DNA from: Oscillibacter sp.
GTDB lineage: Bacteria; Bacillota; Clostridia; Oscillospirales; Oscillospiraceae
Length of the DNA stretch: 64,000 nucleotides
Direction: 5' to 3'
Assembly (NCBI GenBank): GCA_022652655.1
Contig: JALCRQ010000003.1
Location: 27,668-91,667, forward strand
In this document: one piece after another, positions 1 to 64,000 of the stretch
Layout: every line of letters starts with the position of its first letter
Numbering within the stretch: the first letter of the stretch is position 1
The notes under the pieces: generated by a model
Seen by the model: only the letters and a program-made list of their open reading frames with translations
What the model was told of the DNA's origin: nothing
Databases searched by the model: none
Program-made: the position numbers and the translations under genes

Positions 1-1691
1 ATAAGGAGGTCTATCTGCTGGATCTCACCGCCCTGGTGGCCGGGACCCAGTTCCGGGGCCAGTTTGAAAGCCGGATGAAGGGCCTCATCGACGAGGTGAA
101 GCGGCTGGGCAACGTGATCCTGATGATCGACGAGGTGCACAACATCGTAGGCGCCGGAGACGCCGAGGGCAGCATGAACGCCGCGAATATCTTGAAGCCC
201 GCCCTGTCCCGGGGTGAGATCCAGGTCATCGGCGCCACCACGTTTACCGAGTACCGCAAGTCAATCGAAAAGGATACCGCGCTGGAGCGCCGGTTCCAGC
301 CGGTGACAGTGAATGAGCCCTCTGTGGAGGACTCCGTCAAGATCCTCCGGGGCATTGCGCCCAATTATGAGAAGTACCACGGTGTGAAGATCTCCGACGG
401 GATGCTCCGCCAGGCGGTGTTGCTCTCGGAGCGGTATATTACGGATCGGTTTCTGCCCGACAAGGCCATCGACCTCATCGACGAGGCCTGCTCGGATCTC
501 AACCTGAAGGATCCGGACATCTCCCGGCGCATGGAGGTGCAGCGGGAGCTGGACGACTACGAAAAAGAGCGCGTCATGCTGGAGGAACAGGCGTCCCAGG
601 CGGGAAACGACACGGATTACCAGCGCATGGCGTTTCTCAAGAGCAGGGAGCTCCAGCTGAACACCGAGCTGCAGAGCCTGCTGGCCAAGGGCGATCCCCA
701 GCTCTCCATGGAAAATCTGGCCCATGTGATCGAGCTTTGGACCAAAATCCCCGCCTCCCGCATCCGGGAGCAGGAGTTCCAGCGGCTGAGCAGTCTGGCG
801 GAGCGCCTGAAAAGCCACATCGTGGGGCAGGATCAGGCCATCGACGCCGTGACAGCCGCGGTGCGCCGCAGCCGGGTGGGCATTTCTCCCAAGCACAAGC
901 CTGTGAGCTTTATCTTCGTGGGCCCCACCGGCGTGGGCAAGACGGAGCTGGTCAAACAGCTGGCGTGCGATCTGTTCAACACCCCGGACGCGCTGATCCG
1001 GCTGGATATGTCCGAATTTATGGAGAAATACTCCGTATCCCGGATTGTGGGGTCGCCTCCCGGCTATGTGGGCTATGACGAGGCGGGACAGCTGACGGAG
1101 AAAATCCGCCGCAAGCCCTATGCCGTGATCCTGTTCGACGAGATCGAAAAGGCCCATCCGGACGTGCTGAACATTCTGCTGCAGATTCTGGATGACGGCG
1201 AGATCACCGACGCCCACGGACGCAAGGTGAACTTTGAGAACACGATTATTGTCATGACCTCCAACGCCGGCAGCGCCTCCAAGGAGGGGACGGTGGGCTT
1301 CGGCCGCACCGTCAGTCAGCAGGACAAGGAGAAAGCCATGAAGGCGCTGGAGCAGTTCCTGCGGCCGGAATTTATCAACCGCGTGGACGAGGTGGTGTGC
1401 TTCAACCGCCTCAGCGAGGAAAATTTCCGCGCCATCGCAAAAATCATGCTGGGCGAGCTGACGACCTCTCTCAGCGAGAAGGGCATTGCCTTCACCTACG
1501 ACGACGCACTGGTGAATTACCTCACCCACAAGTCCTATTCGCTCACCTACGGCGCCCGAAATCTCCGCCGCACAATCCAAAAGGAACTGGAGGATCCCAT
1601 GGCGGTAAAAATCATCGAGGGCTACGACCATCCCGTGACGCAGGTGAAGGCCACCGCGGAAAACGACGCCGTGGCGGTATACACCCTGTAA
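1..1691 (+). CDS. clpC: Clp/Hsp100 AAA+ ATPase, ClpC-type (5' end outside window)
   Basis: The frame-3 ORF is open to the window edge (KEVYLLDLTALVAGTQFRGQFESRMKGLIDEV...). It has a short middle domain. The second AAA module carries Walker A GPTGVGKT, Walker B ILFDEIEKAH and sensor-2 GARNLRR. Confidence 0.9.
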   Translation, partial: KEVYLLDLTALVAGTQFRGQFESRMKGLIDEVKRLGNVILMIDEVHNIVGAGDAEGSMNAANILKPALSRGEIQVIGATTFTEYRKSIEKDTALERRFQPVTVNEPSVEDSVKILRGIAPNYEKYHGVKISDGMLRQAVLLSERYITDRFLPDKAIDLIDEACSDLNLKDPDISRRMEVQRELDDYEKERVMLEEQASQAGNDTDYQRMAFLKSRELQLNTELQSLLAKGDPQLSMENLAHVIELWTKIPASRIREQEFQRLSSLAERLKSHIVGQDQAIDAVTAAVRRSRVGISPKHKPVSFIFVGPTGVGKTELVKQLACDLFNTPDALIRLDMSEFMEKYSVSRIVGSPPGYVGYDEAGQLTEKIRRKPYAVILFDEIEKAHPDVLNILLQILDDGEITDAHGRKVNFENTIIVMTSNAGSASKEGTVGFGRTVSQQDKEKAMKALEQFLRPEFINRVDEVVCFNRLSEENFRAIAKIMLGELTTSLSEKGIAFTYDDALVNYLTHKSYSLTYGARNLRRTIQKELEDPMAVKIIEGYDHPVTQVKATAENDAVAVYTL

Positions 1692-1721
1692 GCCGCGGGC
1701 CGGGGAAAGGAGCACAGAGAT

Positions 1722-1934
1722 ATGAAGCTCTTTCGGAAGGATATGGATCCCCGCTGCGCCTACTGCGAAAAGGGCCGGCAGATCAACGACCGGGAGGTGG
1801 CCTGCCTGAAGCGGGGCGTCGTCCCGGTGGAGGGACACTGCGGCGCGTTCCGCTACGACCCTTTGAAGCGGGTGCCGCCGCGCCCCGCGTCGCTGGACGC
1901 GGATGCGCTGAAGGACGAGGATTTTTCCATTTAA
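1722..1934 (+). CDS. small Cys-containing hypothetical protein (possible zinc ribbon, CxxC...C...C)
   Basis: 70-aa ORF with RBS AAAGGAG 8 nt upstream. It lies immediately after clpC and is followed by a terminator. I recognised no family. Confidence 0.55.
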   Translation: MKLFRKDMDPRCAYCEKGRQINDREVACLKRGVVPVEGHCGAFRYDPLKRVPPRPASLDADALKDEDFSI

Positions 1935-1941
1935 TCGAGAG

Positions 1942-1973
1942 ACAGGCGCAGGGGAAACTCTGCGCCTGTTTTG
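1942..1973 (+). terminator. intrinsic terminator after clpC and the small ORF
   Basis: Hairpin ACAGGCGCAG / CTGCGCCTGT followed by TTTTG. Confidence 0.65.
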
Positions 1974-2023
1974 CCATGGAGCGGCCCCGCCGGGGCGGGG
2001 CACATTCGGGAGAGGAGACAGGC

Positions 2024-2845
2024 ATGGAGATCAAACGGGTCTGCGCGGTTTTCTGGAGCCCCACGGGAAATACGGCTAAGCTGGTTATTTCCGCCGCCCG
2101 CGCCGCGGCGAAGCGGCTGGACTGCCCGCTGCAGGAGATCAATATTACGCTGATCGCAATGGATGAGAAGGAATACTCCTTTACAGAAACAGACCTGGTT
2201 TTTCTGGGGACACCCACCTATGCGGGCCGGGTTCCCAACAAGCTTGCACCGCTTCTCAGGCAGCGCCTTCATGGCGGCGGAGCACCGGCCGCCGGGCTGG
2301 TGACCTTCGGAAACCGCGGCTATGACAACGCGCTTTGCGAGTTGTGCGCCGTTTTGGAGGGAGACGGATTCCGCACCGTCTCGGCTGCGGCATTCGCCTG
2401 CCGCCACGCCTTCACCGACACCCTGGGCACCGGCCGGCCGGATTGGGACGATCTCAGGGAAAGCGAACAAATTGGAAAGCTGACAGCTGAAAAGGTGAAT
2501 GGCTTTACAGATCTGCCGGCCCCTGTGCGGGTTCCCGGCGATCCGGACGCGCCCTACTACGTTCCGCTGGGGACGGACGGGCTGCCGGCGAAATTTTTGA
2601 AAGCCAGGCCGGTGACCGACCCGGGGCGGTGCTGCGGCTGCGGACTGTGCGCCCGGATCTGCCCCATGGGGGCTATCGACCCGAAGAACGTGTTTGAGAC
2701 GCCGGGGGTGTGCATCAAATGCCAGGCCTGCGTCCGGCGGTGCACGAGGCACGCGAAGCATTTTGATGACCCGGCCTTTTTGTCCCATGTGGCCATGCTG
2801 GAGCGGGAGTTCATCCGGCCGAAGGAGAACGAGGTGTTTTGGTGA
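2024..2845 (+). CDS. flavodoxin-like domain fused to a 2x[4Fe-4S] ferredoxin domain
   Basis: ATG at 2024 follows the RBS GGGAGAGGAG. The N-terminus VFWSPTGNT...LGTPTYAGRVP is flavodoxin-like. The C-terminus has CCGCGLCARICP and CIKCQACVRRC cluster motifs. The longer track ORF from 1397 overlaps clpC and is rejected. Confidence 0.8.
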   Translation: MEIKRVCAVFWSPTGNTAKLVISAARAAAKRLDCPLQEINITLIAMDEKEYSFTETDLVFLGTPTYAGRVPNKLAPLLRQRLHGGGAPAAGLVTFGNRGYDNALCELCAVLEGDGFRTVSAAAFACRHAFTDTLGTGRPDWDDLRESEQIGKLTAEKVNGFTDLPAPVRVPGDPDAPYYVPLGTDGLPAKFLKARPVTDPGRCCGCGLCARICPMGAIDPKNVFETPGVCIKCQACVRRCTRHAKHFDDPAFLSHVAMLEREFIRPKENEVFW

Positions 2846-4209
2846 AAAATGTGAGACGGGCGGGCTGCTTTCTCGGCCTGCTGGCAGCCACCAACGGCGG
2901 ACTGATTTTCTTCCTGTGCAGCGGGTACGGCGCAGCATGGCGCTGGATCCTCTGCGGAGTGCTGCTGGCGCTTTTTGTTTCCATCAACGTGCGCCCCGGA
3001 GGCGGCACGGCCCCCACAAAGCGCATCCGCCGGCTGACGGCAGGATGCGAGCTGCTGCGGCTGTTCCTCGCCACCGCCACGGTCAACGCCGCGTGGATGC
3101 TGCTCTGGCTGCCGGCTGCCATTCGGAATTCCAGGGACGGCGGCATTTTTGCCGGGCTTTGGCTGGCAATTTGGCTTCTCATCGCCGTGCCCATGGTGAT
3201 TCTGGAGGCCACCATATTCTGGAACGGCATGATTCGAGTTTACATAACTTCCGTTCAGCTGGGGATCAGGCACCGGGTACTGGCAGCCCTCTGCGGCTTC
3301 ATTCCCATCATCAATCTCTGGTATCTGCGGAAAATCATCCGCATTACGGCGGACGAGGCGGAGTTTGAGACGGAGAAGTGGGAGCTGGACGATCAGCGGG
3401 CGGAGAGCGAGGTCTGCAAAACCAGGTATCCCATTGTGCTGGTGCACGGCGTGTTTTTCCGTGATTTTCGTTATGTAAACTACTGGGGCCGTATTCCGAA
3501 GGAATTGCGCCGCAACGGCGCGGAACTCTATTATGGCTGCCAGCAGTCTGCCGCGTCGGTGGAGGACGCCGGAAAAGAGCTGGCGGAGCGCATCCGGGCG
3601 ATCACCGGGGAGACCGGGTGCGAAAAGGTGAACATGATCGCCCATTCCAAGGGCGGACTGGACGCCCGGGCCGCCATCTCCCATCAGGGCTGCGGGCCGC
3701 TGGTGGCGACGCTCACCACCATCAATACGCCTCACCGGGGCTGCATTTTTGCGGAATACCTGCTGAACAGGCTCCCGGATGCCGCCCGGCAGAAAATGGC
3801 CGCGGCCTATAACGCGGCGCTCAAACGGCTGGGCGATACTGCCCCGGACTTTCTGGCGGCGGTGACCGACCTGACGGAATCCCGCTGCCTGCGGCGGAAC
3901 GAGCTCACACCGGACGCCCCCGGCGTGGTGTATGAGAGCGTATCGTCCTTCTGCGCCCGGGCGCGGAGCGGGAAATTCCCCCTGAACGTCACCTATCCCG
4001 TGGTTCGGCACTTTGACGGGAAAAACGACGGGCTGGTGGCGGTGGATTCCGCCCGGTGGGGCAGCCGGTTTACCCTGCTGACCCCCGCCGGGAGGCGGGG
4101 AATCTCCCACGGCGACGTCATTGATCTCAACCGGGAGAATATTCCGGGCTTCGATGTCCGGGAGTTTTACGTAAACCTGGTCGCCGATCTGAAGCGCCGG
4201 GGCTATTGA
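2839..4209 (+). CDS. membrane-anchored lipase/esterase (alpha/beta hydrolase) with a polytopic N-terminal domain
   Basis: The first ~190 aa are hydrophobic with several predicted TM helices. They are followed by YPIVLVHGVFF (oxyanion region) and the nucleophile elbow AHSKGG. The TTG(2839)/GTG(2842) start overlaps the upstream stop, so the exact start is uncertain. Confidence 0.75.
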   Translation: MVKNVRRAGCFLGLLAATNGGLIFFLCSGYGAAWRWILCGVLLALFVSINVRPGGGTAPTKRIRRLTAGCELLRLFLATATVNAAWMLLWLPAAIRNSRDGGIFAGLWLAIWLLIAVPMVILEATIFWNGMIRVYITSVQLGIRHRVLAALCGFIPIINLWYLRKIIRITADEAEFETEKWELDDQRAESEVCKTRYPIVLVHGVFFRDFRYVNYWGRIPKELRRNGAELYYGCQQSAASVEDAGKELAERIRAITGETGCEKVNMIAHSKGGLDARAAISHQGCGPLVATLTTINTPHRGCIFAEYLLNRLPDAARQKMAAAYNAALKRLGDTAPDFLAAVTDLTESRCLRRNELTPDAPGVVYESVSSFCARARSGKFPLNVTYPVVRHFDGKNDGLVAVDSARWGSRFTLLTPAGRRGISHGDVIDLNRENIPGFDVREFYVNLVADLKRRGY

Positions 4210-4242
4210 GCCGGCAGACACAACGGGAGAGGAGAGGGCAAT

Positions 4243-4713
4243 ATGAGGCTTTTATTCCGACAGCGCTTTTTTTCCTGGTTTGACAGCTACGACATTTACG
4301 ATGAGGAGGGCAATTCCGTCTACACGGTGGAGGGCAGGCTCGCCTGGGGGCACTGCCTCCATATTCTGGACACGGAGGGAAATCACATCGCCACGGTGAA
4401 GCAGCGGGTGCTGACGTTTCTGCCTGCGTTTGAGCTGTATCTGGGGGAGGAGTACATTGGATCCGTCCACAAGGAGCTGACGCTGTTCCATCCCCGCTAC
4501 GACATTGACTGCAGCGGCTGGCAGGTGGACGGCGATTTTATGGAATGGGATTATTCCATCACGGACAACGGCGGGAATCCGGTGGCGGTGATCAGCAAGG
4601 AGCTCTTTCACCTGACGGATACCTACGTGATCGACGTGGCCCGGCCGGAGGACGCCCTGGGCGCGCTGATGCTGGTGCTGGCCATCGACGCGGAGAAGTG
4701 TTCCCGAAACTAA
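4243..4713 (+). CDS. LURP-one-related / tubby C-terminal-like family protein
   Basis: 156 aa beginning MRLLFRQRFFSWFDSYDIYDEEGN, with beta-rich repeats typical of that family. RBS GGAGAGGAGAGGG. Confidence 0.65.
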   Translation: MRLLFRQRFFSWFDSYDIYDEEGNSVYTVEGRLAWGHCLHILDTEGNHIATVKQRVLTFLPAFELYLGEEYIGSVHKELTLFHPRYDIDCSGWQVDGDFMEWDYSITDNGGNPVAVISKELFHLTDTYVIDVARPEDALGALMLVLAIDAEKCSRN

Positions 4714-4715
4714 AT

Positions 4716-4756
4716 AAAAACCGCTCCCGGGCCAACACGTCCGGGAGCGGTTTTTT
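4716..4756. terminator. bidirectional intrinsic terminator between convergent genes
   Basis: AAAAA-CCGCTCCCGG-loop-CCGGGAGCGG-TTTTTT. Confidence 0.8.
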
Positions 4757-4770
4757 GATGATTTTTAAGC

Positions 4771-6177
4771 TCAGTTCAGGAAATCCTTCAGCTTTTTGCT
4801 CCGGCTGGGGTGGCGGAGCTTGCGCAGGGCCTTGGCCTCGATCTGGCGGATGCGCTCCCGGGTGACGTTAAATTCCTTGCCGACCTCCTCCAAGGTGCGG
4901 GTGCGGCCGTCCTCAATGCCGAAGCGCAGCTTCAGCACCTTCTCCTCCCGGGGCGTCAGCGTGGACAGCACGCTCATCAGCTGCTCCTTCAGCAGCGTGA
5001 AGGATGCCGCCTCGGAGGGCTCGGAGGCGCCCTCGTCCGGGATAAAGTCCCCCAGATGGGAATCCTCCTCCTCGCCGATGGGCGTCTCCAGAGACACCGG
5101 TTCCTGGGCGATTTTCAGGATTTCCCGCACTTTTTCAACCGGCATCCCCATTTCCCGGGAAATTTCGCCCGGGGTGGGATCGTGGCCCAGCTCCTGGAGC
5201 AGCTGGCGGGAGACCCGGATGACCTTGTTGATGGTCTCCACCATGTGGACGGGAATCCGGATGGTGCGGGCCTGGTCGGCGATAGCCCGGGTAATGGCCT
5301 GCCGGATCCACCAGGTGGCATAGGTAGAGAACTTGTAGCCCTTGGTGTAGTCAAATTTTTCCACGGCCTTGATCAGGCCCAGGTTGCCCTCCTGAATGAG
5401 GTCCAGGAACAGCATGCCCCGGCCTACGTAGCGCTTGGCGATGGACACCACCAGACGGAGGTTGGCCTCGGCCAGCTTTTGCTTCGCGGATTCGCCGTGG
5501 GTGTGCGCCTGGCGCAGGGACGCTTCCTCCTCCTCGCTGAGACCGGGTTCCCCGGCCTTTTTATGTTTGGCGGATTCCTGCAGCTTCTTCTGGGCTTCGT
5601 TCCCGTCGGACATGGCCTGGGCCAGGCTGATCTCCTCATCGGGAGAGAGCAGGGGAACCTTGCCGATCTCCTTGAGATACATCCGGACGGGATCGTCGAT
5701 GGAGAAGTTGTTGACCAGAGCGTTGGGATCGACCAGCTCCTCCTCCTCGACCTCCGCCAGCTCCTTGTCCGCGGGCTCCTCATCGGGCAGCTCCGGGAGA
5801 ATGTCCTCATCGGAGCTGATGTCGATGTTCAAAACCTCCAGGGAATCGTAAAGCTGATCCATCTGATCGCCCTCCAGATTGAGGTCGTCCAGAGATTCCA
5901 TCAGCTCTCCGGAATCCAGCTTGCCCTTTTTCTTGCCCTTGGCCAGAATTTCCCGCAGCTTTTCGTTATTGGCAATAATGGCCGCCGCCGGCAGAGACGC
6001 GACGGTCTTGTCGTCCAGACGCAGGACGCCGTGGCCGGCCTTGCCCTCGCCGTTTTCCTCCCCGTCGTGGGAGATGGGGGAATCCACCCCGTCCTTTTCC
6101 GCCTCGGCGCCGGCCGCCGCCAAAATTGCGTCGGCCTGCTGCTCCAGCTCCTCAGATGTGTTTTTACGTTTATTCAT
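4771..6177 (-). CDS. rpoD: primary RNA polymerase sigma factor (sigma-70/SigA)
   Basis: Acidic N-terminal region. Region 2 ([27 protein letters not shown]), region 3 and region 4 ([30 protein letters not shown]) are present. Confidence 0.95.
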
Positions 6178-7955
6178 GGCGCTTTCCTCCCGTCACCCGG
6201 ACCGTTCTTTCTGTTCTTTTCTGTCAGGATTGCCAGCCTGTCGCTGGAAGAAGTTTTCTTCTGATATTCCGCGTGAATTTTTTCTATGTAGTCCCGCAGG
6301 GCCTGTTCCCGCTTTTCGGGCACTTCCGGATTCTGCATCGCCCCGCTGAGAAAACTCATTTCCTCCGGCTCCAGCACCCCGGCCAGCGCCGTAAGGCTGA
6401 CCTCCCGGCCCTCTGCCCGCAGCGCCCAGAGAAGCTCAAAGACCTTTCCGTACAGCGGACAGGAAAATTCCTCGGTGCGCAGAGGCGGCTTTGGCGGAAA
6501 CAGGGAATCGTCCAGCAGAAAAAGCCGCAGAACCCCCTCCTCCGCCCGGGCGGACGCCAGATTTTCAAAGCGCAGCGACCGCTCACGGGGCTGCAGCTCC
6601 GCCGCGGGGTTGAGATCCTTCCGGAGCTGGGCCCGGCGGGCCTTTCCGGTGAGACGCTTCTGCGCCCGCTGCACCTCCAGGGCCATGGCGGCAGCGTCGA
6701 TGCCCGCTTTTTCGGCGGCCCGCTTCGTGTAGACGTCCCGCTCCGCCGCCCCGGCCAGGCCGGCCAGCAGTTCGCTGATCTCCCCGCAGTAGGCGATGCG
6801 CGCGCGGTCGTCTGAAAGATCATATTTTCCGGCGACCTGCGTCATGCGGAATTCCACGCCGCTTCCGCTGCCGGAGAGAAGCTGTTCAAACGCCGCGGCG
6901 CCCTGGTACTTGATAAAATCGTCGGCGTCCTGCTTGACGGATTCGCCGTCCTGCAGGCGTCTGGGGAGCTGCAGGACCCGAACGGTGAATTCGGAGTTGT
7001 TGAGAATCTGCAGCGCCCGCTCCGTGGCGATTTTTCCGGCGTTGTCGTTGTCGTAGCAGAGGACCAGCTCTTTGGTATACCGGGAGAGGAGCCGGGTCTG
7101 CTCCGTTGTCAGCGCGGTGCCCATGGAGGCCACTGCGTTGTCGAAACCCGCCTGGTGCAGGGTGACAATATCCAGATTCCCCTCGCAGAGGATGATGTTG
7201 GGACGCTTGGACTTCTTTGCCAGATTCAGGCCGTAAAGGGTTTTCCGTTTACTGTATACCGGCGTTTCCGGGGAGTTCATATACTTCGGTTCGGATTTGT
7301 CCAGCACCCGGCCGCCGAAGGCGACCACATCGCCCCGCACGTCGATGACGGGCAGCATCAGCCGGCTGCGGAACTTGTCGTACAGACGTCCGTTTTTCCC
7401 CTGAACCACCAGTCCCGCGCTGAGCAGCTCCGATTTGGAATAGCCTTTTTTTGTCATGGCGGTGAGCAGGGCGTCCCAGCTGTCCGCCGACGCACCCATG
7501 CCGAATTTGACCGCGGTGGCGCGGGTAATTTTCCGCCGGTCCAGATAGTCCTGAACGGCGCGGCCCTCCGGCCCCTGGAGCGTCTGATAAAAAAACCGCG
7601 CCGCGTCCCGGTTTAAATCCAGCAGCCGCATCCTTCTCCGGGATTCCTCCCGGTCGCCGTCCTCCTCCGGGACCTCCATTCCGGCGCGTTTGGCCAGAAA
7701 GCGCACGGCGTCGGGGAAGCTCAGGTTTTCCTCCTCCATGATGAAGTTGATCACGCCGCCGCCCCGTTTGCAGCCGAAGCAGTAGTAGATCTGCTTGTCC
7801 GAAAGGACGTGAAAGGAAGGCGTCTTTTCCGAGTGAAAGGGGCAGCAGGCCCAATAGCTGCCGCCCTTGCTGGTCAGCGGCACGTAGCTGCCCACCACGT
7901 CCACAATGTCGCTCCGGGCAATCAATTCCTCCAGAAATGACTGCGGAAATGCCAT
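6174..7955 (-). CDS. dnaG: DNA primase
   Basis: Zinc-ribbon [14 protein letters not shown]...CFGC and a Toprim region ([14 protein letters not shown]...YDNDNAG). There is a 4-nt ATGA overlap with rpoD, the classical dnaG-rpoD arrangement. Confidence 0.95.
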
Positions 7956-8110
7956 TTTTGCGCCTCCTCTCCCAGAGTTTTACCAGTTTGCGTCTCAATG
8001 ATACCAATTTTCAAGAAATGTCTCAGCGCTTGCAACATTATTAGATATACCCTGAACAAGCCTGTTTTCCTCTTTTTTTTGCAAATTTTATAAAAAAGTT
8101 TTTTCCCGCC

Positions 8111-8140
8111 TTTACAGGGAGCCGCTCCCGGGGGTAAAAT
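8111..8140 (+). promoter_or_regulatory. sigma-A-like promoter for the PPTase gene
   Basis: TTTACA (8111-8116), an 18-nt spacer, then TAAAAT (8135-8140), about 23 nt upstream of the ATG at 8163. Confidence 0.4.
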
Positions 8141-8162
8141 CAGCCGGGAGAGGGGGAGAAAC

Positions 8163-8756
8163 ATGGCAGTGGAAATTTGGGCGGCGCGGCTGATCCGCCC
8201 GCTGCGCGAGGACGAAGACCGGGCGCTGACCGCTCTGCTCCCCCCGGAGCGGGCGGCGCGGCTTCAACGGAGCCGGAACACGGCGGGACGGGCGGAGGCG
8301 CTGTGCGCCTATGCGCTGCTGCTGGAGCTGCTGCAAAGCCGGTACGGCTGGGAGAGACTGCCGGAGGTGGCGCTGTCAAAGACGGGGAAGCCCTGGTTTC
8401 CCGCCTGCCCGGAGGCGTGTTTCAGCCTGAGCCATACGGCCGGGGCGGCCGCCGCGGCCGTGCACGACCGGCCGGTGGGCGTCGATCTGGAGCGGCTTCG
8501 CCCGGTGAGCCCCCGGCTGCTTCGCCGGACGGAAGCCCGGGATCCGGAGACGTTTTTCCGGGACTGGGTGCGCCGGGAGGCTCTTTCCAAGAAAAAGGGC
8601 GGGAATCTGGCGGAGCTTTTCAAAGAGCCGTCAGTTCCGCCGGGCGTCTTTTATTTTCCGCTGGAGCTTTTCCCCGGATACGCGGCGGGAGCCGCCGGCT
8701 GCGATTCTGCGCCGCCGGAGGTCAGGCTGCGGACCCAGGAGGAGCTGCTGCTGTGA
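8163..8756 (+). CDS. 4'-phosphopantetheinyl transferase, Sfp type
   Basis: 197 aa with FSLSHT, GVDLE and W-RREALSK motifs arranged as in Sfp/EntD-type PPTases. Confidence 0.8.
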   Translation: MAVEIWAARLIRPLREDEDRALTALLPPERAARLQRSRNTAGRAEALCAYALLLELLQSRYGWERLPEVALSKTGKPWFPACPEACFSLSHTAGAAAAAVHDRPVGVDLERLRPVSPRLLRRTEARDPETFFRDWVRREALSKKKGGNLAELFKEPSVPPGVFYFPLELFPGYAAGAAGCDSAPPEVRLRTQEELLL

Positions 8757-8790
8757 GCGGCCGGGAAAGCCCCGGCTTTCAACCGGATAA

Positions 8791-8826
8791 AAGCGCCGGT
8801 CTGTGCGTACGCACAGACCGGCGCTT
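8791..8826. terminator. perfect 17+2+17 palindrome between convergent genes (likely terminator, weak U-tract)
   Basis: AAGCGCCGGTCTGTGCG-TA-CGCACAGACCGGCGCTT. Confidence 0.45.
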
Positions 8827-8862
8827 GATCAACGCTGGGAATTTTCGCGGGAAAACCGCTGC

Positions 8863-10314
8863 TCAGCGGCTGCAATCCTCCACATAGAGCTCCCGCACCG
8901 CGTTGGGATCGGCGGGCTTTTCCGCCGCCGCGGCCTTCAGCTCCTGGCGGGGGCCGTCCCGATAGGCCAGGAATTTGGGCGCCACCTGGGGGAACAGGGC
9001 CAGGGAGAGCACGTCCTCGTCGGACTTGGCAATATCCTTAAATTCCTCCCGGTATTTGGGGAGCTCCGGCTCCAGCAGATCCGCGGGGCGGCAGGTGATG
9101 ACCTCCTCCGGGCGGATGCCGGCCTTGGCGCGGACCGCCTCGCTGACCTCGCCGGGGAGCTTGCCGTATTCGCCCCGGAGCATGGCCTTGGATTCCTTGG
9201 TGAACATCTTGTAGCGCTCGCCGGCGATGATATTCATCACGGCCTGGGTACCGACGATCTGACTGGAGGGCGTCACCAGCGGGGGATAGCCGTAGTCCTT
9301 CCGAACCCGGGGCACCTCGGCCAGCACGTCATAGAACTGGTCCTCCTTGCCGGCCTGCTTGAGCTGAGAGATCAGATTGGAGAGCATGCCGCCGGGCACC
9401 TGATACAAAAGCGTGTTGGTGTCCACGTGCAGCACCTTGGGATCCAGGGAACCCTCCGTCTGCAGGCGGGCGGCCACTTTCCGGAAGTGGGCCGCGGCGT
9501 CGCTCATCTTGCCCAGATCCAGCCCGGTGTTCCGGGGGGTGCCCTTCAGCGCCGCCACCAGGGATTCCGTGGTGGGCTGAGAGGTGCCGTTGGCCATGGG
9601 GGAGAGCGCGGTATCCACAATGTCCACGCCGGCGTAGGCCGCCATCAGATAGACCATGTCGCCGGTGCCGGTGGTGTTGTGGGTGTGCAGGTGAATGGGG
9701 ACGGAGACGGTCTCCTTCAGACGCTTGACAAGAGAGTAGGCGTTCATGGGCAGAAGCAGATTGGCCATGTCCTTGATGCAGATGGCGTCGGCGCCCATTT
9801 CCTCCAGCTCCTTGGCCAGCTTGACGAAGTACTCCTCACTGTGGATGGGGGAGACGGTGTAGGAGAGGGTAGCCTCCACCTGCCCGCCGTATTTCTTGGT
9901 GGATTTGATGGCCTGCTCCAGATTGCGCACATCGTTGAGGGCGTCGAAAATCCGGATAATATCGATGCCGTTTTCAATGGACTTGGCGCAGAACGCGTCC
10001 ACCACGTCGTCGGCATAGTGCTTGTAGCCAAGAATGTTCTGGCCGCGAAAGAGCATCTGCAGCTTGGTATGGGGCAGCGCCTTGCGCAAAGTCCGCAGCC
10101 GCTCCCAGGGATCCTCGTTCAAAAAGCGCATGCAGGCGTCGAAGGTGGCGCCGCCCCAGCACTCCAGGGAGTAGTAGCCGATGGAGTCCAGAATCTCGCA
10201 GGCGGGCAGCATGTCGGAAAGCCGCATCCGGGTGGCGGCTTGGGACTGGTGCGCGTCGCGCAGGATGGTATCGGTGATGAGAAGCGGTTTGTTGCTCAGA
10301 AATTCCATAGACAT
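8863..10314 (-). CDS. oadA: oxaloacetate decarboxylase alpha subunit / carboxyltransferase (5S-type), lacking a biotin domain
   Basis: ITDTILRDAHQS...WGGATFD...LFRGQNILGYKHY...HLHTHNTTG, typical of the HMGL-like plus PYC_OADA carboxyltransferase. The protein is 483 aa and has no C-terminal AMKM biotinyl motif. Confidence 0.85.
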   Translation of the reverse strand: MSMEFLSNKPLLITDTILRDAHQSQAATRMRLSDMLPACEILDSIGYYSLECWGGATFDACMRFLNEDPWERLRTLRKALPHTKLQMLFRGQNILGYKHYADDVVDAFCAKSIENGIDIIRIFDALNDVRNLEQAIKSTKKYGGQVEATLSYTVSPIHSEEYFVKLAKELEEMGADAICIKDMANLLLPMNAYSLVKRLKETVSVPIHLHTHNTTGTGDMVYLMAAYAGVDIVDTALSPMANGTSQPTTESLVAALKGTPRNTGLDLGKMSDAAAHFRKVAARLQTEGSLDPKVLHVDTNTLLYQVPGGMLSNLISQLKQAGKEDQFYDVLAEVPRVRKDYGYPPLVTPSSQIVGTQAVMNIIAGERYKMFTKESKAMLRGEYGKLPGEVSEAVRAKAGIRPEEVITCRPADLLEPELPKYREEFKDIAKSDEDVLSLALFPQVAPKFLAYRDGPRQELKAAAAEKPADPNAVRELYVEDCSR

Positions 10315-10329
10315 CAGTCAGTTCCCTCC

Positions 10330-11598
10330 TTAACCGAACAGGCTCATCAGCACGCCGGCCGCGATGGCGGAGCCGATGACGCCGGCCACATTGGGGCCCA
10401 TGGCGTGCATCAGCAGGAAGTTGCCGGGATTCTCCTTCTGGCCCTCCATCTGGGATACACGGGCGGCCATGGGGACGGCGGATACGCCGGCGGAGCCGAT
10501 GAGAGGATTGATTTTTTCCTTGAGGAACAGGTTCATGAACTTGGCCAGCAGCACGCCGCCGGCGGTGCCGAAGCCGAAGGCCACCACGCCCATGCACATG
10601 ATGGCGATGGTCTGGCCGGAGATAAAGGTGGCACCGGTGGCCGTGGCGCCGACGCTGACGCCCAGGAAGATGGTGACAATGTTGATGAGTTCGTTCTGAA
10701 CTGTCTTGCTCAGCCGTTCCACCACACCACATTCACGGAACAGGTTGCCCAGCATCAGGCAGACGATCAAAGGCGCGGCGGAGGGCACCAGCAGGGCCAC
10801 AAAAATCGTGACCACAATGGGGAAGATAATCTTTTCCCGTTTGGAGACCTCCCGCAGGGGCTTCATAACGATTGCGCGCTCGGACTTGGTGGTCAGCGCC
10901 CGCATGATGGGCGGCTGGATCACCGGGACCAGCGCCATGTAGGAGTAGGCCGCCACCGCGATGGGCCCCAGCAGCTCCGGCGCCAGCCGGGAGGTGACGA
11001 AGATGGCTGTGGGGCCGTCCGCGCCGCCGATGATGCCGATGGATGAGGCCTGCTTGGCGGTAAAGGAGAGGAACGGCAAAACCCGGCAGCCGATAAAGGT
11101 CATAAAGATGCCCAGCTGCGCGGCCGCGCCCAGCAGCAGACTCTTGGGATTGGCGATCAGGGGGCCGAAGTCGGTCATGGCGCCCACGCCCATAAAGATG
11201 AGGCAGGGGTAGATGCCCAGCTTGATGCCCAGATACAGGATGTCCACCAGACCCGGGGTGATGGTCTGTCCCACATGGACGGAGGCCAGCACGGCCTGGG
11301 ATACGCCGTCGGAGGCCAGGGTGTTGAGGAAGGCCTGGGTGATCTCGGCACCGCCAAAAAGGTTCCAGTGGACATGTCCGCCGGCGAAAAGGATTTCATG
11401 GAACATCTCCGCCCCGGGCAGGTTGGTGAGCAGCATGCCGAAGGCAATGGTCACCAGCAGCAGCGGCTCAAATTTCTTGCCGATGCCCAGATACAGGAGC
11501 ACGCAGGCAATGGCGATCATAATGAGGCTTTTCCAGCCGCCTGCCACAAAAAACTGGTAAAACCCCGTACTTTGACAAAAATTGATAATTGCTTCCAT
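10330..11598 (-). CDS. oadB: Na+-translocating decarboxylase beta subunit (integral membrane)
   Basis: 422-aa polytopic protein. Sequence such as GIIGGADGPT and MGPNVAGVIGSAIAAG is characteristic of the OadB/GcdB/MmdB family. Confidence 0.9.
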   Translation of the reverse strand: MEAIINFCQSTGFYQFFVAGGWKSLIMIAIACVLLYLGIGKKFEPLLLVTIAFGMLLTNLPGAEMFHEILFAGGHVHWNLFGGAEITQAFLNTLASDGVSQAVLASVHVGQTITPGLVDILYLGIKLGIYPCLIFMGVGAMTDFGPLIANPKSLLLGAAAQLGIFMTFIGCRVLPFLSFTAKQASSIGIIGGADGPTAIFVTSRLAPELLGPIAVAAYSYMALVPVIQPPIMRALTTKSERAIVMKPLREVSKREKIIFPIVVTIFVALLVPSAAPLIVCLMLGNLFRECGVVERLSKTVQNELINIVTIFLGVSVGATATGATFISGQTIAIMCMGVVAFGFGTAGGVLLAKFMNLFLKEKINPLIGSAGVSAVPMAARVSQMEGQKENPGNFLLMHAMGPNVAGVIGSAIAAGVLMSLFG

Positions 11599-11616
11599 AT
11601 CGTGTCCTCCAGTCCC

Positions 11617-11964
11617 TTACTGGATGACGCACAGCAGGGTGCCGGATTCCACGGACGAGCCCTTGGAGGTGTTGACGGAGGCGACGGTGCCGTCCCGGGG
11701 GCACATGATCTCATTTTCCATTTTCATGGCCTCCAGGATCATCAGCACCTGGCCGCGCTTGACACTGTCCCCCGCCTTCACATTGACGGCGAGAATGGTG
11801 CCGGGCATGGGGGAGGAGATCTTCTCCGCTCCGGCGGGAGCGGCGGCAGCAGGTGCGGCGGGAGCGGGTGCAGGGGCCGCGGCGGGTGCGCTCTGAACGC
11901 CGGTCAGTTCCTCCAGCTCTACCTCATAGGCTGTTCCGTTGACAGTCACTTTGTATTTTTTCAT
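11617..11964 (-). CDS. biotin carboxyl carrier protein (stand-alone biotinyl domain)
   Basis: 115 aa with an Ala/Pro linker and the biotinylation motif EAMKMENEI. Confidence 0.85.
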   Translation of the reverse strand: MKKYKVTVNGTAYEVELEELTGVQSAPAAAPAPAPAAPAAAAPAGAEKISSPMPGTILAVNVKAGDSVKRGQVLMILEAMKMENEIMCPRDGTVASVNTSKGSSVESGTLLCVIQ

Positions 11965-11990
11965 GGTTTTTCTCCTATCTTCTCTTTTCT

Positions 11991-12284
11991 TCAGTTTTTG
12001 GAGCCGTCCAGTTTTCGGAACGACAGAATTCGGATGCCGGAGATGTCGGTTCCCAGATTTTCAGCCAGAGCGGCGGAGACTGCGGCCAGCATTTCCTGCC
12101 GGTTGGGCTCTGCCGGGGCCGGAACGGCCGCAGGCGCAGACTCCGCGGACGGCGCCGCCTGGGTGCTTCCATTCGCCTTTCGGCACAGGGCCGACATGGC
12201 GTATGTCAGCGCGATGATGCAGATCAGACCGAAAAATACGGTTCCCAATCCCATCAGACAGACAAACAGGTTGGAATAGTCCAT
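11991..12284 (-). CDS. oadG: decarboxylase gamma subunit (OadG-like small membrane anchor)
   Basis: 97 aa with a single N-terminal TM helix and an Ala/Pro-rich linker. It is the first gene of the oad operon. Confidence 0.6.
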   Translation of the reverse strand: MDYSNLFVCLMGLGTVFFGLICIIALTYAMSALCRKANGSTQAAPSAESAPAAVPAPAEPNRQEMLAAVSAALAENLGTDISGIRILSFRKLDGSKN

Positions 12285-12488
12285 AAGATTCCTCCTTAAG
12301 CCAAACTTTGCTGTCCATTATAACAAAAAAGAGGGCGGATTACAATCGATTGGGAAGAATATTTTACCTGCCGGCAGTGTAATTTGCCCGGTGCCATTGA
12401 TAAAACCCCTTGAGCCGCAAAAGACATTGACTTGTTTCCCGGAAAGATGCAGAATAAGAGACAATCCGACAAAAGGGGAGGAGACGCG

Positions 12489-13169
12489 GTGCGCTACGGA
12501 ACAGTTATCCCGGGCAGGTTCCGGGAACGGCCCAATCGCTTTATCGCGATTGTGGATACGGAGGACGGCCGGCAGATCTGCCATGTGAAAAACACGGGCC
12601 GCTGCCGGGAGCTGCTGGTGCCCGGCGCCGCGGTTTATCTGGAGCGGGCGGAGAATCCCGCCCGAAAGACCCGGTTTGATCTCATTGCCGTGCGCAAGGG
12701 AGAACGCCTCATCAATATGGACGCCCAGGCGCCCAACCGGGTGTTCGGCGAGTGGGCGGCCGCGGGCGGTTTTCTTCCCGACGTGCGGAGCATCCGGCCG
12801 GAGTATGTCTACGGTGGGTCGCGGCTGGATTTCTGCCTTACCACGGATCGGGGGCTTCACCTGGTGGAGGTCAAGGGCGTCACGCTGGAGAGCCGCGGCG
12901 CGGCCTTTTTTCCGGACGCCCCTACGGAGCGGGGTGTCCGGCATTTGGGGGAGCTGGCCCGCGCCGTAGGAGAGGGACTTGACGCAACGCTGTTTTTTGT
13001 GATACAACTAGAAAATATCCGCAGTATGGCTCCCAACGACGCCACGCATCCGGCTTTCGGCGCGGCGCTGCGTGGGGCGGCGGCTGCGGGCGTACACATT
13101 CAGGCCTGGGACTGTACCGTGACGCCGGATACCATTGAGATCTGCCGTCCGGTTCCGGTCATTTTATAA
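12489..13169 (+). CDS. sfsA: sugar fermentation stimulation protein SfsA (nuclease-fold DNA-binding protein)
   Basis: GRFRERPNRFIAIV...CHVKNTGRCRELL...VEVKGVTL. The GTG at 12489 follows GGGGAGGAG. The track ORF begins at TTG 12432, which is an alternative start. Confidence 0.85.
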   Translation: MRYGTVIPGRFRERPNRFIAIVDTEDGRQICHVKNTGRCRELLVPGAAVYLERAENPARKTRFDLIAVRKGERLINMDAQAPNRVFGEWAAAGGFLPDVRSIRPEYVYGGSRLDFCLTTDRGLHLVEVKGVTLESRGAAFFPDAPTERGVRHLGELARAVGEGLDATLFFVIQLENIRSMAPNDATHPAFGAALRGAAAAGVHIQAWDCTVTPDTIEICRPVPVIL

Positions 13170-13185
13170 TGCGGAGGACTTTTTC

Positions 13186-13761
13186 ATGGGTTTACCGGAG
13201 CTCTTTTTGATCGGGGTGGGCCTTTCCATGGACGCGTTTGCCGTGGCGGTCTGCCGGGGGCTGTCCATGCGGAGGCTGAACTGGGGACATGCCCTGATTA
13301 TCGCGCTGTATTTTGGGGGCTTTCAGGCGCTGATGCCGCTTCTGGGGTGGCTGCTGGGGTCCCGTTTCGCCGGGTACATCCAAAGTGTGGATCACTGGAT
13401 CGCCTTTGTCCTGCTGGCGCTGATCGGCGGGAACATGGTTCGAGAGGCCTTCGGCGAGGGGGATGACTGCGCCGGCGGCGCCTGTGAGAGCGGCGACCGA
13501 CTGGATTACAAGCAGCTTTTTCTGATGGCCGTGGCCACCAGCATCGACGCGCTGGCTGTGGGCGTGACCTTCGCCTTTCTCAGCGTCTCCATTGTGCCCG
13601 CCGTCTCCATCATCGGCGTGACAACCTTCTGCCTGTCTGTGGCAGGCGTGGTCATCGGGAACGTCTTCGGCGCCCGGTACAAGCGCCGGGCAGAGATCAC
13701 CGGCGGAATCATTCTGATTCTGCTGGGGGCTAAGATTCTCATCGAGCATCTGCTCAGCTGA
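13186..13761 (+). CDS. mntP: manganese efflux pump MntP family
   Basis: Two DUF204 repeats (GLSMDAFAVAV / ATSIDALAVGV) across six hydrophobic segments. ATG 13186 follows the RBS GCGGAGGA. Confidence 0.85.
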   Translation: MGLPELFLIGVGLSMDAFAVAVCRGLSMRRLNWGHALIIALYFGGFQALMPLLGWLLGSRFAGYIQSVDHWIAFVLLALIGGNMVREAFGEGDDCAGGACESGDRLDYKQLFLMAVATSIDALAVGVTFAFLSVSIVPAVSIIGVTTFCLSVAGVVIGNVFGARYKRRAEITGGIILILLGAKILIEHLLS

Positions 13762-13769
13762 GCTTTTTC

Positions 13770-13797
13770 TTGCATTTTTTCACAGCTGTGCTACAAT
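13770..13797 (+). promoter_or_regulatory. sigma-A-like promoter with extended -10
   Basis: TTGCAT (13770-75), a 16-nt spacer, then TGc-TACAAT (13789-97). Confidence 0.55.
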
Positions 13798-13846
13798 AAC
13801 TGCGATCAGAACCCGCGCGCAGTCCGCTGCGCCGCAATCTGAAAAT

Positions 13847-13910
13847 CCGGGGAAAGAAGTGCTCCCCTGGCTTTGCCAAAACCGCTTGAAAGAGCTGATG
13901 ACTTCTGCTG
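13847..13910 (+). promoter_or_regulatory. candidate fluoride riboswitch aptamer (crcB motif)
   Basis: P1 is GGGG 13849-52 / CCCC 13864-67. Loop AGAAGU (13855-60) is complementary to ACUUCU (13901-06), giving a pseudoknot. The AAAAC linker is at 13878-82, P3 GCU-UGAAAG-AGC at 13884-95 and UGAUG at 13896-900. This order matches my memory of known fluoride aptamers; details are in the findings. Confidence 0.55.
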
Positions 13911-13941
13911 AAGGGCAGAGATCACCGGCTCTTTTGTTTTT
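13891..13941 (+). terminator. intrinsic terminator / expression platform of the leader
   Basis: AGAGCUGAUGACUUCUGC (13891-908) pairs with GCAGAGAUCACCGGCUCU (13915-32), with 2 mismatches and 2 G-U pairs, then UUUUGUUUUU. The left arm overlaps the aptamer's P3 3' strand and pseudoknot 3' strand. Confidence 0.7.
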
Positions 13942-13988
13942 GCGCGGAAGGGTGAGCAAAAAGATCAGATAGAAATGGATGAGGAAAC

Positions 13989-15503
13989 GTGTTTGAGAGT
14001 ATTTTATTTCCTGCGGGGGCCCCGCAGCCTGCGCGTGTGCAGAGCCCGCCGGAATTTTTCGACGATCTGGGCCTGAGCCGGATCATCGCCCGGGCGGGCC
14101 GCGGCTGCGAGGAGCTGTGGCCGTTTTATACCCCGCTTTCCGACCCGGCTGTCATCCGCTACCGCCAGGAGGTGGGGCGGGATCTGGAGGATGCCGCCCT
14201 GCGGTACCGGTTCGCGGGACTGGCCCAGCAGCTCCGGGCGCTGAGCCGGCAGCTCTCGGCCCACCGGACAGAGGACTTTCCATGGGTGCGGTGCAGCGAT
14301 CTTCTCTCCGCCGCGGGACAGTATCTGGAGCAGCTGCGCGCATTTTTGGAGGATTTTCCCTACGGGAGCGTCCATTCGGAGGGACTGGAGTCGTTTTTGC
14401 TCCACATCCGCCAGCATCTGAACAGCGCCCGGACCGTCCAGATGAGCATGGAGCTTTCCAAGCTGGAGCGGGAGCTGTGCGGGGTGGATTACTGCATCCT
14501 GCTGGACGGCAACACGCTCCGGGTAGGCGGCCCGGGGAAATCCCAGGAGATTGACGGGCTGGTGGAGTCGCTGTTTGACCGGTTCGGACAGGAGAATTTC
14601 GGCGGCGGAACCTGCCAGGCGCCGGGAGGCGAGCAGGACGTCCGGAACGAGGATGCGGTGCTGTCCCTTCTGGCGCGGGAGCACCCCGAGACGTTTCGCC
14701 GCCTGGCGGACTTTGGCCGGCGGTACGGCGATTTTGCCGATCCCGGGATTCTGGCCTTTGCCCGGGAGCTTCCGTTCTACCTGGGGTATCTGGACGCCAC
14801 GGACGGCATTGCCCGCGCCGGCGGCTCCTTCTGCTATCCCGCGCTGCTGGACGGATGGGACGGCTGCCGGGGAGAGGACGGCTTTGACCTGGCTCTGGCC
14901 ATGCGGCTGCAGGAAGCCGGCGGGAAGCCGGTGGAAAACAGCTTCGCGCTGCACGGGCGGGAGCGGATTCTGGTCGTCACGGGGCCGAATCAGGGCGGAA
15001 AGACCACCTATGCCAGGATGCTGGGCCAGATCTTCTATCTGGCGTCCCTGGGCGTGCGGGTGCCGGGCAGAGCTGCGGCGCTGCGGATTCCGGATCGGAT
15101 CTGCACGCACTTCGGAAAGGCGGGGCCGGACGGCGCGGACGGTCTGCGCCAGGAGCTCACGCGGCTGCGGGGCCTTCTGGAGCAGACCACCCAGGGGAGC
15201 CTGGTGATCCTCAATGAGATTTTTGCCTCCGCCTCTCACGGCGACGGCGTATATCTGGGGGAAAAGCTGATGGAGCGGCTGACGGACACCGGCTGCATGG
15301 CGGTATTCGTCACTTTCCTGTACGAGCTGGCCGACTGCGGACCGGCTGTGGTCAGCGTGATGAGCGAGATCCGGCCCGGTACCGCGGCGGAGCGGAGCTA
15401 TCACATTGCGCGGCACGCGCCCAACGGCTGCGCCTATGCGCTGTCGCTGGCGGAAAAGCTGGGATTGACCCGTGAGAAAATCACCGGGAGGCTGGAACAA
15501 TGA
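13989..15503 (+). CDS. MutS-family ATPase (domains III/V only), paralog 1, Walker B variant NE
   Basis: Walker A VVTGPNQGGKTTYARMLGQ. Walker B region SLVILNEIFASASHGDG (canonical MutS has DE). No mismatch-binding N-terminal domain and no Smr or endonuclease tail. GTG start follows GAGGA. Confidence 0.8.
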   Translation: MFESILFPAGAPQPARVQSPPEFFDDLGLSRIIARAGRGCEELWPFYTPLSDPAVIRYRQEVGRDLEDAALRYRFAGLAQQLRALSRQLSAHRTEDFPWVRCSDLLSAAGQYLEQLRAFLEDFPYGSVHSEGLESFLLHIRQHLNSARTVQMSMELSKLERELCGVDYCILLDGNTLRVGGPGKSQEIDGLVESLFDRFGQENFGGGTCQAPGGEQDVRNEDAVLSLLAREHPETFRRLADFGRRYGDFADPGILAFARELPFYLGYLDATDGIARAGGSFCYPALLDGWDGCRGEDGFDLALAMRLQEAGGKPVENSFALHGRERILVVTGPNQGGKTTYARMLGQIFYLASLGVRVPGRAAALRIPDRICTHFGKAGPDGADGLRQELTRLRGLLEQTTQGSLVILNEIFASASHGDGVYLGEKLMERLTDTGCMAVFVTFLYELADCGPAVVSVMSEIRPGTAAERSYHIARHAPNGCAYALSLAEKLGLTREKITGRLEQ

Positions 15504-16969
15504 GAGTTTGTCTGATGGATGCGGACGCCGGCCGGCGGTTCGGAGCTCCGCTGCCCTTTGGCGCAGAGGACGTTAAAAAAGATCTGGGGCTGGAGGAAGT
15601 CATCGGGGCCATGGCGGGGGAGGACCCGGTGATCCGCGCCTCGGCGGAGACGGCGCTGCTCTCTCCCCTGAAAGAGGAGGAGCGGATTCTCTACCGCCAG
15701 CGGATTCTTCGGGACTGTCTCCGGAATCCCCGGGAGATCCGCAGGCTGTATGCCCTGGCCGGCGCGGCGCTGGACGCCCAGGAGGACGGAGACCTGCACT
15801 TCAGCGAGCTGCAGACGGTGAGCCGTCAGTTTGACCGGTGCCTGACCCGGCTGACCCGGCTTCTGGAGGCGCTTCAAAAACTGCGGGCACTGGCGGAGGA
15901 GAACCGGGAGAGCGTGTCGTCGCCCGGGCTTCAGGGCCTTTTCAAAGACCTTCTCGGCAACCTGGACGACGCCTTTTTCTCCGGGGCCGATCAGCTGCTG
16001 GCCCAGCTGCGGTTTCCCGGGGGGATGCTGATCGGCGCCCGGCTGAGCCGGACGGGGCGGAGCGTGGGGCACAGGCTCCTGTGCTGCGGCCCGGAGGAGC
16101 GGGACCGTCTGAGCGGCGAGACTTTCTATCAGGTGCCGGAGGGCGATCAGCGGGGAAACGCGGATCTGCTGCACCGGCGGGAGCTGGCTCTGGCCGACAG
16201 CAACCGGATTCTGGTGCGGGCCGTATCCGGCGTGTGCGAGTATCTGCGGACGCTGCGGCGGGAGCTGGCATTTTACATCGGGTGCATGAACCTGTACGAG
16301 CTTTTGCAGGCCCGGGGCCTGGCGGTCTGCTTTCCCGCGCTCTCGGCGCAGCCGGAGCACTGGAGCGCGGCCGGACTTACGGAGCTGTGCCTTGGCCTTC
16401 AGGGGAGCGCCCCTGCCTCCAACGACCTGGAGGCCGACGGCTGCTGCCTTGTCACCGGAGCGGATCAGGGGGGAAAGACCACCTTTTTGCGCTCCCTGGG
16501 TCAGGCGCAGCTGATGCTGCAGTGCGGGATGTTTACAGCAGCGTCGTCCTTCCGGGCTCCCGCCGCGGACGGGGTGTATACCCACTTCCAGCGGGAGGAG
16601 GACCGGGGACTTGTCAACGGCAAGCTGGGCGAGGAGCTGTCCCGGATGAGCGGCATTGTGGATCACCTTCACCGGGGCTCGCTGGTGCTGTGCGACGAGA
16701 GCTTCTGCTCCACCAACGAGCGGGAGGGGGCGGAGATCGCCCTTCAGGTGACGGAGGCCCTGCGCGCCGCGGGCGTGTCTGTTTTTGCGGTGACCAATCT
16801 CTTTCCCTTTGCCCGGGAGCTGTACGCCAGGCGGAAGGCGGAGCCCTGCACCTTCCTGCGGGCGGAGCGGCTGGCGGACGGTACCCGCACCAGACGGATT
16901 CTGCCGGGGGAGCCCCAGAGGACCTCCTTCTGCGAGGATCTGTACCGGGAAATTTTTCAGGAGGCCTGA
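15500..16969 (+). CDS. MutS-family ATPase (domains III/V only), paralog 2, canonical DE Walker B
   Basis: Walker A LVTGADQGGKTTFLRSLGQ. Walker B SLVLCDESFCSTNEREG. ATGA overlap with the upstream paralog. Confidence 0.8.
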   Translation: MRVCLMDADAGRRFGAPLPFGAEDVKKDLGLEEVIGAMAGEDPVIRASAETALLSPLKEEERILYRQRILRDCLRNPREIRRLYALAGAALDAQEDGDLHFSELQTVSRQFDRCLTRLTRLLEALQKLRALAEENRESVSSPGLQGLFKDLLGNLDDAFFSGADQLLAQLRFPGGMLIGARLSRTGRSVGHRLLCCGPEERDRLSGETFYQVPEGDQRGNADLLHRRELALADSNRILVRAVSGVCEYLRTLRRELAFYIGCMNLYELLQARGLAVCFPALSAQPEHWSAAGLTELCLGLQGSAPASNDLEADGCCLVTGADQGGKTTFLRSLGQAQLMLQCGMFTAASSFRAPAADGVYTHFQREEDRGLVNGKLGEELSRMSGIVDHLHRGSLVLCDESFCSTNEREGAEIALQVTEALRAAGVSVFAVTNLFPFARELYARRKAEPCTFLRAERLADGTRTRRILPGEPQRTSFCEDLYREIFQEA

Positions 16970-16985
16970 CCGCCTGCAGAAGAAT

Positions 16986-17022
16986 TACCCGGAGCCAAAA
17001 CGGCTCCGGGTATTCTTTTTTT
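16986..17022 (+). terminator. intrinsic terminator after the MutS-like pair
   Basis: TACCCGGAGCC-AAAAC-GGCTCCGGGTA followed by TTCTTTTTTT. Confidence 0.75.
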
Positions 17023-17072
17023 AAGCCGGCGGTGGTTCAGCGGGCGCAGGCCCGGCGTGAACCGGAGGCGTC

Positions 17073-18836
17073 TTATTCGGCGCTGTGGGTATCCCGAAGC
17101 TCCTGGGTGCGCACCAGCTGGGCGTAGGCGCCGTTCTTCTCCATCAGTTCCCCGTGGGAGCCGATTTCGGCGATTCGTCCGTCCTCGATCACCGCGATCC
17201 GGTCCGCGTTCCGCACGGTGGAGAGGCGGTGGGCGATGATGACGGTGGTGCGGCCCCGGGCCAGCTTTTCAAAGGTGTGCTGGATTTTGGCCTCTGTGAC
17301 GCTGTCCAGAGCGGAGGTGGCCTCGTCCAGAATCAGCACCGGGGGATCCTTCAGAAAAATCCGGGCGATGGAAATGCGCTGCTTCTGTCCGCCGGAGAGC
17401 AGGGTGCCCCGCTCGCCCACGTAGGTGTCGAAGCCGTCGGGCAGGGACGCGATGTCGTCGTAGATCTCCGCCAGACGGGCCGCCTGCTCCACCTCCGCCT
17501 CAGCGGCGCCGGGCTTGCCGTAGCGGATGTTTTCCAGCACGCTGTCGGCAAAGAGAAATACGTCCTGCTGCACCACGCCTACGTTTTGCCGCAGGGACTC
17601 CTGGGTGACGTCCCGCACGTCCGTTCCGTCGATGCGGATGCACCCCGACGACACGTCGTAAAACCGGGGAATCAGCTGGCACAGGGTGGACTTTCCGCCG
17701 CCGGAGGGCCCCACCACCGCCAGCGTCTCCCCCGGGCGGATGTGGAGATCCACGTCGTGCAGCACCGCCAGATCGTCCTGATAGGCGAAGCTCACGTGTT
17801 CCACGTCGATCTGTCCCCGGACCCGGGCCAGAATTTTGGCGTCCGGCGCGTCCCGGAGGGAGGGCTCCGTCCGCATCAGCTCCACGAAGCGGTGGAGCCC
17901 GGCGGTGCCGTTGGCGAACAGCTCCGCGAAGTTGGAGAGCTTGCGCACGGGTGTGACGAAGGTGGTGATATAGAGGCTGAAGGTGATGAGATCGATGGTG
18001 TTCATCTTCCCGCCCATGATGAGCCCTCCGCCCACGGCGATGACGGCGGCGGGGAGAATACACAGGAAAAACTCCATGGTGGCGTTGAACCGCCCCATGG
18101 CCTTGTGAAACTGCCGCTTGGAAACCTTGAAGCTGTCATTGGAGACGTCGAACTTCCGCAGCTCTGTATCCTCGTTGGCAAAGGCTTTGGCGGTTTTGAT
18201 GCCGGACAGTCCGGATTCAATGTCCGCGTTGATGGCCGCGGTTTTCTGCTTGACCCGAACAGACGCCTCGCCCATGGAGCGCCGGCTGCGCCAGATCACC
18301 AGAAAGAAAACCGGGAGGATCAGGGTAATGACCAGGGCCAGCCGCCACTGAATGGTGAACATGACGCAAAGGGAGCCTGTGATGGTCACGGCCGAGATAA
18401 AGACGTCCTCCGGCCCGTGGTGCGCCAGCTCCGTAATATCGAAAAGATCGGCAGTGAGGCGGCTCATCAGCTGGCCGGTGCGGTTTTGATCGAAGTACCG
18501 GAAGCTGAGCTCCTGCATGTGGTGAAAGAGATCCCGCCGGATGTCGGCCTCCACCAGGATGCCGAAGGTGTGCCCCCAGTAGCAGATGACATAGGAGAGC
18601 AGCGAGCGGAGGGCAAACGCTGCGAATACCACGGCCATCACCGCGAAAAAAGTCCGGTATGCGCTCTGGGGCAGCAGCTCGTACATGCACCAGCGGGAGA
18701 TGTACGGGAACGCCAGGTCGATCAGGGAGATCAGCAGGGCGCAGGACATGTCCAGAATAAAGAGCTTTTTGTGGGGCGGGAAATAGGAGAGAAAAATCCG
18801 AAGGGCGGATTTATTCTGAAAATCGCGGGTTGTCAT
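17073..18836 (-). CDS. ABC exporter, fused permease/ATPase (MsbA/multidrug type)
   Basis: Six-TM N-terminal half. Walker A GPSGGGKST, signature LSGGQKQR, Walker B ILILDEATSALD. Confidence 0.9.
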   Translation of the reverse strand: MTTRDFQNKSALRIFLSYFPPHKKLFILDMSCALLISLIDLAFPYISRWCMYELLPQSAYRTFFAVMAVVFAAFALRSLLSYVICYWGHTFGILVEADIRRDLFHHMQELSFRYFDQNRTGQLMSRLTADLFDITELAHHGPEDVFISAVTITGSLCVMFTIQWRLALVITLILPVFFLVIWRSRRSMGEASVRVKQKTAAINADIESGLSGIKTAKAFANEDTELRKFDVSNDSFKVSKRQFHKAMGRFNATMEFFLCILPAAVIAVGGGLIMGGKMNTIDLITFSLYITTFVTPVRKLSNFAELFANGTAGLHRFVELMRTEPSLRDAPDAKILARVRGQIDVEHVSFAYQDDLAVLHDVDLHIRPGETLAVVGPSGGGKSTLCQLIPRFYDVSSGCIRIDGTDVRDVTQESLRQNVGVVQQDVFLFADSVLENIRYGKPGAAEAEVEQAARLAEIYDDIASLPDGFDTYVGERGTLLSGGQKQRISIARIFLKDPPVLILDEATSALDSVTEAKIQHTFEKLARGRTTVIIAHRLSTVRNADRIAVIEDGRIAEIGSHGELMEKNGAYAQLVRTQELRDTHSAE

Positions 18837-18926
18837 AGCAGTCTCCTTTTGTCGTGGTATCCAAGTCTTGTTCCAAAATACTACAAAAAAGCGTCCGGCG
18901 CAAGAGGGGGAAGCGGAAGATCTTTT

Positions 18927-18975
18927 CCGGGAAAAGAGCGGACTCCCCGTGTCTCAAGGACACGGGGAGTCCGCT
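18927..18975 (-). terminator. intrinsic terminator downstream of the 47-aa ORF
   Basis: On the minus strand: AGCGGACTCCCCGTGTC-loop-GACACGGGGAGTCCGCT followed by CTTTTCC. Confidence 0.75.
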
Positions 18976-19008
18976 GCGCGGGTTTTATGAATGGATGTGT
19001 GCTGCCGA

Positions 19009-19152
19009 TCAGCAGCAGGGTCCGCCGGGGCCGCCGGGTCCGCCGGGGCCGCCACCACAGCCACCCCATCCGCCGCAGCAGCAGATGATGATGATGGCGA
19101 TGATGATCCAGCAGCAGCAATTTCCACCGAAGAAGCCGTTGTTATTGCACAT
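19009..19152 (-). CDS. 47-aa Cys/Gly-rich tiny transmembrane peptide (YjcZ-like sporulation-peptide look-alike), not in the ORF track
   Basis: Minus-strand ATG at 19152 lies 7 nt after AGGAGG. Translation: MCNNNGFFGGNCCCWIIIAIIIICCCGGWGGCGGGPGGPGGPGGPCC*. It has its own terminator. Confidence 0.6.
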   Translation of the reverse strand: MCNNNGFFGGNCCCWIIIAIIIICCCGGWGGCGGGPGGPGGPGGPCC

Positions 19153-19228
19153 ACCGGAACCTCCTATGAAGTCGTAGACCGACAAGCATCAGTCTCAATC
19201 CATAGTATGCGGTCCCGTGAAATGGGTG

Positions 19229-20335
19229 TCAGCCGATTCTGTTCCCCTTGACCAGGGATTTTGCGGCCGAGGCCTCCGCGGCGGTAAAGACGCCCTTGGA
19301 GATCAGGATGCTGCGCAGCGTGCCGCCCTCGGCGGCTGAGGCATCCAGCGCGTAATAGGAGATGTAGACCAGATCCGCCCGAAGAAACGGCGCGGCCTTT
19401 AAAGACGAAATTTCGCCGGAGGTCAGAACGCCGCAGTCCACAGACCGGTCCAGCGTGCCGGAGAGGTCGGTGTTGGCGGTGGAGCTGTATCCCAGGGCGC
19501 GGAGCACAAACTCCGTATACTGGTAGACATTGACGGTTCTGGCCGGGGCCCAGGCGGTGGCGGTGTATCCGTTGGTGTACCCCTTTTCATAGGCGTAGCC
19601 CACGTATTTTGCGGCGTCGCTGCCCGCCGCGAGATCCGAAAACGGCGCGGAGCCGGAGAAGGCCAGTGCCTCGTCCTCCTCGCCCAGTACCCGGAGGAAC
19701 ATGATCAGCGCCTGCAGCCGGGTAGGGGCCAGCTCCAGGTCGTAGCCGCTGCCATAGCCTGTGAAGCTGCCGCGGAAAAGGTGCATGGTCTTGAGCGCCC
19801 CGGCCATGGCGTTGTAATCCGGCGCGGAGGAAAGGGCCAGGGCGTAGGGGCCCATATAGCTGAGGACGGCGGTTTTCGAGACGGCGGTAAAGGCGGCGGA
19901 GGTGTTTTCGGCGGTTATGCAGCGGTGCCGCGCCGTCAGCGCCGTGCCGCTGGGGACCGTGGTTCCCGCGGTCACGTCCACCACTGCGCCGGAGGCGAAT
20001 GTCACCTTGACGGAGCCGGCCAGCACCAGGACGTTGAGCCCCGCGGAGCCGGAGAGCACGTCCCCGGACTTGACCCGGAGCTCCGTCCAGGATGAGGCCG
20101 TGGTCTCCGCGGCGGCGGTTCCGGACAGCTTGGCCGAGGCGGCGTCCAGAAGGGACTGATCGGAGGCGTCCAGCTTTTCCTCAACCCGGGCGTCCACCTT
20201 GCCGGAGAAGACCTGTGTCAGATGCGACAGGGACACCAGGGGATCCGAGGCGTCGCCGCCGGCTGCCACTGCGGTGAGCACCAAGGCGGACAGCAGCAGG
20301 AAAAAAAGTGCGGAGAGTCGGATTCTTTTCTTCAT
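19229..20335 (-). CDS. secreted protein with C-terminal SLH-like repeats
   Basis: Signal peptide MKKRIRLSALFFLLLSALVLTAVAAG. The C-terminal half has the SLH-like pattern FSDL...AAKYVGYAYEKGYTNGY...RTVNVYQYTEFVLRALG. Confidence 0.6.
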   Translation of the reverse strand: MKKRIRLSALFFLLLSALVLTAVAAGGDASDPLVSLSHLTQVFSGKVDARVEEKLDASDQSLLDAASAKLSGTAAAETTASSWTELRVKSGDVLSGSAGLNVLVLAGSVKVTFASGAVVDVTAGTTVPSGTALTARHRCITAENTSAAFTAVSKTAVLSYMGPYALALSSAPDYNAMAGALKTMHLFRGSFTGYGSGYDLELAPTRLQALIMFLRVLGEEDEALAFSGSAPFSDLAAGSDAAKYVGYAYEKGYTNGYTATAWAPARTVNVYQYTEFVLRALGYSSTANTDLSGTLDRSVDCGVLTSGEISSLKAAPFLRADLVYISYYALDASAAEGGTLRSILISKGVFTAAEASAAKSLVKGNRIG

Positions 20336-20361
20336 TGCGGCTCCTTTCCGGCCGGGGGCGG

Positions 20362-21000
20362 TCAGCAGTTGAGGATTCGGTAGCTGAGAGTCAGCAGGCT
20401 GTCCGCAAAATGAATATTCTCAAACTGCACGCTGGGGCTGGTGCTGGTCAGTTCGATATTGGTGAAGTTCCAAAAGCCCTTCACGCCGAGGCCGATGAGA
20501 TGGTCGGCAGTTTCCTGGGCGATGGACTGGGGCACCGTGAGCACCACTACATCCACCGGGTGATTGGCAATGAATTCGTCCAGCTCGCCGCTGGAGAGAA
20601 CCGGAATGCCGTTGACCGTGGTGTTGACCACAGCGGGAGAGACGTCGAAGGCGGCGTCCACGGTAAAGCCGGTCTGGGAGAAGGGGAAATTCAGAAGGAG
20701 CGCGTGCCCCAGGTTGCCCACGCCGATCATAATCAAGTGGTGATTGTGATCCACGCCGAGAATGTGACCGATTTCCGCCCGCAGCTCCTCCACGTTGTAG
20801 CCGTAGCCCTGCTGGCCGAATTCGCCGAAGCAGCTGAAGTCCTGGCGGATCTGAGAGGCCGTAATATTCAGCTCCTCGCCCAGAGAGTGGGAGGAGATGC
20901 GGACGATCCCCCGGTGGTAAAGATCAGTCAGGCGGCGGTAGTAGCGCGGCAGACGGCGAATGACGGCGTCTGAAATGTTTTCTTTTTTCAAAATGATCAC
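20362..21000 (-). CDS. rex: redox-sensing transcriptional repressor Rex
   Basis: RRLPRYYRRL...ISSHSLGEELNITASQIRQDFSCFGEFGQQGYGYNV, followed by the Rossmann motif IGVGNLGHAL. Confidence 0.9.
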   Translation of the reverse strand: MIILKKENISDAVIRRLPRYYRRLTDLYHRGIVRISSHSLGEELNITASQIRQDFSCFGEFGQQGYGYNVEELRAEIGHILGVDHNHHLIMIGVGNLGHALLLNFPFSQTGFTVDAAFDVSPAVVNTTVNGIPVLSSGELDEFIANHPVDVVVLTVPQSIAQETADHLIGLGVKGFWNFTNIELTSTSPSVQFENIHFADSLLTLSYRILNC

Positions 21001-21279
21001 TCCTGCTTATTTGAAAAAATCTCGGGTATTACACCATGGATTGCAGCTCATTTACGGTATGGCGGCCGCTCCGCCGGCTGCCCCGCGGGGGTCGGAGCAG
21101 AGGACAATCTGTTGCGCGGCGGCGGTGGGCGCCTTGCTGCGAAGGGAGAATTGAAACTTTCCGGCAATTCTACCATATCTTACATTTACTGTATAAATCA
21201 TTATGGTATGCAGTTTACCGTAAAAAAGGAAACTTGTCAATTTTTTTAACGAACTTTTGAAAAATTTTTTCCAGACGTC

Positions 21280-21308
21280 TTTACAGATGGGGATTTCCCT
21301 GTTATACT
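21280..21308 (+). promoter_or_regulatory. sigma-A-like promoter for tRNA-Arg
   Basis: TTTACA (21280-85), a 17-nt spacer, then TATACT (21303-08), 13 nt before the tRNA 5' end. Confidence 0.6.
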
Positions 21309-21317
21309 AATAAAAGA

Positions 21318-21397
<80 letters not shown>

Positions 21398-21421
21398 CGT
21401 CGGAGCGCATTGCGCTCCGCA

Positions 21422-21451
21422 GCAAAAACCAGTCTTCGGACTGGTTTTTGC
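21422..21451 (+). terminator. intrinsic terminator after tRNA-Arg
   Basis: GCAAAAACCAGTC-TTCG-GACTGGTTTTTGC followed by TTTG. Confidence 0.75.
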
Positions 21452-21553
21452 TTTGTCCGCTCCATGGCCCCTCCTTTTCAGACGCGACCCGCTGCGCTGG
21501 GCCCGCGTCTGAGAGAACGAGGATGTGGAATATCTTTTTCGCCCCGTATATAC

Positions 21554-21596
21554 AAAAGCAACCCCCTGAGACTCAAAGTCTCAGGGGGTTGCTTTT
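21554..21596. terminator. bidirectional terminator (ends the kdpE operon on the minus strand)
   Basis: AAAAGCAACCCCCTGAGAC-TCAAA-GTCTCAGGGGGTTGCTTTT. Confidence 0.8.
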
Positions 21597-21651
21597 CTGC
21601 AAGGTACGCGCAGAAGTACACGCTGATTGATTCCGCCCTCCCCGGGAAGGT

Positions 21652-22371
21652 TCAGTCCTGGGCCGTGCCTCCGTCCGAAAGCCGCAGCATCCGGTAGCCC
21701 ACGTTCACGTGGGTCTGGATGAGCTTCTGCCCCAGCGGCACCTCCAGCTTTTTGCGCAGCGTCGCCATATAGACCCGCAGAGACGGCGAGTCGTAGGGCA
21801 GGGCGTTCTGCCAGACCTCTTTGATAAAGTAGTTGTGGGTGAGCACCTTGCCCACATTGCGGCTGAGCAGGCACAGCAGCTTGTATTCGATGGGGGAGAG
21901 GTGAATTTCCCGACCGTCCACAAAAACGCACCCGCCGGCATAATCAATTTTCAGCGGGCCGTTGGTGAAAACCAACTCCTGCTCCGCCGCGCTGCCCCGC
22001 AGGTACTGCAGCCGCCGCAGTGCCACCCGCAGCCGGGCCAGCAGCTCGTCGATGCTGAAGGGCTTGGTGAGGTAGTCGTCCGCGCCGGCGTCCAGGGCGG
22101 CGATTTTATCCGAGTCGTCGCTGCGGGAGCTGACGATGATGATGGGCATCTGCGACCAGGTGCGGGTTTTGACGATCACATCCACGCCGTCCATGTCCGG
22201 AAGGCCCAGGTCCAGAATCATCAGGTCTGGCTGCTGGGAAACCGAGGTGAGGATGGCAGCCTTGCCGGTCTCCGCGCTCTCGTGCCGGTAGCCCTGGGAC
22301 TCCAGCGTCAGTGCGATGAGATTGCGCACGGGCTTGTCGTCCTCAACGATCAGCACCAGGGGCTTTGTCAT
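21652..22371 (-). CDS. kdpE: OmpR-family response regulator, KdpE-like
   Basis: Receiver domain (LIVEDD...DLMILDLGLPDMDG...IIVSSRSDDSDKIAALDAGADDYLTKPF) plus a winged-helix output domain. RBS GAGGAGG. Confidence 0.85.
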   Translation of the reverse strand: MTKPLVLIVEDDKPVRNLIALTLESQGYRHESAETGKAAILTSVSQQPDLMILDLGLPDMDGVDVIVKTRTWSQMPIIIVSSRSDDSDKIAALDAGADDYLTKPFSIDELLARLRVALRRLQYLRGSAAEQELVFTNGPLKIDYAGGCVFVDGREIHLSPIEYKLLCLLSRNVGKVLTHNYFIKEVWQNALPYDSPSLRVYMATLRKKLEVPLGQKLIQTHVNVGYRMLRLSDGGTAQD

Positions 22372-24295
22372 TGAAATCTGCCTCCTCTCGTTTCAGAGAA
22401 AATGAAAATACGGCGCCGTGGGGCTTCGCGTCGCCCACCGTGATCTGTCCGCCGTGGGCCTCCACAATGGCCCGGCACAGAGCCAGCCCCAGTCCCAGGC
22501 CGCGGCGGTCGTCGCCGCGGAGTTTTTCGCCTGTATAGAACATCTCAAAGACATGGGCCTGCGCCTCCCGGGGGACGCCCAGCCCGTTGTCCGCCACGGA
22601 GATCCAGACCAGATCGCCCTCCTCCCGGGCCGACGCCGTGATGACGGAGCCCTCGGGGGTATATTTGATGGCGTTGTTCAGCAGGTTTACCAGCACCTGG
22701 TTGATCAGCGGCGCGTCCATCCGGGCGAACAGCAGCTCGCTGCCGGCCTCCACGCGGACAGTCCGCCCGCCGGAGCGCCGGATCACATGGGAGACGGCCT
22801 CGTCCAGCACGTCGCCCACCAGCTCCGGGCGCAGGTTGAGCTTCAGCGCGGCGTCGTCCATCCGGGTGATGGACAGCAGGTTTTCCACCAGGCTGATGAG
22901 CCAGGTGGAGTCGTCGTAAATGTTCTCGTAGAGAGACTGGCGCTGGGCGTCGCTGAGCACCACAGAGCCGTTCATCAGCATGTCGGCGTTGCCGGAGATG
23001 GTGGTCAGCGGTGTGCGCAGGTCGTGGGAGATGGAGCGGAGCAGGTTTGCCCGCAGCTTTTCCTGCTCCGCGGCCACGGCCAGAGACTGCTTGGCCTGCC
23101 AGAGCCGGTGCTTTTCCAACGCGGCTCCGCATTCGCCCAGCAGGGCCAGGAGCAGGCTGCGGTCAAACTCGTCGATATTCTCGCCGGGATTCAGCAGCAC
23201 CCCCACCACCACGCGGACGCGGCCGTGGCCCCGGATGGGAAAATACAGCCCGTCCTCGCCGCGCACCGCAGCCGGAGCGCCGGCCTCGCCTGTCAAAACG
23301 CACCGCAGGCCCTCCACCGCCCGGGGGGAGGGGGAATCGTCCGGCGCGTCGGTTACCAGCAGCGGTTTGTCCGGCGCCCCGTCGGTGACCGAGGCCACCA
23401 GAATAGGCCGGCCCAGCAGCTTGTGGAGCTGCCGGCCCGTCTCGGAGATGATATCCCCGTCGTTCTCCGCCGTCTGAAGATTCTGGCTGGCGGTGAGCAG
23501 CACTTCGGTGCGGTAGGCCTTGCGGGCGTTGGCACGGGCCTGGGTTTTGACCTTTGTGGTCAGGGAACCGGTCAGCATGGCCACCGCCAGCATGACGAAA
23601 AAGGTCAGCGGGTAGCTGCTGTCATAGGCCCGGAAGGTGAAACGCGGGTCGGTGAAGAAAAAATTGAACACCAGCACACTGAGCACGGATACGGCGATGC
23701 CGTAGGCCGGTCCCTCCGTAAAGTACGCGCACAGCAGCACCGAGAGAATATAGACCGGGATGATGCTGGCCGCGGGAAAGCGCCACTGCCACAGCAGCAG
23801 GCCGATTGCGGTGGCCGCGGTCAGAAGGCTCAGGGCAATGAGCGTAAAGCGCACGGAGAGACGGCGCCGGGGCCGCTGCCGCTCCCGGGGCGGGCGGGCC
23901 TGATTGTCTGGAATGATAAAGACCTCCAGCGTGGGGACCAGCTGCAGAAGCTGCTGCACGATGTCCGCGCCCCGCAGGCCCCGGCGCCGCTCGGCGGCCG
24001 GTCGGCCGATGACGATTTTCTTCACCTGGGCGGCGGTGACATAGAGAGCGATCTGTTCGACGACGGAGCCTCCGCTGACGTTGACCACCCGGGCGCCGCA
24101 GGATTTGGCCAGAGCGCTGTTGCGCTCCAGCCGCTTCCGGTCCTCAGGACTGATTCCGTCCATGGGCTCGACATAGAGGGCGGTGAGCTCGGCCTGATAG
24201 ACCCGGGCCATTTTATCGGCGGCCAGGACCACCTTTTCATTGGACGGCGACGGGGACAGGCAGACGAGGATCTGTTCGGCTGCGGGCGCTTCCAT
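22343..24295 (-). CDS. kdpD: KdpD-like sensor histidine kinase lacking the N-terminal KdpD (P-loop) domain
   Basis: The protein starts directly in a USP-like domain (ILVCLSPSPSNEKVVLAADKMA). This is followed by four TM segments, a GAF-like region, the H-box SISHDLRTPLTTI and a HATPase domain (NLLNNAIKYTP...DNGLGVP). I place the start at ATG 24295 after AGAGGAGGAA; the track start at 24340 is less likely. Confidence 0.85.
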   Translation of the reverse strand: MEAPAAEQILVCLSPSPSNEKVVLAADKMARVYQAELTALYVEPMDGISPEDRKRLERNSALAKSCGARVVNVSGGSVVEQIALYVTAAQVKKIVIGRPAAERRRGLRGADIVQQLLQLVPTLEVFIIPDNQARPPRERQRPRRRLSVRFTLIALSLLTAATAIGLLLWQWRFPAASIIPVYILSVLLCAYFTEGPAYGIAVSVLSVLVFNFFFTDPRFTFRAYDSSYPLTFFVMLAVAMLTGSLTTKVKTQARANARKAYRTEVLLTASQNLQTAENDGDIISETGRQLHKLLGRPILVASVTDGAPDKPLLVTDAPDDSPSPRAVEGLRCVLTGEAGAPAAVRGEDGLYFPIRGHGRVRVVVGVLLNPGENIDEFDRSLLLALLGECGAALEKHRLWQAKQSLAVAAEQEKLRANLLRSISHDLRTPLTTISGNADMLMNGSVVLSDAQRQSLYENIYDDSTWLISLVENLLSITRMDDAALKLNLRPELVGDVLDEAVSHVIRRSGGRTVRVEAGSELLFARMDAPLINQVLVNLLNNAIKYTPEGSVITASAREEGDLVWISVADNGLGVPREAQAHVFEMFYTGEKLRGDDRRGLGLGLALCRAIVEAHGGQITVGDAKPHGAVFSFSLKREEADFNDKAPGADR

Positions 24296-24332
24296 GCGGA
24301 TTCCTCCTCTTTCCCGGACGGATGAATGAATA

Positions 24333-24833
24333 TTACTCACAATTATAACACCGATATCTCCGGATTGCGAGCACCGCCAGCAAGATTGCCCCGCCGCTCA
24401 GCACGCCGGCCGCCGCAGCCAGCGGGCGGGAGAGAGGCACAGGCTCCTCCGCGCCCCGGGAGACGACGCGCAGGGTGTCGGCGTGGAGGTCCAGATCTCC
24501 GCCGTGATCCGCGCAGGCGCGATGGTATACGCCCTCCAGGCGCACGGTGTCCCCCCGCACGCCGTACCGTCCGTACAGACTGATTTTTTCGGCCTGATCG
24601 GCCCGCACCCAGCAGCCGATGGCGTTTTCGCCGTCGGACACGTTGATCCAGGCATGGTCGCCCCGGGGGAGTATTTCTCCGATGGCCTCCCCCTCAAAGG
24701 AGACCGTCTTGCCGTCCCACCGGGCGGCGTCCTCAATGAGATCGGCGGAGCCGACCTCCGCCGCCGCGGCGCGCGCCGGAAGGCACGCCAGCGGCAGGAC
24801 CAGCAGCAGAATTACCAGTATTTTTGACTGCAT
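24333..24833 (-). CDS. exported / C-terminally TM-anchored hypothetical protein (beta-rich, OB-fold-like)
   Basis: ATG 24833 follows AAAGGTGA. Signal peptide MQSKILVILLLVLPLACLPARAAAA and a C-terminal TM helix. The gene lies between trkH and kdpD and overlaps both neighbours. Confidence 0.55.
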   Translation of the reverse strand: MQSKILVILLLVLPLACLPARAAAAEVGSADLIEDAARWDGKTVSFEGEAIGEILPRGDHAWINVSDGENAIGCWVRADQAEKISLYGRYGVRGDTVRLEGVYHRACADHGGDLDLHADTLRVVSRGAEEPVPLSRPLAAAAGVLSGGAILLAVLAIRRYRCYNCE

Positions 24834-26338
24834 GACCGTTTCACCTTTCTCAGACCATAGGCGATCAGCGCCAGCACGGACATGAACTCCAGCCGGGCGA
24901 GCCACATGATGATAATGTATGTCACCTTTAAAAACGCGGGCATCGACGCCGCGGTAATGCCGATGGAGAGCCCGACGTTTCCGGTGGCCGAGGCGGATTC
25001 AAACGCCGCCATTGCCAGCGGATACCCGGCCAGCATTCCCGCCAGCGTCCCGATGGAAAAGGTGATGATATAGGCCGTAACGATGACGAAGGCACTGCGC
25101 ACCGCCTTGTCGGTGAGGATGATGTCCCGGATGTGGTGGATCCGCTGTTCCCGGCGCCGGGAGTCCGGCTGGAGCATCTGACGGATCTCCGCCTGGAAGG
25201 TTTTGAAGATGATGCCCGTGCGGATTCCCTTGAAGCCGCCGGCCGTGGAGCAGGCGCTGCCGCCGAAAAGCATGGCCAGGGTAATGGCAAACAGCGCGAT
25301 GTCGCCCCACTCGTAGTAGAACTGTTTGGCGTAGATGCTCATAAAGCCCGTGGTGGTGTGGCCGGAGATGAGCTGATAAAAGCCCTTGCGGAACAGCGCC
25401 ATCACATTGGGATAGACGTGGGCGCGCATCAGCCCCAGCGCCGTGAGACTGGCTGTCAGCGTCAGCGTGACGGTGAAGGTCACCGTTTCGATATTGCGCA
25501 CAAGCTCCTTGCGGTTGCCGCTGAGCACGGCGTGGTGAAGCGCAAAGTTAAAAGAGCCGATGACGAAGAAAACCACGGTGACCAGTTCAAAAAGGGCGCT
25601 GTGGTAGTAGAGCACATTCTGGCTCATGGGCCCGAAGCCGCCGGTGCTCCATGCGGACATGTAGATCCATATCCCGTGCAGAATGGCGCGGCCGCCCCGC
25701 ATACCCGCGGCAAAGGCGGCGAGGCTCATCACCACGGAGCCGATGAGAAGGTAGAACATGCTGATGCTCCAGATGCGCTTGGACGTACTGACCGCGTTGG
25801 GCATGAGCTTTTCGTCCTTCGCCTCGCCCACGTACATGGTGTAGGCTCCGCCGGCGTCCTTGGCCAGGAATGTCAGCGCCAGGACGATCATGCCCTGGCC
25901 GCCCAGAAACGTCAGCAGGTGGCGCCACATGTTGACGCCGTTGGAGAGGTGGTCCATATTCTGCACCAGGGTGAGGCCTGTAGTGGTGAGTCCGCTCATC
26001 ACGTCGAAGCAGGAGTCCAGATAGCTGAGATAGTTTCCGCACAGCCGGTAGGGAATGGCGCACAGCAGCATTCCCAGCCCCCAGGCGCCGGCGGAGACGG
26101 AGAGCCCCACGCCGAAGGAGAGCTTCTCCCGCCGGCGGGAAAATCCCAGCATCATCATGGAGAGGCCCAGAATCAGGGCGATGGACGCCGTGCACAAAAA
26201 GACCATCAGAATATTCCATTCCCGATAGACCAGCGACGTCAGCGCCGGAATCAGCTGCAGGGCGCCCAGTGTCATCGCCACCAGGCCCAGATAATAGGAT
26301 ACGGGATACAGTGCTCCCGTCAGTTCGTTTTTTCGCAT
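24812..26338 (-). CDS. trkH: TrkH/KtrB-family K+ uptake permease
   Basis: 508-aa polytopic protein with repeated pore-loop motifs (SGLTTTGL, SGHTTTGF, SATGNVGLS). Confidence 0.9.
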   Translation of the reverse strand: MRKNELTGALYPVSYYLGLVAMTLGALQLIPALTSLVYREWNILMVFLCTASIALILGLSMMMLGFSRRREKLSFGVGLSVSAGAWGLGMLLCAIPYRLCGNYLSYLDSCFDVMSGLTTTGLTLVQNMDHLSNGVNMWRHLLTFLGGQGMIVLALTFLAKDAGGAYTMYVGEAKDEKLMPNAVSTSKRIWSISMFYLLIGSVVMSLAAFAAGMRGGRAILHGIWIYMSAWSTGGFGPMSQNVLYYHSALFELVTVVFFVIGSFNFALHHAVLSGNRKELVRNIETVTFTVTLTLTASLTALGLMRAHVYPNVMALFRKGFYQLISGHTTTGFMSIYAKQFYYEWGDIALFAITLAMLFGGSACSTAGGFKGIRTGIIFKTFQAEIRQMLQPDSRRREQRIHHIRDIILTDKAVRSAFVIVTAYIITFSIGTLAGMLAGYPLAMAAFESASATGNVGLSIGITAASMPAFLKVTYIIIMWLARLEFMSVLALIAYGLRKVKRSCSQKYW

Positions 26339-26342
26339 AGCG

Positions 26343-26453
26343 TTACACCAGTCCCAGAATGGCGGTAATGGCCAGGCCGGCCAGAATCATGCCGCAGGCA
26401 GTCAGGAGCTCGCTGGCTGCGCCGCGGAACAGAGTAAGGATACGATGCTGCAT
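26343..26453 (-). CDS. 36-aa single-TM mini-protein inside the trk operon (not in the ORF track)
   Basis: ATG 26453 lies 9 nt after AAAGGAGGA. Translation: MQHRILTLFRGAASELLTACGMILAGLAITAILGLV*. It fills the gap between trkA and trkH. Confidence 0.5.
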   Translation of the reverse strand: MQHRILTLFRGAASELLTACGMILAGLAITAILGLV

Positions 26454-26468
26454 GGTAAATTTCCTCCT

Positions 26469-27137
26469 TTATTCCCGCGTGAACGCGTCGCAGACCTCGG
26501 CCAACTGTTCCGCGCCGCCCATGGCCACCACATAGTCGCCGGGTTCCAGCGTGGTTTCGCCGTTGGGGATAATAGCCTCCGACCCGCGGAGCACCGAGAC
26601 GATGATGAGCCCCTGGGGGAGCCCCAGCTCCGCCAGACGTCTGCCGCGCAGGGGCGAGCCGGCGCTCACCAGCGCCTCCCGGATGCGCACGCCGCCGGTG
26701 CGGGCCTTAAAGAGGAGGTTGACCTCGCTCCAGTCCAGCTCCTGGTTGATGATTCCCGCGATGCGGTCGGTGCTGCTGACCACGCTGTCCACGCCCAGCT
26801 TTTCAAAGACCCGGATGTTCTTGGGGTTGTTGACCCGGGCGATGGTCATCTTCACGCCGAAGCAGCTTTTGGCCAGCTGGCAGGCGGCCAGATTATTCTG
26901 ATCCCGGCCGGTGACGGCGATGAGTGTTTCGGCGCGGAGAATGCCCGCCTCCTCGAGGATGTGCATGACCGTGCCGTCGCCGCAGGTAAATTCTATGTAT
27001 TTGGAGTTGAGCTCCCGGACGATCCGCTGGCAGCGGACGGGGTCGGATTCCACCACCATGATGGAGTGGTGCTCGGCCGCCAGGGTTTTGGCCAGGTAGT
27101 AGCCCACCTTGCCGCCGCCGATAATCATGATTCTCAT
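26469..27137 (-). CDS. trkA: TrkA/KtrA regulatory subunit (RCK_N + RCK_C)
   Basis: MRIMIIGGGKVGYYLA Rossmann motif with a C-terminal RCK_C region (GRRLAELGLPQGLIIVSVLRG). ATGA overlap with the upstream RCK_N gene. Confidence 0.9.
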   Translation of the reverse strand: MRIMIIGGGKVGYYLAKTLAAEHHSIMVVESDPVRCQRIVRELNSKYIEFTCGDGTVMHILEEAGILRAETLIAVTGRDQNNLAACQLAKSCFGVKMTIARVNNPKNIRVFEKLGVDSVVSSTDRIAGIINQELDWSEVNLLFKARTGGVRIREALVSAGSPLRGRRLAELGLPQGLIIVSVLRGSEAIIPNGETTLEPGDYVVAMGGAEQLAEVCDAFTRE

Positions 27138-27547
27138 GCTTTTTTTCCTCCCGGAATAAGCTTTGCAAAGACGCTGTCCGCCACCAGGTCGGTGGGGCAC
27201 ACAAAGTCGATGCCGAAGGAGTCGAATACCTGCTTCCGCCGGGAGTCGTACGCCCGGGTAATCACCTGGGGCACCCGGTAGAGCTGGCGGGCGATCTGCG
27301 CCGCCATCAGGTTGGTGTTGTCGTCCGGCGTCACCGCGATTACCGCGTCCGCCTGCTCGATTCCCGCCTGACGCAGCACATCCTCGTCGATGGGCAGGCC
27401 GGTGACGGCGGCACAGTTGCAGCCGCTGCCCAGCCGCTCCAGGTTTTCGTCGCTGGGATCGATCACCGCCACGTTGTGCCCCTCCATGGAAAGGCGCGCA
27501 GCCAGCGCCGAACCCACCCGGCCGCAGCCGGCAATAATGATGTACAT
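27134..27547 (-). CDS. trkA: TrkA-N (RCK_N only) NAD-binding subunit
   Basis: MYIIIAGCGRVGSALAARL Rossmann motif. At 137 aa it has no RCK_C domain. Confidence 0.85.
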   Translation of the reverse strand: MYIIIAGCGRVGSALAARLSMEGHNVAVIDPSDENLERLGSGCNCAAVTGLPIDEDVLRQAGIEQADAVIAVTPDDNTNLMAAQIARQLYRVPQVITRAYDSRRKQVFDSFGIDFVCPTDLVADSVFAKLIPGGKKA

Positions 27548-27551
27548 GTGC

Positions 27552-27872
27552 TCACCACTCCTTCACTGTCGCTTTTTGGCACTCGGATTCCTGATAGACC
27601 GGCTCCGCGGTCCGGTACAGACTGCCGAAGCAGTCCAGATTGCAGAGGGCCGGACGGTATGTCGGATTCAGCGCGCAGGCGGCGCGGAAATGGCACATGG
27701 CGTCAGGATGGCGGCCCTCCTGCTCCAGCAGCAGCCCCATCAGGTTGTGCGGCTCCGCGGCGTGGGGGTGTTCAAACATGGCAGTGGCCACGACGGCCTC
27801 GCACTCCGCATACCGCCGCTGTTCGATCAGATTTCGGACATCGGCAATCGTATTTGTAAATTCACTTTCCAT
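27552..27872 (-). CDS. small TPR-like repeat protein, first gene of the K+ operon
   Basis: 106 aa with helical-repeat signatures (HNLMGLLLEQEGRHPDAMCHFRAACALNPTY). RBS AAAGGAGG. Confidence 0.5.
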   Translation of the reverse strand: MESEFTNTIADVRNLIEQRRYAECEAVVATAMFEHPHAAEPHNLMGLLLEQEGRHPDAMCHFRAACALNPTYRPALCNLDCFGSLYRTAEPVYQESECQKATVKEW

Positions 27873-28018
27873 GAGACGGCCTCCTTTGGCTTCTTACGGG
27901 GGCTATCTTAACGGAGCTGATGTAAAAGTGCCGTTGGAATTTCAACCGCAATATTAATGTCGCGTTAAAGTCCGCTGCCCGCCGCGGCCATTCCGGGGCG
28001 CCGCAGCGCGCGGGGACG

Positions 28019-28043
28019 CAAAAAAGGCACGGCCGGAGCCGTG
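28019..28043 (-). terminator. second (tandem) terminator downstream of tRNA-Ala
   Basis: Minus strand: GCACGGC-TCCG-GCCGTGC followed by CTTTTTTG. Confidence 0.55.
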
Positions 28044-28083
28044 CGCTGAAGGCCGCTGCACCCGCTGCGTACGCGGCCGCAGA

Positions 28084-28120
28084 CAAAAAGAAACCCGACA
28101 GAATTTCTTCTGTCGGGTTT
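28084..28120 (-). terminator. intrinsic terminator directly after tRNA-Ala
   Basis: Minus strand: AAACCCGACA-loop-TGTCGGGTTT followed by CTTTTTG. Confidence 0.7.
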
Positions 28121-28196
28121 TGGTGGAGACAAGGAGGATCGAACTCCTGACCTCATGACTGCCAGTCATGCGCTCTCCCAGCTGAGCTATGCCCCC
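28121..28196 (-). tRNA. tRNA-Ala (anticodon GGC)
   Basis: The reverse complement folds as GGGGGCA-TA-GCTC-AGCTGGGA-GAGC-G-CATGA-CTGGCAG-TCATG-AGGTC-AGGAG-TTCGATC-CTCCT-TGTCTCC-A-CCA. The G3:U70 Ala identity pair is present. Confidence 0.9.
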
Positions 28197-28312
28197 AGGT
28201 CCGGAACGATGGTCATTGTAGCATACCGGAAGGAAGGATGTCAAGGGGTTTTCTCTTTTTCTTCGCTTTTTTTGCCCGGGCGATCCCGGACGCCGGCGAT
28301 CTCAAATCCTTC

Positions 28313-28341
28313 TTCACACCGTTGGAAAAGTGTGGTATAAT
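28313..28341 (+). promoter_or_regulatory. sigma-A-like promoter for the DtxR/MntR-family gene
   Basis: TTCACA (28313-18), a 17-nt spacer ending in TGTGG, then TATAAT (28336-41). Confidence 0.55.
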
Positions 28342-28467
28342 CATTGTGAAACAGCAGTTATATCTGCGCTTTGGCGCATCACAATCGTCTCCCGCCCTGC
28401 CCCCTGCGGGGCGGTCGGCGGGGCTGACGGCATGCCATCGTGCAATGAGCGGAAAGGAGTCTTCCCC

Positions 28468-28851
28468 TTGGTCATTCATGAATCTGCCGAAAATTACCTG
28501 GAATCCATTCTGATTCTTCAGGAACGGCTGGGGCAGGTGCGCTCCATTGACATCGTCAATGAGATGAACTGCTCCAAGCCAAGCGTCAGTATCGCCATGA
28601 AAAAGCTGCGGGAAAACGGCTACATTCAGATGGGCCCCGACGGCCATATTACGCTGAACGACAGCGGCATGAAAATTGCCGCGCGGATTTACGGCCGCCA
28701 CAAGACCATTACGCGGCTTTTCACGCTCCTGGGTGTGGCGCCGTCCATTGCGGAGGTGGACGCCTGCAAGGTGGAGCACGACCTGAATGAGGAAACGTTC
28801 CGGAGAATTGAGGAATTTGTCAAACGGGAAGACCAAAATGCCGGGAAATGA
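28468..28851 (+). CDS. DtxR/MntR-family metal-dependent transcriptional regulator
   Basis: ESAENYLESILILQERLGQVRSIDIVNEMNCSKPSVSIAMKKLRENGYI aligns by eye with the MntR N-terminus. TTG 28468 lies 8 nt after GGAAAGGAG. ATG 28432 is an alternative start. Confidence 0.8.
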   Translation: MVIHESAENYLESILILQERLGQVRSIDIVNEMNCSKPSVSIAMKKLRENGYIQMGPDGHITLNDSGMKIAARIYGRHKTITRLFTLLGVAPSIAEVDACKVEHDLNEETFRRIEEFVKREDQNAGK

Positions 28852-28915
28852 GCCGGCGGCACATTCGGAAAAAAACCCTCGGACCCGCGGCGCCTCTGCC
28901 GCGCGGCTTCGGGGA

Positions 28916-28958
28916 AGCCTCCCCATCGGATTTGATCGCCGAGGGGAGGCTGTTTTTC
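28916..28958 (+). terminator. intrinsic terminator after the DtxR-family gene
   Basis: AGCCTCCCC...GGGGAGGCT followed by GTTTTTCTG. Confidence 0.65.
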
Positions 28959-28995
28959 TGCCTCATCGCGCCCCGGCGGGGACTTTTTCCCGCCG

Positions 28996-29054
28996 TCTTA
29001 AGAAATTCTTAAGAAGCTGCCCTGTTTATTCTTAAAGATTCCGCGCCCTATAAT
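28996..29054 (+). promoter_or_regulatory. three phased TCTTAAGAA-like direct repeats plus a TATAAT -10 (putative response-regulator boxes)
   Basis: TCTTAAGAA at 28996 and 29007 (11-bp phase). TCTTAAAGA at 29030, overlapping the -35 position. TATAAT at 29049-54. Confidence 0.4.
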
Positions 29055-29076
29055 AAAACCTGCGAGGAGGAGTTTG

Positions 29077-29775
29077 ATGTACAACATTCTGATCTGCGAC
29101 GACGAACGGGATATTGTCAACGCCCTGAAGATCTATCTCACCAATCCGGAGTATGCGCTCTGGGAGGCCCATACCGGACGGGAGGCGCTGGACGTCATGG
29201 CCCGCCAGGAGATTCAGCTTGTCCTGATGGACATTATGATGCCGGAGCTGGACGGGATTTCCGCCATGGTGAAAATCCGGGAGCGGAGCAACGTGCCGGT
29301 GATTCTCCTGACAGCCAAGGGCGAGGACAGCGACAAGATCCTGGGCTTGAACGTGGGCGCCGACGATTACATCACCAAACCCTTCAATCCCGTGGAGGTG
29401 GCGGCCCGGGTCCGCTCCCAGCTCCGGCGGTACCTGCTGCTGGGCGGCGGGGCGGTGAAGCCCCAGACGCTGCGCATCGGCGGCATCGAGCTGGATGACC
29501 GGAGCAAGACCGTCTCCCTGGACGGGGAGAGCGCGGTGCTGACGCCCAAGGAGTACGAGATTCTGAAGCTGCTGATGGAGAATCCGGAGCAGGTGTTCTC
29601 CCCCAAGGAGATTTACCGGCGGGTCTGGAACGACGCCCCCTGCGGCGGCGAGAACACGGTGGCGGTGCACATCCGCCATCTGCGGGAAAAGCTGGAGATC
29701 AACCCGGCGGAACCGCGGTATTTGAAGATCGTCTGGGGGCAGGGCTATAAGATGGAGAGAGGCGGCGGGCAATGA
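29077..29775 (+). CDS. OmpR/VanR-type response regulator
   Basis: ILICDDERDI...LVLMDIMMPELDG...LLTAKGEDSDKILGLNVGADDYITKPF plus a winged helix. ATG 29077 lies 6 nt after AGGAGG. Confidence 0.9.
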   Translation: MYNILICDDERDIVNALKIYLTNPEYALWEAHTGREALDVMARQEIQLVLMDIMMPELDGISAMVKIRERSNVPVILLTAKGEDSDKILGLNVGADDYITKPFNPVEVAARVRSQLRRYLLLGGGAVKPQTLRIGGIELDDRSKTVSLDGESAVLTPKEYEILKLLMENPEQVFSPKEIYRRVWNDAPCGGENTVAVHIRHLREKLEINPAEPRYLKIVWGQGYKMERGGGQ

Positions 29776-31772
29776 AAAAGAGACTGAAGCAGATGACCGG
29801 CAGCATGGCGGCCAAGGCGGCGGCCTGGTTTTTACTGACGGTCATGGCTGTGCTGACGGCCGCCAGTGTGGCCGGCGCCATCCTGCTGTTCCGCTGCGAT
29901 TTCTATACGCAGGGCCGGGATCAGATCAAGCAGAGCGCCTTTGAGAGCATGGGAACCGGGGACGCCTTTGACCTGCTCACCGATTACCTGGACAACGGGG
30001 CGGAGGCCGCGGAGGATTTCTGCGTGGGCAAAAACTTTACGGCGGTGATTCTGCGGGAGGACGGCACCCGGCTGTGGGCCTCTCCGGCAGACGATGCGGC
30101 ACGCAGCACATGGAGTGTGAGCGTTCCCTGCGGCGAGAAGGACAACAACTCCCTGCCGGAGGCGGAGCGGCAGACCTACACCGTGGAGCTGACCATCGAC
30201 GGCCGTTTTCCGCAAACGGACGCCTATGCCCTGGCAAACCGGGCCATCAACGCCGCCTACGCCCTGCGCTACTGGGTTTATGTGATCGGCGCGGCGTCCC
30301 TGGCTCTGGGCATCGGCTGCTTTGTCTTTCTCCTGTGCGCCGCGGGGCACCGCGCCGGCCGGGAGGAGATCGCGGCCCTGCCCCCTGCGCGGATGCCGCT
30401 GGATCTGCTGGCGCTGCTGGTTTTCCTGGCGGCGGTTTGGGCGCTCTCCTTTTTCCTTGATGAGATCTGGTACGGAGGCACGGCTGCCGCGATGCTCTGG
30501 TCCTCAGCCCTGTATGTCATGGGAGTGGCCGCCGGGACGTGGTTTTGCACAAATCTGGCCGTCCGCGCCAAGCTGGGCGGCATGTGGAAAAATACCCTCG
30601 TCTACCGCGTCGCCAAGCCAGCGGGCCAGGGGCTTACGTCCGTCTTCCGGAATCTGCCGCTGCTGTGGAAGACGGTGACTTTCCTGCTTCTGCTCACGCT
30701 GGCGGAGGGGATTGTGCTGGGAGCCATCAGCTGGACCGGCGATCTGATTCCCTTCTGGCTGCTGGAAAAGCTGGCGCTGAGCGCGCTGGTGCTCTATCTG
30801 GCCCTGGCGCTGCGGAAGCTGGAAAAGGGCGCTCAGGCGCTGGCGGCGGGCGATCTTGCCTACCAGGTGGATACCCGGCGAATGTGGGGGGACTTCAGAC
30901 GTCACGGGGAGAACCTCAACAGCATCGCCGGCGGCATGACCCGGGCGGTGGAGGAGCGTCTCAAAAGTGAGCGGCTGAAAACCGAGCTCATTACCAACGT
31001 CTCCCACGACATCAAAACGCCCCTGACCTCCATCATCAATTACGCCGATCTCATCGGCAAAGAGCCCACGGACAATCCCGCCATCACGGAGTACGCCGAG
31101 GTGCTCCACCGCCAGTCCGAGCGCCTGAAAAAGCTCATCGAGGACTTGGTTGAGGCGTCCAAGGCATCCACCGGCAATGTGGAGGTGCATGCGGCTCCCT
31201 GTGAAATCGGCGTGCTGCTCACCCAGGCCGCCGGGGAGTACGAGCAGCGGCTGAAGGAGAAAAATCTGGAGCTCATCACACGGCAGCCGGACGGGCCTGT
31301 TCGGATTTCGGCGGACGGGCGGCACCTGTGGCGCGTTTTTGACAATCTGATGAACAATATCTGCAAATACGCCCTGGGCGGCACCCGTGTGTATTTCAGC
31401 GCGGAGGAGGAGAACGGGGAGGCGCTGATCGCCTTTAAAAATATCTCCCGCTATCCCCTGGATCTCTCCGCGGATGAACTTCGGGAGCGCTTTGTCCGGG
31501 GCGACCGGTCCCGAAATACCGAGGGCAGCGGCCTGGGGCTCTCCATTGCACAGAGCCTGACGGAGCTGCAGGGGGGAAAGCTGGAGCTCAGCGTGGACGG
31601 CGATCTCTTTAAGGCGGTGCTGCGTTTTCCGCTGCTGGAGGAGGGAGGAGCCGCCCGGACGGCGCCGTCCGCCCAGCCCCGGCCCGAGACCTTGCCCCGG
31701 GAAAAATCCCCTGTCCGGTGGGGGAAACTGCCCGCCCTGAAAAAGGGAAGAAAATTTTTCAGAAAGCCTTGA
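29772..31772 (+). CDS. sensor histidine kinase with a large multi-TM sensor region
   Basis: About 6 TM segments and an extracytoplasmic loop of roughly 140 aa. H-box NVSHDIKTPLTSIINYADL. HATPase region (NLMNNICKYA...GSGLGLSIAQ). ATGA overlap with the response regulator. Confidence 0.9.
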   Translation: MKKRLKQMTGSMAAKAAAWFLLTVMAVLTAASVAGAILLFRCDFYTQGRDQIKQSAFESMGTGDAFDLLTDYLDNGAEAAEDFCVGKNFTAVILREDGTRLWASPADDAARSTWSVSVPCGEKDNNSLPEAERQTYTVELTIDGRFPQTDAYALANRAINAAYALRYWVYVIGAASLALGIGCFVFLLCAAGHRAGREEIAALPPARMPLDLLALLVFLAAVWALSFFLDEIWYGGTAAAMLWSSALYVMGVAAGTWFCTNLAVRAKLGGMWKNTLVYRVAKPAGQGLTSVFRNLPLLWKTVTFLLLLTLAEGIVLGAISWTGDLIPFWLLEKLALSALVLYLALALRKLEKGAQALAAGDLAYQVDTRRMWGDFRRHGENLNSIAGGMTRAVEERLKSERLKTELITNVSHDIKTPLTSIINYADLIGKEPTDNPAITEYAEVLHRQSERLKKLIEDLVEASKASTGNVEVHAAPCEIGVLLTQAAGEYEQRLKEKNLELITRQPDGPVRISADGRHLWRVFDNLMNNICKYALGGTRVYFSAEEENGEALIAFKNISRYPLDLSADELRERFVRGDRSRNTEGSGLGLSIAQSLTELQGGKLELSVDGDLFKAVLRFPLLEEGGAARTAPSAQPRPETLPREKSPVRWGKLPALKKGRKFFRKP

Positions 31773-31797
31773 CAGGTGGCTGAAAGCTGACTATACT
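31769..31797 (+). promoter_or_regulatory. consensus-like sigma-A promoter for the dlt-like operon
   Basis: TTGACA (31769-74, overlapping the HK stop codon), a 17-nt spacer, then TATACT (31792-97). Confidence 0.6.
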
Positions 31798-31865
31798 GCA
31801 TTGTGTTAATACAACAGTATATTAATACACTGATACAAAGGAAAACCGACACAAAGGAGCGCCCT

Positions 31866-33395
31866 ATGAAAAATATTCTCCAGGGGATTGAGCGGACGGT
31901 TCTTCGCTTTCCGGACCGCGCCGCCGTGGCGGACGGAGAGACGGAGCTCAGCTATCTGGAACTGCTGATCCTGGCAAAGAGGATCGGCTCGCACCTGGCC
32001 GGGACCTGCGGTCGGGGACGGCCGGCGGCGATTTATCTGGACAAGACGCCGGCGTGCGCCGCCGCCATGCTGGGTACGGCGTACAGCGGGAACTTTTACA
32101 CCGTGCTGGATACCGGGATGCCTCTCGAGCGGATCGGGCGGATATTCGAGACGCTGCGGCCTGCCGCCGTCCTGACGGATCGGGCGCACCTGGAGCGCGC
32201 CCGGGCGTTTTGTCCGGAGGAAAAGCTGGTGATGCTGGAGGACGCGGGGCGTACGCCCGTCTGCCAGCCGCTGCTGGATGAGATCCGCGCCGGAATGACG
32301 GCGGAGGATCCCCTGTACGTGCTCTATACCTCCGGTTCCACCGGGCGGCCCAAGGGCGTGGTGGTGAGCCACCGGGCGGCGCTGGCCTATACCCGCTGGG
32401 CCGCTGACACGTTTGGCGTGGACGAGACCACCGTGTTCGGCAGCCAGACGCCGTTTTATTTCAGCATGTCGGTCACCGATCTCTATACCGCGCTGCAGAC
32501 GGGAGCCCGGCTGCAGATCATTCCTCCGGCGCTGTTCTCGTTTCCGCTGCCGCTGATCGAGTATCTCAACCGCTGGCGGGTCAACACCCTCTACTGGGTG
32601 CCCTCCGCTCTGGGCGTCATGGCCTCGTGGGATGCGTTTTCCTACGAAAAGCCCCGGTTTGTCCGGAAGGTCCTTTTCGCGGGGGAGCGGATGCCGGCCA
32701 AAACGCTGGCCTACTGGCGGCGGTTTGTGCCGGACGCGCTGTACGCGGATCTGTTCGGCCCTACGGAGACCACGGATATCTGTACCTATTACATCGTGGA
32801 CCGGACGTTCGCGGATGACGAGGATCTCCCCATCGGCAGGCCCTGCGACAACTGCCGGGCGCTTATCCTGGACGAGGAGGGAAACGAGGCCGACCGGGGC
32901 GAGCTGTACATCGGCGGGCCGTTTCTCGCCAGCGGCTACTATAACGACCCGGAGAAAACCGCCGCGGCCTTTGTCCGCAATCCGCTGAATTCCGCGTGGC
33001 CGGAGCCGCTTTACCGCACCGGCGATCTGGTGGCCCGGGGGGAGAACGGGGAGCTTGTCTATCTGGGGCGGAAGGATCATCAGATCAAGCACCTGGGCTA
33101 CCGCATCGAGCTGGGTGAGATTGAGGCAGCCGCCGGCGGGGCGGAGGGCGTGGACGTCTGCGCCTGCGTGTACGATGAGACGGCGGACGCCCTGACCCTC
33201 TTTTATCAGGGCCGGGCGTCGGCGGAGAGCCTGACGGCCCGCCTGCGGGAGCGGCTCCCCGCCTACATGCTGCCGGCCCGCGCCGTCCGGCTGAGCTCCA
33301 TGCCCCACAACGCCAGCGGAAAGATCGACCGGCGTGAGCTGGAGACCCGGGCCGCCGTGCTGCTGGGAAAACAAAAAGAGGGGGTGGCCTGCTGA
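31866..33395 (+). CDS. dltA: carrier-protein ligase, DltA-like adenylation enzyme
   Basis: ANL-superfamily cores LYTSGSTGRPKGV, YRTGD, GRKDHQIKHLGYRIELGEIE and SGKIDR. About 509 aa, like DltA. ATG 31866 follows AAAGGAG. Confidence 0.75.
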   Translation: MKNILQGIERTVLRFPDRAAVADGETELSYLELLILAKRIGSHLAGTCGRGRPAAIYLDKTPACAAAMLGTAYSGNFYTVLDTGMPLERIGRIFETLRPAAVLTDRAHLERARAFCPEEKLVMLEDAGRTPVCQPLLDEIRAGMTAEDPLYVLYTSGSTGRPKGVVVSHRAALAYTRWAADTFGVDETTVFGSQTPFYFSMSVTDLYTALQTGARLQIIPPALFSFPLPLIEYLNRWRVNTLYWVPSALGVMASWDAFSYEKPRFVRKVLFAGERMPAKTLAYWRRFVPDALYADLFGPTETTDICTYYIVDRTFADDEDLPIGRPCDNCRALILDEEGNEADRGELYIGGPFLASGYYNDPEKTAAAFVRNPLNSAWPEPLYRTGDLVARGENGELVYLGRKDHQIKHLGYRIELGEIEAAAGGAEGVDVCACVYDETADALTLFYQGRASAESLTARLRERLPAYMLPARAVRLSSMPHNASGKIDRRELETRAAVLLGKQKEGVAC

Positions 33396-33634
33396 TGGAA
33401 CATCTGGAGGAAGTGATCCGGGTTTTGGAGGAAGTCAAGCCCGGGGTGGATTACCGCAGGGAGGACAACCTGTTTGCGGGACACATCCTGGCGTCGCTGG
33501 AGATTATGATGCTGGTTTCCGAGCTGAACGACGAGTTCGGGATCACCGTCACGCTGCCGTATATCAAGCCGGAGAATTTCCGCTCCGCGCAGACGATCTG
33601 CGATATGGTGGAGACAATCCTGAAAGAGGAGTAA
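33395..33634 (+). CDS. dltC: D-alanyl-carrier-protein-like small carrier protein
   Basis: 79 aa, the same length as DltC. ILASLEIMMLVSELNDEFGITV aligns with DltC LLDSFGTVELLLAIENRFDI. The Ser is conserved but the preceding Asp is replaced by Ala. The start overlaps the dltA stop (TGATG). Confidence 0.7.
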   Translation: MEHLEEVIRVLEEVKPGVDYRREDNLFAGHILASLEIMMLVSELNDEFGITVTLPYIKPENFRSAQTICDMVETILKEE

Positions 33635-33640
33635 CCGGTT

Positions 33641-35227
33641 ATGCAGTACAATTCGTGGCTGTATCTGCTGGCCTTTCTGGGCGTCACGGTTCTGTGCTAC
33701 TATCTGGCGCCCCTGCGGCTCCGGTGGACGGTGCTGCTGGGCGCCAGTGCGGTATTCTACTGGATTTCCTGCGGGTGGCTTTTGTGCGTGCTGCCGCTGA
33801 CGGCGCTGGGCGTCTACCTGCTGGCGCTGCGCATGGAGCGCGTAAAGGAGAGCGGCCGGGCGGCCGCAGCGGCGCTCCCCCGGGAGGAGCGGCGCCTCCT
33901 TCGGGAGCGGACGCAGCGGCAGACAGGGCGGCTGCTGGCCCTGACGGCCGCCGGGGCCTTCGGCGTCCTCTTTTTCACCAAGTATTTTAATTTCGCCGCA
34001 GTCAACCTCAACGCGCTTCTCGCGGCGCTCCGCGTCCCGGCCCGGATTCCCGGGCTGCACCTGCTGATGCCGCTGGGCATTTCTTTTTATACCCTCTCCG
34101 CCGTCAGCTATGCGGCCGACGTGGCCCACGGCGTCTGCCCGGCCCAGCGGAATTACGGAAAGCTGCTGGCGTTCCTGCTGTTCTTTCCGGTGATCACGGA
34201 GGGGCCCGTCTCCCGTTACGGCCAGCTGGCCCCCCAGATTTCCCGGGGGAACCGCTTCGACTGCCGCACCTTCGCCTTTGGCGTTCAGCTCATTCTCTGG
34301 GGCCTTTTCCAAAAGGTCGTCCTGGCGGATCGGCTGGACCGGTATGTGGGCAATATCTTTGATCATTACCGCAGCTACAGCGGCATTGTGACGGCGCTGA
34401 CCGCGGTGCTCTACACCTTTCAGATCTACATGGATTTTTCCGGCTGCGTGGACATCGCCCGGGGCAGCGCGGAGCTGTTCGGAATCCACCTGGCCGAGAA
34501 TTTCCGCCGGCCGTTTTTCGCCAACTCCGTCAATGATTTCTGGCGGCGCTGGCACATCACCCTGGGTGCCTGGCTGCGGGACTATATCTTCTATCCCCTC
34601 TCCATGAGCCGCGGGTTTCAGCGTCTGAGCCGGTGGTCCCGGAAGTACCTGGGAGCCTATTACGCCGCCGCCGTGCCGGCCCTGTTTGCGCTGCTGGCTG
34701 TCTGGCTGGGGAACGGAATCTGGCACGGAGCGGCCTGGAAATACATTGTTTACGGCCTTTACTACTACGCCATTACCGCGCTGGGCATGCTGCTGGAACC
34801 GGTGTTTCTCCGGCTGCTGCCGGCCCTGGGGCTGAGCCGGGAGCAGAGAGGCTACCGGATTTTCCAGATCCTCCGGACCTTTGTGCTGGTGAATGTCGGC
34901 ATGGTGATCTTCCGGGCGGACAGCCTGCCGGCGGCGGCCTTTATGCTCCGCTCCGTGTTCCGCCCCTACCGGGGAGGAAGCCTGGCGGGCGTTCTGGCCG
35001 CCCAGGGCCTGCCTCTGGGGCAGGCCGCCATCGCCGCGGCCGGCGCGGCTGTCGTCTTTGCCGTGAGCCTGCTCCGGGAGCGGGGCGTCTGCCTGCGGGA
35101 GGCCGTCGCCCGCCGTCCCATTCCCGTGCGCTGGGCAGTTTATTTTGCCGCCCTGCTGGCGGTACTGATCGCCGGCGCCTACGGGCCGGGCTTCGGCTCC
35201 GTGGATTTTATCTATGCCCAATTTTAA
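33641..35227 (+). CDS. dltB: MBOAT-family membrane O-acyltransferase (DltB/AlgI-like)
   Basis: 528-aa polytopic protein with the MBOAT signature region FWRRWHITLGAWLRDYIFYPL and a conserved His (NGIWHGAAW). Confidence 0.85.
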   Translation: MQYNSWLYLLAFLGVTVLCYYLAPLRLRWTVLLGASAVFYWISCGWLLCVLPLTALGVYLLALRMERVKESGRAAAAALPREERRLLRERTQRQTGRLLALTAAGAFGVLFFTKYFNFAAVNLNALLAALRVPARIPGLHLLMPLGISFYTLSAVSYAADVAHGVCPAQRNYGKLLAFLLFFPVITEGPVSRYGQLAPQISRGNRFDCRTFAFGVQLILWGLFQKVVLADRLDRYVGNIFDHYRSYSGIVTALTAVLYTFQIYMDFSGCVDIARGSAELFGIHLAENFRRPFFANSVNDFWRRWHITLGAWLRDYIFYPLSMSRGFQRLSRWSRKYLGAYYAAAVPALFALLAVWLGNGIWHGAAWKYIVYGLYYYAITALGMLLEPVFLRLLPALGLSREQRGYRIFQILRTFVLVNVGMVIFRADSLPAAAFMLRSVFRPYRGGSLAGVLAAQGLPLGQAAIAAAGAAVVFAVSLLRERGVCLREAVARRPIPVRWAVYFAALLAVLIAGAYGPGFGSVDFIYAQF

Positions 35228-35244
35228 AAAGGAGGAAAAAGAGC

Positions 35245-36231
35245 ATGAACAAGCGCTCTGCCCGGGGACGGGCCGCCCTCCGACTTACTGCCTTTTTCCT
35301 CCTGGGGGCGCTGCTGCTGGAAGGGTTTTCGCTGCTCTCCCGGGAGATGGGGCGGGACCGTGCGGCGCTGCGCAACTATTCCACCACCAGCTTTTTTGCC
35401 GAGCCCCGGGATACCATCGACGTGCTGGCCATCGGCACCAGCAGCGTCTATTCCTCCGTGGCGCCCATGGAGTGGTGGAACCGGTACGGGTTTACCGGCT
35501 ATACCTGGGGAGAGCCCTCTCAGCGGATCTTCGAGACGTATGAGTACCTGAAGAAAATTTATCGGACCCAGAGGCCGGCGGTGGTTTTTCTGGAGGTCGG
35601 CGCCCTCTACCGGGATACCACCCGGGCGCAGGTGCTGGACAGCCTGGTGAAATCCCGGCTGGAGCAGGCCGTGCCGCTCATCGCCTATCACCGGAATCTG
35701 GATCCCCGGAAGCTGCGCAATCTGGGCGCACCGCGCCATTCCGTCACCAAGGGCTTCTTTCCCCGGGCCGGAACCGTGCAGTCCGACAGTCTCAGCGATT
35801 ATATGAAGGCCGAGAAATCGACCGTTCCCATGGATCCGCTTTGCAGCGGCGAGCTGCGCCGCTGCGTCCGGCTGTGCCATCGGCACGGCTCCCAGGTGGT
35901 GCTGCTGTCCGTCCCGGACCGTTCCAGCTGGAACGGCTCCCGGCACGATGCCGTTGAAAGACTGGCCGAGGCCTGGGGCGTGCCCTACCTGGATCTGAAC
36001 CTGGAGCTGCGGGAGGAGATCAACTGGAGAACAGATACAGTGGACGGCGGGATTCATCTCAACTGCGCCGGCGCCGGAAAGGTGACGGCATATCTGGGCA
36101 GCTATCTTTCGTCCCGGTATCGCCTGCCCGACCACCGGGGCGACGCCGCGTACAGCGCGTGGAACCGGGACTGGAAGAAGTTTTCCGGCGTGCTGAGCGC
36201 GGCGGAGCGGCCCGTGTCCAGCGCCGCCTGA
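35245..36231 (+). CDS. N-terminally anchored extracytoplasmic SGNH/DltD-like hydrolase or acyltransferase (tentative)
   Basis: Signal anchor RLTAFFLLGALLLEGF. Possible block-I Ser in VLAIGTSSVYSS and a C-terminal D..H (VDGGIHLN). It sits in the position DltD occupies but is shorter (328 aa) and not obviously DltD. Confidence 0.5.
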   Translation: MNKRSARGRAALRLTAFFLLGALLLEGFSLLSREMGRDRAALRNYSTTSFFAEPRDTIDVLAIGTSSVYSSVAPMEWWNRYGFTGYTWGEPSQRIFETYEYLKKIYRTQRPAVVFLEVGALYRDTTRAQVLDSLVKSRLEQAVPLIAYHRNLDPRKLRNLGAPRHSVTKGFFPRAGTVQSDSLSDYMKAEKSTVPMDPLCSGELRRCVRLCHRHGSQVVLLSVPDRSSWNGSRHDAVERLAEAWGVPYLDLNLELREEINWRTDTVDGGIHLNCAGAGKVTAYLGSYLSSRYRLPDHRGDAAYSAWNRDWKKFSGVLSAAERPVSSAA

Positions 36232-36261
36232 TTTCCGCATTTTCCGGGCCGTCGCGCCCGC

Positions 36262-36293
36262 CTGCGCCCTCCGGCCCGGCCGGAGGGCGTTTT
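36262..36293 (+). terminator. terminator hairpin, copy 1 of an identical 32-nt element
   Basis: CTGCGCCCTCCGGCCCGGCCGGAGGGCGTTTT. Confidence 0.7.
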
Positions 36294-36494
36294 GCGCCGC
36301 CGGCGGTGTGCCGTTTCACGGGAATCCCCGGAGAGGACTGTGCGTGCGTACACTGCCGCTCCGCCTTTTTGCGTCGTGTGAATATTGAGAACCCCGGGGA
36401 GCGGATGGTATACTGGGCGCAGAGAGCCGGCGGACGGGATCCGGCCGCCGGCAGGATGCGTCAAAGTACAAACGAAGGGTTGGGTGAAGTCGCG

Positions 36495-37334
36495 ATGAGC
36501 AGACAGGTGACAATCGGACTCGTACAGATGGAGAGCGTGCTCCGGGACAAGCAGGCGAATCTCAGCAAGGCGGCGGGGTATCTGGATGAGGCCGCCGCCA
36601 AAGGCGCGGATCTGGTGTGCTTCCCGGAGATGTTCTTCTGCGGATACAGCCCCAGCATGACCGGGAGCGATTATCTGGCCATGGCGGAGGAGCCGGAGGG
36701 CGAAACCTTCCGCTTTTTAAGCGCCTACGCCAGGCGGCACCGGATGTATGTCGTCGCACCCATTGCCGCCGTCTGTTCGGCTCCGGGTGTGATCTACAAC
36801 TGCGCGCTGGTGATCGACCGGCAGGGCGCGCTGATGGGAACCTACTGCAAAACGCACCTCTGGGCCGGGGAGGCGCGCACCATGCGGGCGGGTTCGGAGT
36901 ACCCCGTTTTTCACATGGATTTCGGCACCGTGGGCGTTATGATCTGCTACGACGGGGGCTTCCCCGAGGTGTCCCGCATTCTGGCGCTGAACGGCGCGGA
37001 GCTGATTCTCTGTCCCAGCGCCTTCCCCATTCAGGACAAGGACATGTGGGACACCTACTTCGGCTCCCGGGCGCTGGAAAACTGCTGCTTCACCGCCGCG
37101 CTCAACTGCGTGGGCCGCGAGGAGGGCTGCCGGATGTTCGGAAACAACAAGGTGTTCAATCCCCGGGGCCATCTTCTGGCGGAGGCGCCGGTGGACGAGG
37201 AGGCGCTGCTGCTGTGTACCTTTGATCTGGATGAGGCGGCCTACCACCGCCAAAACGGCGTCTACTATCTGAAAGACCGCCGTCCGGACACGTACGGAGC
37301 GCTGCTCCGGCCGGACTATCCCCTGGGAAAATAA
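36495..37334 (+). CDS. carbon-nitrogen hydrolase (nitrilase superfamily)
   Basis: VTIGLVQMES...ADLVCFPEMFFCGY (Glu)...CKTHLW (Lys)...VMICYDGGFPE (Cys). The E-K-C triad context is present. ATG 36495 is chosen; 36456 is an alternative. Confidence 0.8.
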   Translation: MSRQVTIGLVQMESVLRDKQANLSKAAGYLDEAAAKGADLVCFPEMFFCGYSPSMTGSDYLAMAEEPEGETFRFLSAYARRHRMYVVAPIAAVCSAPGVIYNCALVIDRQGALMGTYCKTHLWAGEARTMRAGSEYPVFHMDFGTVGVMICYDGGFPEVSRILALNGAELILCPSAFPIQDKDMWDTYFGSRALENCCFTAALNCVGREEGCRMFGNNKVFNPRGHLLAEAPVDEEALLLCTFDLDEAAYHRQNGVYYLKDRRPDTYGALLRPDYPLGK

Positions 37335-37339
37335 AGCGT

Positions 37340-37373
37340 CTGCGCCCTCCGGCCCGGCCGGAGGGCGTTTTTT
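37340..37373 (+). terminator. terminator hairpin, copy 2 of the identical 32-nt element
   Basis: CTGCGCCCTCCGGCCCGGCCGGAGGGCGTTTT plus two further T. Confidence 0.7.
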
Positions 37374-37533
37374 CGGCGGCCGGATGGCCGCAGCCGGGGA
37401 AATCCGCGCCCGCCCGCCGCGATCCGGAGATGACAAACGGAGAAAAAGGTGATAAACTGATCCGGATCAAAGCCGTTTCCGGCGCCGGGGTATTCGGCGT
37501 CCGGGCCGGAACGTTTTATGGAAAGCGGGGAAC

Positions 37534-37947
37534 ATGAATTTGGAGGACTATTTCAGCGTCTGCCTGCCGCCCGACGCACTGCAGTCCATCAGCAGCATCG
37601 GTCTGGCCCATCTGGGGGACGCGGTCTATGAGCTGCTGGTGCGGACATGGCTGTGCGCCCACGGAAAGGCCACCGGCCGGGGCCTGCATCAGGCGACGAT
37701 CCGGCTGGTCTGCGCCGAGAGCCAGGCCCGGCGGGCCCGGGCGGTGGAGGCCCTTTTATCGGAGCAGGAGGCGGATGTGTTCCGCCGGGGCCGCAACGCT
37801 CAGGTACACACCGTCCCCACCCACGCCAGCCGGGCGCAGTACGCCGAGGCCACGGCGTTGGAGGCGCTGCTGGGCTGGCTGTATCTCCAGGGCCGGCGGG
37901 AGCGGATCAATGAACTGTTTGCAAAAATGATGGAAGTCGAGGGGTAA
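37534..37947 (+). CDS. mrnC: mini-ribonuclease III
   Basis: 137 aa with LAHLGDAVYEL...RGRN...EALLGWLYL, typical of Mini-III. Confidence 0.85.
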   Translation: MNLEDYFSVCLPPDALQSISSIGLAHLGDAVYELLVRTWLCAHGKATGRGLHQATIRLVCAESQARRARAVEALLSEQEADVFRRGRNAQVHTVPTHASRAQYAEATALEALLGWLYLQGRRERINELFAKMMEVEG

Positions 37948-37950
37948 AAT

Positions 37951-39699
37951 ATGCCATTGGATGCGGTTTGCCTTCAGGCGGAGGCGGAGGAGCTTCGGGC
38001 GCGGGTGCTGGACGTGCGGATCGACAAGGTGCAGCAGCCCGCCCGGGATCAGGTGATCCTGCTGCTGCGCGGCAACCTGCGGCTGCTGTTGAACGCGGGA
38101 GTGGGCTCCTCCCGGATTCAGCTGACGGAGCAGCTCCGGGACAATCCGGCGGAGCCGCCCATGTTCTGCATGCTGCTGCGCAAGCATCTGGTGGGCGGCC
38201 GGATTACGGCGCTGGAGCAGCCTGCGCTGGAGCGCCTGGTGGAGCTGCAGATCGATATGACCGACGAGTTCGGCCGGCAGAACCGGCGCTGGCTGGTGCT
38301 GGAGACCATGGGCCGGAACGCCAATCTCATCCTGCTGGACGAGCAGCGGCGGATTTTGGAGTGCATGCGCCGGGTGGACGCGGAGATGTCCCCGCAGCGC
38401 CAGGTGCTCCCGGGCCTTTTCTATGAGCGGCCGCCGTCCCACGGACGGACGCTTTTTACCGACGCCGGGGAGGAGGACTTCCGGGCGCGGCTGAGCGCCG
38501 CCAATCCGGAGCGGCAGCTGGACGCCTTTTTGCTGGAACAGTATTTCGGCCTCTCGCCGCTGATCGCCCGGGAGCTGGCCTTCCGGACGACAGGCGCGAC
38601 GGACGCGCGGATCTGCCAGCTGAACGGCCCGGGCACGGAGCGGTTCTGGACGGAGGTTCGCGCCCTGCAGGAGCGGATCGAAGGCCGGCAGTTTACGCCG
38701 GTGTGCCTGATGCGGGACGGAAAACCTCTGGATTTTTCCTACATGCCCATCCGGCAGTACGGCCCGGCGGCGGAGCAGGTCTCCTACGGCAGCTTCTCCG
38801 CCCTGATGGACGACTTTTTTGTGACCCGGGAGCGGCAGGAGCGGATGCGCCAGCGGGGCGCGGATCTTTTGAAAACCGCCTCCGCCGCCCGGGACCGGCT
38901 GCGGCGCAAGCTGGCGGCCCAGGAGAAGGACTACGCCGCCACCCAGGATCGGGACCAGCTGCGGCTGTGCGGAGATCTGATTACGGCGAACCTCTACCGC
39001 ATGAAGCGGGGGCCCGCCGCCTTTACCACGGAGAATTTCTACGCCGAGGGCGGGGATGCCGTCACGATTCCTCTGGATCCGCTGCTGACGCCCCAGCAGA
39101 ACGCCGCCAAATACTACAAGCGGTACACCAAGGCTCGGACGGCGGAAAAGCATTTGCGGGAGCAGATGGAGATCGCCCGGGGAGAGCTCACTTATCTGGA
39201 AAGCGTGCTGGAGGAGATTCAGGAGGCGGAGACGGAGCAGGATTTCCAGGACATCCGCACCGAACTGCGGGACGCGGGGTATCTGCGCCTCCGGTCGGAG
39301 AAAAAAGAGATGAAGCGGACGTCCAAGCCCCGGGAATTCCGCACCGCCGGCGGACTACGGGTACTGGTGGGCCGCAACAACCGCCAAAACGACCAGCTCA
39401 CCGTGAAAAGCGCCGACCGGCGGGATCTCTGGCTCCACACCCAGAAGATCCACGGCTCCCACGTCATTCTCTGCACCGGCGGGGCGGAGCCGTCGCCGGA
39501 GGATCTGGAGGAGGCGGCCATGCTGGCAGCCTATTATTCCCAGGCCCGTGAGAGCGGAAACGTGCCGGTGGACTGGACGCCGGTCAAAAACGTGAAGAAG
39601 CCCGCCGGCGCGCGGCCCGGAATGGTGATCTACACCACATACCGCACCGTCCGCGTCACGCCGGACAGTGCCGCCGTAAACCGCATGCGGGTAAAATGA
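37951..39699 (+). CDS. rqcH: ribosome quality control factor RqcH (NFACT / FbpA family)
   Basis: NFACT-N (IDKVQQPARDQVILLLR), a coiled-coil middle region, and NFACT-R (VLVGRNNRQNDQLTVKSADRRDLWLHTQKIHGSHVIL). Confidence 0.85.
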   Translation: MPLDAVCLQAEAEELRARVLDVRIDKVQQPARDQVILLLRGNLRLLLNAGVGSSRIQLTEQLRDNPAEPPMFCMLLRKHLVGGRITALEQPALERLVELQIDMTDEFGRQNRRWLVLETMGRNANLILLDEQRRILECMRRVDAEMSPQRQVLPGLFYERPPSHGRTLFTDAGEEDFRARLSAANPERQLDAFLLEQYFGLSPLIARELAFRTTGATDARICQLNGPGTERFWTEVRALQERIEGRQFTPVCLMRDGKPLDFSYMPIRQYGPAAEQVSYGSFSALMDDFFVTRERQERMRQRGADLLKTASAARDRLRRKLAAQEKDYAATQDRDQLRLCGDLITANLYRMKRGPAAFTTENFYAEGGDAVTIPLDPLLTPQQNAAKYYKRYTKARTAEKHLREQMEIARGELTYLESVLEEIQEAETEQDFQDIRTELRDAGYLRLRSEKKEMKRTSKPREFRTAGGLRVLVGRNNRQNDQLTVKSADRRDLWLHTQKIHGSHVILCTGGAEPSPEDLEEAAMLAAYYSQARESGNVPVDWTPVKNVKKPAGARPGMVIYTTYRTVRVTPDSAAVNRMRVK

Positions 39700-39751
39700 A
39701 ATCCAAATCCATCCGCCCCGGGCGCCGCCCGGGGCTAAAAGGAGATGCTTT

Positions 39752-41110
39752 ATGTCAACCTTGTTGATTCGAAATCTCAAAACCGTCGTCACCTGCGACG
39801 ACGCGGACACGGTGCTGAACGGCGTCGATCTCTACGCGGAGGGCGGCGTGGTGCGGGCCATGGGACCGGAGCTCCGCTGCGCGGCGGATACCGTGCTGGA
39901 CGGGACGCACTGCATCGCCTATCCCGGCCTGGTCAACACCCACCACCATCTCTATCAGACGTTTTCCCGGAATCTGCCCCAGGTGCAGAACCTGGAGCTG
40001 TTCGACTGGCTCACCGCCCTCTATGAGATCTGGAAGGGGCTGGATGAGGAAACCGTCCGGCTCAGCACGCTGACGGGCTGCGGAGAGCTGCTCAAGCACG
40101 GCTGCACCACCTGTTTTGACCATCACTACGTCTTTCCCCGGGGCGCGGGAGATCTGCTGGGGGCGCAGTTTGCCGCGGCGGAGGAGCTGGGCATCCGGTT
40201 TTACGCCTCCCGGGGGAGCATGGATCTGAGCAAAAAGGACGGCGGCCTGCCGCCGGACAGCGTGGTGCAGACGGTGGATGAGATCTTGGCGGATTCCGTC
40301 CGGGCCATCGAGGCGTATCACGATCCGTCCTTCGGCTCCATGCGCCGGGTGGCGCTGGCGCCCTGCTCGCCCTTCTCCGTGTCGGCGGAGCTGCTGCGCC
40401 AAAGCGCGCTGCTGGCCCGGCAGTACGGCGTGCGCCTCCACACCCATGTGGCGGAGACAAAGGACGAGGAGCGTTTCACACAGGAGCGCTGCGGCATGCG
40501 GCCCCTGGAATATATGGCCTCCCTGGGCTGGACAGGAAGCGACGTCTGGTACGCCCACGGCATTCACTTTAACGACCAGGAGCTCCGGGAGCTGGCCCGT
40601 ACCGGCACCGGCATCGCCCACTGTCCCATCTCCAACATGAAGCTCTCCTCCGGCGTGGCCCGGGTGCCGGAGATGCTGAAGCTGGGCGTGCCGGTGGGAC
40701 TGGCGGTGGACGGCTCCGCCTCCAACGACGGCTCGTCCCTGATGGAGGAGCTGCGGGTGTGCTATCTGCTCCACCGCCTGACCTCCAGTGCCGCGGCCCC
40801 TTCCGGCTACGATGTTTTGAAGCTGGCCACCCGGGGCAGCGCCCGGCTGCTGGGCCGGGACGACATCGGCCGGCTGGCTGTGGGAAAGTGTGCGGATCTC
40901 TTTTTGGTGGACTCCCGCCGGCTGGAGCTGACGGGTGCGCTGTACGATCCCAAATCGGTGCTGGGCACCGTGGGCCTGCGGGGCCCGGTGGACACGACGG
41001 TGGTCAACGGCCGGGTCGTGGTGCAGGAAGGCCGTCTGGTGACGGTGGACGAGGAGCGCCTGGCGGAGCAGGCCGGCCGGGCCTGCGGAGCCTATCTGGC
41101 CAGGGCCTGA
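39752..41110 (+). CDS. amidohydrolase-superfamily deaminase, 8-oxoguanine deaminase-like
   Basis: PGLVNTHHHLYQTFSRNL...LFDWLTALYEIW...HTHVAET...YAHGIHF...VDGSASND. Metal ligands are as in the guanine/8-oxoguanine/chlorohydrolase subgroup. The substrate call is tentative. Confidence 0.75.
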   Translation: MSTLLIRNLKTVVTCDDADTVLNGVDLYAEGGVVRAMGPELRCAADTVLDGTHCIAYPGLVNTHHHLYQTFSRNLPQVQNLELFDWLTALYEIWKGLDEETVRLSTLTGCGELLKHGCTTCFDHHYVFPRGAGDLLGAQFAAAEELGIRFYASRGSMDLSKKDGGLPPDSVVQTVDEILADSVRAIEAYHDPSFGSMRRVALAPCSPFSVSAELLRQSALLARQYGVRLHTHVAETKDEERFTQERCGMRPLEYMASLGWTGSDVWYAHGIHFNDQELRELARTGTGIAHCPISNMKLSSGVARVPEMLKLGVPVGLAVDGSASNDGSSLMEELRVCYLLHRLTSSAAAPSGYDVLKLATRGSARLLGRDDIGRLAVGKCADLFLVDSRRLELTGALYDPKSVLGTVGLRGPVDTTVVNGRVVVQEGRLVTVDEERLAEQAGRACGAYLARA

Positions 41111-41143
41111 GCATCCGCGGAGCAGAAACGAAAGGGGAGCCAT

Positions 41144-41680
41144 ATGGGCCGTTTTGAAATTGTGGTGGGGGATATTACCGCCTCGGATGCGGAGGCGATC
41201 GTCAATGCCGCCAATGAATCCCTGCTGGGCGGCGGAGGCGTGGACGGCGCCATCCACCGTGCGGCGGGTCCGGAGCTGCTGGAGGAATGTCGGAAGCTCC
41301 GCGGCTGCCCCACGGGGCAGGCCAGGCTGACAGGCGGGTACCGGCTGCGGGCGAAGTACGTCATCCACACCGTGGGGCCCGTCTACCGGGACGGCGCCCA
41401 CGGGGAGGCGGCGGCGCTGGCCTCCTGTTACCGCGCCAGCCTGGAGACGGCGGAGGCCCGGGGAATCCGGGAGGTGGATTTTCCCTCCATTTCCACCGGC
41501 GTTTTTCACTACCCTGTGGCCCAGGCCGCCGCGGTGGCGGAAAAGGCGATTATGGAGTTTCTGCGGGCCCATCCCGCCATGCGGCGGGTGAGAATGGTCT
41601 GCCATGACGAAGCGGCGGCCCGCGTCTATCGCCAGACCTATAACCAGCTGTACGCCGGGGAGAAGGAACAGAGACTGTGA
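41144..41680 (+). CDS. macro-domain protein (O-acetyl-ADP-ribose deacetylase / ADP-ribose-binding, YmdB-like)
   Basis: GDITASDAEAIVNAANESLLGGGGVDGAIHRAAG...IHTVGP...FPSISTGVF. Confidence 0.85.
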   Translation: MGRFEIVVGDITASDAEAIVNAANESLLGGGGVDGAIHRAAGPELLEECRKLRGCPTGQARLTGGYRLRAKYVIHTVGPVYRDGAHGEAAALASCYRASLETAEARGIREVDFPSISTGVFHYPVAQAAAVAEKAIMEFLRAHPAMRRVRMVCHDEAAARVYRQTYNQLYAGEKEQRL

Positions 41681-42528
41681 AGTACATCTACTTGCCGGAG
41701 ATCGGCGCGGCCAGAGTGAGCTCCCGGGAGTTCAGTCTCGCCCAAATTGCCGACAGCGGGCAGTGCTTCCGTCTGACCCGGACATCACCGGAGCGCTGGC
41801 GTCTCATTGCGGGGCGCCGGGTGCTGCGGCTGGAGACGGTTCCCGGCGGAACGCTCTTTTACTGTACGGAGGAGGAGTTTCGCTCCGTGTGGCGCCGGTA
41901 TTTCGACCTGACGGCCGGCTATCGGCGGTATCGCTCCGCGGTTCCGGAGGAGGACGGGTATCTGCGCTCCGCCGTCCGTTTCGGCCGGGGCATCCGGATT
42001 CTGCGGCAGGACCCCTGGGAGATGCTGGTGACGTTTATTATCTCTCAGCGGAAGAATATCCCGGCCATTCGGCTGTCGGTGGAAAAGCTGTGCGCCCGGT
42101 GCGGCGAGCCGCTGCCCGGCGGCCTTTTTGCCTTTCCCGCGGCGGAGCGGCTGGCCGCGCTGCCGCAGGAGGAGCTGGCATTGTGTTCCCTGGGCTACCG
42201 GACGGGCTACATACACGCCGCGGCGCGGATGGCCGCGGAGGGAGAACTGGATTTTGCCGCCCTGGCGCGCTCCGACGATGAGACGCTGCGCCAGGCGCTT
42301 TTGGCGGTGCCGGGCGTGGGCGTCAAGGTGGCGGAGTGCGTGATGCTCTTTGGCTTCCACCGCCTGCGGGGCTTCCCGGTGGACGTGTGGATCGGGCGCA
42401 CGCTGCGGGAGCACTATCCCGACGGGCTGGACCTGACGCGGTACGCGGGGTTTGAGGGTGTGATCCAGCAGTATCTTTTCTACTACGCCAGAAGCGGCGA
42501 GACGTCCGCCCCGGGGAGAGGGGACTGA
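41677..42528 (+). CDS. ogg: HhH-GPD DNA glycosylase, Ogg-type (8-oxoguanine DNA glycosylase/lyase)
   Basis: LLAVPGVGVKVAECVMLFGFHRLRGFPVDVW contains the HhH motif, a Lys and a catalytic Asp, as in the OGG1/bacterial Ogg family. The GTGA start overlaps the macro-gene stop. Confidence 0.7.
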   Translation: MKYIYLPEIGAARVSSREFSLAQIADSGQCFRLTRTSPERWRLIAGRRVLRLETVPGGTLFYCTEEEFRSVWRRYFDLTAGYRRYRSAVPEEDGYLRSAVRFGRGIRILRQDPWEMLVTFIISQRKNIPAIRLSVEKLCARCGEPLPGGLFAFPAAERLAALPQEELALCSLGYRTGYIHAAARMAAEGELDFAALARSDDETLRQALLAVPGVGVKVAECVMLFGFHRLRGFPVDVWIGRTLREHYPDGLDLTRYAGFEGVIQQYLFYYARSGETSAPGRGD

Positions 42529-42633
42529 CGGGACGCTTCACCGCCCCTGAAAAAGGGCCTGGGCCCGTCTTTCAAAAGGCATAAAAAGCCCCAGAGCAAA
42601 ATGCACCCGGTGGATAAGGATGTTTTCCAAGGC

Positions 42634-42674
42634 GGCAGCCGCGGCGTATTTACACAGCCGCTGCCTCCTTTTTT
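42634..42674 (+). terminator. imperfect intrinsic terminator after ogg
   Basis: GGCAGC(cgc)GGC...GCCGCTGCC followed by TCCTTTTTT. Confidence 0.45.
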
Positions 42675-42760
42675 GAGAAATGGGGATCCTTCGCCTTTGG
42701 CGGATACGGCGAAGGATTGGACAGATTGACAAATCGGAAGTTGTGGAGGAGAAAGCGGTT

Positions 42761-43273
42761 GTGAACAAAGAAAACATCGTTCTGAGAAAAGCAAGAAGAG
42801 ATGAAGCGGAATCATGCTATCAATGCATTGAAGATGCAAGATTATATCACAAATTGATGGGTTTCGAACAATGGCACCCCGATTATCCAACGCTTCATAC
42901 ACTGGAAGGTGACATAGAAAACGGGATAGGCTATGCGTTTACAGATGGTGATGAACTGATAGGCTATTGCTGCATTATCATTGGGGATGAACCCGCCTAC
43001 CACGTTATTAACGGTTCATGGAAAACAGACAGAAGGTATGCTGTGGTGCATCGAATGGCTTTTAATGCCGCAAGCAGAGGCAGCGGACTTTCTGAAAAAG
43101 CGTTCTCTGCAATAAAAAACTACTGCCGTGAGAATGAGGTCGATGCCATACGAGTTGATACGCAAGATGAAAATAAAGTTATGCAGCATATTCTTTTAAG
43201 GGAGGGCTTTGCGTACTGCGGCTTGATTGAATTCGGTGGCGGACCTAAACTAGCATATGAGTGGGACAGGTAA
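42761..43273 (+). CDS. GNAT-family N-acetyltransferase on a low-GC islet
   Basis: The GNAT core VVHRMAFNAASRGSGLSEKAFSAIKNYC has the R/Q-x-x-G-x-G/A pattern. GTG 42761 lies 9 nt after GGAGGAG. The track ORF starts at 42680. Confidence 0.75.
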   Translation: MNKENIVLRKARRDEAESCYQCIEDARLYHKLMGFEQWHPDYPTLHTLEGDIENGIGYAFTDGDELIGYCCIIIGDEPAYHVINGSWKTDRRYAVVHRMAFNAASRGSGLSEKAFSAIKNYCRENEVDAIRVDTQDENKVMQHILLREGFAYCGLIEFGGGPKLAYEWDR

Positions 43274-43361
43274 ATTCCGGTTTGTGGGGCAGTCTTGCTT
43301 CGCCTTCTTGCCCCTTGACGATAGAACGGATTTCGTATTTGTCGGACAATCGGATCCGCTT

Positions 43362-43402
43362 CAAAAAAATAAGGCAGCACTGTTTATGCACAGTGCTGCC
43401 TT
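43362..43402 (-). terminator. intrinsic terminator for the 749-aa gene
   Basis: Minus strand: AAGGCAGCACTG-loop-CAGTGCTGCCTT followed by ATTTTTTTG. Confidence 0.7.
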
Positions 43403-43446
43403 AAAACATCTTTATTGGAGGAGCGAAAAGCTCCGGGGGTCCCTTT

Positions 43447-45696
43447 TTATGACGGCTTGTTCCGACCCTGCGGCGGGGAATCGTCCTTTCCGCGCCGGCG
43501 GCGCAGAGTAAAAAGATGGGTGGCCACATACCCCGTCAGGAGAACAAAAATCCCGCACAGGCCGACCCGCAGAGCCAGAAGCAGCGTGCGGCCCAGCGTG
43601 CTGCCGCAGCCGGAGAGGAAGTCGTTTCCCGTGTTCCACATGTCCAGCACGGAGAGAACGGAGATAATGGCCAGGGCACTGTTTGTCTGCTTGGTCTCCT
43701 GCCGGTCGATGATGTTGCTCTTGGTATTGAACACCGTCTGCAGCTGCTCCTGATCCCGTTTCATGCGCTCCAGCAGGCGGTCGATTCCAAACGAGCTGCG
43801 CAGCATCTGGATGGATTTCCGGGAGGATGGAAAGTTGACCTGCACATCCCAGAAATCCACGGTTTTGGCGTAATCGTCGTAGATTTTATCCGCCTGTCTG
43901 AGAAATTCCACCGGGGAGAGATCGGCGTCACCGCTGAAGATGTTCACGATCTGGGCATCGGCGATCTGGATGGCGGCCTCCTCAAAGAGAATCAGCTCCA
44001 TGTAGCAGAGCGTAATGGCGGCCTCGCACAGCCTGCATTTCAGCGAGGCCCGCAGCTCCGGCGAAAACTGGAGCAGCACATTGGTGCTGGCGCAGACAAA
44101 GCCCCGGTCATACTGTCCCATGCCGTCCCGGGAGTTGACCCGCTCCAGAATGTCGGGATCCACAATGCGGCCCAGATTTTCCCCGTCGGGATAGATGGTC
44201 TCCGCATACAGAAGCGAGGCGATCTGCTGGCTGGAAAGGCAGCTTTTGTCCTTGGGGACGGTGATAAAAAACTTAGGGGAGCCCCGTTTGGAAACGGCGT
44301 ACCGGGCTCCGAGAAATTCATAGAGATTGACCCATTCCGACCCGTCGTACGCCATCAGGCAGTTCCGGATCACATTGTCCATGAAATGGCTGAGCAGGAA
44401 GGGGGAGGAGAGGGAGTACACCAGCAGGACGCCGCAGCGGCTGTGCAGATCCACCGAGAGAATCAGATCCACATAGGCCGGCTGGCCGATTACCGCGCCC
44501 TCCTCCCGATAGCGGTTGACGGCGATTTCCTCCGTAATCTGTACCTTGAGCTTGCCGAGATAATAGCGGCGGATGCGCTGCTTCAGAGCGGCCCGCTCGT
44601 CCACCTGATCCAGCCGGGAGGGGATGCCGGCCTCGTAATGGGTGCGGAAATCCAGATCCCGCAGCAGGGAGGCGGCCTTCGTGTCGAAAAGGGCGGAACC
44701 GGCCTCCAGCTTCTGGGCGCTGCGGTACTCCACCGGCACCAGGAAGAAGCTGTCCGGCACCACCGCCCACTCACTGACCCGGGAGGGCAGCATGGCCGCC
44801 AGTGTCTGATCCTCCAGCAGCGGCCCGTCGTAGGGGAGCGTCTGCTCGTAAAACAGCATCCCGTCCCGGGCGCACTCGGTATAGTGGGCCACGTTGATGT
44901 AGCGCTGATAGAGGAGCAGCGAATCATAGCTGAGCTCCGTGAGGACGGCACCGCAGGTCTGTCCCGGACGCCGGACAAAGAAAGAGACGCCCTGGGACTG
45001 GCCGATCTCATATCCCGGGAGCGGCCGGTGGGCGATCATTTTGTAGGGAGCGCCCAGCGCATCCAGAATCTCCGCGGAGGGCAGGAGCAGACGGACAGGG
45101 TCGTCCAGCTGCAGCTCATTCATAAACTGGGAGGGCCGGTGGATGACCAGAGAGTACCCTGGCTCGATTTCCTGTACGGAAAAATTCCGCCGCCAGTAAA
45201 GCGGGAGCGACGCGGCGTTGGACACGTCTCCCGCAAGGCAGTAGGTGGGATAGTCGTCGATGAGAGCATCCAGCAGCTCCCCGGCGATTCCCCGGCGGCG
45301 GTATTCCGCCTTCACGCCCAGGGAAACCAGATACAGGACGTTTTCACTGAGACTGCGCACCGGCTCGTGGATCTGTTTTTCATGGGGGAGAGACACGGTT
45401 CCGCCTTTGATTTTTCCGTCAAAAATATCCAGAAAAGAGGCGTAATCCGCGGCCCGCACGGCCTGATAGTCGAAATACAGCAAAAAGGCGGCCAGGACGC
45501 CCTGCTCCCGGACGCCCAGCGCCCAGCGGTGCGACAGGCAGAACCGCAGGGAGCGGGAGAAGCGCGCCTCCATTCCCGCCGCCCTGGTACGGACGTCGGG
45601 AAACAGCTTGGCATAATACGCATCCGCGGCAAAGCAGCTGGAAAAAAGCCCCATCAGCTCATCGAAATCCTCAGGCCGCAGCGGTTCAATCTTCAA
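43447..45696 (-). CDS. fusion protein: N-terminal GNAT acetyltransferase, a ~450-aa uncharacterised domain, and a C-terminal coiled coil plus 2-TM hairpin (CorA-like topology)
   Basis: GNAT motif A is LVSLGVKAEYRRRGIAGELLDAL. The C-terminus reads ...LLERMKRDQEQLQTVFNTKSN..NSALAIISVLSVLDMWN..loop..LLLALRVGLCGIFVLLTGYVATHLF-TLRRRRGK. The TTG start lies 7 nt after GGAGG and overlaps the upstream stop (TTGA). Confidence 0.7.
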   Translation of the reverse strand: MKIEPLRPEDFDELMGLFSSCFAADAYYAKLFPDVRTRAAGMEARFSRSLRFCLSHRWALGVREQGVLAAFLLYFDYQAVRAADYASFLDIFDGKIKGGTVSLPHEKQIHEPVRSLSENVLYLVSLGVKAEYRRRGIAGELLDALIDDYPTYCLAGDVSNAASLPLYWRRNFSVQEIEPGYSLVIHRPSQFMNELQLDDPVRLLLPSAEILDALGAPYKMIAHRPLPGYEIGQSQGVSFFVRRPGQTCGAVLTELSYDSLLLYQRYINVAHYTECARDGMLFYEQTLPYDGPLLEDQTLAAMLPSRVSEWAVVPDSFFLVPVEYRSAQKLEAGSALFDTKAASLLRDLDFRTHYEAGIPSRLDQVDERAALKQRIRRYYLGKLKVQITEEIAVNRYREEGAVIGQPAYVDLILSVDLHSRCGVLLVYSLSSPFLLSHFMDNVIRNCLMAYDGSEWVNLYEFLGARYAVSKRGSPKFFITVPKDKSCLSSQQIASLLYAETIYPDGENLGRIVDPDILERVNSRDGMGQYDRGFVCASTNVLLQFSPELRASLKCRLCEAAITLCYMELILFEEAAIQIADAQIVNIFSGDADLSPVEFLRQADKIYDDYAKTVDFWDVQVNFPSSRKSIQMLRSSFGIDRLLERMKRDQEQLQTVFNTKSNIIDRQETKQTNSALAIISVLSVLDMWNTGNDFLSGCGSTLGRTLLLALRVGLCGIFVLLTGYVATHLFTLRRRRGKDDSPPQGRNKPS

Positions 45697-46577
45697 GCCA
45701 TTACCTCCACCACGTATTTTTTGAGACTTGTCACCGGGTTGTAGGAGAGTTTGGAATACCGCAGACCCGGGTCGCCCATGTCCTCCTCACGGTTGATATA
45801 GACGATTCCCTTTTCCACGGCGCGCAGCGCGAACTGATTGACGATCATCTGGTAGGCGCCGGGGTAGTTCCGGTCGGCCTTCTCAATGTGCAGCAGCAGC
45901 GTGTCCCGGATGATTTCGCCCAGCGTAAAGCCGATGATCTCGCCGTCCACCCGCAGCACCGCGCCGGTCATCCCGTAAAGCGCGTAGTTGTTCAGAACCT
46001 CCAGCGTCATCTTCTCCTCCTCCCGGGCGCTTTGGAAGGAGAGGGCGTCCAGGCGGAAGCAGCGTTCCAGAAAGCGCAGGATTTCCGGAATATCCGCCTG
46101 CGTCAGCTCCTGAAACGTCCAGCCGGGATTGGTGTTGAGAAACTTGCGGAGGTGATTGCGCTGACCGCCGAATTTCTTGCCCTGAAAATTCGCCAGATCG
46201 GCAGCCAGATACAAATAGTCGGCGTATTCCGGCTGCTGCAGGATGTTGAGCTCCTGAAAGTGATCGGCCAGGTTCCGGAGATACTCCGCGGGGACGGTGC
46301 ACAGCCGGCAGGGAAGTCCCGCCTCCCGGCAGTACGTGCGGATCTGATCCAGCCCCTGTCCCTCGTCTCCGCCGATGGGAACCGTAAAAAAGGTCTCCCC
46401 GGCGGCGTTTTTCAGTTTTGTAAACAGGGTTTTATGTTCAATGCAGAACTCCATGCGGAAATAATCCCGCCACATGAACATTCCGCCGGCGGAAAAATCA
46501 CAGGTCCGGGATTTGGTGAGCTGGAAAAAGGGCCGCACCTGTTCCAGATCCTGCAGCTTCAGAGGGGAAAACTCCAT
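45693..46577 (-). CDS. DUF2156-like protein (C-terminal domain of phosphatidylglycerol lysyltransferase MprF; aminoacyl-tRNA-dependent transferase fold)
   Basis: About 294 aa. The N-terminal pattern LKLQDLEQVRPFF..SRTCDFSAGGMFMWRDYF and the tandem GNAT-like halves resemble stand-alone DUF2156 proteins. ATG 46577 is preferred over GTG 46631, which lies inside a leader hairpin. Confidence 0.6.
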   Translation of the reverse strand: MEFSPLKLQDLEQVRPFFQLTKSRTCDFSAGGMFMWRDYFRMEFCIEHKTLFTKLKNAAGETFFTVPIGGDEGQGLDQIRTYCREAGLPCRLCTVPAEYLRNLADHFQELNILQQPEYADYLYLAADLANFQGKKFGGQRNHLRKFLNTNPGWTFQELTQADIPEILRFLERCFRLDALSFQSAREEEKMTLEVLNNYALYGMTGAVLRVDGEIIGFTLGEIIRDTLLLHIEKADRNYPGAYQMIVNQFALRAVEKGIVYINREEDMGDPGLRYSKLSYNPVTSLKKYVVEVMA

Positions 46578-46717
46578 AGTGACACTCCCGTTTTTGTTGA
46601 TTTTCTCTGTTCGCGGCCGCGGAAAGCTCACAATCCAACGGGAATTTTCCGCGGCACCGGCCGCCCCGTTCGGGAGGGCCGTACGGAAGGTGAGATATAT
46701 TCATCTTTTATCATATT

Positions 46718-46746
46718 ATTCTATCATGTGGGTATGGCAAAAACAA
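46718..46746 (-). promoter_or_regulatory. sigma-A-like promoter for the DUF2156 / GNAT-2TM operon
   Basis: Minus strand: TTGTTT, a 17-nt spacer ending in TGA, then TAGAAT. This predicts a 5' UTR of about 130 nt. Confidence 0.4.
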
Positions 46747-46828
46747 CAGCGGATTCGACTTTTCCGCCGCTGCCCGGAGAAGCGGCCCGCCTTTGCCCCG
46801 GACCGGGCGACGGTTTCCCGGGAAACGG

Positions 46829-47824
46829 TCAGGACAAAGAGTCCAGCACCGACTGATTGGCGTCGGAGGCGTTTGCCGTCCAGCCAAGGCCCGTGGAGTC
46901 GGTGTCCGGGTATTCGGGGAGACAGGTGAACGGGTGGTACTCCTGCCCCTCCTTCAGTTCCCCTTCAAACACACGGACAGGCGCCTGAAGCAAGCCGCCC
47001 TTCAGCGTGTAGACGTCGATGGCCTCATAGCCCATGTGGGCGTTCTGCACCACCAGCCTGCCGGAGCCGTTCAGCCCGCAGGCCACGGCGTTTCCGCTGG
47101 AAAAGCTGCCGCAGACCGCGGCGGCGCCGTTTTTAAAGGTGTAAACAGTGTCAAGGTAATCTGCTTCACACGTGCCGGATTTCAGTAATAATTCCGGAAT
47201 CCCATCCCCGTCCGCGTCGTAAATGCTGTACTGGCAGGGGGCGGCCTTGGAGAGGAGCGCCTGGTAGGCCTCCTTCCAGGAAGCGGACTGCGGGGCGGCC
47301 GCCTCCGGGGTTTTTGCGGCGCTTTTGCCGGTGTATTTCCAGGTAAAGGAGGCGCCGACGGCCTCCTCGCCCTCCACAAGGGTGCGGTACTCCGATTCCC
47401 GCCCGGCGTCTTCCGCGTCGTACTCCACGTCCGTATACGGGTGCAGCCGATAAAAAGAAACACCGTGGGCCTTGTCTGCGGAGAGCAGCACGGGGGCGCC
47501 GTCGCAGATGTCCGGCAGGCTCTCTCCGTCTTTCACCAGTACGATCCCGAACGCGACGCCGCCCCAGTCCCGGTTGGACAGGGACAGAAAGTCAATGCCG
47601 GTACCGTCGTCGTACACCGCGGTGCCGCACAAATCCTTCCACGCCTCCGGCAGCGTGACCTGACAGTCGTAGCCGTTCAGCCGGAAGGAGACTGCTTGGC
47701 CCCCGGACTGCGGGCCCGGCGCGGAGGAGGACGCGGCGGCTTGTCTGCCGCAGCCGGCCGGCAGCGCCGCCGTCAGAAGGACCGCCGCCAGAAGGGCCGC
47801 TGCCGGAAGGAAGTGCTTTTTCAT
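46829..47824 (-). CDS. lipoprotein of unknown function
   Basis: Signal peptide with lipobox LPAGC. Contains a DADGDGIPELLL motif. I recognised no catalytic motifs. Confidence 0.65.
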   Translation of the reverse strand: MKKHFLPAAALLAAVLLTAALPAGCGRQAAASSSAPGPQSGGQAVSFRLNGYDCQVTLPEAWKDLCGTAVYDDGTGIDFLSLSNRDWGGVAFGIVLVKDGESLPDICDGAPVLLSADKAHGVSFYRLHPYTDVEYDAEDAGRESEYRTLVEGEEAVGASFTWKYTGKSAAKTPEAAAPQSASWKEAYQALLSKAAPCQYSIYDADGDGIPELLLKSGTCEADYLDTVYTFKNGAAAVCGSFSSGNAVACGLNGSGRLVVQNAHMGYEAIDVYTLKGGLLQAPVRVFEGELKEGQEYHPFTCLPEYPDTDSTGLGWTANASDANQSVLDSLS

Positions 47825-48066
47825 AAAATTTTTGCTCCTTTATGTCAGAAACGCCAGGCTGCGTCCCGGCAGCCTGCGCACCGAACGGTTTTGAACCGGC
47901 GTCTGCGGCATTTTTGGCTCAAAGCACGGTTCTGCCGCTATCATAGCAGATCGCGGGGCGGGGTACAATTTCAAAGTTGCACGGAAAAAACCGGCTCAAT
48001 TTGCCGTTTGCCATAAATTTTTTTGAAAGAACCGGAATATTCGGGCTGGGTTCGGGGGATTTCGAT

Positions 48067-48095
48067 TTGCATATTCCCACGAAATGGATTATAAT
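48067..48095 (+). promoter_or_regulatory. consensus-like sigma-A promoter for sepF
   Basis: TTGCAT (48067-72), a 17-nt spacer, then TATAAT (48090-95). Confidence 0.6.
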
Positions 48096-48127
48096 CCAGA
48101 AGAATTCAATTTTGTGAGGCGTGGAGC

Positions 48128-48565
48128 ATGAATGTTTTAAAGACGATCCAGGACTGGATCTCCCCCTATGAGGACGAGGATGAGGACGATCTTCCGGAAT
48201 TTGACAGCCGGACGGAGAGAACCGCTCCCCGGAGCGGCCGGGAGGTCAGCATCCGCACGACGGCAAACCTGAAGGTGATGCTGACGCAGCCCAAATGCGT
48301 CCAGGATCTCCCCGGGATCGCGGATGAGATGAAGAATTTCACCACCGTGGTCATCAACATCGCCTCTGCGGACCGGAATCTGGGACGGCAGATTCTGGAC
48401 GTGCTCTCCGGCGTGGCCTACGGCCTGGATTCCCGGATCTCCAGAATCGCGGCGGACACCTACATGATCCTGCCGTATAACGTGGAGTTTGAAAGCGGCA
48501 TGCTGGACGAGCTTCACAGCAGCGGGCTTTTTGCCGAGCTGGACGCACAGACGCGGCAGGCCTGA
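48128..48565 (+). CDS. sepF: cell division protein SepF
   Basis: Acidic linker followed by a DUF552 core (VMLTQPKCVQDLPGIADEMKNFTTVVINI...LDVLSGVAYGLDSRISRIAADTYMILP). Confidence 0.85.
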   Translation: MNVLKTIQDWISPYEDEDEDDLPEFDSRTERTAPRSGREVSIRTTANLKVMLTQPKCVQDLPGIADEMKNFTTVVINIASADRNLGRQILDVLSGVAYGLDSRISRIAADTYMILPYNVEFESGMLDELHSSGLFAELDAQTRQA

Positions 48566-48623
48566 ACAAAGCAAAAAAATACAGGCGGAGATGTAAAAGC
48601 CCCGTCCCGCAGGACTGCAAATA

Positions 48624-48668
48624 AAAAAGCGGCGGCCCGCGCCCCCCACCGTGCGCGGGCCGCTTTCC
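48624..48668. terminator. bidirectional terminator between sepF and the SLH gene
   Basis: AAAAAA-GCGGCCCGCGC-loop-GCGCGGGCCGC-TTTCCTT. Confidence 0.65.
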
Positions 48669-50528
48669 TTATCCGGCCGAGGCGATGATGACCCGAATCC
48701 GTCCGCCGGCGGGGCAGCCGAAGCTGTCGTACCAACCGGTCAGCGTATAGCTGTCGGTGTTGACGGCGGAGAGGGTGGAGGCGTAGTAGTTTCCGCCGCT
48801 GTACAGATAGACCTGCACGCCGCTGGCCAGACGATACTCCCGGCTGCCGCCGGAGGCGGTGAGGGAGCCCAGGGTGGTCAGCGTCACGGAGGAGAGGTTC
48901 CGCATGGTTTTGATGGAGCCGTCGGCGTTAAAGCGTACTGCAAAGCCACCGGACTTTACAGGATAGGTGGTTCCGTTGGCGGAGAGGGTTTTCTGCTGTC
49001 CGTTCAGCAGATAGGTGTAGCTGCCGGAAACGGTGATCCCGCCGGAGCTTGCCGCATTGGCGGAGATCATGTAGCCGTAGCTCCAGATGTCGCCGGTGGC
49101 ATCCCGGAGGATGAGGCGGCTGATCTGCCCGTTCTCATTGAGCACGTAGAAGCGCACCGACGAGGAGTCCAGGGTGCACAGCGCCAGCCGCGAGGCCGCA
49201 ATTTTGGCATAGCCGCCCTCAGAATCGGTATCCAGGATCTGGATGCCCGAGGCAAATTCCACGCCGCCCAGCGCGGTGGCGGAGCTGTTGACCGTGCCCT
49301 CCAGCGTCTGGGTGGACAGGGCGGTGATGGTGGTGCCGGTGCCGGCCACGCTGACGCTGACCAGGTCGCCTGCGGAATAGGAGGCGATTTTATTGACGGT
49401 GAAGGTGTGGAGCAGGCCGTCTGTACAGGCCACCACCACCTTGGTCTGAGCCTGGGCGCTGCCGCTGACGGAGGAGGCGCTGGAGTAGGACTGCACGGTG
49501 CCGTAATAGGTGGTGTCGATATTGGCGCCGGTGACCACGTCCGCCACGCTGCCGTCCATGCCCAGCAGCAGCATCACCGTGTCGCCCACGGCGGTGCCGC
49601 CCATGGCGGAGATCTTATAAACCGCGGAGGCCGTGCCCAGCTTGTATTCCGTCCCCGCCACGGTGACTGAAGTGGGAGCCGTGGCGCTGGGGGAGATGGC
49701 GGACACCGTGCCGGAGACGCGGTCCGTATAGACCCAGACCGTCCGGAGGTTGGCGCTGTAATAGTAGACGTCGTACTCGTTCATGGCGGAAAGGGAGGAG
49801 GCGGCGCCGTCCAGATAGACCGCGGTGGGCGTGAAGGAGAGGGCGGGGGCGCCGCCGGTGCACACGTAGGGGCCGCTGAGGCTTCCTTCCACGATGGCGG
49901 CATAGTCCACCTGCCCGTTGGTGACCGTATAGCCGATGGTGGCGGCGTAGGTCTTGCCGTCGCCGGTTTGAGCGGTCAGCAGGTTGTAAAAGAGGTACAT
50001 GCAGTCCTGCCGGGTCATGGACGAGCCCTTGGACAGCGCAATTTGATCCCGAAGCCCCAGGGCGGCGGCCTTGTTCAGCTGCGCCGAGGGATAGGAGCCG
50101 GCCAGAGAGGCGGAGTCATAGCCCAGAATCCGCAGGGCCATGGTGCAGGCCTGCTCCAGGGTGATGGTCTGATAGGGGCGGAACGTCCCGTCGGTGTAGC
50201 CCACGATCCAGCCGTTGTCCACGGCGATCTTGATATATTCGGAGGCCCAGTAGCTGCTCTTTACATCGGAGAACAGGGAGTAGCCGGAGCCGCCCTCGCC
50301 GATGCTGTCCTTGTAGGAGGAGGCCATCACCAGCATTTTGGCAAACTGGGCGCGGGTGACGTTCTGCGTGAGATTCATATTGCCCGCAGTGTCGCCCACC
50401 ATAATTCCCAGTGCCCGGATGGTCTGCTCCACGCCGGTTTCGTCCGTCCGGACGGCCAGCGCGGAGGGGACGCACAGGCCGCACAGCAGGCACACCGTCA
50501 CAAGCAGGGTAAAAAACCGCTTTTTCAT
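48669..50528 (-). CDS. S-layer-homology (SLH) domain cell-wall protein
   Basis: Signal peptide followed by three N-terminal SLH-like repeats (VTRAQFAKMLV.., FSDV...WASEYIKIAVDNGWIVGYTDGTFRP, ITLEQACTMALRILG). The C-terminal part is long and beta-rich. Confidence 0.75.
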   Translation of the reverse strand: MKKRFFTLLVTVCLLCGLCVPSALAVRTDETGVEQTIRALGIMVGDTAGNMNLTQNVTRAQFAKMLVMASSYKDSIGEGGSGYSLFSDVKSSYWASEYIKIAVDNGWIVGYTDGTFRPYQTITLEQACTMALRILGYDSASLAGSYPSAQLNKAAALGLRDQIALSKGSSMTRQDCMYLFYNLLTAQTGDGKTYAATIGYTVTNGQVDYAAIVEGSLSGPYVCTGGAPALSFTPTAVYLDGAASSLSAMNEYDVYYYSANLRTVWVYTDRVSGTVSAISPSATAPTSVTVAGTEYKLGTASAVYKISAMGGTAVGDTVMLLLGMDGSVADVVTGANIDTTYYGTVQSYSSASSVSGSAQAQTKVVVACTDGLLHTFTVNKIASYSAGDLVSVSVAGTGTTITALSTQTLEGTVNSSATALGGVEFASGIQILDTDSEGGYAKIAASRLALCTLDSSSVRFYVLNENGQISRLILRDATGDIWSYGYMISANAASSGGITVSGSYTYLLNGQQKTLSANGTTYPVKSGGFAVRFNADGSIKTMRNLSSVTLTTLGSLTASGGSREYRLASGVQVYLYSGGNYYASTLSAVNTDSYTLTGWYDSFGCPAGGRIRVIIASAG

Positions 50529-50546
50529 TTTGCGTTCCTTCCTCTC

Positions 50547-51743
50547 TTAATCGTAGCGCAGGGCGTCGATGGGGTTGAGACGCGCCGCTTTTTTTGCGGG
50601 CAGATAGCCGAAGATTACGCCGATGCCCACAGAGACGCCCACCGCCATGAGCACGGAGCCCATGGACGGAGTGACGGACATACTGCTGTCCATCAGGGTG
50701 GAGATGATCACCGATGCCGCGGACGAGAGCGCAAAGCCCAGCGCGATGCCCAGAATACCGCCCAGCGCGGAGGTGGTGCCGGCCTCGATGACGAACTGCT
50801 GCATAATGGAGCGCTCCTTGGCGCCCAGGGCCTTGCGAATACCGATTTCCCGGGTGCGCTCCGTCACAGACACCAGCATGATGTTCATAATTCCGATGCC
50901 GCCCACCACCAGCGAAATGGCGGCGATGGCGGCCAGAATGGTGATGACCATGTTGATCATGCTGTTCATGGTATCCAGCATTTCGGCCATGCTGGTGACG
51001 CTGTAGGCGTTTTCGTCGCTGAAGATGCCGTAGAGGTAATCCTCCACCAGCGTCTTGCAGGCGGCCGCCTGATTTTCATCCACCACCGTGATGAGGTAGG
51101 AGGAGATCGTGCCCGTCCAGGAGAGCCGTGCCGCCGTGGAGTAGGGAAGGAAGATGCAGTCGTCGCTGCCGCCCTCCTCCATGGTGTCCGACTTCTGGGA
51201 CATGACGCCTACGATGGTGAGCTTGGTGCCGTTGAATTTAATGGTCTGGCCCACGGCGCCGCCGGCGTAATACGCCTGATTGAGGTACTGCCCGATGACG
51301 CAGACATCTTTCCGCTGCGCCACGTCCACGTAGTTAAGGCCGCGGCCCTGGGAGATCCCGTAGCCCTTCATCTGGAAGTAATCCTCCGAGACGCCGGTGA
51401 CGGTGGTGGAATCCGCCGTCTCCGTCTCAATTTTGACGGTGCCGGACATGGTGACGGTGGGGGAGATTTTGTCCAGCTGCTGGGGATTGTCCGCCACCAG
51501 CTGGTACATGCTGTCCACTGAGACGCTTCTGGAGGAGCCCCGGCCCGGGATGGAGACCGTCAGCGTGTTGGTGCCCAGCTCGGAGAAGCTGTCCTTCATG
51601 TAGTTCTGCATTCCGTTGCCCAGGCCCACGATCACGATGACCGCGGTGACGCCGATGATAATGCCCAGCATGGTGAGGAAGGTGCGCATTTTGCTGGAGA
51701 GGATATTTTTGATGGCCAGGCCGAACGACTCAAAAAAGCTCAT
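50547..51743 (-). CDS. MacB-type ABC transporter permease (FtsX domain)
   Basis: N-terminal TM helix, a periplasmic MacB_PCD-like domain and a C-terminal FtsX region ([14 protein letters not shown]). Confidence 0.9.
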
Positions 51744-52477
51744 GACGCGCCTCCCGTTCCGATGGCGCCGGCGGTGACCACAGCCTCCGGCGCATGGGCG
51801 TCCCCGTCATAGACCACGGCGCCGTCCTCCAGGCGGATAATCCGCTGGGCCTGGGTGGCGATGGAGTTGTCATGGGTGATGAGGACGATGGTGTTGCCGT
51901 CGTCGTGAAGCTGCTGGAGCAGACGGAGCACCTCCCGGCCGGTATGGGAGTCCAGCGCGCCGGTGGGTTCGTCCGCCAGAATGACCGCGGGTTTTCCCAC
52001 CAGGGCCCGGGCGATGGAGACGCGCTGCTGCTGTCCGCCGGAGAGCTGGCTGGGCTTGTTGCGGAGCTTGTCGCCCAGCCCCACCATCTCCAGGGCCTCC
52101 TGTGCCCGCCGGTGCCGCTCCGGCTTGGGGACGCCCGCGTACAGGAGGGGCACCTCCACATTTTCCAGCAGCGTCAGCTTGGGCAGGAGATTGTACTGCT
52201 GAAAGATGAAGCCCAGCAGCTTGTTGCGGATCTCAGCCAGCTGGTTTTTGTTCATGCTTCCCACGTCCCGGCCGTCCAGAAGGTAGGTGCCGGAGGTGGG
52301 GACATCCAGACAGCCGATGATATTCATGCACGTGGATTTGCCGGAGCCGGACTGCCCCACGATGGCCACAAATTCGCCCCGGTGGATGACCAGGGAGATG
52401 TGGTCTGCCGCCCAGACCTCGGAATCGCCCATGCGGTAGACCTTGCACACCTCCTGAAATTCAATCAGCGCGCTCAT
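51740..52477 (-). CDS. MacB/LolD-type ABC transporter ATP-binding protein
   Basis: Walker [11 protein letters not shown]-loop FIFQQYNL, signature LSGGQQQRV, Walker [12 protein letters not shown]. Confidence 0.9.
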
Positions 52478-54219
52478 CCCTGGGGTCCTCCTCCGCCGCC
52501 GGAGGGCATTCCCCCGCCGGAAGGCATGCTGCCGCCGGAGGGCATTCCGCCGCCTCCCGTGCCGCCGCCCATCATCATGGAGTTGTTGGACTGGGTGGAG
52601 CTGGAGGCGGCCGCCTTGATATAGGCCACGGTGTCGCCGCTCTGCAGGCCGTCGGTGATTTCAATGTAGCTGTCGTCGCTGATGCCGGTGGTCACCTGAA
52701 CGTATACATAGCCGTCCGGCGCGTCCTGATCCAGCGCCTTGGAGGCGCTGGGGGAGTCCTCGGTCACCAGCACGGTGCTGCCGCGGTTGACGGCGGCGCT
52801 GGGGATTGCCAGCACATTGTCCGCCTCGCTGATGATGATCTCCGCGTCCACGTTCATGCCGGGCAGAAGCCCGTCGGTTTCGTCGATGCGCACCGTGACG
52901 GGGTAGGTGGTGGTGCCGTTGGTGGTGGTGCCGGCCACAGACACCTTGGTGATGGTGCCGGTGTAGGTCTTGCCCTCCACGGCGTCGGCGGTGACGGATA
53001 CGCTCTGCCCCACGGAGACCTTGCTGATGTCCAGCTCGTCGATGTTCATGGTCATTTCCAGATAGCTGAGATCATAGATCGTGCAGAGTGTGGTGCCGGA
53101 TTCCACCTTGTCGCCGGCCTTGTATTCCTTGTCGACGATGGTGCCCGCAATGGGGGAGGTGATGGTGTAGTTGTCCAGCTGATCCTGGGTGCTCTCCATG
53201 GAGAGATTGGCGTTGGACAGCTGATCCTTGGCGCTTTGAATCTGATCCTCCAGGGTGCTTCCGCCCAGGGTGACAATGGTCTGATTCCTGCTTACGGAGG
53301 AGCCCTCCCGGGCGTTGACGGCCGTGACGGTACCGGCTACGGAGGCGGTGACGGTGCTGTCCGTGCGGAACTGGAAGGTGCCGGAGGCGGCGCAGTTGAT
53401 TCCGGCGATGGAGACGGTGGCCGCCTGGCTGCTGCTCAGTCCGCCCGGATTTTTGACGTTGACGGTGACGTTGCGGACAATGCTGTTGCCGGTCTGCACG
53501 ATGTTGCTGCCGGAGATGCTCTCCACCGTACCGGTGAGGGTTTCAAAGCTGTTGTCCAGCGTCACGGTGGCAGTCTGCCCTGCGTAAAATTTCTTGGCGT
53601 CGTCCGCAGGGAAGGGAACGGTCAGCTTCATGGTGGAGCTGTTCCGGACGGTGGCGATGGTCTGCCCCTGCTTTACCTCGTCGCCCACGGAAACGTCCAG
53701 GGAATAGACGGTGCCCGAAACAGGCGATTTGACATGGGCGTTGTCCAGCGCGGACTCATAGCTGCGCTGGGCCTGGCTCAGAGAGAGCTGCGCTTTTTCA
53801 ATATTGTTGGAGACGTCGGAGCTGTCGATCTGATAGAGGGCGGTGTCCTTTTCCACCGTGTCGCCCTCGCTGAAGTCGGCAGAGGTGATGTTGCCCTCCA
53901 CCAGCGTTGTGACGGTGTAGGAATTGGCGGCTTCCAGCGTGCCGCTGCTGGTCAGCGCCTGGGTAATGGTTCGGGTTTCCGCGGCTTTTTCCGTATAGGA
54001 TACGTCCTGGGCGGCAGACTTGGCGGCGTGCCTGCGAATCAGCAGGAACACGGCCGCGGCCGCCAGAAGGAGTGCGAGAATCAACAGAATTTTCCGGCGT
54101 TTCGACATCTTTTTTCTGGGAGCGGCGCCGCTCCGGTGAAAGTTCCACCGTCTCTTTTTGACGCTGCCGTCTGTTTTCGGCGCGGCCTCCCCGGCGGCTT
54201 TTTGCAGTTCTTCGTTCAT
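52474..54219 (-). CDS. HlyD/MacA-type periplasmic adaptor with a Gly-rich MPSGG-repeat tail
   Basis: Membrane anchor ILLILALLLAAAAVFLLI, followed by coiled-coil, lipoyl-like, beta-barrel and MP domains. The C-terminus is [35 protein letters not shown] chose ATG 54219; the track gives TTG 54231. Confidence 0.85.
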   Translation of the reverse strand: MNEELQKAAGEAAPKTDGSVKKRRWNFHRSGAAPRKKMSKRRKILLILALLLAAAAVFLLIRRHAAKSAAQDVSYTEKAAETRTITQALTSSGTLEAANSYTVTTLVEGNITSADFSEGDTVEKDTALYQIDSSDVSNNIEKAQLSLSQAQRSYESALDNAHVKSPVSGTVYSLDVSVGDEVKQGQTIATVRNSSTMKLTVPFPADDAKKFYAGQTATVTLDNSFETLTGTVESISGSNIVQTGNSIVRNVTVNVKNPGGLSSSQAATVSIAGINCAASGTFQFRTDSTVTASVAGTVTAVNAREGSSVSRNQTIVTLGGSTLEDQIQSAKDQLSNANLSMESTQDQLDNYTITSPIAGTIVDKEYKAGDKVESGTTLCTIYDLSYLEMTMNIDELDISKVSVGQSVSVTADAVEGKTYTGTITKVSVAGTTTNGTTTYPVTVRIDETDGLLPGMNVDAEIIISEADNVLAIPSAAVNRGSTVLVTEDSPSASKALDQDAPDGYVYVQVTTGISDDSYIEITDGLQSGDTVAYIKAAASSSTQSNNSMMMGGGTGGGGMPSGGSMPSGGGMPSGGGGGPQG

Positions 54220-54424
54220 GCTTCCGATCAACCCTTTCCGGATTTGAGATTTCCCACTGATCCGCTGATTTACCGTTTGTTGGGTTTATTATAAAAAAGA
54301 AAAATAAAACCAAACTGAAAACACGGGTGTCCCGCTGGAAATTTCCGGGTCTGACCCGGCAGCGCGCCGGGCATACTTCCTGCCGCTTTTTCATATAGGA
54401 CTCCTGATTAAGGAGGAGTGCCGT

Positions 54425-55375
54425 ATGAAACTGGTCGTCTGGAGGGGGAAAGCCCCTCTGATCCTGTCTCTTGTGCTGGTGCTGGGCATGGCAGGGTACC
54501 TGCTCGCCTATCCGTCCCTGGCCGGTGCGTATGCTGCAAACCGGCCCCTGCCGATTTACTGTGTGGACCGGCAGCAAAAAATCTGCTCGGTCAGCTTCGA
54601 TGCCGCCTGGGGCAACGAGGATACGCAGAGTCTCATCGATACGCTGGGGAAGTATCACGTCAAGGCAACGTTTTTTGTAGTGGGGGATTGGGCGGAGAAA
54701 TATCCGGATTCCGTGAAGGCGCTGGCGGCGGCAGGTCACGAGGTGATGAGCCATTCGGCGCACCACGACCACTACAACGCCCTCTCCGCTCAGCAGATCA
54801 CGGCGGATCTGCGCGCCGGCTGCGAAAGCGTCAAAGCCGTCACCGGCAAGAGCCCGACCCTGATCCGCTGTCCCTACGGCGAATACGACAGCCACGTCAT
54901 TGAGACGATCCGGGCATGCGGCATGGAGCCCATCCAGTGGGACGTTGACTCCCTGGACTGGAAGGGCATTTCCGCGGAGGAAATTCAAAAGCGGGTGGAG
55001 AACTCGGTGGGGCCGGGGAGCATTATCCTCTTCCACAATGCCGCCAAGCATACGCCGGAGGCGCTGCCCGGGATTCTGGAGAGCCTGATTGCCAAGGGGT
55101 ACGCCATCGTGCCCGTCTCACAGCTGATCTACCCCGGAAAGTGCGGCAGGGATTTTACCATTGACCACACCGGCAGGCAGATTCCTGCGGCTCCCCGGGC
55201 CGCCGGCCCCGCGGCGCCGCAAAACCCTGCCGACGGGTCGAAGGCGGAGGCTCCGGCGGGATCTGGCAGGCAGCCGTCGGGTGTATCTGGTCGGACTTCC
55301 CCCGAAAAGGCGGCGGGGGAAAAGACTGCCCCCGTCCTCAGGCTGTTCCGGCTCCGGTATGAGATCGCAGGATAG
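54425..55375 (+). CDS. polysaccharide deacetylase (NodB homology, PgdA/PdaA-like)
   Basis: VSFDAAWGNEDT...ATFFVVGDW...GHEVMSHSAHH...IRCPYGEY...ILFHN matches NodB motifs 1-5. It has an N-terminal anchor and a low-complexity C-terminus. Confidence 0.85.
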   Translation: MKLVVWRGKAPLILSLVLVLGMAGYLLAYPSLAGAYAANRPLPIYCVDRQQKICSVSFDAAWGNEDTQSLIDTLGKYHVKATFFVVGDWAEKYPDSVKALAAAGHEVMSHSAHHDHYNALSAQQITADLRAGCESVKAVTGKSPTLIRCPYGEYDSHVIETIRACGMEPIQWDVDSLDWKGISAEEIQKRVENSVGPGSIILFHNAAKHTPEALPGILESLIAKGYAIVPVSQLIYPGKCGRDFTIDHTGRQIPAAPRAAGPAAPQNPADGSKAEAPAGSGRQPSGVSGRTSPEKAAGEKTAPVLRLFRLRYEIAG

Positions 55376-55411
55376 AAAAAAGCCCCTCTCCCGCGGGAGA
55401 GGGGCTTTTTT
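55376..55411. terminator. bidirectional intrinsic terminator
   Basis: AAAAAAGCCCCTCTCCCGCGGGAGAGGGGCTTTTTT. Confidence 0.8.
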
Positions 55412-56956
55412 CTATTTGGCAAGATGAACGGTACAGGAGCCCAATTTAAAGAAGGGGTTCGCCGCGGTGGGGCTGAGCCCCTGCACAACGTCCTTCTGGG
55501 TGAGGACGGACGTGCGCTTGAAGCAGATGGGAAGAATGGGCGCCTCCTGCTTGAAATAGCGGCACAGCGATTCCATGGCGGCGGCGCGGTCGACAGACGC
55601 GGCGTACTGATTGATGAGAAGATCCATGGTGGCGTTGGTGTAGCCGCCGTAGTTCAGGGCGCCGCCGGTGCCCAGCAGCGCGCGGCAGTCCCAGTCCGCG
55701 CTGAGCCGGACCTCACCGTAGAAAAGGTCAAAGTTTCCGGAGGAGAGGGCTGCCAGGTAGTCGCTCCATACCAGAGCATTCACCGTAATGCGCAGACCCG
55801 AGGCGCTGAGAGAGGACGCAATGAATTTTGCGGCGGAGACCTTGAAGGAGTTTTCACTGTTGACGATCAGCGTCAGCTCACGGCTGCCGCCGGCGGGCAG
55901 AGCGGCCTGCAGGGCCGCCGTGTAGCTGCTTAGGGAGTATTCGTCCTCCAGTTTGGCGGGATAGAGCGAGGAGACCGGGTTGACGGGGAATTGAGCCGCC
56001 GCGGCATGGCCGGAGAGATAGGCCCGGGATATGGCGTTCCGGTCGATCCCCAGGCTCAGCGCCCGGCGGAGAGCGCTGTCGGCAAAGAGCGGGCGGCGCA
56101 GATTGAACCCGAGATACTGGAGAATCGTGGTGTCGGCGTCGGAGAACTCAAAACTGCCGGTGGCGCTGAGAGGCTGCGTGCCCGTCAGGTCGCAGACCAG
56201 CAGCTGCACCGCGTGGGAGGTGAACTGATACCGGGCAGCGTCCTCCTCCTCGCAGGCTACAAGGCCGATTCGGTTCACCGGCTGCGTGTTCCCGCCCCAC
56301 CAGGCGGCATTGGCGGAGAGATATTTGCCGCTGCCGTCGGAGACAAAGCAGTAGGGCCCGGTTCCCACGGGGACGGACGTATCCTCGGTGCCGGATTTGA
56401 CGATGGGAATATCCAGCAGGGCCGGAAGTCCGGTGTCCGCCCGGTTCAGGGAGACCAGGACGGCGCCGCCGGCGGTGCCCACGGATTTGATCACGGCCAG
56501 GCGGGAGCCGTAGCGCCCGCTGGCGCAGGCGCGCCGGAGCGATGCCGCCGCGTCCTCCGCCGTCAGAGGCGAGCCGTCGGAAAAGGTGACGCCGCTGCGC
56601 AGCGTGAAGCTCCAGGTGAAAGAGGCGGCGTCGTAATTGGAGACGCTGCACAGCCGGGGTTCCGGTTCCGCCTTTCGGTTCAGCTCGTACAGTCCCTCGT
56701 ACAGCAGGGACGCCACGGTCTGCTGAATGCCGTCGGGGCATGTGACGGGGTCCAGCGTCGCGCCGGACAGATAGGGCAGGGCAAACCCGGAGGGCAGCGC
56801 CGGGGACTCGGTATCGGTCTGCTCCTGAGACGAGAAGGGGGAGGAGCCTGAGCCGGCAGAGAGACCGCCCCCGCAGCCGGTGAGAAGCATCGCCGGCAGG
56901 AGCAGCACAGATAAAATTTTTACAATGGCTTGACGATTCATTTTATACTTCCACAC
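55412..56956 (-). CDS. family-5 (peptide/nickel-type) ABC substrate-binding lipoprotein, with no cognate permease genes nearby
   Basis: Lipobox LLTGC. Length and sequence (e.g. FSDGSPLTAEDAAASL, NYGGY) are typical of SBP_bac_5. GTG start. Confidence 0.8.
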   Translation of the reverse strand: MWKYKMNRQAIVKILSVLLLPAMLLTGCGGGLSAGSGSSPFSSQEQTDTESPALPSGFALPYLSGATLDPVTCPDGIQQTVASLLYEGLYELNRKAEPEPRLCSVSNYDAASFTWSFTLRSGVTFSDGSPLTAEDAAASLRRACASGRYGSRLAVIKSVGTAGGAVLVSLNRADTGLPALLDIPIVKSGTEDTSVPVGTGPYCFVSDGSGKYLSANAAWWGGNTQPVNRIGLVACEEEDAARYQFTSHAVQLLVCDLTGTQPLSATGSFEFSDADTTILQYLGFNLRRPLFADSALRRALSLGIDRNAISRAYLSGHAAAAQFPVNPVSSLYPAKLEDEYSLSSYTAALQAALPAGGSRELTLIVNSENSFKVSAAKFIASSLSASGLRITVNALVWSDYLAALSSGNFDLFYGEVRLSADWDCRALLGTGGALNYGGYTNATMDLLINQYAASVDRAAAMESLCRYFKQEAPILPICFKRTSVLTQKDVVQGLSPTAANPFFKLGSCTVHLAK

Positions 56957-56995
56957 TCATTTCGCGGCCGGAAAGGCCGCCGGGTTCCGCCCCGG

Positions 56996-57805
56996 TCAGC
57001 ACAGGGCGATCATGGCCACCTGTGCGCCCCGGGCGTCTCCCATTTTCCGATAGGACCAGAAAAGATCGGGACGGCAGGCGGTGCACAGTCCGCATTCGTC
57101 GATGTGCTCCGGAAGAAGCCCGGCCCGGAGAAGCCACCGGCGGTTCAGCCCCGCCAGATCCACGTGCCACTTGGGGCCCCGGCGGGTGAGATACGGCTCC
57201 GCCTCCCGCCCCAGGGATGCGCGCATGGCGTCCGGCACGTCGGCGTCGGTTTCAAAGCAGCAGGGCCCGATGCACGGGCCGATGGCGGCCAGAAGATTCC
57301 GGGGCTCCGTCCCGAAGGCGTCCGTCATGACGCCCACGGTTTTCTCCGCAATTCCCGCGGCGCAGCCCCGCCATCCGGCGTGGACGGCGCCTGCGGAGTG
57401 GGCGGCGGGGTCGTACAGGAGAAGAATACCGCAGTCCGCGGAAAAGACCGTCAGCGGAAGATCCTTTTCCCGGGTGACCAGTGCGTCCGCGGTATAGTCC
57501 CGCTGGGCGTACAGCCCCTTTCCGGCGTCGCCGCTATCGCAGATTCGGACGGTGGCTTCGTGTACCTGCTTGGAGAGGACGGCCCGGCGGGGGTCCGCCC
57601 CGATGCAGGCGCAGAAGCGCCGGTAGTTTTCGGCCACCGCCGCCGGCTCGTCGCCCCGGCCGGGGCCCAGATTCAGCGTATCGAAGGGCGGCGCGCTGAC
57701 GCCGCCTTTCCGGGTGGAAAAGCCGTGGACGACGCCGGGACAGCCGTCCAGCAGGGGGGAGGTAAGGGCGAGCAGATCGCCCTGCCGGTGAAAACAAAAA
57801 GACAT
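56996..57805 (-). CDS. pgeF: peptidoglycan editing factor PgeF (YfiH/DUF152, laccase-domain protein)
   Basis: VHGFSTRKGGVS...QVH...ADCGILLLYDP...GAVHAGWRG...IGPCIGPCCFE. ATG 57805 follows GGAGGA. Confidence 0.85.
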   Translation of the reverse strand: MSFCFHRQGDLLALTSPLLDGCPGVVHGFSTRKGGVSAPPFDTLNLGPGRGDEPAAVAENYRRFCACIGADPRRAVLSKQVHEATVRICDSGDAGKGLYAQRDYTADALVTREKDLPLTVFSADCGILLLYDPAAHSAGAVHAGWRGCAAGIAEKTVGVMTDAFGTEPRNLLAAIGPCIGPCCFETDADVPDAMRASLGREAEPYLTRRGPKWHVDLAGLNRRWLLRAGLLPEHIDECGLCTACRPDLFWSYRKMGDARGAQVAMIALC

Positions 57806-57806
57806 A

Positions 57807-58049
57807 TCAGTCCTCCGGATCATTGTGCTGCGGGGCGCCCGCAGGCTCCCTGCCGGGCAGCCAGCCCTCCAGGAGCTGGAAGATGCCCACCACCAGCAGC
57901 ACGAGCCCGCCGTAAACGCAAACGGCCGCGCCGGAGGTGTTCTGGAAAAAAACATAGCCGAAGGCCAGCGCCGCCAGCGCCAGCAGAATCAGTCCCACGC
58001 CCAGCAGCATCCGCTTGACGTCCAGGAGCAGCCGCTCGGTTTTGTTCAT
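57807..58049 (-). CDS. 80-aa two-TM membrane protein
   Basis: ATG 58049 lies 4 nt after AAAGGAGA. Two hydrophobic helices. The gene sits between secA and pgeF. Confidence 0.5.
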   Translation of the reverse strand: MNKTERLLLDVKRMLLGVGLILLALAALAFGYVFFQNTSGAAVCVYGGLVLLVVGIFQLLEGWLPGREPAGAPQHNDPED

Positions 58050-58130
58050 GTCGTCTCCTTTCAAAATGGAGCCCCCTGCCCACCGGCAGGTGAACAGGGG
58101 GATAAAAGGCAAAGCGCCGGTAAAAGGCGA

Positions 58131-60884
58131 TTACAGATCGGGGTGATACTCCTTGCAGGTACACTTCTTCCACTTCAGGCCGCTGCCGCAGGGGCAGAGG
58201 TCGTTGCGTCCGATTTTGTTGACCCGGGTGGGCTGCTTTTTCGGAGCGGTGCCGTCGCCGCCCACATTTTCCACCATGCCCTTGGCCACGCGCTCTCGCT
58301 TGACCTCCTCGTCCTTCCGCAGACGGACGGAGAACATGCGGCGCACAGTCTCGTTTTGAATGGCGGCCACCATCTCCTCAAACATGGACAGGGACTCCTG
58401 CTTGTAGGCGATGATGGGATCGGTATTGGCATAGGCTCTCAGGCGGATGCCCTGCTTGAGATCGTCCATGGCGTCGATGTGATCCATCCAGTACTCGTCC
58501 ACGACGCGGAGCATGATGACGCGCTCCAGCTCCCGCATGACGGGAGAGGTGATCTCGGCTTCCTTGGCGTCGTAGGTCTTGACGGCTGCCTCATAGAAAA
58601 GCTCCGTATAGTCCTGCGCCGTCTTGCCGGAGACGAAAGCCTCGTCCGGCTTGAAGGTGTATTTGGGGAAGTACAGCCCCTCCAGCCCCCGCAGCATCTC
58701 CCGGCAGTCCGCCAGCTCCAGGGCCTGCTTTTCGCCGAAGGCCATGGCCACGTGGTTTTCCAGGGCGGAGCGGGTCATGGAGAGGATGTTTTCCTTCATG
58801 TCCATGCCGTCCAGCACCTGGCGGCGCTGCTTGTAGATGATCTCGCGCTGCTTGTTCATCACGTCGTCGTACTCGAGGACGGACTTTCTGGACTGGAAGT
58901 TCCGGGATTCCACGGTGGTCTGGGCGTTTTCAATGGCCTTGGTAAGCATCTTGCTCTCGATGGGCGTATCCTCGTCCAGGGAGATTTTCTCCATCATGGC
59001 CTGAATACGCTCTCCGCCGAAAAGACGCATGAGGTCGTCCTCCAGGGAGATATAGAACCGCGTCTCGCCGGGGTCGCCCTGACGGCCGGCACGACCGCGG
59101 AGCTGATTGTCGATCCGGCGGGAGTCGTGGCGCTCGGTGCCGATGATAAAGAGGCCGCCTGCCTGGCAGACCCGCTCGGCCTCGTCGGTGATCTGCTCTT
59201 TATGGAGGGCCAGCCGGTCGGCAAAGAGCTTTCGGGCGTCCAGAATTTCCTGGTTCTCCGTCTCGGCGTAGCCGGTGGCTTCGGCGATGAGCTCGTCGCT
59301 GAGGCCGGATTTGCGCAGATCTGCCGTGGCCAGATACTCGGCGTTGCCGCCCAGCATGATGTCGGTGCCGCGTCCGGCCATGTTGGTGGCCACGGTGACG
59401 GCGCCGAATTTGCCGGCCTGGGCGATGATCTCCGCCTCTTTTTCGTGGTTTTTGGCGTTGAGCAGATTGTGGGCGATGCCCTCGTGGGCCAGCAGCTTGC
59501 TGAGAGTTTCGTTTTTCTCGATGGAGACGGTGCCCACCAGCACGGGCTGGCCCTTTTCATGGCACTCCTTGACCTGGGCGATGACGGCGCGGTATTTGCC
59601 CGCCTCCGTCTTGTACACCACGTCGTGATGGTCGTTCCGGGCGTTGGGGCGGTTGGTGGGAACCTCTACAATGTCCAGATCGTAGATGGTGGCAAATTCC
59701 TCCTGCTCGGTCATGGCGGTGCCCGTCATGCCGGAGAGCTTGCCGTACAGGCGGAAATAGTTCTGGAAGGTGATCGTGGCCAGCGTCTTGTTCTCGCTGT
59801 TGACGGACACGTGCTCCTTGGCCTCGATGGCCTGGTGCAGTCCGTCGGAGTAGCGGCGGCCGAACATCAGCCGGCCGGTAAACTCGTCGACGATGATGAC
59901 CTCGCCGTCCTTGACCACATAGTCGATGTCTTTTTTCATGACGCCGTGGGCCCGGATGGCCTGATTGATGTGGTGGGACAGGGTGGAGTTCTCCGAATCC
60001 GCCAGGTTGTCCAGATGGAAGAATTCCTCCGCCTTGCGGATGCCGTTGGCGGTCAGCGCGGCGGTGCGGGCCTTTTCATCGACAATGTAGTCGGACGCCT
60101 CGTTGACGTCGTCCTCCTCCTTGTCACCTACCTCGGCCACCACCTTTTTCTTCAGGCGGGAGACGAACATCTCCGCCATATCGTAGAGCTGGGTGGACTT
60201 GTCGCCCTGGCCGGAGATGATCAGCGGCGTGCGGGCCTCGTCGATGAGGATGGAGTCCACCTCGTCCACGATGGCAAAGGCGTGGCCCCGCTGCACCAGC
60301 TCGCTTGCGTAGATGCACATGTTGTCCCGCAGATAATCGAAGCCCATCTCGTTGTTGGTGCCGTAGGTGATGTCCGCCTGGTAGGCGGCCTGACGCTGGG
60401 GCGTGGTCAGGCCGTGGACGATCAGGCCCACGGTGAGGCCCAGAAAACGGTAGACCTTGCCCATCCACTCGCTGTCGCGCTTGGCCAGGTAGTCGTTGAC
60501 GGTGACGATATGCACACCCTTCCCTGTCAGCGCGTTGAGGTAGGCGGGCAGCGTGGCCACCAGCGTCTTGCCCTCACCGGTTTTCATCTCGGCGATCCGG
60601 CCCTGATGAAGGATGATGCCGCCCACCAGCTGAACCCGATAGGGCCGCAGGCCCAGCACCCGGTCCGCGGCCTCGCGGACGGCGGCGAACGCCTCCGGCA
60701 GAATGTCGTCCAGCGCCGCGCCCTTCTGAAGGCGGTCTTTAAACTCCGCGGTCTTGTCGCGCAGCTGCTCATCTGTCAAGGCCTTGTATTCGTCGGCCAG
60801 CGCCTCGATTTTGTCAACGGTGGGATAAATCGATTTCAGTTCTCTCGAGCTGTAATCACCAAACAACTTTTTCATCAGACCCAT
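58131..60884 (-). CDS. secA: preprotein translocase ATPase SecA
   Basis: [14 protein letters not shown].., Walker [14 protein letters not shown]-like [20 protein letters not shown], and a C-terminal zinc finger [12 protein letters not shown]. The start at ATG 60884 or 60875 is uncertain. Confidence 0.95.
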
Positions 60885-61272
60885 GGTGGTTGAAACATCC
60901 TTTCTCAAAATCCGCCGGAGAGCCGGGAGGAGAATCCGGCGGATGAATCACATAACATTTGGAAAAATACACATATACAAAGCAAGTGTAGCATAGCACA
61001 ACTCGTTCCGGATTGCAAAGAAAAAACGGGCGGCGGCTGAAAAGTTCACAATTTGGAAGAAAACGGAGAACGAAACCGACTGTCCGGAGAGAAAAAGTGC
61101 CCCGAAAGGAACCTCCGGCGCCCCAAACCGCCTGCTTGCTCCCGGTGGGGATTTGTGCTATATTCAGATTCATAGTAGGGGAAACGGGGAAAAGCCCCGG
61201 GACGTCGCACCCCAGGCGCTGCGCCCCGGCGGCCGTATCCGCGGATTGATTCTGCGTAAGGAGGATATTGCA

Positions 61273-62877
61273 ATGAAACTCAGCTTTTTCGGCGCCGACC
61301 AGTGCGTGACCGGCAGCTGCCACTGCATCGAGGTCAATGGAAAAAGGATTCTCATTGACTGCGGACTGCAGCAGGGGCGGGACGAAATCGACAATGCGGA
61401 GTTCCCGTTCGCACCCGGACAGATTGATTTCGTACTGGTGACCCATGCCCACATCGACCACACCGGAAGGATTCCGCTTCTGGTCCGCCAGGGCTTCCGT
61501 GGGCAGATTCTCACCACCCGCCTGACGGCCGGCCTCATGCGGATTATGCTGCTGGACTCAGCCCACATTCAGGAGCAGGACGCACAGTGGAAAACCCGCA
61601 AGGGAGAGCGCGCCGGCGCGCCGCCCACGGAGCCGCTTTACACCGTGGAGGACGCCCAGAGCACGGAGCAGTATCTCAAAACCTGCGAGTACGGGCAGAC
61701 GGTGGAGCTCTGCCGGGGCGTGCAGGTGCGCTTCGTGGACGCCGGGCACCTGCTGGGCTCCGCCTCCGTGATTCTGGATCTTTCCGAGAACGGCGTTGAA
61801 AAGCGCGTGGTGTTCTCCGGCGATCTGGGCAACGTCAATCAGCCTATTATCCGGGATCCGACCCATATCCCCGGGGCGGACTATGTGGTGATGGAGTCCA
61901 CCTACGGCGACCGCAACCACGGCGAGGCGTGGAGCTATACCGACGATCTGGCGCAGATCATCGACGAAACCATGGCCCGGGGCGGCAATGTGGTAATCCC
62001 GTCCTTTGCCGTGGGCCGCACCCAGGAGCTGCTCTATTTCATCCGGGAGATCAAGGATCAGCGGATGGTAAAGTCCGAGCCGGACTTCCCGGTGTATATT
62101 GACTCCCCCCTGGCCCGGGAGGCCACCCAGATCTTTACCGGCGACCTGCGGGGCTATCTGGACGAGGAGGCCCTCCGCCTGGTGGCGGACGGGACCCACA
62201 TGTTCAGCTTCTCCAATCTGCATATGACCACCAGCATTGAGGAGTCCAAGGCCCTCAACGAGGACGGCGTTCCCAAGGTCATCATCTCCGCCTCCGGCAT
62301 GTGCGACGCAGGACGCATTCGCCACCACCTCAAGCACAACCTCTGGCGGCCGGAGTGCACCGTGGCGTTTGTGGGCTATCAGGGCGAGGGAACCCTGGGG
62401 CGCCATCTGCTGGACGGCACCAAGACGGTGAAGATGTTCGGCGAGGAGATCGCCGTCCGGGCAAAGATCGTCAACTACACGGGCCTTTCCTCCCACGCCG
62501 ACCGGGATCACCTCATCAGCTGGATCTCCGATTTCAGGGAGCCCAGGCCCCAGCAGGTGTTCGTGGTTCACGGAGACCGGGAGGTGGCGCCGTTTTTCGC
62601 CCAGACCGTGGCGTCTTTGGGCTTCGGCGCCCACGCGGCCCAGTATACAGAGGTTTACGACCTGGCGGCCGGATGCGTGCTGGAGCCGGGCTATCTGCCG
62701 GAGCGCAAGGTCCGGGCCTTCGAGGGCGCGGTGAAGGCGAGCCCTGCCTATCAGCGCCTGGTGGCGGTGGGCCAGATGCTTACGGAGTCCATCAAGCGCA
62801 GCCGCGGCCGGGACAACAAGTCTCTGGCCTGGTTTGCCGATCAGCTCAAAAAACTGCTTGAAAAGTGGGAAGCGTAA
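61273..62877 (+). CDS. MBL-fold metallo-hydrolase with a beta-CASP / RNA-specificity domain (RNase J/CPSF-like)
   Basis: HxHxDH motif VTHAHIDHTG plus beta-CASP motifs (..VMESTYGDR.., ..SSHADRD.., VVHGD). ATG 61273 follows TAAGGAGGA. Confidence 0.85.
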   Translation: MKLSFFGADQCVTGSCHCIEVNGKRILIDCGLQQGRDEIDNAEFPFAPGQIDFVLVTHAHIDHTGRIPLLVRQGFRGQILTTRLTAGLMRIMLLDSAHIQEQDAQWKTRKGERAGAPPTEPLYTVEDAQSTEQYLKTCEYGQTVELCRGVQVRFVDAGHLLGSASVILDLSENGVEKRVVFSGDLGNVNQPIIRDPTHIPGADYVVMESTYGDRNHGEAWSYTDDLAQIIDETMARGGNVVIPSFAVGRTQELLYFIREIKDQRMVKSEPDFPVYIDSPLAREATQIFTGDLRGYLDEEALRLVADGTHMFSFSNLHMTTSIEESKALNEDGVPKVIISASGMCDAGRIRHHLKHNLWRPECTVAFVGYQGEGTLGRHLLDGTKTVKMFGEEIAVRAKIVNYTGLSSHADRDHLISWISDFREPRPQQVFVVHGDREVAPFFAQTVASLGFGAHAAQYTEVYDLAAGCVLEPGYLPERKVRAFEGAVKASPAYQRLVAVGQMLTESIKRSRGRDNKSLAWFADQLKKLLEKWEA

Positions 62878-64000
62878 GTGGAGAGACTGAAGCTCAATCA
62901 AATCTGTACCGGGACGGTGGAGGGCTATTCCAGCGAAGGCCTGGGAATCGTCCGGATCGGCGGGGAAGTGGTGTTTCTGCCCGGCGCCGTCCGGGGCGAG
63001 ACGGCGGAGCTGCGGATCACCCGGGTGATGAAGAACGCGGCGGCGGGTGAACTCGTGAAAATCCTCACGCCGTCCCCCGCCCGCCGGGAGCCGGACTGCC
63101 CGTATTTCGGGCAGTGCGGCGGCTGCGTGTTCCGCCATATGAGCTACGAGGAGGAGCTGTGGGCCAAGTGCCGCCGGGTGCAGGACGCGCTGGAGCGCAT
63201 CGGCGGCCTGACGGTTCCGGTGGAGGAGATTCTGGGGGCGGAGCACCCGCTGCACTACCGCAATAAGTGCCAGTATCCCGTGGACGCGGCGGGAACGGTG
63301 GGCTTTTACCGCGCCCGGACCCACAGCGTGGTGGAGGTGGCGTCGTGCCGCATCCAGCAGCCCGCAGCCGACGCGGCGGCGGGAGCTGTGCGGGAGTGGA
63401 TGCGCCGCTACCGGATTCCCGGCTATGACGAGCGGAGCGGGAAGGGTTTGGTGCGCCACGTTTACGTCCGGGTGAACCGAGAGGGGCAGAGCCTCTGCTG
63501 CCTTGTTGCCAACGGGCGGAAGGTTCCCCGGGAGGCGGAGCTGACGGGCCTTCTCCGGGCCGCGGTGCCCGGCGTTCTGGGCGTGGTGCTGAACACCAAT
63601 ACGGAGCGGAGCAACGTGGTGCTGGGCGGCCGGTACCGGACGCTCTGGGGCCAGGATTTTCTGATGGACACCCTGCGGGGGATATCCTTCCGGCTGTCGG
63701 TGCCGTCGTTTTACCAGGTGAACCGGGAGCAGGCGGAGGTTCTCTACGGCAAGGCACTGGAGTTTGCCGGCCTGACGGGCCGTGAGACGGTGCTGGATCT
63801 CTACTGCGGCGCGGGCACCATCACGCTGTGCATGGCCGGCGCGGCAAAGCGGGTCATCGGCGCGGAGATCGTCCCGGAGGCCATTGCCGACGCCCGGGAG
63901 AACGCGGCGCGCAGCGGCATTTCCAACGCGGAATTTTTCTGCGGCGACGCGGCGGCAATCGCGGCGAAGCTCCGGGAGGACGGGCTGCGGCCGGATGTGA
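62878..64000 (+). CDS. rlmD: 23S rRNA (uracil-C5)-methyltransferase RlmD/RumA family (3' end outside window; missing from the ORF track)
   Basis: My own translation from GTG 62878 gives VERLKLNQICTGTVEGYSSEGLGIVRIGGEVVFLPGAVRGETAELRITRV (TRAM domain). It continues with the 4Fe-4S Cys cluster CPYFGQCGGC and the SAM motif VLDLYCGAGTITL. The frame stays open to position 64000. Confidence 0.85.
   Translation, partial: MERLKLNQICTGTVEGYSSEGLGIVRIGGEVVFLPGAVRGETAELRITRVMKNAAAGELVKILTPSPARREPDCPYFGQCGGCVFRHMSYEEELWAKCRRVQDALERIGGLTVPVEEILGAEHPLHYRNKCQYPVDAAGTVGFYRARTHSVVEVASCRIQQPAADAAAGAVREWMRRYRIPGYDERSGKGLVRHVYVRVNREGQSLCCLVANGRKVPREAELTGLLRAAVPGVLGVVLNTNTERSNVVLGGRYRTLWGQDFLMDTLRGISFRLSVPSFYQVNREQAEVLYGKALEFAGLTGRETVLDLYCGAGTITLCMAGAAKRVIGAEIVPEAIADARENAARSGISNAEFFCGDAAAIAAKLREDGLRPDV

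Follow-up and report, generated by a model that had tools for sequence, protein, structure and literature searches.

A predicted transcriptional ON-type fluoride riboswitch of a variant sequence subclass upstream of a mutS4A-mutS4B operon in Oscillibacter sp.

The crcB motif is a riboswitch class that was found upstream of mutS, K+/Cl- transporter and formate hydrogen lyase genes and that often overlaps transcription terminators (Weinberg et al. 2010). In the Thermotoga petrophila fluoride aptamer (4ENC), as described in a bioRxiv paper, the phosphates of A6, U7, G8, U41 and G42 hold the three fluoride-binding Mg2+ ions. Long-range pairs form between A6 and U38 and between A40 and U48, with A40 as the linchpin, and U7 stacks on G39. 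MutS4A and MutS4B, on the protein side, are encoded by adjacent genes in which the A stop codon overlaps the B start, carry the C-terminal MutS domain only, and are scattered across phyla including Thermoanaerobacter; their function was not studied when they were named (Lin, Nei & Ma 2007, PMC2190696).

The locus studied here lies in a 64,000-nucleotide stretch of Oscillibacter sp. DNA (the window). When this 64-kb window was scanned against Rfam at gathering thresholds, three matches were returned: two tRNA genes, at 21321-21394 (+) and 28124-28196 (-), and the fluoride (crcB) family RF01734 at 13841-13914 (+). The RF01734 match is full-length (model positions 1-64 of 64) and marginal, scoring 34.9 bits against a gathering score of 34 (+0.9 bit), with E-values of 6e-6 for the window and 3e-8 for a 301-nt region. 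A permissive Rfam scan of 13700-14000 gave no other family of note. An earlier note on this DNA had proposed a fluoride riboswitch between mntP and a MutS-like gene and had named an RF01734 search as its check, which has now returned a score above threshold. Reading the sequence from 13600 to 14100 located each element that the note had listed for this gap. Taken with the covariation, the terminator overlap and the gene context described below, the match supports the call, ligand binding being predicted. We estimate at roughly 0.88 the probability that this RNA is a transcriptional ON-type fluoride riboswitch that controls the two-gene operon mutS4A-mutS4B.

All aptamer elements lie on the forward strand. 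The P1 hairpin (13849-13867) pairs GGGGA (13849-53) with UCCCC (13863-67), as given by the Rfam alignment and by covariation in 62 aptamers and 58 subclass members, both introduced below. The four pairs previously read here (GGGG 13849-52 with CCCC 13864-67) hold, within a helix that is in fact five pairs long. The longer helix leaves a 9-nt loop, AAGAAGUGC (13854-62), against a consensus of 8 nt, so that the loop has one extra nucleotide and not the two to three reported before. Loops of 9 nt also occur in three homologous loci (L025, L027 and L018), all with U7 retained. The window loop contains the A6 equivalent (13854), an A (13855) where U7 would be expected, and GAAGU (13856-60) as the 5' strand of the pseudoknot. 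Between P1 and the linker, the Infernal alignment shows an insertion of 10-11 nt, which corresponds to an extra hairpin, UGGC-UUU-GCCA (13868-13878). This is followed in the Rfam alignment by the A-rich linker AAACC (13879-13883; consensus AACC) and by P3 (13884-13895), which is also borne out by pair counts in the subclass alignment. P3 sits where the note had placed it, but its stem is GCUU/GAGC, with four pairs, one of them U-G, closing a GAAA loop. Directly after P3, the junction UGAUG (13896-13900), already read there by the note, supplies the equivalents of U38, G39, A40, U41 and G42; its columns are invariant or nearly so in the 62 aptamers.

After UGAUG, the Infernal alignment continues with ACUUCUGC. 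The pseudoknot joins GAAGU (13856-60) to ACUUC (13901-05), is followed by the U48 equivalent U13906, and consists of pair types that are the covarying types of the 62 aptamers. The complementarity noticed earlier between AGAAGU (13855-60) and ACUUCU (13901-06) is exact. A13855 could pair with the linchpin U13906, and its presence at the U7 position counts against our preferred reading, as do the extra hairpin, the additional loop nucleotide, the narrow margin of the Rfam score, the weak -35 element described below and the lack of a fluoride exporter gene in the window. The UGC after the pseudoknot, previously listed as a deviation, is present and proves to be a common variant, found in 19 of the 62 aptamers.

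To place the ligand pocket, 4ENC positions were transferred to window numbering through what we take to be the T. petrophila 52-mer sequence. Seven of the eight pocket and linchpin positions (A6, U7, G8, U38, A40, U41, G42 and U48) are retained in the window: A6 at 13854, G8 at 13856, U38, A40, U41 and G42 within 13896-13900, and U48 at 13906. The exception is U7, which corresponds to A13855. Compared with the described RF01734 systems (the Bacillus cereus crcB ON switch and T. petrophila 4ENC), the window RNA thus shares equivalents of A6, G8, U38, A40, U41, G42 and U48, as well as the 5-bp P1-loop pseudoknot with its 3' tail, the A-rich linker, P3 and UGAUG. It also shares a terminator 5' arm drawn from the 3' half of the aptamer and a position in the 5' leader of a fluoride-regulon gene. 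It differs in the A for U7, the one extra P1-loop nucleotide and the 11-nt hairpin after P1.

Homologous loci were collected to assess conservation. A single-protein search of genome contigs returned no relatives; an alignment-based query found them. The resulting 86 loci comprise 80 from many phyla, whose homologues share 34-40% identity, and six closer ones (54-60%; L081-L086). Cultivable carriers among the fetched loci include Paraburkholderia, Caballeronia, Nocardia and Thermoanaerobacter. Sixty loci were scanned with Rfam at the gathering threshold, which gave fluoride aptamers by the dozen, and the remainder with our own covariance model, R1. An aptamer lies upstream on the same strand in 69 of the 86 loci (~80%), within 400 nt in 56 and farther upstream in 13; the other 17 have none upstream. 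These counts agree with the mutS association that the earlier note had named and that Weinberg et al. 2010 indeed list for the crcB motif. R1, built from canonical aptamers, served only to count aptamers in the loci; its placement in the window (13860-13914) was rejected as misaligned, the extra hairpin having been taken for P1, and the window anatomy was drawn from the Rfam alignment.

Covariation was evaluated in a MAFFT alignment, not fitted to structure, of 62 gathering-level aptamers including that of the window. The P1 and pseudoknot positions are 97.1% paired, versus 49-63% with slid partners. Seven of the nine pairs show changes on both sides, a score reached by none of 500 shuffles. 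For the pseudoknot itself, 99.4% of pairs are intact and four of five carry changes on both sides. P1 and the pseudoknot therefore covary in homologous leaders that carry the same aptamer; a lack of such covariation would, by the note, have spoken against the call.

At the U7 position, the 62 aptamers near MutS4 genes have U in 57 cases and A in five. All five A7 aptamers take the form GGGA-AAGARGUKC-UCCC and bear the inserted hairpin. A metagenome scan with the pattern GGGAAAGARGT-N15-45-GCTGATGACTTCT yielded 69 matches in 62 loci, and 67 of the 69 show the whole architecture, extra hairpin included. The 58 distinct subclass sequences align well. Because much of P1 and of the pseudoknot was prescribed by the search pattern, they may belong to a single lineage, and A7 and the hairpin may go together by common descent and not for functional reasons. 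Within the extra hairpin, the outer pair (columns 20-34) is CG 36 times, GC 7, AU 2, UA 2 and UG 2; columns 22-32 are GC 48, CG 4, AU 1 and UA 1; and columns 23-28 are CG 33 and UA 5. The outer P1 pair (columns 1-19) is AU 11, UA 10, CG 6, GC 5 and UG 5.

Two features that had been put down as deviations of this one RNA, the 11-nt mini-hairpin UGGCUUUGCCA at 13868-78 and GAA for GAU before the pseudoknot, are thus present but recurrent in the subclass. As judged from the alignments, the window RNA is a member of a coherent fluoride-aptamer sequence subclass with A for U7, a 9-nt P1 loop and an extra covarying hairpin. Besides the window (13849-13908), members include L081:790-859, L084:3845-3920, L085:3868-3942, L086:286-362, L022:654-727 and the scanned loci L087-L148. 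The same three features account for the low RF01734 score of the window. The few subclass members that were scanned with Rfam score 34.7-40.1 bits, and L086:286-362 falls under the gathering score. Since A7 recurs in 5 of the 62 aptamers and in the 58 subclass sequences, the change would appear to be tolerated or adaptive. The extra hairpin also accompanies canonical U7 aptamers (L006, L026, L028, L032, L044 and L083). The minus strand of locus L137 bears a tandem pair of complete subclass riboswitches with a spacing of 141 nt, matched at 989-1044 and 1130-1185 when numbered on the reverse complement. Each has a terminator of its own, and immediately behind them lies a mutS4A gene whose product begins MFYSILFP.

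The A7 substitution raises the question of whether the subclass is a retuned or re-specified aptamer that keeps the fold and has a markedly different fluoride or Mg2+ affinity, or that binds another small anion or metal-anion complex. The change affects one of five pocket nucleotides, a 9-nt loop accompanies A7 in every case and the extra hairpin in nearly every case, and the Rfam scores of the group are low (34.7-40.1). The subclass-defining string was also not found in the 2010 crcB alignment (supplement). However, according to the 4ENC description the ligand contacts backbone phosphates and not the U7 base, and the genes behind the subclass aptamers are those of the standard fluoride regulon. 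Directly downstream lie CrcB (Pfam PF02537; a cluster of 17), MutS-like proteins (16), Na+/H+ exchangers (at least 7), MFS transporters (2), enolase (1) and a Rex-like regulator (1). Exporters, antiporters and enolase make up the classical fluoride regulon (2024 fluoride-resistance review), and the same MutS4 genes of other lineages stand behind canonical aptamers. From this gene context, the ligand of the subclass, and of the window RNA, is most likely still fluoride, and we regard retuning or a change of specificity as decidedly improbable. No crcB or other fluoride exporter gene was found in the 64-kb window.

Two further gene families also occur directly behind subclass aptamers: a 230-aa, weakly NifU_N-like protein in six loci (L092, L093, L100, L118, L130 and L146) and a dynamin-family GTPase in five (L091, L094, L096, L108 and L117). 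The GTPase is ~548 aa long and apparently truncated to 175-aa ORFs in three loci. In several of the loci with either protein, a MutS4 gene with its own aptamer follows 2-3 kb downstream.

Upstream of the window aptamer, a candidate -35 element, TTGCAT (13770-13775, +), and a candidate extended -10 element, TGcTACAAT (13789-13797, +), were read from the sequence with a 16-nt spacer between them, and we infer a transcription start near 13804. The good promoter announced by the earlier note is borne out as to its extended -10, while its -35 is weak; a consensus promoter scan called no promoter here because the -35 matches TTGACA at 3 of 6 positions only. Between the putative start and the aptamer, a G+C-rich leader hairpin without a U-run is predicted at 13806-13842 (+) (ViennaRNA fold of 13798-13848, -17.4 kcal/mol).

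Downstream, minimum-free-energy folds predict an intrinsic terminator at 13892-13941 (+), composed of a stem (13892-13931) followed by UUUUGUUUUU (13932-13941). Folding 13841-13945 gives -39.8 kcal/mol (z = -3.2 versus shuffles), with the same long hairpin before UUUUGUUUUU. A terminator scan missed the 13892-13941 hairpin owing to the internal mismatches in its stem. The terminator 5' arm reuses the P3 3' strand, the UGAUG junction and the pseudoknot 3' strand, the shared segment being 13892-13908. The fold thus confirms the overlap, and with it the ON-switch layout, that had been proposed for the P3 and pseudoknot 3' strands. The aptamer/terminator overlap recurs in folds of the leaders of L081, L084, L085, L022, L025, L027 and L018; in L086, the variant aptamer and the hairpin are followed by a weak U-run.

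In predicted stability, the terminator-containing fold, at -38.0 kcal/mol, greatly exceeds the sum of the nested aptamer helices (-15.0 kcal/mol) and the pseudoknot duplex (~-3 kcal/mol). This large gap fits a kinetically controlled switch, as in other class members. The same energies, with a 5-bp pseudoknot set against a far stronger terminator, and the marginal Rfam score could also describe a decayed aptamer relic, in which the hairpin and U-run would terminate or attenuate transcription constitutively between mntP and the operon that follows. Against this, 58 distinct loci have kept the variant while P1 and the extra hairpin underwent compensatory changes. The variant is also always placed in the 5' leader of a fluoride-regulon gene together with a terminator that overlaps it, and a constitutive terminator directly before conserved, intact genes would silence them. 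We consider a relic very improbable. Control mainly at the level of translation or RNA stability rather than transcription termination has scarcely any probability in our view. Some class members are translational, and L086 combines the variant aptamer and hairpin with a weak U-run, but the hairpin in the window leads directly into UUUUGUUUUU, and 40 nt separate that segment from the ribosome-binding site (13981-85), which takes no part in any aptamer-linked pairing.

A functional transcriptional switch would operate as follows. Transcription would initiate at the sigma-70-type promoter with its good extended -10 and weak -35, and the nascent leader would fold P1, the extra hairpin and P3. When fluoride is scarce, 13892-13908 would pair with 13915-13931 to form the terminator before the U-tract, and transcription would stop ahead of the genes. 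When fluoride is present, Mg2+ ions bound to the backbone at P1-loop and UGAUG nucleotides would hold it, as established for the class. Binding would lock the A13898-U13906 linchpin together with the pseudoknot of 13856-60 and 13901-05, withholding the terminator 5' arm and allowing read-through into mutS4A and mutS4B. The family match, the helix covariation, the mutually exclusive pairings and the conserved gene context are observed here. By analogy with the class, fluoride-Mg2+ would stabilize the pseudoknot and the A40-U48 linchpin cotranscriptionally and so block the terminator 3' arm.

The regulated genes start after a gap that, as noted before, measures 227 nt, from the mntP stop (13761) to a GTG start at 13989. 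The first ORF (13989-15503, +; 504 aa, GTG start) is mutS4A-like and is preceded by the ribosome-binding site GAGGA (13981-85, +); the second (15500-16969, +; 489 aa, ATG start) is mutS4B-like. Their stop and start codons overlap as ATGA (15500-15503). Both products match the Pfam family MutS_V, and Pfam and NCBIfam scans detect MutS domain V only, in keeping with the MutS-like genes reported by the note. The two proteins are 28% identical over ~467 residues, each with a Walker A motif, and the tandem pair is retained in all close relatives (L081-L086). From this architecture, the gene arrangement and a Thermoanaerobacter homologue (L006), the two ORFs match the MutS4A/MutS4B pair. Adjacent paralogues, the C-terminal ATPase region only by sequence, and the stop/start overlap are all shared with the description of that pair (PMC2190696).

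The first ORF product is 100% identical to an Oscillibacter sp. MAG protein. In public annotation, this identical protein (P0001) is given as 488 aa, with a start 16 codons downstream of GTG 13989. The N-terminus from that GTG, MFESILFP, matches the family consensus; the longer form is favoured, as suggested by the conserved xxFxSILFP N-terminus and by GAGGA at 13981-85.

The operon ends at 16969. Further MutS-like genes downstream in the operon were ruled out, the next gene being a convergent ABC transporter (17073-18836, -). Farther along, a KdpD-like sensor kinase (Usp, DUF4118, HisKA and HATPase domains) and an OmpR-type response regulator occupy 21652-24340 (-) as ordinary neighbours. On the upstream side, the longest mntP ORF (Pfam Mntp; 13135-13761) is overlapped by an sfsA ORF (12432-13169), and the Rfam scan detected no Mn2+ (yybP-ykoY) riboswitch upstream of mntP. 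Since no separate terminator follows mntP ahead of the riboswitch promoter, transcription continuing past mntP would run into the fluoride-controlled terminator as well.

Among the relatives, L081:901-6999 carries two consecutive MutS4A/B pairs (four genes) behind a single aptamer, and L083:4001-9518 has, in this order, a MutS4 pair, a fluoride aptamer (7047-7119), Usp and enolase genes, and another MutS-like gene, an arrangement that looks like a fluoride island. MutS genes go unmentioned in a 2024 review of fluoride resistance, and the text of a high-throughput fluoride riboswitch preprint names neither mutS nor an extra hairpin.

When the PDB sequences were searched with a profile of the mutS4A-like protein, only the ATPase region (~282-506) was matched. 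The AlphaFold2 model (pLDDT 85, pTM 0.83) comprises a helical core/lever, a small low-confidence clamp-like insert, and an ATPase with C-terminal helices; a mismatch-binding domain I, a connector domain II and an Smr domain are absent from it. Its best structural match is the Thermus MutS2 core (7vuk), to which it aligns over its full length (E = 3e-18, TM 0.56). The predicted MutS4A fold is thus like the Thermus thermophilus MutS2 core (7vuk/7vuf) over its whole length, but differs from it in having no Smr nuclease domain, in sharing ~20% identity, and in that MutS4A/B is encoded as a heteromeric pair under predicted fluoride control. Membership of the NCBIfam family KamC was rejected, with 59 bits against a cutoff of 300, the shared part being the ATPase domain only.

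A more far-reaching reading, which we consider unlikely, has two linked parts. The A7-plus-hairpin subclass would be structurally distinct, with A13855 joining U48-A40 as a base triple and thereby shifting sensitivity. The MutS4A/B heterodimer, the commonest non-transporter cargo of the subclass, would be a fluoride-damage response ATPase and not a DNA repair factor. It could clamp and remodel stalled complexes in the manner of MutS2, which acts on collided ribosomes, or of the MutS-like KamC reactivase, whose role on an inactivated enzyme is taken from its NCBIfam name.

The predicted switch adds one more fluoride riboswitch, in Oscillibacter, to a known class in a gene context that was described in 2010 (Weinberg 2010). 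The A7-plus-hairpin subclass lies at the edge of the Rfam threshold, so that members can be missed. Across many phyla, MutS4A/B is tightly coupled to fluoride aptamers, as seen in ~80% of the 86 sampled loci. If true, a distinct aptamer or an ATPase role of this kind would represent a new branch of fluoride resistance.

Follow-up and report, generated by a model that had tools for sequence, protein, structure and literature searches.

A fluoride riboswitch-linked pair of truncated MutS paralogs of the MutS4A/MutS4B type in Oscillibacter sp. and related loci

Two adjacent genes in the window (the whole 64,000-nucleotide stretch of Oscillibacter sp. DNA that was analyzed) encode truncated MutS-family ATPases of the MutS4A/MutS4B type, an assignment made by the published signature of domain content, paralog order and stop/start overlap. 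The sequence evidence makes it highly probable that they constitute a mutS4A-mutS4B operon under the control of a fluoride ON-riboswitch. Judged from the sequences of related loci, fluoride control of the pair is conserved, with a very tight link that is present at approximately three quarters of loci and extends across many phyla. The operon and its flanking signals comprise the following features:

13770-13797, + strand: possible promoter (TTGCAT, 16-nt spacer, extended -10 TGc-TACAAT) between the mntP stop codon and the riboswitch, read tentatively by eye
13841-13914, + strand: predicted fluoride riboswitch aptamer (RF01734, crcB motif; Rfam 34.9 bits, E 6e-6)
13892-13941, + strand: expression platform predicted by RNA fold, an intrinsic terminator hairpin (13892-13931) followed by UUUUGUUUUU (13932-13941)
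13981-13991, + strand: Shine-Dalgarno GAGGA and GTG start codon of mutS4A, read from sequence
13989-15503, + strand: mutS4A-type gene (ORF A), GTG start, 504 aa, MutS domains III-IV-V only
15500-15503, + strand: ATGA stop/start overlap of 4 nt giving A-B translational coupling, a published MutS4 signature
15500-16969, + strand: mutS4B-type gene (ORF B), ATG start, 489 aa, MutS domains III-IV-V only
16986-17022, both strands: bidirectional intrinsic terminator closing the operon (11-12 bp G+C-rich stem, 8 G-C pairs, T-run on the + strand)

A preliminary description of this locus, made from the sequence alone, had reported two adjacent ORFs of 504 and 489 aa with an ATGA overlap, and both the coordinates and the overlap were confirmed; the A/B operon is translationally coupled. 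As deposited, protein A (P0001) is 488 aa long and lacks the first 16 residues encoded from the GTG at 13989. A family-wide N-terminal motif, F-x-S-I-L-F, supports this GTG as the true start, and the N-terminus M-x-F-x-S-I-L-F is kept among 116 A homologs. The beta-clamp-binding motif is QL[SD]LF. F-x-S-I-L-F was considered as such a motif and rejected, as it fits the pattern poorly and the model packs this segment with high confidence (pLDDT ~90), so that its role is probably structural. The G+C content of the module (0.65-0.67, compared to ~0.60-0.62 nearby) is not decisive as a signal of horizontal transfer. High G+C also gives rise to many long spurious ORFs in the window.

The only Pfam domain in each protein is PF00488 (MutS_V; E 3e-17 for A and 2e-12 for B). 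Pfam detected neither MutS_I (PF01624), MutS_II nor Smr (PF01713) in A or B, and no MutS_III at E<=0.01; the Pfam content predicted in the preliminary description was therefore right about the presence of PF00488 and the absence of PF01624 and PF01713, while the MutS_III match (PF05192) that it held possible did not appear. Domains III and IV are visible by fold comparison only. The AlphaFold models (monomers; pLDDT 86.7 for A and 92.5 for B) align end to end, over ~520 columns, with the core (domains III-V) of T. thermophilus MutS2, for which Foldseek returned E values of 3e-19 (A) and 1e-15 (B) against 7vuk/7vuf, and they also match domains III-V of MutS/MSH proteins. By sequence, too, MutS2 ranks first in the PDB (7vuf, E 4e-30), and when aligned to E. 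coli MutS both proteins start at approximately residue 270-290 and stop just after domain V. Both proteins thus consist of the MutS core, clamp and ABC-type ATPase, without mismatch-binding, connector, KOW or Smr domains, in agreement with the core/clamp and domain V architecture first described and with the reported lack of mismatch-recognition, connector and Smr domains. That they are unlikely to be canonical MutS1 or MutS2 follows from the missing domains I/II and KOW/Smr and from NCBIfam scores far under the cut-offs, at 37-73 bits for the MutS1 models (cut-offs 480-642) and 39-44 bits for TIGR01069 (MutS2; cut-off 400). PADLOC, which covers anti-phage defence, returned no match for A or B. 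Comparison of A with B by hhalign established them as full-length paralogs (probability 100, E 1e-49, 22% identity). A 1026-aa fusion protein (P0277) was evaluated as Rosetta-stone evidence for A-B contact and discarded because an Arg-rich out-of-frame stretch lies between its parts; the fusion looks like frameshift read-through.

Walker A is intact in both proteins and reads GPNQGGKTT in A and GADQGGKTT in B, just as originally noted. In A, Walker B is N409-E410 and F443 occupies the position of the H-loop His; N-E is found in 115 of 116 homologs and Phe at the H-loop position in all 116. B carries D399-E400, followed by the invariant motif STNEREG, and N433 at the H-loop position, where 114 of 118 homologs have His. 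Within the B family, the Walker-B residue co-varies with a Walker-A residue (N/N in 97, D/D in 18); almost all A proteins and many B proteins have Asn at the Walker-B position. Neither A nor B of the window has the full ABC-type set of Walker A Lys, Walker B Asp-Glu and H-loop His, and the structure of the E. coli MutS D693N mutant (3k0s) is among the fold matches. On the basis of these motifs, both proteins are likely to bind nucleotide. Because His is missing from both H-loop positions (F443 and N433), ATP turnover by the window pair may be slow. Both proteins are acidic, with an overall net charge of approximately -10 each. The net charge of the clamp segment has a family median of +4 for B and -1 for A, compared to +3 for the E. 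coli MutS clamp, and is 0 for B and -7 for A in the window, so that charge as a gauge of DNA binding gives a mixed picture.

The candidate fluoride riboswitch previously placed in the leader is borne out by an RF01734 match above the gathering score and by a terminator that overlaps the aptamer, although the match is marginal, exceeding the gathering score of 34 by only 0.9 bit. The aptamer of the window is a variant that scores low; its P1 loop is 9 nt long, its linker holds an additional mini-hairpin (GGC/GCC, ~13869-13877), and its loop AGAAGU can pair with a 3' ACUUCU, which would form a pseudoknot. At the same position, the closest relative (L081) has an RF01734 match of 40.1 bits. Folding of the RNA from 13841 to 13992 gave an MFE of -50.1 kcal/mol (z -2.6), with the terminator hairpin in both the MFE and centroid structures, and 3' aptamer sequence (GAGCUGAUGACUUCUGC) doubles as the 5' arm of this hairpin. 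Because aptamer and terminator are mutually exclusive, the element would operate as an ON switch, following the same logic as in PMC2864571. The possible promoter at 13770-13797 was not flagged by a consensus promoter scan. After the pair, a 12-bp G+C-rich hairpin with a T-run at 16986-17012 corresponds to the strong terminator noted at the outset; the terminator (16986-17022) is common to the operon and a convergent ABC-exporter gene (17073-18836, - strand; ABC_membrane and ABC_tran). With RF01734 upstream and this hairpin downstream, the pair is indeed a self-contained two-gene module, and its neighbors in the window are mntP, sfsA and the ABC exporter.

The comparison set consisted of 80 related loci from many phyla, and 598 or more species-level genomes contain a relative. 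In 75 of the 80 loci the gene that comes next after A is B, showing that the pair co-occurs in relatives and that the arrangement is not due to chance. A and B yield separate ortholog lists, which are drawn from the same contigs, and the A-then-B order is found in Chloroflexota, Firmicutes (including Thermoanaerobacter, L004), Proteobacteria, Actinomycetes and archaea (L044, L059). The junction is a 4-nt overlap in 59 of the 75 loci, which upholds translational coupling, and the gap or overlap is 20 nt or less in 66. When the occurrence of RF01734 before the paired architecture was counted across genomes, the riboswitch was found upstream on the same strand in 59/80 loci, within 350 nt in 43 and farther away in 16. 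A first set of loci had RF01734 in 10/13 (Rfam), and all 13 of the adjacent riboswitch matches that were re-tested were confirmed at the Rfam gathering threshold, with scores of up to 62.8 bits.

Fluoride riboswitches are among the most widespread riboswitches, and most of the genes they control encode exporters, pH homeostasis functions or fluoride-sensitive enzymes. The regulon of this riboswitch, the crcB motif, was reportedly treated by Baker et al. in 2012. Recurrent neighbors of the pair are CrcB, enolase, a Na+/H+ exchanger, Usp and a hydrogenlyase-like complex, all of the classic fluoride regulon, together with a dynamin-like GTPase. Enolase occurs in 17/80 loci and a phosphoglycerate-mutase-family gene in 7/80, while the dynamin-family GTPase accompanies the pair at 16-20 of the 80; it also matches, more weakly, the ribosome-binding families MMR_HSR1 and GTP_EFTU. 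No nuclease, MutL, helicase or other DNA-repair partner recurs among the neighbors at the 80 loci. A MutL-like gene, which need not adjoin, is absent from beside the pair in the window, as had been observed before, and is not recurrent at the 80 loci; no ribosome-associated gene recurs at these loci, and neither kamD nor kamE is found near the pair in the window.

The proposal that the pair represents an undescribed system does not stand, given its match to the published MutS4A/MutS4B (PMC2190696, PMC5742357) and the crcB motif known upstream of mutS since 2010 (PMC2864571). Lin, Nei & Ma (2007, PMC2190696) defined MutS4A/MutS4B as a subfamily of neighboring paralogs joined by an overlap between the A stop and the B start codon; it was reported from 5 bacterial and 2 archaeal species in 2007 (PMC2190696) and later from 17 mycobacterial strains (PMC5742357). 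Similar to the pair described here, MutS4 has the MutS ATPase domain without MutS-I/II or Smr, adjacent A and B genes with an overlap, and a scattered distribution over distantly related bacteria and some archaea. Enolase and NADH-dehydrogenase/hydrogenase genes are part of the MutS4 island of M. yongonense (Kim et al. 2017, PMC5742357), and enolase/hydrogenase neighbors are likewise found in the fluoride islands here. In contrast, the MutS4 papers (PMC2190696, PMC5742357) mention neither fluoride nor a riboswitch, and the family here extends to the 598 or more species-level genomes given above. The crcB motif was reported upstream of 'mutS', K+/Cl- transporter and formate hydrogenlyase genes (Weinberg et al. 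2010, PMC2864571), and the window shares with this regulon an aptamer that overlaps a terminator, and the pair shares its neighbors (CrcB, Na+/H+ exchanger, enolase, Usp and the hydrogenlyase-like complex). The text of PMC2864571, however, presents the genes as mutS of DNA repair, with no remark on their being of the truncated, paired MutS4 type, and the window aptamer is a variant. Weinberg 2010 was the only literature we found that joins fluoride, riboswitch and MutS; searches of the fluoride-stress literature found no paper mentioning MutS, and no cross-citation was found between the MutS4 and fluoride-regulon literatures.

MutS2 (T. thermophilus 7vuf/7vuk; B. subtilis MutS2/RqcU 7qv3) is the best structural and sequence match and shares domains III-IV-V and the lack of I/II, but it is a single gene whose homodimeric product has a C-terminal KOW and Smr nuclease, whereas the two divergent paralogs here have no C-terminal extension. 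The folds of MSH2-MSH3, MSH2-MSH6 and E. coli MutS also match over domains III-V, and these proteins form dimeric ABC-type ATPase clamps with unequal nucleotide sites, as we propose for A/B; unlike them, the pair has no mismatch-binding or connector domains and no MutL nearby, and A has a Walker-B Asn and an H-loop Phe. KamC (NCBIfam NF052383) is a MutS-like ATPase of ~500 aa without a mismatch domain, and its NCBIfam name implies a non-DNA role. Membership of A and B in this family was rejected, as A (40.5 bits) and B (58.9 bits) score under the cut-off of 300 bits and match over the ATPase region only, with no kamDE nearby and with mntP, sfsA and the ABC exporter as neighbors.

The earlier statement that no mechanism has been established for such a pair is consistent with the literature we found. 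The reading that we favor, and to which we give an even chance overall, is that fluoride induces A and B, which assemble into a heterodimeric clamp that works on DNA, in recombination or replication rescue. A rise in cytoplasmic fluoride would fold the aptamer, block the terminator and allow the operon to be transcribed, and coupled translation would yield A and B in roughly equal amounts. The two proteins would then heterodimerize via their ATPase domains; to our knowledge, all MutS proteins dimerize in this manner. The position of B after A in 75/80 loci, the 4-nt junctions and the complementary degeneracy of motifs across the two families favor a heterodimer, which we consider likely from these sequence features. 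Its two composite nucleotide sites would be unequal, with A supplying a Walker-B Asn and an invariant H-loop Phe and B normally supplying His. The heterodimer would serve as an ATP-operated DNA clamp with no mismatch recognition, probably on substrates like those of the MutS2 core (branched, recombination or stalled-fork DNA), and would promote or license recombination-based rescue while fluoride poisons Mg-dependent and nucleotide-dependent enzymes.

The DNA role is the tentative part of this reading. It is favored by the MutS clamp architecture and the B-family clamp charge of +4, as well as by published recombination data (PMC5742357) and the location of rarA in a crcB operon (PMC9796867). 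Introduction of the M. yongonense MutS4 operon into M. smegmatis led to more homeologous rpoB recombination, with 55 compared to 22 RifR colonies and 75% compared to 31% confirmed recombinants, in an assay that used heterologous expression, small numbers and no fluoride (PMC5742357). In P. putida, rarA, an annotated recombination factor in the crcB operon, was needed for fluoride tolerance in Tn-seq (PMC9796867). The DNA role is weakened by the lack of a recurrent DNA-repair neighbor at the 80 loci, the acidity of both proteins and the non-basic clamp of A. Against the favored reading as a whole also count the loss of His from both H-loop positions of the window pair and the narrow margin by which its riboswitch exceeds the Rfam threshold.

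Other readings dispense with DNA as the substrate. Fluoride complexes could trap translational GTPases and cause stalled or collided ribosomes to accumulate, on which A and B would act in RNA/ribosome quality control like MutS2/RqcU, splitting them by ATP-driven closure. The models of A and B do match the B. subtilis MutS2-collided-disome structure 7qv3, MutS2 is the best PDB sequence match, and the dynamin-family GTPase with its MMR_HSR1 and GTP_EFTU similarities recurs near the pair; this reading is nevertheless unlikely, as the similarity to 7qv3 is no better than that to DNA-bound MutS structures, A and B lack the KOW and Smr domains that MutS2 carries at its C-terminus, and ribosome-associated genes are not recurrent neighbors. 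We are equally doubtful that A and B are KamC-like protein reactivases prying open enzymes locked by Mg-fluoride(-phosphate), for which enolase would be the obvious client; we know of no ATPase that reactivates a fluoride-inhibited enzyme. The KamC model (~508 positions) is the best NCBIfam match of B and the third-ranked of A, but with scores far under 300 bits and confined to the ATPase region. Enolase and the phosphoglycerate-mutase-family gene are typical riboswitch-controlled neighbors, no DNA-repair partner is seen, and both proteins are acidic, yet enolase is not beside the pair at most loci; and while a mutS-family gene occurs in lysine fermentation clusters (PMC3149608), the sole experiment on MutS4 points to recombination (PMC5742357). 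It is likewise improbable that MutS4A/B, rather than acting in DNA repair, is a fluoride-specific ATP-driven remodeller that releases proteins locked by metal-fluoride complexes. Its clients would be either NTPases trapped on DNA or ribosomes or enzymes poisoned by Mg-F, enolase for example. It may cooperate with the co-located riboswitch-controlled dynamin-like GTPase, and an unusual Mg2+ site (Walker-B Asn, Phe/His asymmetry and the N/N versus D/D covariation in B) would be an adaptation by which its ATPase continues to cycle when metal-fluoride mimics of the transition state are present.

An altered Mg2+ site (Walker-B Asn, no H-loop His) is also central to the idea that the pair is a fluoride-tolerant stand-in for housekeeping MutS2 or MutS, working when normal P-loop ATPases are trapped by metal-fluoride analogues of the transition state. 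Elsewhere, the regulon includes additional copies of enzymes that are sensitive to fluoride, enolase among them, the prevalence of Walker-B Asn in both families and the covariation in B would fit, and the D693N structure of E. coli MutS is among the fold matches. Fluoride tolerance of the A/B ATPase would, however, be pure conjecture, and a pair that has neither Smr/KOW nor mismatch domains could take over no more than part of what MutS2 or MutS1 does, leaving this reading with a small chance. That the locus is an artefact, either one frameshifted canonical mutS or a chance riboswitch match without fluoride regulation, is very improbable. The marginal score of the window riboswitch and the long spurious ORFs that accompany high G+C speak for it, but both ORFs are complete MutS paralogs over domains III-V, each with a separate Walker A and separate orthologs, a frameshifted gene being rejected on these grounds; dozens of loci spanning phyla have the pair together with its 4-nt overlap, and RF01734 recurs at the same position with scores of up to 62.8 bits.

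Both the MutS4A/MutS4B pair and the link of mutS-like genes to the crcB/fluoride RNA are already published. What is added here is the conserved, asymmetric and unusual ATPase chemistry of the pair and the tightness of its link to fluoride. The riboswitch-linked 'mutS' genes are the MutS4A/MutS4B pair, by the published signature, which joins the literature on MutS phylogeny and recombination with that on the fluoride regulon. MutS-like genes are a remaining piece of this regulon, for whose role we found no explanation in the literature. A solution to their function would reveal a target of fluoride toxicity beyond glycolysis, whether in DNA transactions, translation or enzyme poisoning, and would show what purpose is served by a MutS branch that thousands of genomes carry.

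The fluoride riboswitch and the two MutS-like ORFs of the window, A (mutS4A-type) and B (mutS4B-type), lie in close succession and are followed by an intrinsic hairpin.

Features of the gene pair and its upstream region
10330-12284 (minus strand) and 12432-13761 (plus strand): region 5′ of the module
13841-13914: fluoride riboswitch aptamer RF01734 in the window (Rfam, 34.9 bits against a gathering score of 34)
13989-15503, same strand as B: ORF A, GTG start, 504 aa
15500-16969, same strand as A: ORF B, ATG start, 489 aa
16986-17012, just 3′ of the B stop codon: hairpin of 12 bp, G+C-rich, followed by a T-run

The two ORFs join in an ATGA overlap, and the hairpin, the strong terminator of the preliminary description, opposes a convergent ABC-exporter gene. 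The G+C content of the module (0.65-0.67) is slightly above that of its flanks. Two genes identified with Pfam as sfsA and mntP lie 5′ of the module on the same strand, and ahead of them, from translations read by eye, is a putative Na+-translocating decarboxylase set (beta subunit, biotin carrier with an AMKME motif and a small gamma-like subunit).

A deposited protein from an Oscillibacter sp. MAG that is identical to A (P0001) has only 488 aa, as its start was placed 16 codons 3′ of the GTG at 13989 (segment 13989-14036). Among 116 A-family homologs, however, the N-terminus carries a strongly conserved F-x-S-I-L-F motif (F in 102, S in 109, I in 102, L in all 116 and the final F in 99), which P0001 lacks. 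When A is read from the GTG, its own copy of the motif starts at residue 2, and the GTG has a GAGGA ahead of it. We therefore took GTG 13989 as the start of A, and the start in the public record is probably mis-called.

To describe the domains of A and B, both were compared to profile and structure collections. Pfam detected MutS_V (PF00488) alone in A (E 3.4e-17) and in B (E 1.7e-12), with no match to MutS_I, MutS_II, MutS_III or Smr; the expected presence of MutS_V and absence of MutS_I and Smr were thus borne out, but the MutS_III match considered possible was not obtained. Similarly, an A-homolog profile searched against solved structures matched domain V only, with the T. thermophilus MutS2 core as the top match (E 4e-30), and its N-terminal region weakly matched the start of MutS domain III. 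AlphaFold models of A (pLDDT 86.7, pTM 0.84) and B (pLDDT 92.5, pTM 0.91) were aligned by Foldseek to the MutS2 core (7vuk/7vuf) over about 520 columns (E 3e-19 for A, 1e-15 for B), and also matched domains III-V of bacterial MutS and human MSH2/3/6. Aligned to E. coli MutS, both proteins begin at about residue 270-290 and stop directly after the domain V helix-turn-helix, with no tail, in agreement with the earlier reading that they consist of the core/clamp region and domain V and nothing else. A single frameshifted mutS was excluded, as A and B are full-length paralogs of one another (hhalign probability 100, E 1e-49, 22% identity over 450 columns). Taken together, the module first noticed in the sequence is real and well delimited, and its structural description was correct.

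The ATPase motifs of the two families differ. The Walker A sequence of A, GPNQGGKTT, is exactly as first described and invariant among the 116 homologs; Walker B has Asn-Glu in place of Asp-Glu in 115 of them, and Phe occupies the H-loop His position in all 116. In the B family, Walker A reads G-A-(N/D)-x-GGK, the first Walker B residue is Asn in 97 sequences and Asp in 19, and the variable Walker A residue co-varies with it in nearly every sequence (97 N/N, 18 D/D and 3 mixed). An invariant S-T-N-E-R-E-G lies C-terminal to Walker B, and the H-loop His is kept in 114/118. B of the window, whose Walker A (GADQGGKTT) was likewise correctly reported, is a D/D-type sequence (residues 322 and 399) and alone among the 118 carries Asn where the H-loop His would be (residue 433). 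As read from these alignments, asymmetry is built into the pair, together with unusual Mg2+-site chemistry; in this motif asymmetry the pair resembles eukaryotic MSH heterodimers.

To examine the conservation of the pair, a genome collection was scanned with the A-family alignment as query, which confirmed at least 598 matching stretches (598 of the 600 listed). Locus counts rest on the best 80 of these, which come from Chloroflexota, Firmicutes, Spirochaetes, Thermotogae, Proteobacteria, Verrucomicrobia, Actinomycetes and archaea. A B-type gene directly follows A in 75 of the 80, as expected of a pair conserved in related genomes, and most of the remaining loci are at contig ends. The same 4-nt overlap recurs at 59 of the 75 junctions, and the gap or overlap is at most 20 nt at 66. 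An exhaustive profile search yielded 2,482 clusters (50% identity) at E<=1e-30. One apparent A-B fusion from the representative library (P0277, 1026 aa) was rejected; its parts are separated by an Arg-rich nonsense stretch of the kind that a frame shift produces in G+C-rich DNA, and the fusion probably arose through an error of assembly or gene calling.

We also asked how often the riboswitch, whose presence in the leader was confirmed by Rfam, accompanies the pair. At the gathering threshold, 10 of the 13 loci examined first had RF01734 5′ of A; a covariance model trained on these matches was then run over all 80 loci.

Fluoride riboswitches in the 80 loci
At most 350 nt 5′ of A, same strand, at least 27 bits ("adjacent"): 43
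350-2500 nt 5′ of A, same strand, with other genes between: 16
Weak match only, at the expected place: 6
Elsewhere in the locus only: 4
None: 11 (3 with little or no upstream sequence)

The association of riboswitch and paired genes is thus conserved in most of these loci. When adjacent matches were re-tested with Rfam, 13/13 were confirmed, at up to 62.8 bits (40.1 bits in the closest relative of the window, L081), and 27/80 loci have two or more riboswitches. The window aptamer is a variant in which the P1 loop has 9 nt and the linker holds an additional hairpin, two traits that recur in L045, L061 and L077; given this and the confirmed relatives, we attribute its marginal score to the variant architecture and not to a chance match. 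This Firmicutes-type variant (GGGA...UCCC P1, 9-nt loop, extra linker mini-hairpin) occurs at 13841-13914 of the window, L045:4865-4937, L061:4511-4582, L077:4207-4278 and L062:4143-4215, and scores near or under the gathering score; the L062 copy was unseen by Rfam and reached 55 bits with the model trained on relatives.

Folding of 13841-13992 gave a long hairpin (13892-13931) followed by UUUUGUUUUU. The 3′ part of the aptamer (GAGCUGAUGACUUCUGC), pseudoknot strand included, doubles as the 5′ arm of this hairpin, so the two structures are mutually exclusive. The same overlap was described for crcB RNAs (Weinberg et al., 2010; PMC2864571), and this arrangement of aptamer and terminator implies more expression at higher ligand concentration. 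Fluoride control of the pair and co-production of A and B are well supported.

Genes directly 3′ of riboswitch matches, or recurrent in the 80 loci, were collected as neighbours.

Neighbours of the pair (loci of 80)
Enolase: 17
Dynamin-family GTPase, about 580 aa: 16-20
MFS transporters: 11-12
Na+/H+ exchanger: 10-11
CrcB: 10
Usp: 9
Phosphoglycerate-mutase-family phosphatase: 7
NADH-dehydrogenase / hydrogenlyase-like membrane subunits: about 6

In some loci the GTPase lies within the operon of the pair, directly 5′ in L011, L013, L032 and L056 and directly 3′ in L057 and L064. It is Dynamin_N in Pfam and LeoA-like in PADLOC (L011:3240-4982, L013:3125-4993, L056:3021-4700, L057:8050-9819, L008:9252-10913), directly follows a fluoride riboswitch in nine cases, and in L072 comes directly after A, at the usual place of B. 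To our knowledge, no function in fluoride stress has been assigned to any dynamin-like protein. Several loci are fluoride islands (the whole of L008, from Candidatus Formimonas warabiya, and also L022, L037, L050 and L076), with up to six RF01734-type riboswitches in 11.5 kb, six being the number in L008; the genes driven include the Na+/H+ exchanger, CrcB, the dynamin-like GTPase, a DUF6062 protein (L008:2271-2951) and the MutS4 pair.

The co-inheritance of A and B, their translational coupling and the complementary way in which their motifs have degenerated lead us to infer strongly that the two would assemble as a heterodimer. Such a heterodimer may act in a mismatch-independent DNA transaction, either recombination or rescue of stalled forks, which we favor only tentatively, at somewhat less than an even chance. 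The MutS clamp fold points to this role, as do the charge of the B clamp, which is similar to that of the E. coli MutS clamp, the increase in homeologous rpoB recombination conferred on M. smegmatis by a MutS4 operon (Kim et al., 2017; PMC5742357), and the dependence of P. putida on rarA, a recombination-factor gene of its crcB operon, to tolerate fluoride (PMC9796867). Against it stand the acidic clamp of A, the thin experimental basis and the want of a DNA-repair partner gene, as no nuclease, helicase or MutL recurs near the pair in the 80 loci; PADLOC gave no match for A or B. The models also match B. subtilis MutS2 on collided ribosomes (7qv3), and action on stalled ribosomes in the manner of MutS2/RqcU is conceivable but unlikely. 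A KamC-like reactivase working on Mg-fluoride-poisoned enzymes seems just as improbable; NCBIfam KamC, like MutS1 and MutS2, matches A and B partially, in the ATPase region only, and far under the curated cut-offs. Slightly less probable still is a fluoride-tolerant back-up ATPase.

The preliminary description had regarded the pair as the best candidate in the window for an undescribed system, which previous work contradicts. The MutS4 subfamily was defined by its MutS ATPase domain, mostly in two copies, MutS4A and MutS4B, whose genes overlap at the A stop and B start codons; it was known from a small number of distantly related bacteria (Thermoanaerobacter tengcongensis, the Chloroflexus group) and from Thermoplasma and Ferroplasma, its function being given as "not studied" (Lin, Nei and Ma, 2007; PMC2190696). 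In M. yongonense, MutS4A/B lie in an island of 13 genes (OEM_51290-51410) that also holds enolase, an NADH dehydrogenase complex and a hydrogenase subunit, in a report that does not mention fluoride or riboswitches (Kim et al., 2017; PMC5742357); its gene set is that of the fluoride islands found here. Additionally, "DNA repair (mutS)" was listed among genes 3′ of crcB RNAs (Weinberg et al., 2010; PMC2864571). In outline, therefore, neither the pair nor its control is new. Baker et al., in 2012, are said to have placed MutS-related genes within the fluoride regulon as well. In the literature searched, we did not find the riboswitch-linked "mutS" genes identified as the MutS4 pair, nor the strength of the riboswitch association or the motif asymmetry of the pair. 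In summary, the window holds not a new system but one more MutS4A/B member in the known fluoride regulon.

Follow-up and report, generated by a model that had tools for sequence, protein, structure and literature searches.

Organization of the two-gene locus

Two adjacent open reading frames (ORFs) were identified within the analyzed window, i.e. the whole stretch of 64,000 nucleotides of Oscillibacter sp. DNA, on the minus strand and at the positions originally predicted (all features described below lie on this strand). Gene 1 (45693..46577) encodes a stand-alone DUF2156 protein (LPG_synthase_C, double-GNAT aminoacyl-tRNA-transferase fold) of 294 amino acids (aa) without a transmembrane (TM) segment. 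Gene 2 (43447-45696) starts with a TTG codon and encodes a protein of 749 aa. Homologs share 37-50% identity over their full length (E-values down to 1e-232), which indicates that the genes are real. The TTG is the earliest start codon of the gene 2 ORF, and homologs start at the same alignment column. For gene 1, the ATG at 46577 agrees with the N-termini of homologs, and a longer ORF starting from a GTG codon at 46631 was rejected on the same grounds.

The stop codon of gene 1 (TGA, 45695-45693) overlaps the start codon of gene 2 (TTG, 45696-45694) within the sequence TTGA (45693..45696), and a GGAGG sequence is located 7 nt upstream of the TTG. This arrangement, identical to that originally predicted, is indicative of translational coupling. 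Comparable junctions were observed at other loci, where the genes overlap by up to 8 nt, abut or are separated by up to 10 nt. The unit ends with a strong intrinsic terminator (43370..43403), in which a 14-bp stem (7 GC pairs) precedes TTTTTTT. The two genes therefore form a translationally coupled unit that is terminated separately.

Of the remaining transcription signals proposed beforehand, namely a separate promoter and a 5′ UTR of about 130 nt, the promoter fared less well than the terminator. A promoter-like site (46713..46740; TTGCCA, a 16-nt spacer and TAATAT) matches at 9 of 12 positions, but such sites are not enriched relative to shuffled sequences (2 found vs. 1.2 expected). A 5′ UTR of approximately 130 nt, counted from this site, is plausible on weak evidence. 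The putative 5′ leader of gene 1 (46578..46706) has a predicted fold with a minimum free energy (MFE) of −47.6 kcal/mol (z = −2.3), in which the Shine-Dalgarno region ACGGGAG would pair with the upstream sequence CUUCCGU. This leader has no match in Rfam and is conserved in none of the related loci. The neighbours of the gene pair in the window are housekeeping genes, and no cas or other defence genes were found among them.

Domain architecture of the encoded proteins

The double-GNAT fold of DUF2156 is used by MprF and ErdS to move amino acids from aminoacyl-tRNA. As expected, the gene 1 product matched PF09924 (LPG_synthase_C/DUF2156) over positions 2-297 of the 298-position profile (E=4e-41, 141 bits; cutoff 27.5). 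Its closest solved relative is 2HQY (E=2e-44), itself an uncharacterised stand-alone protein, and its hydropathy profile revealed no hydrophobic segment; the gene 1 product is a soluble, full-length, stand-alone DUF2156 protein. A basic stretch, GKKFGGQRNHLRKF, occupies the place of the aa-tRNA-binding α(+) helix described for this family (PMC7334510). Gene 1 shares with MprF, other aminoacyl-phosphatidylglycerol synthases and fungal ErdS (PF09924) the full double-GNAT DUF2156 domain and the basic inter-domain helix region, but lacks a membrane/flippase domain and a fused aminoacyl-tRNA synthetase. The characterised DUF2156 enzymes cited here all aminoacylate lipids, and the erdS synthase gene is clustered with erdH, encoding an enzyme that acts on its product (PMC7334510); gene 1 likewise shares its operon with potential product-modifying enzymes.

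The N-terminal part of the gene 2 product (residues 1-190; 45127..45696) was predicted to be a GNAT N-acetyltransferase domain with motif A RRRGIAG, and it does match PF00583 (E=6e-7, 30.2 bits; cutoff 20.7). A motif-B-like segment (DVSN...SLPLYWRRNF) is present and, in an alignment of 25 homologs, G136, D157, S159 and F172 are invariant and Y167 nearly so. The domain was modelled by AlphaFold2 with a pLDDT of ~90, and Foldseek assigned it a probability of 1.0 to the GNAT structures 4m85, 7k09 and 3qb8. The domain is intact, and both motifs are conserved in these homologs. Its best structural neighbours are GNATs acting on small amines (polyamine, arylalkylamine and puromycin N-acetyltransferases; 3qb8, 5k9n, 7k09), with which it shares the acetyl-CoA loop and the motif-B Tyr. 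However, these are only 11-19% identical to residues 1-190, which carry a big family-specific insert (FDYxxxR...LPY...H) and, unlike the small-amine enzymes, are fused to a membrane protein.

Beyond the GNAT domain (~560 aa), nothing significant was found in Pfam or NCBIfam, in agreement with the original prediction, which left about 450 aa of this region without a family. At the fold level, however, this region can be divided into a GGCT-like domain and a CorA-like body, and the same pair of folds, GGCT and CorA-type, was retrieved from two independent Foldseek libraries (PDB and BFVD).

The GGCT/AIG2-like domain (residues ~196-312; 44761..45111) was recognized by its Foldseek match to 1v30 in the PDB (E=8e-3, probability 1.0, TM-score 0.59), followed by the 3cry/2rbh GGCT structures and 1xhs (YtfP), and by a match to a phage GGCT in BFVD (probability 1.0). 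No Pfam, sequence-profile or PDB sequence match was obtained for these residues. Although the fold is that of γ-glutamyl cyclotransferase, AIG2 and BtrG-like proteins (1v30, 3cry, 1xhs), neither of the catalytic motifs (YGSL and Glu) is conserved by eye: LLPS and LxYQR stand where YGSL and LDxxE would be expected. The gene 2 family has its own invariant set (F240, L261, Q264, R265, N268 and E274), and the domain is probably no canonical cyclotransferase.

The remaining ~430 residues (~315-749) appear, in the predicted model, to resemble a whole CorA subunit, at the level of fold only. The original prediction had confined this likeness to the membrane tail. The N-terminal part of the body is a highly conserved, cytoplasmic α/β domain (residues ~315-550; 44047..44754), which shows a strand/helix pattern in the AlphaFold2 model and was aligned inside full-length CorA chains. 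It contains many invariant polar residues, in the motifs DFRTHYEAG, RIxRYYLGK, PFLxSHxMDNVIRN, KRGTPK, ASLLxxETIY and GMGQYDR. A helical region (residues ~552-670; 43687..44043), with the conserved motifs ELILFEEAAI, FWDIQVNYPTSQKS and DIIDR, comprises AlphaFold2 helices 560-588, 595-619 and 623-636 and the start of a stalk helix of 59 residues (638-696), which runs on into TM1.

The membrane tail, with its two helices and Arg-rich end, was also anticipated and was recovered in the order ...SALAIISVLSVLDMWNTG-(loop)-TLLLALRVGLCGIFVLLTGYVATHLF-TLRRRRGK. TM1 (residues ~671-690; 43627..43686) has the core SALAIISVLSVLDMW and ends with DMWNTG rather than GMN; its hydrophobic core of just 15 residues makes it marginal by hydropathy, but it is helical in the AlphaFold2 model and clearer in homologs. 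TM2 (residues ~704-731; 43504..43587) is strongly hydrophobic, with a Kyte-Doolittle value of 2.08 over residues 700-731, and corresponds to AlphaFold2 helix 703-737. It is followed by the Arg-rich cytoplasmic tail RRRRGKDD... and the stop codon (43447..43503). The basic tail is found in nearly all homologs, and in the main clade of the family the extracytoplasmic loop is acidic (WxDGxDY). The AlphaFold2 models were of reasonable confidence, with a pLDDT of 79 for the whole protein and 72 for the middle part and tail.

In the PDB library, the body retrieved full-length Thermotoga maritima CorA chains over ~400 columns with probabilities of 0.5-0.9, although these matches are modest (E-values of 0.01-0.1, TM-scores of 0.25-0.30), and in BFVD a phage ‘Mg2+ transporter’. 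One distant family member gave a weak match to a PADLOC CorA-like profile (E=6e-4). Against this, PF01544 (Pfam CorA) matched none of the family members tested, and comparison with an E. coli-type CorA alignment using hhalign gave a probability of 0.1, which is a weak negative given the low diversity of that alignment. The protein shares with CorA/Mrs2/ZntB (PF01544; 2bbj, 4i0u, 3jcf, 8tmb) the predicted cytoplasmic α/β domain, helices, long stalk helix leading into TM1, short outer loop, TM2 and basic cytoplasmic C-terminus. It differs in that sequence similarity is undetected by Pfam or hhalign, GMN is absent (in homologs TM1 ends with SAWxDG or an unrelated sequence), and GNAT and GGCT-like domains are added at the N-terminus. 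Since conservation in the gene 2 family is far lower in the TM helices than in the cytoplasmic domain, an anchor or a non-selective pore fits gene 2 better than a selective channel.

Distribution of the gene 2 family and its partners

A profile search yielded 362 representatives of the gene 2 family. Searches of Pfam, NCBIfam, PADLOC, PDB sequences, viral contigs and the literature gave no match of the gene pair to a described system or of gene 2 over its full length, in keeping with the initial impression that no described pathway could be recognised. The gene 2 product belongs to an undescribed family that combines GNAT, GGCT-like and CorA-like parts.

The representatives include shorter CorA-like relatives of ~400 aa, which are homologous to gene 2 from residue ~315 to its end (hhalign probability 100%, E=7e-47). 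Four of these short relatives were examined: at the four loci that hold three of them, a GNAT-like gene of 182-191 aa overlaps the CorA-like gene at its start, and for the fourth relative a GNAT-like gene comes after it. Since several of these relatives are thus coupled to a small GNAT-like gene of their own, the recurring core looks like a GNAT-like plus CorA-like membrane module, either fused or encoded by two genes. In a second subfamily of gene 2, the GNAT is replaced by a domain of no assigned family, and a gene encoding an Amidohydro_2 protein is added to the operon (7 of 8 non-GNAT lineages).

A DUF2156 gene is present in the same operon as the gene 2 homolog in 15 of 31 dereplicated lineages, which are gut and rumen bacteria of the Bacillota, Fusobacteriota, Bacteroidota and Synergistota. 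In loci of the GNAT type it lies directly upstream of the gene 2 homolog (gaps ≤23 nt by locus coordinates); in those of the non-GNAT type it lies upstream of Amidohydro_2. Gene 2 homologs without adjacent DUF2156 occur in 16 of the 31 lineages, and a further two lineages are mixed. The pairing, whose conservation had been left as a test of the original prediction, is recurrent but facultative. Between close relatives (genomes ~90% identical), the presence or absence of gene 2 amounts to a clean 2.3-kb indel following DUF2156, and a 95%-identical 2.4-kb cassette was found in unrelated flanks. Most of the DUF2156 homologs checked are solitary and occur in unrelated contexts, and in a DUF2156 tree the pair-associated sequences are interspersed with those of solitary genes. 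It looks as if DUF2156 is a common resident, with gene 2 as a variable add-on beside it. Because about half of the lineages have no DUF2156 next to gene 2, and DUF2156 homologs are mostly solitary, the role of DUF2156 may be accessory. The loci flanking gene 2 homologs are heterogeneous and mostly metabolic.

Possible functions of the gene pair

We tentatively propose (with a probability of about 0.4) that gene 2 encodes a membrane protein that oligomerizes and resembles a channel, and that the enzyme head of this protein acts with its partners on an amine or an aminoacyl metabolite. The protein would assemble as CorA does, with its N- and C-termini both cytoplasmic, into a channel- or pore-like membrane device other than a canonical Mg2+ CorA channel, and its strictly conserved polar cytoplasmic domain would bind a small ligand or a cargo. 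Enzymes attached to it or encoded next to it would make, modify or remove this compound, an amine or aminoacylated metabolite being the most plausible. DUF2156 would be the source of an aminoacyl group taken from aa-tRNA, the GNAT domain would N-acetylate an amine with acetyl-CoA, and the amidohydrolase of the second subfamily may be an alternative editing enzyme. This chemistry might either open or close the pore, or ready a compound for passage.

The same proteins could instead work in the manner of MprF and aminoacylate a lipid of the membrane or a precursor of the envelope, with gene 2 as the membrane partner: its two-TM body would replace the membrane domain of MprF, tether the system and N-acetylate the new amino group, which in the other subfamily the amidohydrolase would take off. 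The lipid substrates of the cited characterised DUF2156 enzymes and the known pairing of synthase and product-hydrolase genes (erdS-erdH) fit this scheme (PMC7334510), as do the coupling of gene 1, whose product lacks a membrane segment, to a membrane protein and the Amidohydro_2 partner suited to editing. We consider it doubtful, however, as the body is unlike a flippase or any other lipid-handling domain, the N-terminal head would, judging from the CorA fold, lie far from the bilayer, and the core partnership is that of GNAT and membrane module, with DUF2156 often absent and otherwise mostly solitary in unrelated contexts. A bona fide channel for divalent cations (Mg2+/Co2+/Ni2+), regulated by a fused acetyl-CoA-sensing GNAT, is highly improbable. 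Full-length CorA chains among the Foldseek matches, the basic C-terminal tail and the acidic outer loop speak for it; the DMWNTG, SAWxDG or unrelated sequences in place of GMN, the silence of PF01544 in every member tested, the hhalign probability of 0.1 and the poorly conserved pore helices speak against it.

In type III CRISPR systems, a membrane effector of the CorA family is activated by SAM-AMP (PMC10600005). It is also a divergent CorA-fold membrane protein thought to be ligand-responsive, with partner enzymes that make or degrade the ligand; these are Cas10 and NrN or SAM-AMP lyase, whereas the partners of gene 2 are GNAT, DUF2156 and Amidohydro_2. By analogy, gene 2 might be a conflict or defence effector, a ligand-triggered, membrane-disrupting pore with the GNAT/GGCT-like head and the partners as sensor or regulator. 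Its patchy, seemingly horizontally transferred distribution over four phyla, the presence/absence polymorphism, the 95%-identical cassette in unrelated flanks, the strong conservation of the cytoplasmic domain relative to the TM segments and the weak PADLOC match of a distant relative are consistent with such a role. It is nevertheless unlikely: neither protein matches any PADLOC family, gene 2 has no CRISPR-Cas context, its neighbours in the window are housekeeping genes, no relatives were found in the viral contigs searched, and the flanks are heterogeneous and mostly metabolic. We judge it similarly improbable that the two genes lack a functional link, in which case gene 2 would tend to land or persist downstream of DUF2156, a housekeeping gene already resident there, and would work alone as a membrane-anchored acetyltransferase. 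The lineages without adjacent DUF2156, the scattering of paired sequences in the tree and the indel next to a conserved DUF2156 would be compatible with this. On the other hand, for a family found about once per genome the adjacency is far above chance; it recurs in 15 of 31 lineages, four phyla and both subfamilies, even with the amidohydrolase gene between, and many of the paired loci have overlapping or abutting start and stop codons.

The DUF2156 gene and its junction with gene 2

Two long open reading frames (ORFs) were distinguished on the minus strand of the window, at positions 45693-46577 (gene 1) and 43447-45696 (gene 2). Gene 1 starts with an ATG at 46577 and encodes a 294-amino acid (aa) protein that matches PF09924 (LPG_synthase_C/DUF2156) along positions 2-297 of 298 (E=4e-41), with a score of 141.3 bits against the curated cutoff of 27.5 bits; the match spans both GNAT halves. 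The nearest solved structure is 2HQY (E=2e-44), an uncharacterised stand-alone DUF2156 protein deposited as a 'conserved hypothetical protein', for which a literature search retrieved no functional study. Hydropathy analysis revealed no hydrophobic segment in the 294 aa. A full-length MprF was rejected on this ground, the N-terminal multi-TM flippase domain being absent, and these results together confirm the original prediction that gene 1 encodes a stand-alone DUF2156 protein. The positively charged alpha(+) helix of this family, located between the GNAT halves, has been implicated in aminoacyl-tRNA binding (PMC7334510). The strongly basic segment GKKFGGQRNHLRKF of gene 1 (residues ~130-143), which is kept in 2HQY, appears to lie where this helix is described, as judged by eye from the sequences.

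The TGA stop codon of gene 1 overlaps the TTG start codon of gene 2 (TTGA), with GGAGG located 7 nt upstream. No possible start codon precedes this TTG in the gene 2 ORF, and the homologs start at the same alignment column. The proposed translational coupling of the two genes was thus borne out by the overlap and the position of the ribosome-binding sequence.

The pair had also been predicted to possess its own promoter and terminator. The terminator was found 3′ of gene 2 (43403-43370, minus strand; a 14-bp stem followed by a T7 run), but the promoter-like site (46740-46713, minus strand) matches the consensus at 9/12 positions, which is not above shuffle expectation, so the gene 1 leader of ~130 nt is only plausible. 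This putative leader (46578-46706, minus strand, 129 nt) has a moderate predicted fold (z = -2.3), in which the Shine-Dalgarno region is paired. Rfam gave no match for the leader or elsewhere in the locus region, and among 108 related loci the leader is not conserved.

Domain organization of gene 2

The sole Pfam match in the gene 2 protein (749 aa) was PF00583, at residues 80-170 (30.2 bits, cutoff 20.7); nothing significant was added by NCBIfam or PADLOC. Across 25 aligned full-length homologs, which are 37-49% identical, the acetyl-CoA pyrophosphate loop (Q/R-x-x-G-x-G/A type), RRRGIAG, is conserved and G136 is invariant. A motif-B-like sequence, DVSN...SLxIYxxRxF, is also conserved (SLPLYWRRNF in the window protein), with D157, S159 and F172 invariant and Y167 nearly so. 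Since the residues of both the loop and motif B are retained, the GNAT domain looks catalytically intact. An AlphaFold2 model built on the same 25 homologs (mean pLDDT 79) was compared with known structures using Foldseek, and only GNATs were returned, with probability 1.0 to many of them; the neighbours include polyamine, arylalkylamine and puromycin N-acetyltransferases. Both the profile match and the fold comparison place residues 1-190 among the GNAT acetyltransferases. GNAT toxins acetylating aminoacyl-tRNA were considered and rejected, as none occurred among these neighbours.

In the full model the GNAT (residues 1-186) is followed by a beta-rich part extending to residue ~550, helices 560-588, 595-619 and 623-636, a 59-residue helix (638-696), a six-residue turn and a final helix (703-737). 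As the Foldseek search with this model was swamped by GNATs, a second model was prepared for residues 195-749 (pLDDT 72). Its first 100-120 residues adopt a predicted gamma-glutamyl cyclotransferase (GGCT)/AIG2 fold (1v30, probability 1.0, TM-score 0.59, E=8e-3). Further matches of this fold to residues 196-312 were found in the PDB (GGCT 3cry/2rbh, YtfP 1xhs and 2g0q) and in BFVD (a phage GGCT, probability 1.0). The isolated segment had no Pfam match at E<=10, to PF06094, PF13772 or any other family, a PDB profile search yielded nothing relevant, and in an alignment made by eye the GGCT catalytic motifs YGSL and LDxxE are replaced by LLPS and LxYQR. The designation of residues 196-312 as GGCT-like is thus a fold-level call made on the predicted structure.

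The ~400 remaining columns of the second model align to whole Thermotoga maritima CorA chains (2bbj, 4i0u, 3jcf and 8tmb; Foldseek probability 0.5-0.9, E 0.01-0.1, TM-score 0.25-0.30), and the BFVD match for this part is a phage 'Mg2+ transporter' (probability 0.23). The order of secondary structure in the model fits the CorA subunit: an alpha/beta domain, then helices, a predicted stalk helix that runs on into TM1, TM2 and a basic tail appear in both, and in the main clade of gene 2 proteins an acidic outer loop (WxDGxDY) can be added to this list. The tail of gene 2 is composed of the TM1 core SALAIISVLSVLDMW, the loop NTGNDFLSGCGSTLGR, TM2 TLLLALRVGLCGIFVLLTGYVATHLF and the terminal sequence TLRRRRGK. 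By hydropathy TM2 is strongly hydrophobic, while TM1 is marginal in the window protein and clearer in the homologs. Two TM helices and a basic C-terminus would place both termini inside the cell, so all enzyme domains should be cytoplasmic.

The sequence comparisons gave a different picture. PF01544 matched neither gene 2, nor its C-terminal part, nor any of 16 short relatives (~400-aa proteins resembling the body alone). The hhalign comparison of the gene 2 family with CorA gave a probability of 0.1 but carries little weight as a negative: the E. coli-type alignment used, produced by a search with E. coli CorA, contained only homologs at least 87% identical and had little diversity. The GMN motif at the outer end of TM1 is absent: gene 2 reads LDMWNTG, the family FSAWxDGxDY, and the second clade is unrelated at this position. 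The resemblance to CorA appears real at the level of predicted architecture, where it spans the whole C-terminal body, but every sequence test failed, and gene 2 is accordingly described as CorA-like in predicted fold, and probably in mode of assembly, rather than as a member of the CorA family. The likeness to CorA-type channels noted originally for the two-TM tail is thus partly supported, at the level of predicted fold. Named 2-TM effector families, SLATT and DUF155 among them, were rejected for lack of matches.

The gene 2 family and its operon partners

A word-indexed search with gene 2 retrieved only 27 clusters at 90% identity, all of 730-780 aa. An exhaustive profile search with residues 195-749 revealed 362 representatives (counted at 50% identity) at E<=1e-3, 101 of them at <=1e-30. 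By hhalign (probability 100%, E=7e-47) the ~400-aa relatives are homologous to all of gene 2 from residue ~315 onwards and represent the CorA-like body on its own. The contigs of four short relatives were read; at four loci, which hold three of these relatives, a gene of 182-191 aa overlaps the start of the CorA-like gene. Its products match PF00583 marginally (E 1.5e-4 to 0.04, one above the cutoff) and a purpose-built GNAT HMM with E values of 8e-5 to 7e-3. Downstream of the fourth CorA-like gene lies a 280-aa GNAT-like gene. Given the fused GNAT domains and these adjoining small genes, a GNAT or GNAT-like protein plus the membrane body looks like the recurring core of the system.

The most conserved part of gene 2 is the cytoplasmic alpha/beta and helical region, with dozens of invariant polar residues in motifs such as DFRTHYEAG, RIxRYYLGK, PFLxSHxMDNVIRN, KRGTPK, ASLLxxETIY, GMGQYDR, ELILFEEAAI, FWDIQVNYPTSQKS and DIIDR, whereas the TM helices differ between clades. 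This contrast suggests a specific cytoplasmic ligand-binding or catalytic site coupled with a more generic membrane element.

Five of the representatives from the profile search (P0109, P0120, P0121, P0127 and P0130) resembled new architectures, with the N-terminal domain and the GGCT-like domain joined to other sequences. They have their N-terminal 330-430 residues in common with the 739-aa protein of one human-gut species and run in frame into different downstream genes of its locus (L066 type), encoding a VWA protein, a tubulin-like protein or another TM protein. Being in-frame fusions, they may have arisen by deletion or by misassembly and were set aside.

A set of 95 related loci, drawn from collections of genomes and metagenomes, was dereplicated together with the window at 85% identity. 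DUF2156 occurs in an operon with the gene 2 family in 15 of the 31 resulting lineages, far beyond chance for a family present roughly once per genome. Among the 23 assessable GNAT-type lineages, DUF2156 is located directly upstream (gaps <=23 nt in locus coordinates) always in 8, in a mixed fashion in 2 and never in 13. Carriers include Oscillospiraceae, Flavonifractor, Christensenella, Fusobacterium and Tannerella. A second subfamily possesses an N-terminal domain of ~230 aa with no detectable GNAT signal and is found in Eubacterium ramulus ATCC 29099, Mediterraneibacter, Synergistales and a very common human-gut organism (~39 contigs). Here an Amidohydro_2 gene precedes it in 7/8 lineages, and DUF2156 lies upstream of Amidohydro_2 in 5/8.

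Several observations bear on the history of the pairing. At least 681 clusters are related to gene 1, and the three examined were all solitary DUF2156 genes in unrelated contexts. In a neighbour-joining tree the DUF2156 sequences that belong to pairs are interspersed with the rest. Two genomes with ~90% identical DNA differ by a clean 2.3-kb indel, comprising gene 2, right after the DUF2156 stop codon (L004:1664-3919 versus L032:4880-4961), and two loci with unrelated flanks (L043:3951-6373 and L046:3951-6370) contain a 95%-identical 2.4-kb cassette composed of gene 2 and the last 44 nt of DUF2156. In both the window and one solitary locus, DUF2156 lies near SepF and DivIVA. On these grounds DUF2156 looks like a resident gene beside which gene 2 has been gained or lost. 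With the indel and the copied segment, gene 2 appears to behave like a mobile cassette. The pairing recurs across lineages, but it is facultative.

Some loci contain additional genes. Genes for a membrane protein with a VWA domain and for a tubulin/FtsZ-like protein with a GLGGTG motif, both absent from the window, accompany the gene 2 family in two unrelated arrangements: DUF2156, Amidohydro_2, CorA-like, VWA, tubulin-like in an abundant human-gut species (L066:5701-9560), and VWA, tubulin-like, GNAT-CorA-like in L043/L044 (L043:78-3974). The tubulin-like proteins of the two share 61% identity. A split GNAT-like and CorA-like pair (L030:1727-7206) is situated just downstream of two radical-SAM genes (one SPASM-type), a GNAT gene and small ORFs, a neighbourhood that resembles a peptide-modification cluster. 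At L042:3130-3997 the DUF2156 gene preceding the gene 2 homolog could be matched only as three fragments lying in different frames, reflecting either a pseudogene or sequencing errors.

Candidate functions and surroundings of the pair

No described pathway corresponding to the pair was found in the literature or databases searched, in agreement with the original prediction. Pfam, NCBIfam and PADLOC searches with both proteins and their isolated segments detected nothing beyond DUF2156 and GNAT, and PDB sequence searches with three profiles (A2, A3 and A5) gave chance matches only (keratin, a short-chain dehydrogenase and a ribosomal protein). An exact-sequence look-up of P0001 retrieved no contig. 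No description of the gene 2 family was found in these databases or in the literature, nor was the system found in publications on DUF2156, CorA-like proteins with GNAT, stand-alone aminoacyl-tRNA transferases or 2HQY. The individual folds are known, whereas both their combination and the membrane family to which gene 2 belongs are new.

What the analysis shows is which domains the two proteins contain, their translational coupling, the conservation pattern and the operon associations. Our preferred reading, to which we assign a probability of about 0.4, is that gene 2 forms a CorA-like oligomer with a cytoplasmic head, whose conserved domain would bind a small molecule, most plausibly an amine or an aminoacylated metabolite. 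The GNAT, by acetyl-CoA-dependent N-acetylation, and DUF2156, by transfer of an aminoacyl group from aminoacyl-tRNA, would act on this molecule, as would the amidohydrolase in the sister subfamily, and this chemistry would either gate the membrane element or ready cargo for it. Possible, if unlikely, is a more specific version: a CorA-fold pore with its own head chemistry, in which N-acetylation would be fed by a tRNA-dependent aminoacyl transferase and, in the sister subfamily, also by an amidohydrolase, and a small aminoacylated or acetylated metabolite made on the channel would gate it or be exported through it.

Several other explanations were considered. The characterised DUF2156 enzymes cited here all act on lipids, and in erdS-erdH a synthase is already known to be paired with an editing enzyme (PMC7334510); the two genes might then form a module that aminoacylates lipids or envelope components, gene 2 being its membrane partner. 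In a CorA-like assembly, however, the head would be far from the bilayer, and we regard such a module as unlikely. In type III CRISPR a CorA effector is activated by SAM-AMP (PMC10600005), and the patchy, cassette-like distribution of gene 2 would suit a comparable pore acting in conflict or defence. Against this, neither gene 1 nor gene 2 matched the PADLOC-DB v2 models, and only one of nine gene 2 relatives, the distant P0135, matched the PADLOC CorA-like model, weakly (E=6e-4). A scan of viral contigs with profile A2 detected no relatives, and the window offers no defence context; a defence role is quite improbable. The facultative pairing could also mean that gene 1 and gene 2 have no functional link, which we consider distinctly doubtful given its recurrence. 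A canonical Mg2+ CorA was rejected for want of the GMN motif, and for all the likeness in predicted fold a true Mg2+ CorA is highly improbable.

The gene 2 family joins an enzyme head to a CorA-like membrane body, and there is a moderate chance that it is something more unusual than a CorA-fold membrane protein with such a head. Clostridia and Bacteroidota very commonly encode stand-alone DUF2156 proteins, and a recurrent operon partner provides a handle on the role of these proteins. If gene 2 were a ligand- or acylation-controlled pore, the CorA-fold effector idea would extend beyond type III CRISPR. A pore with its own head chemistry would represent the first non-lipid role for the widespread bacterial stand-alone DUF2156 proteins, a previously unknown membrane device in gut anaerobes and a new family of enzyme-coupled channels. 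Since the sister form is carried by a very common human-gut bacterium, in contigs that are independent of each other, and natural presence/absence variants exist, as in Flavonifractor of the L004 and L032 types, comparative metabolomics or lipidomics is directly feasible.

The neighbours of the pair in the window are housekeeping genes, with no defence island. One side carries genes for an amidohydrolase, a macro-domain protein, an OGG glycosylase and a convergent GNAT, and the other a lipoprotein, SepF, an SLH protein and a MacB/FtsX ABC system. The lipoprotein gene (46829-47824, minus strand), which lies on the same strand immediately before the promoter region of gene 1, encodes a predicted 331-aa product with a signal peptide ending in ...LPAGC and no Pfam match. 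The separate 197-aa GNAT gene (42680-43273, plus strand; PF00583, E=6e-8) converges on gene 2 and ends ~100 nt from the shared hairpin terminator. Downstream of the Amidohydro_1 gene, the macro-domain and OGG-type 8-oxoguanine glycosylase genes (41144-42528, plus strand) overlap by 4 nt (41677-41680) and may form a small repair or ADP-ribose operon.
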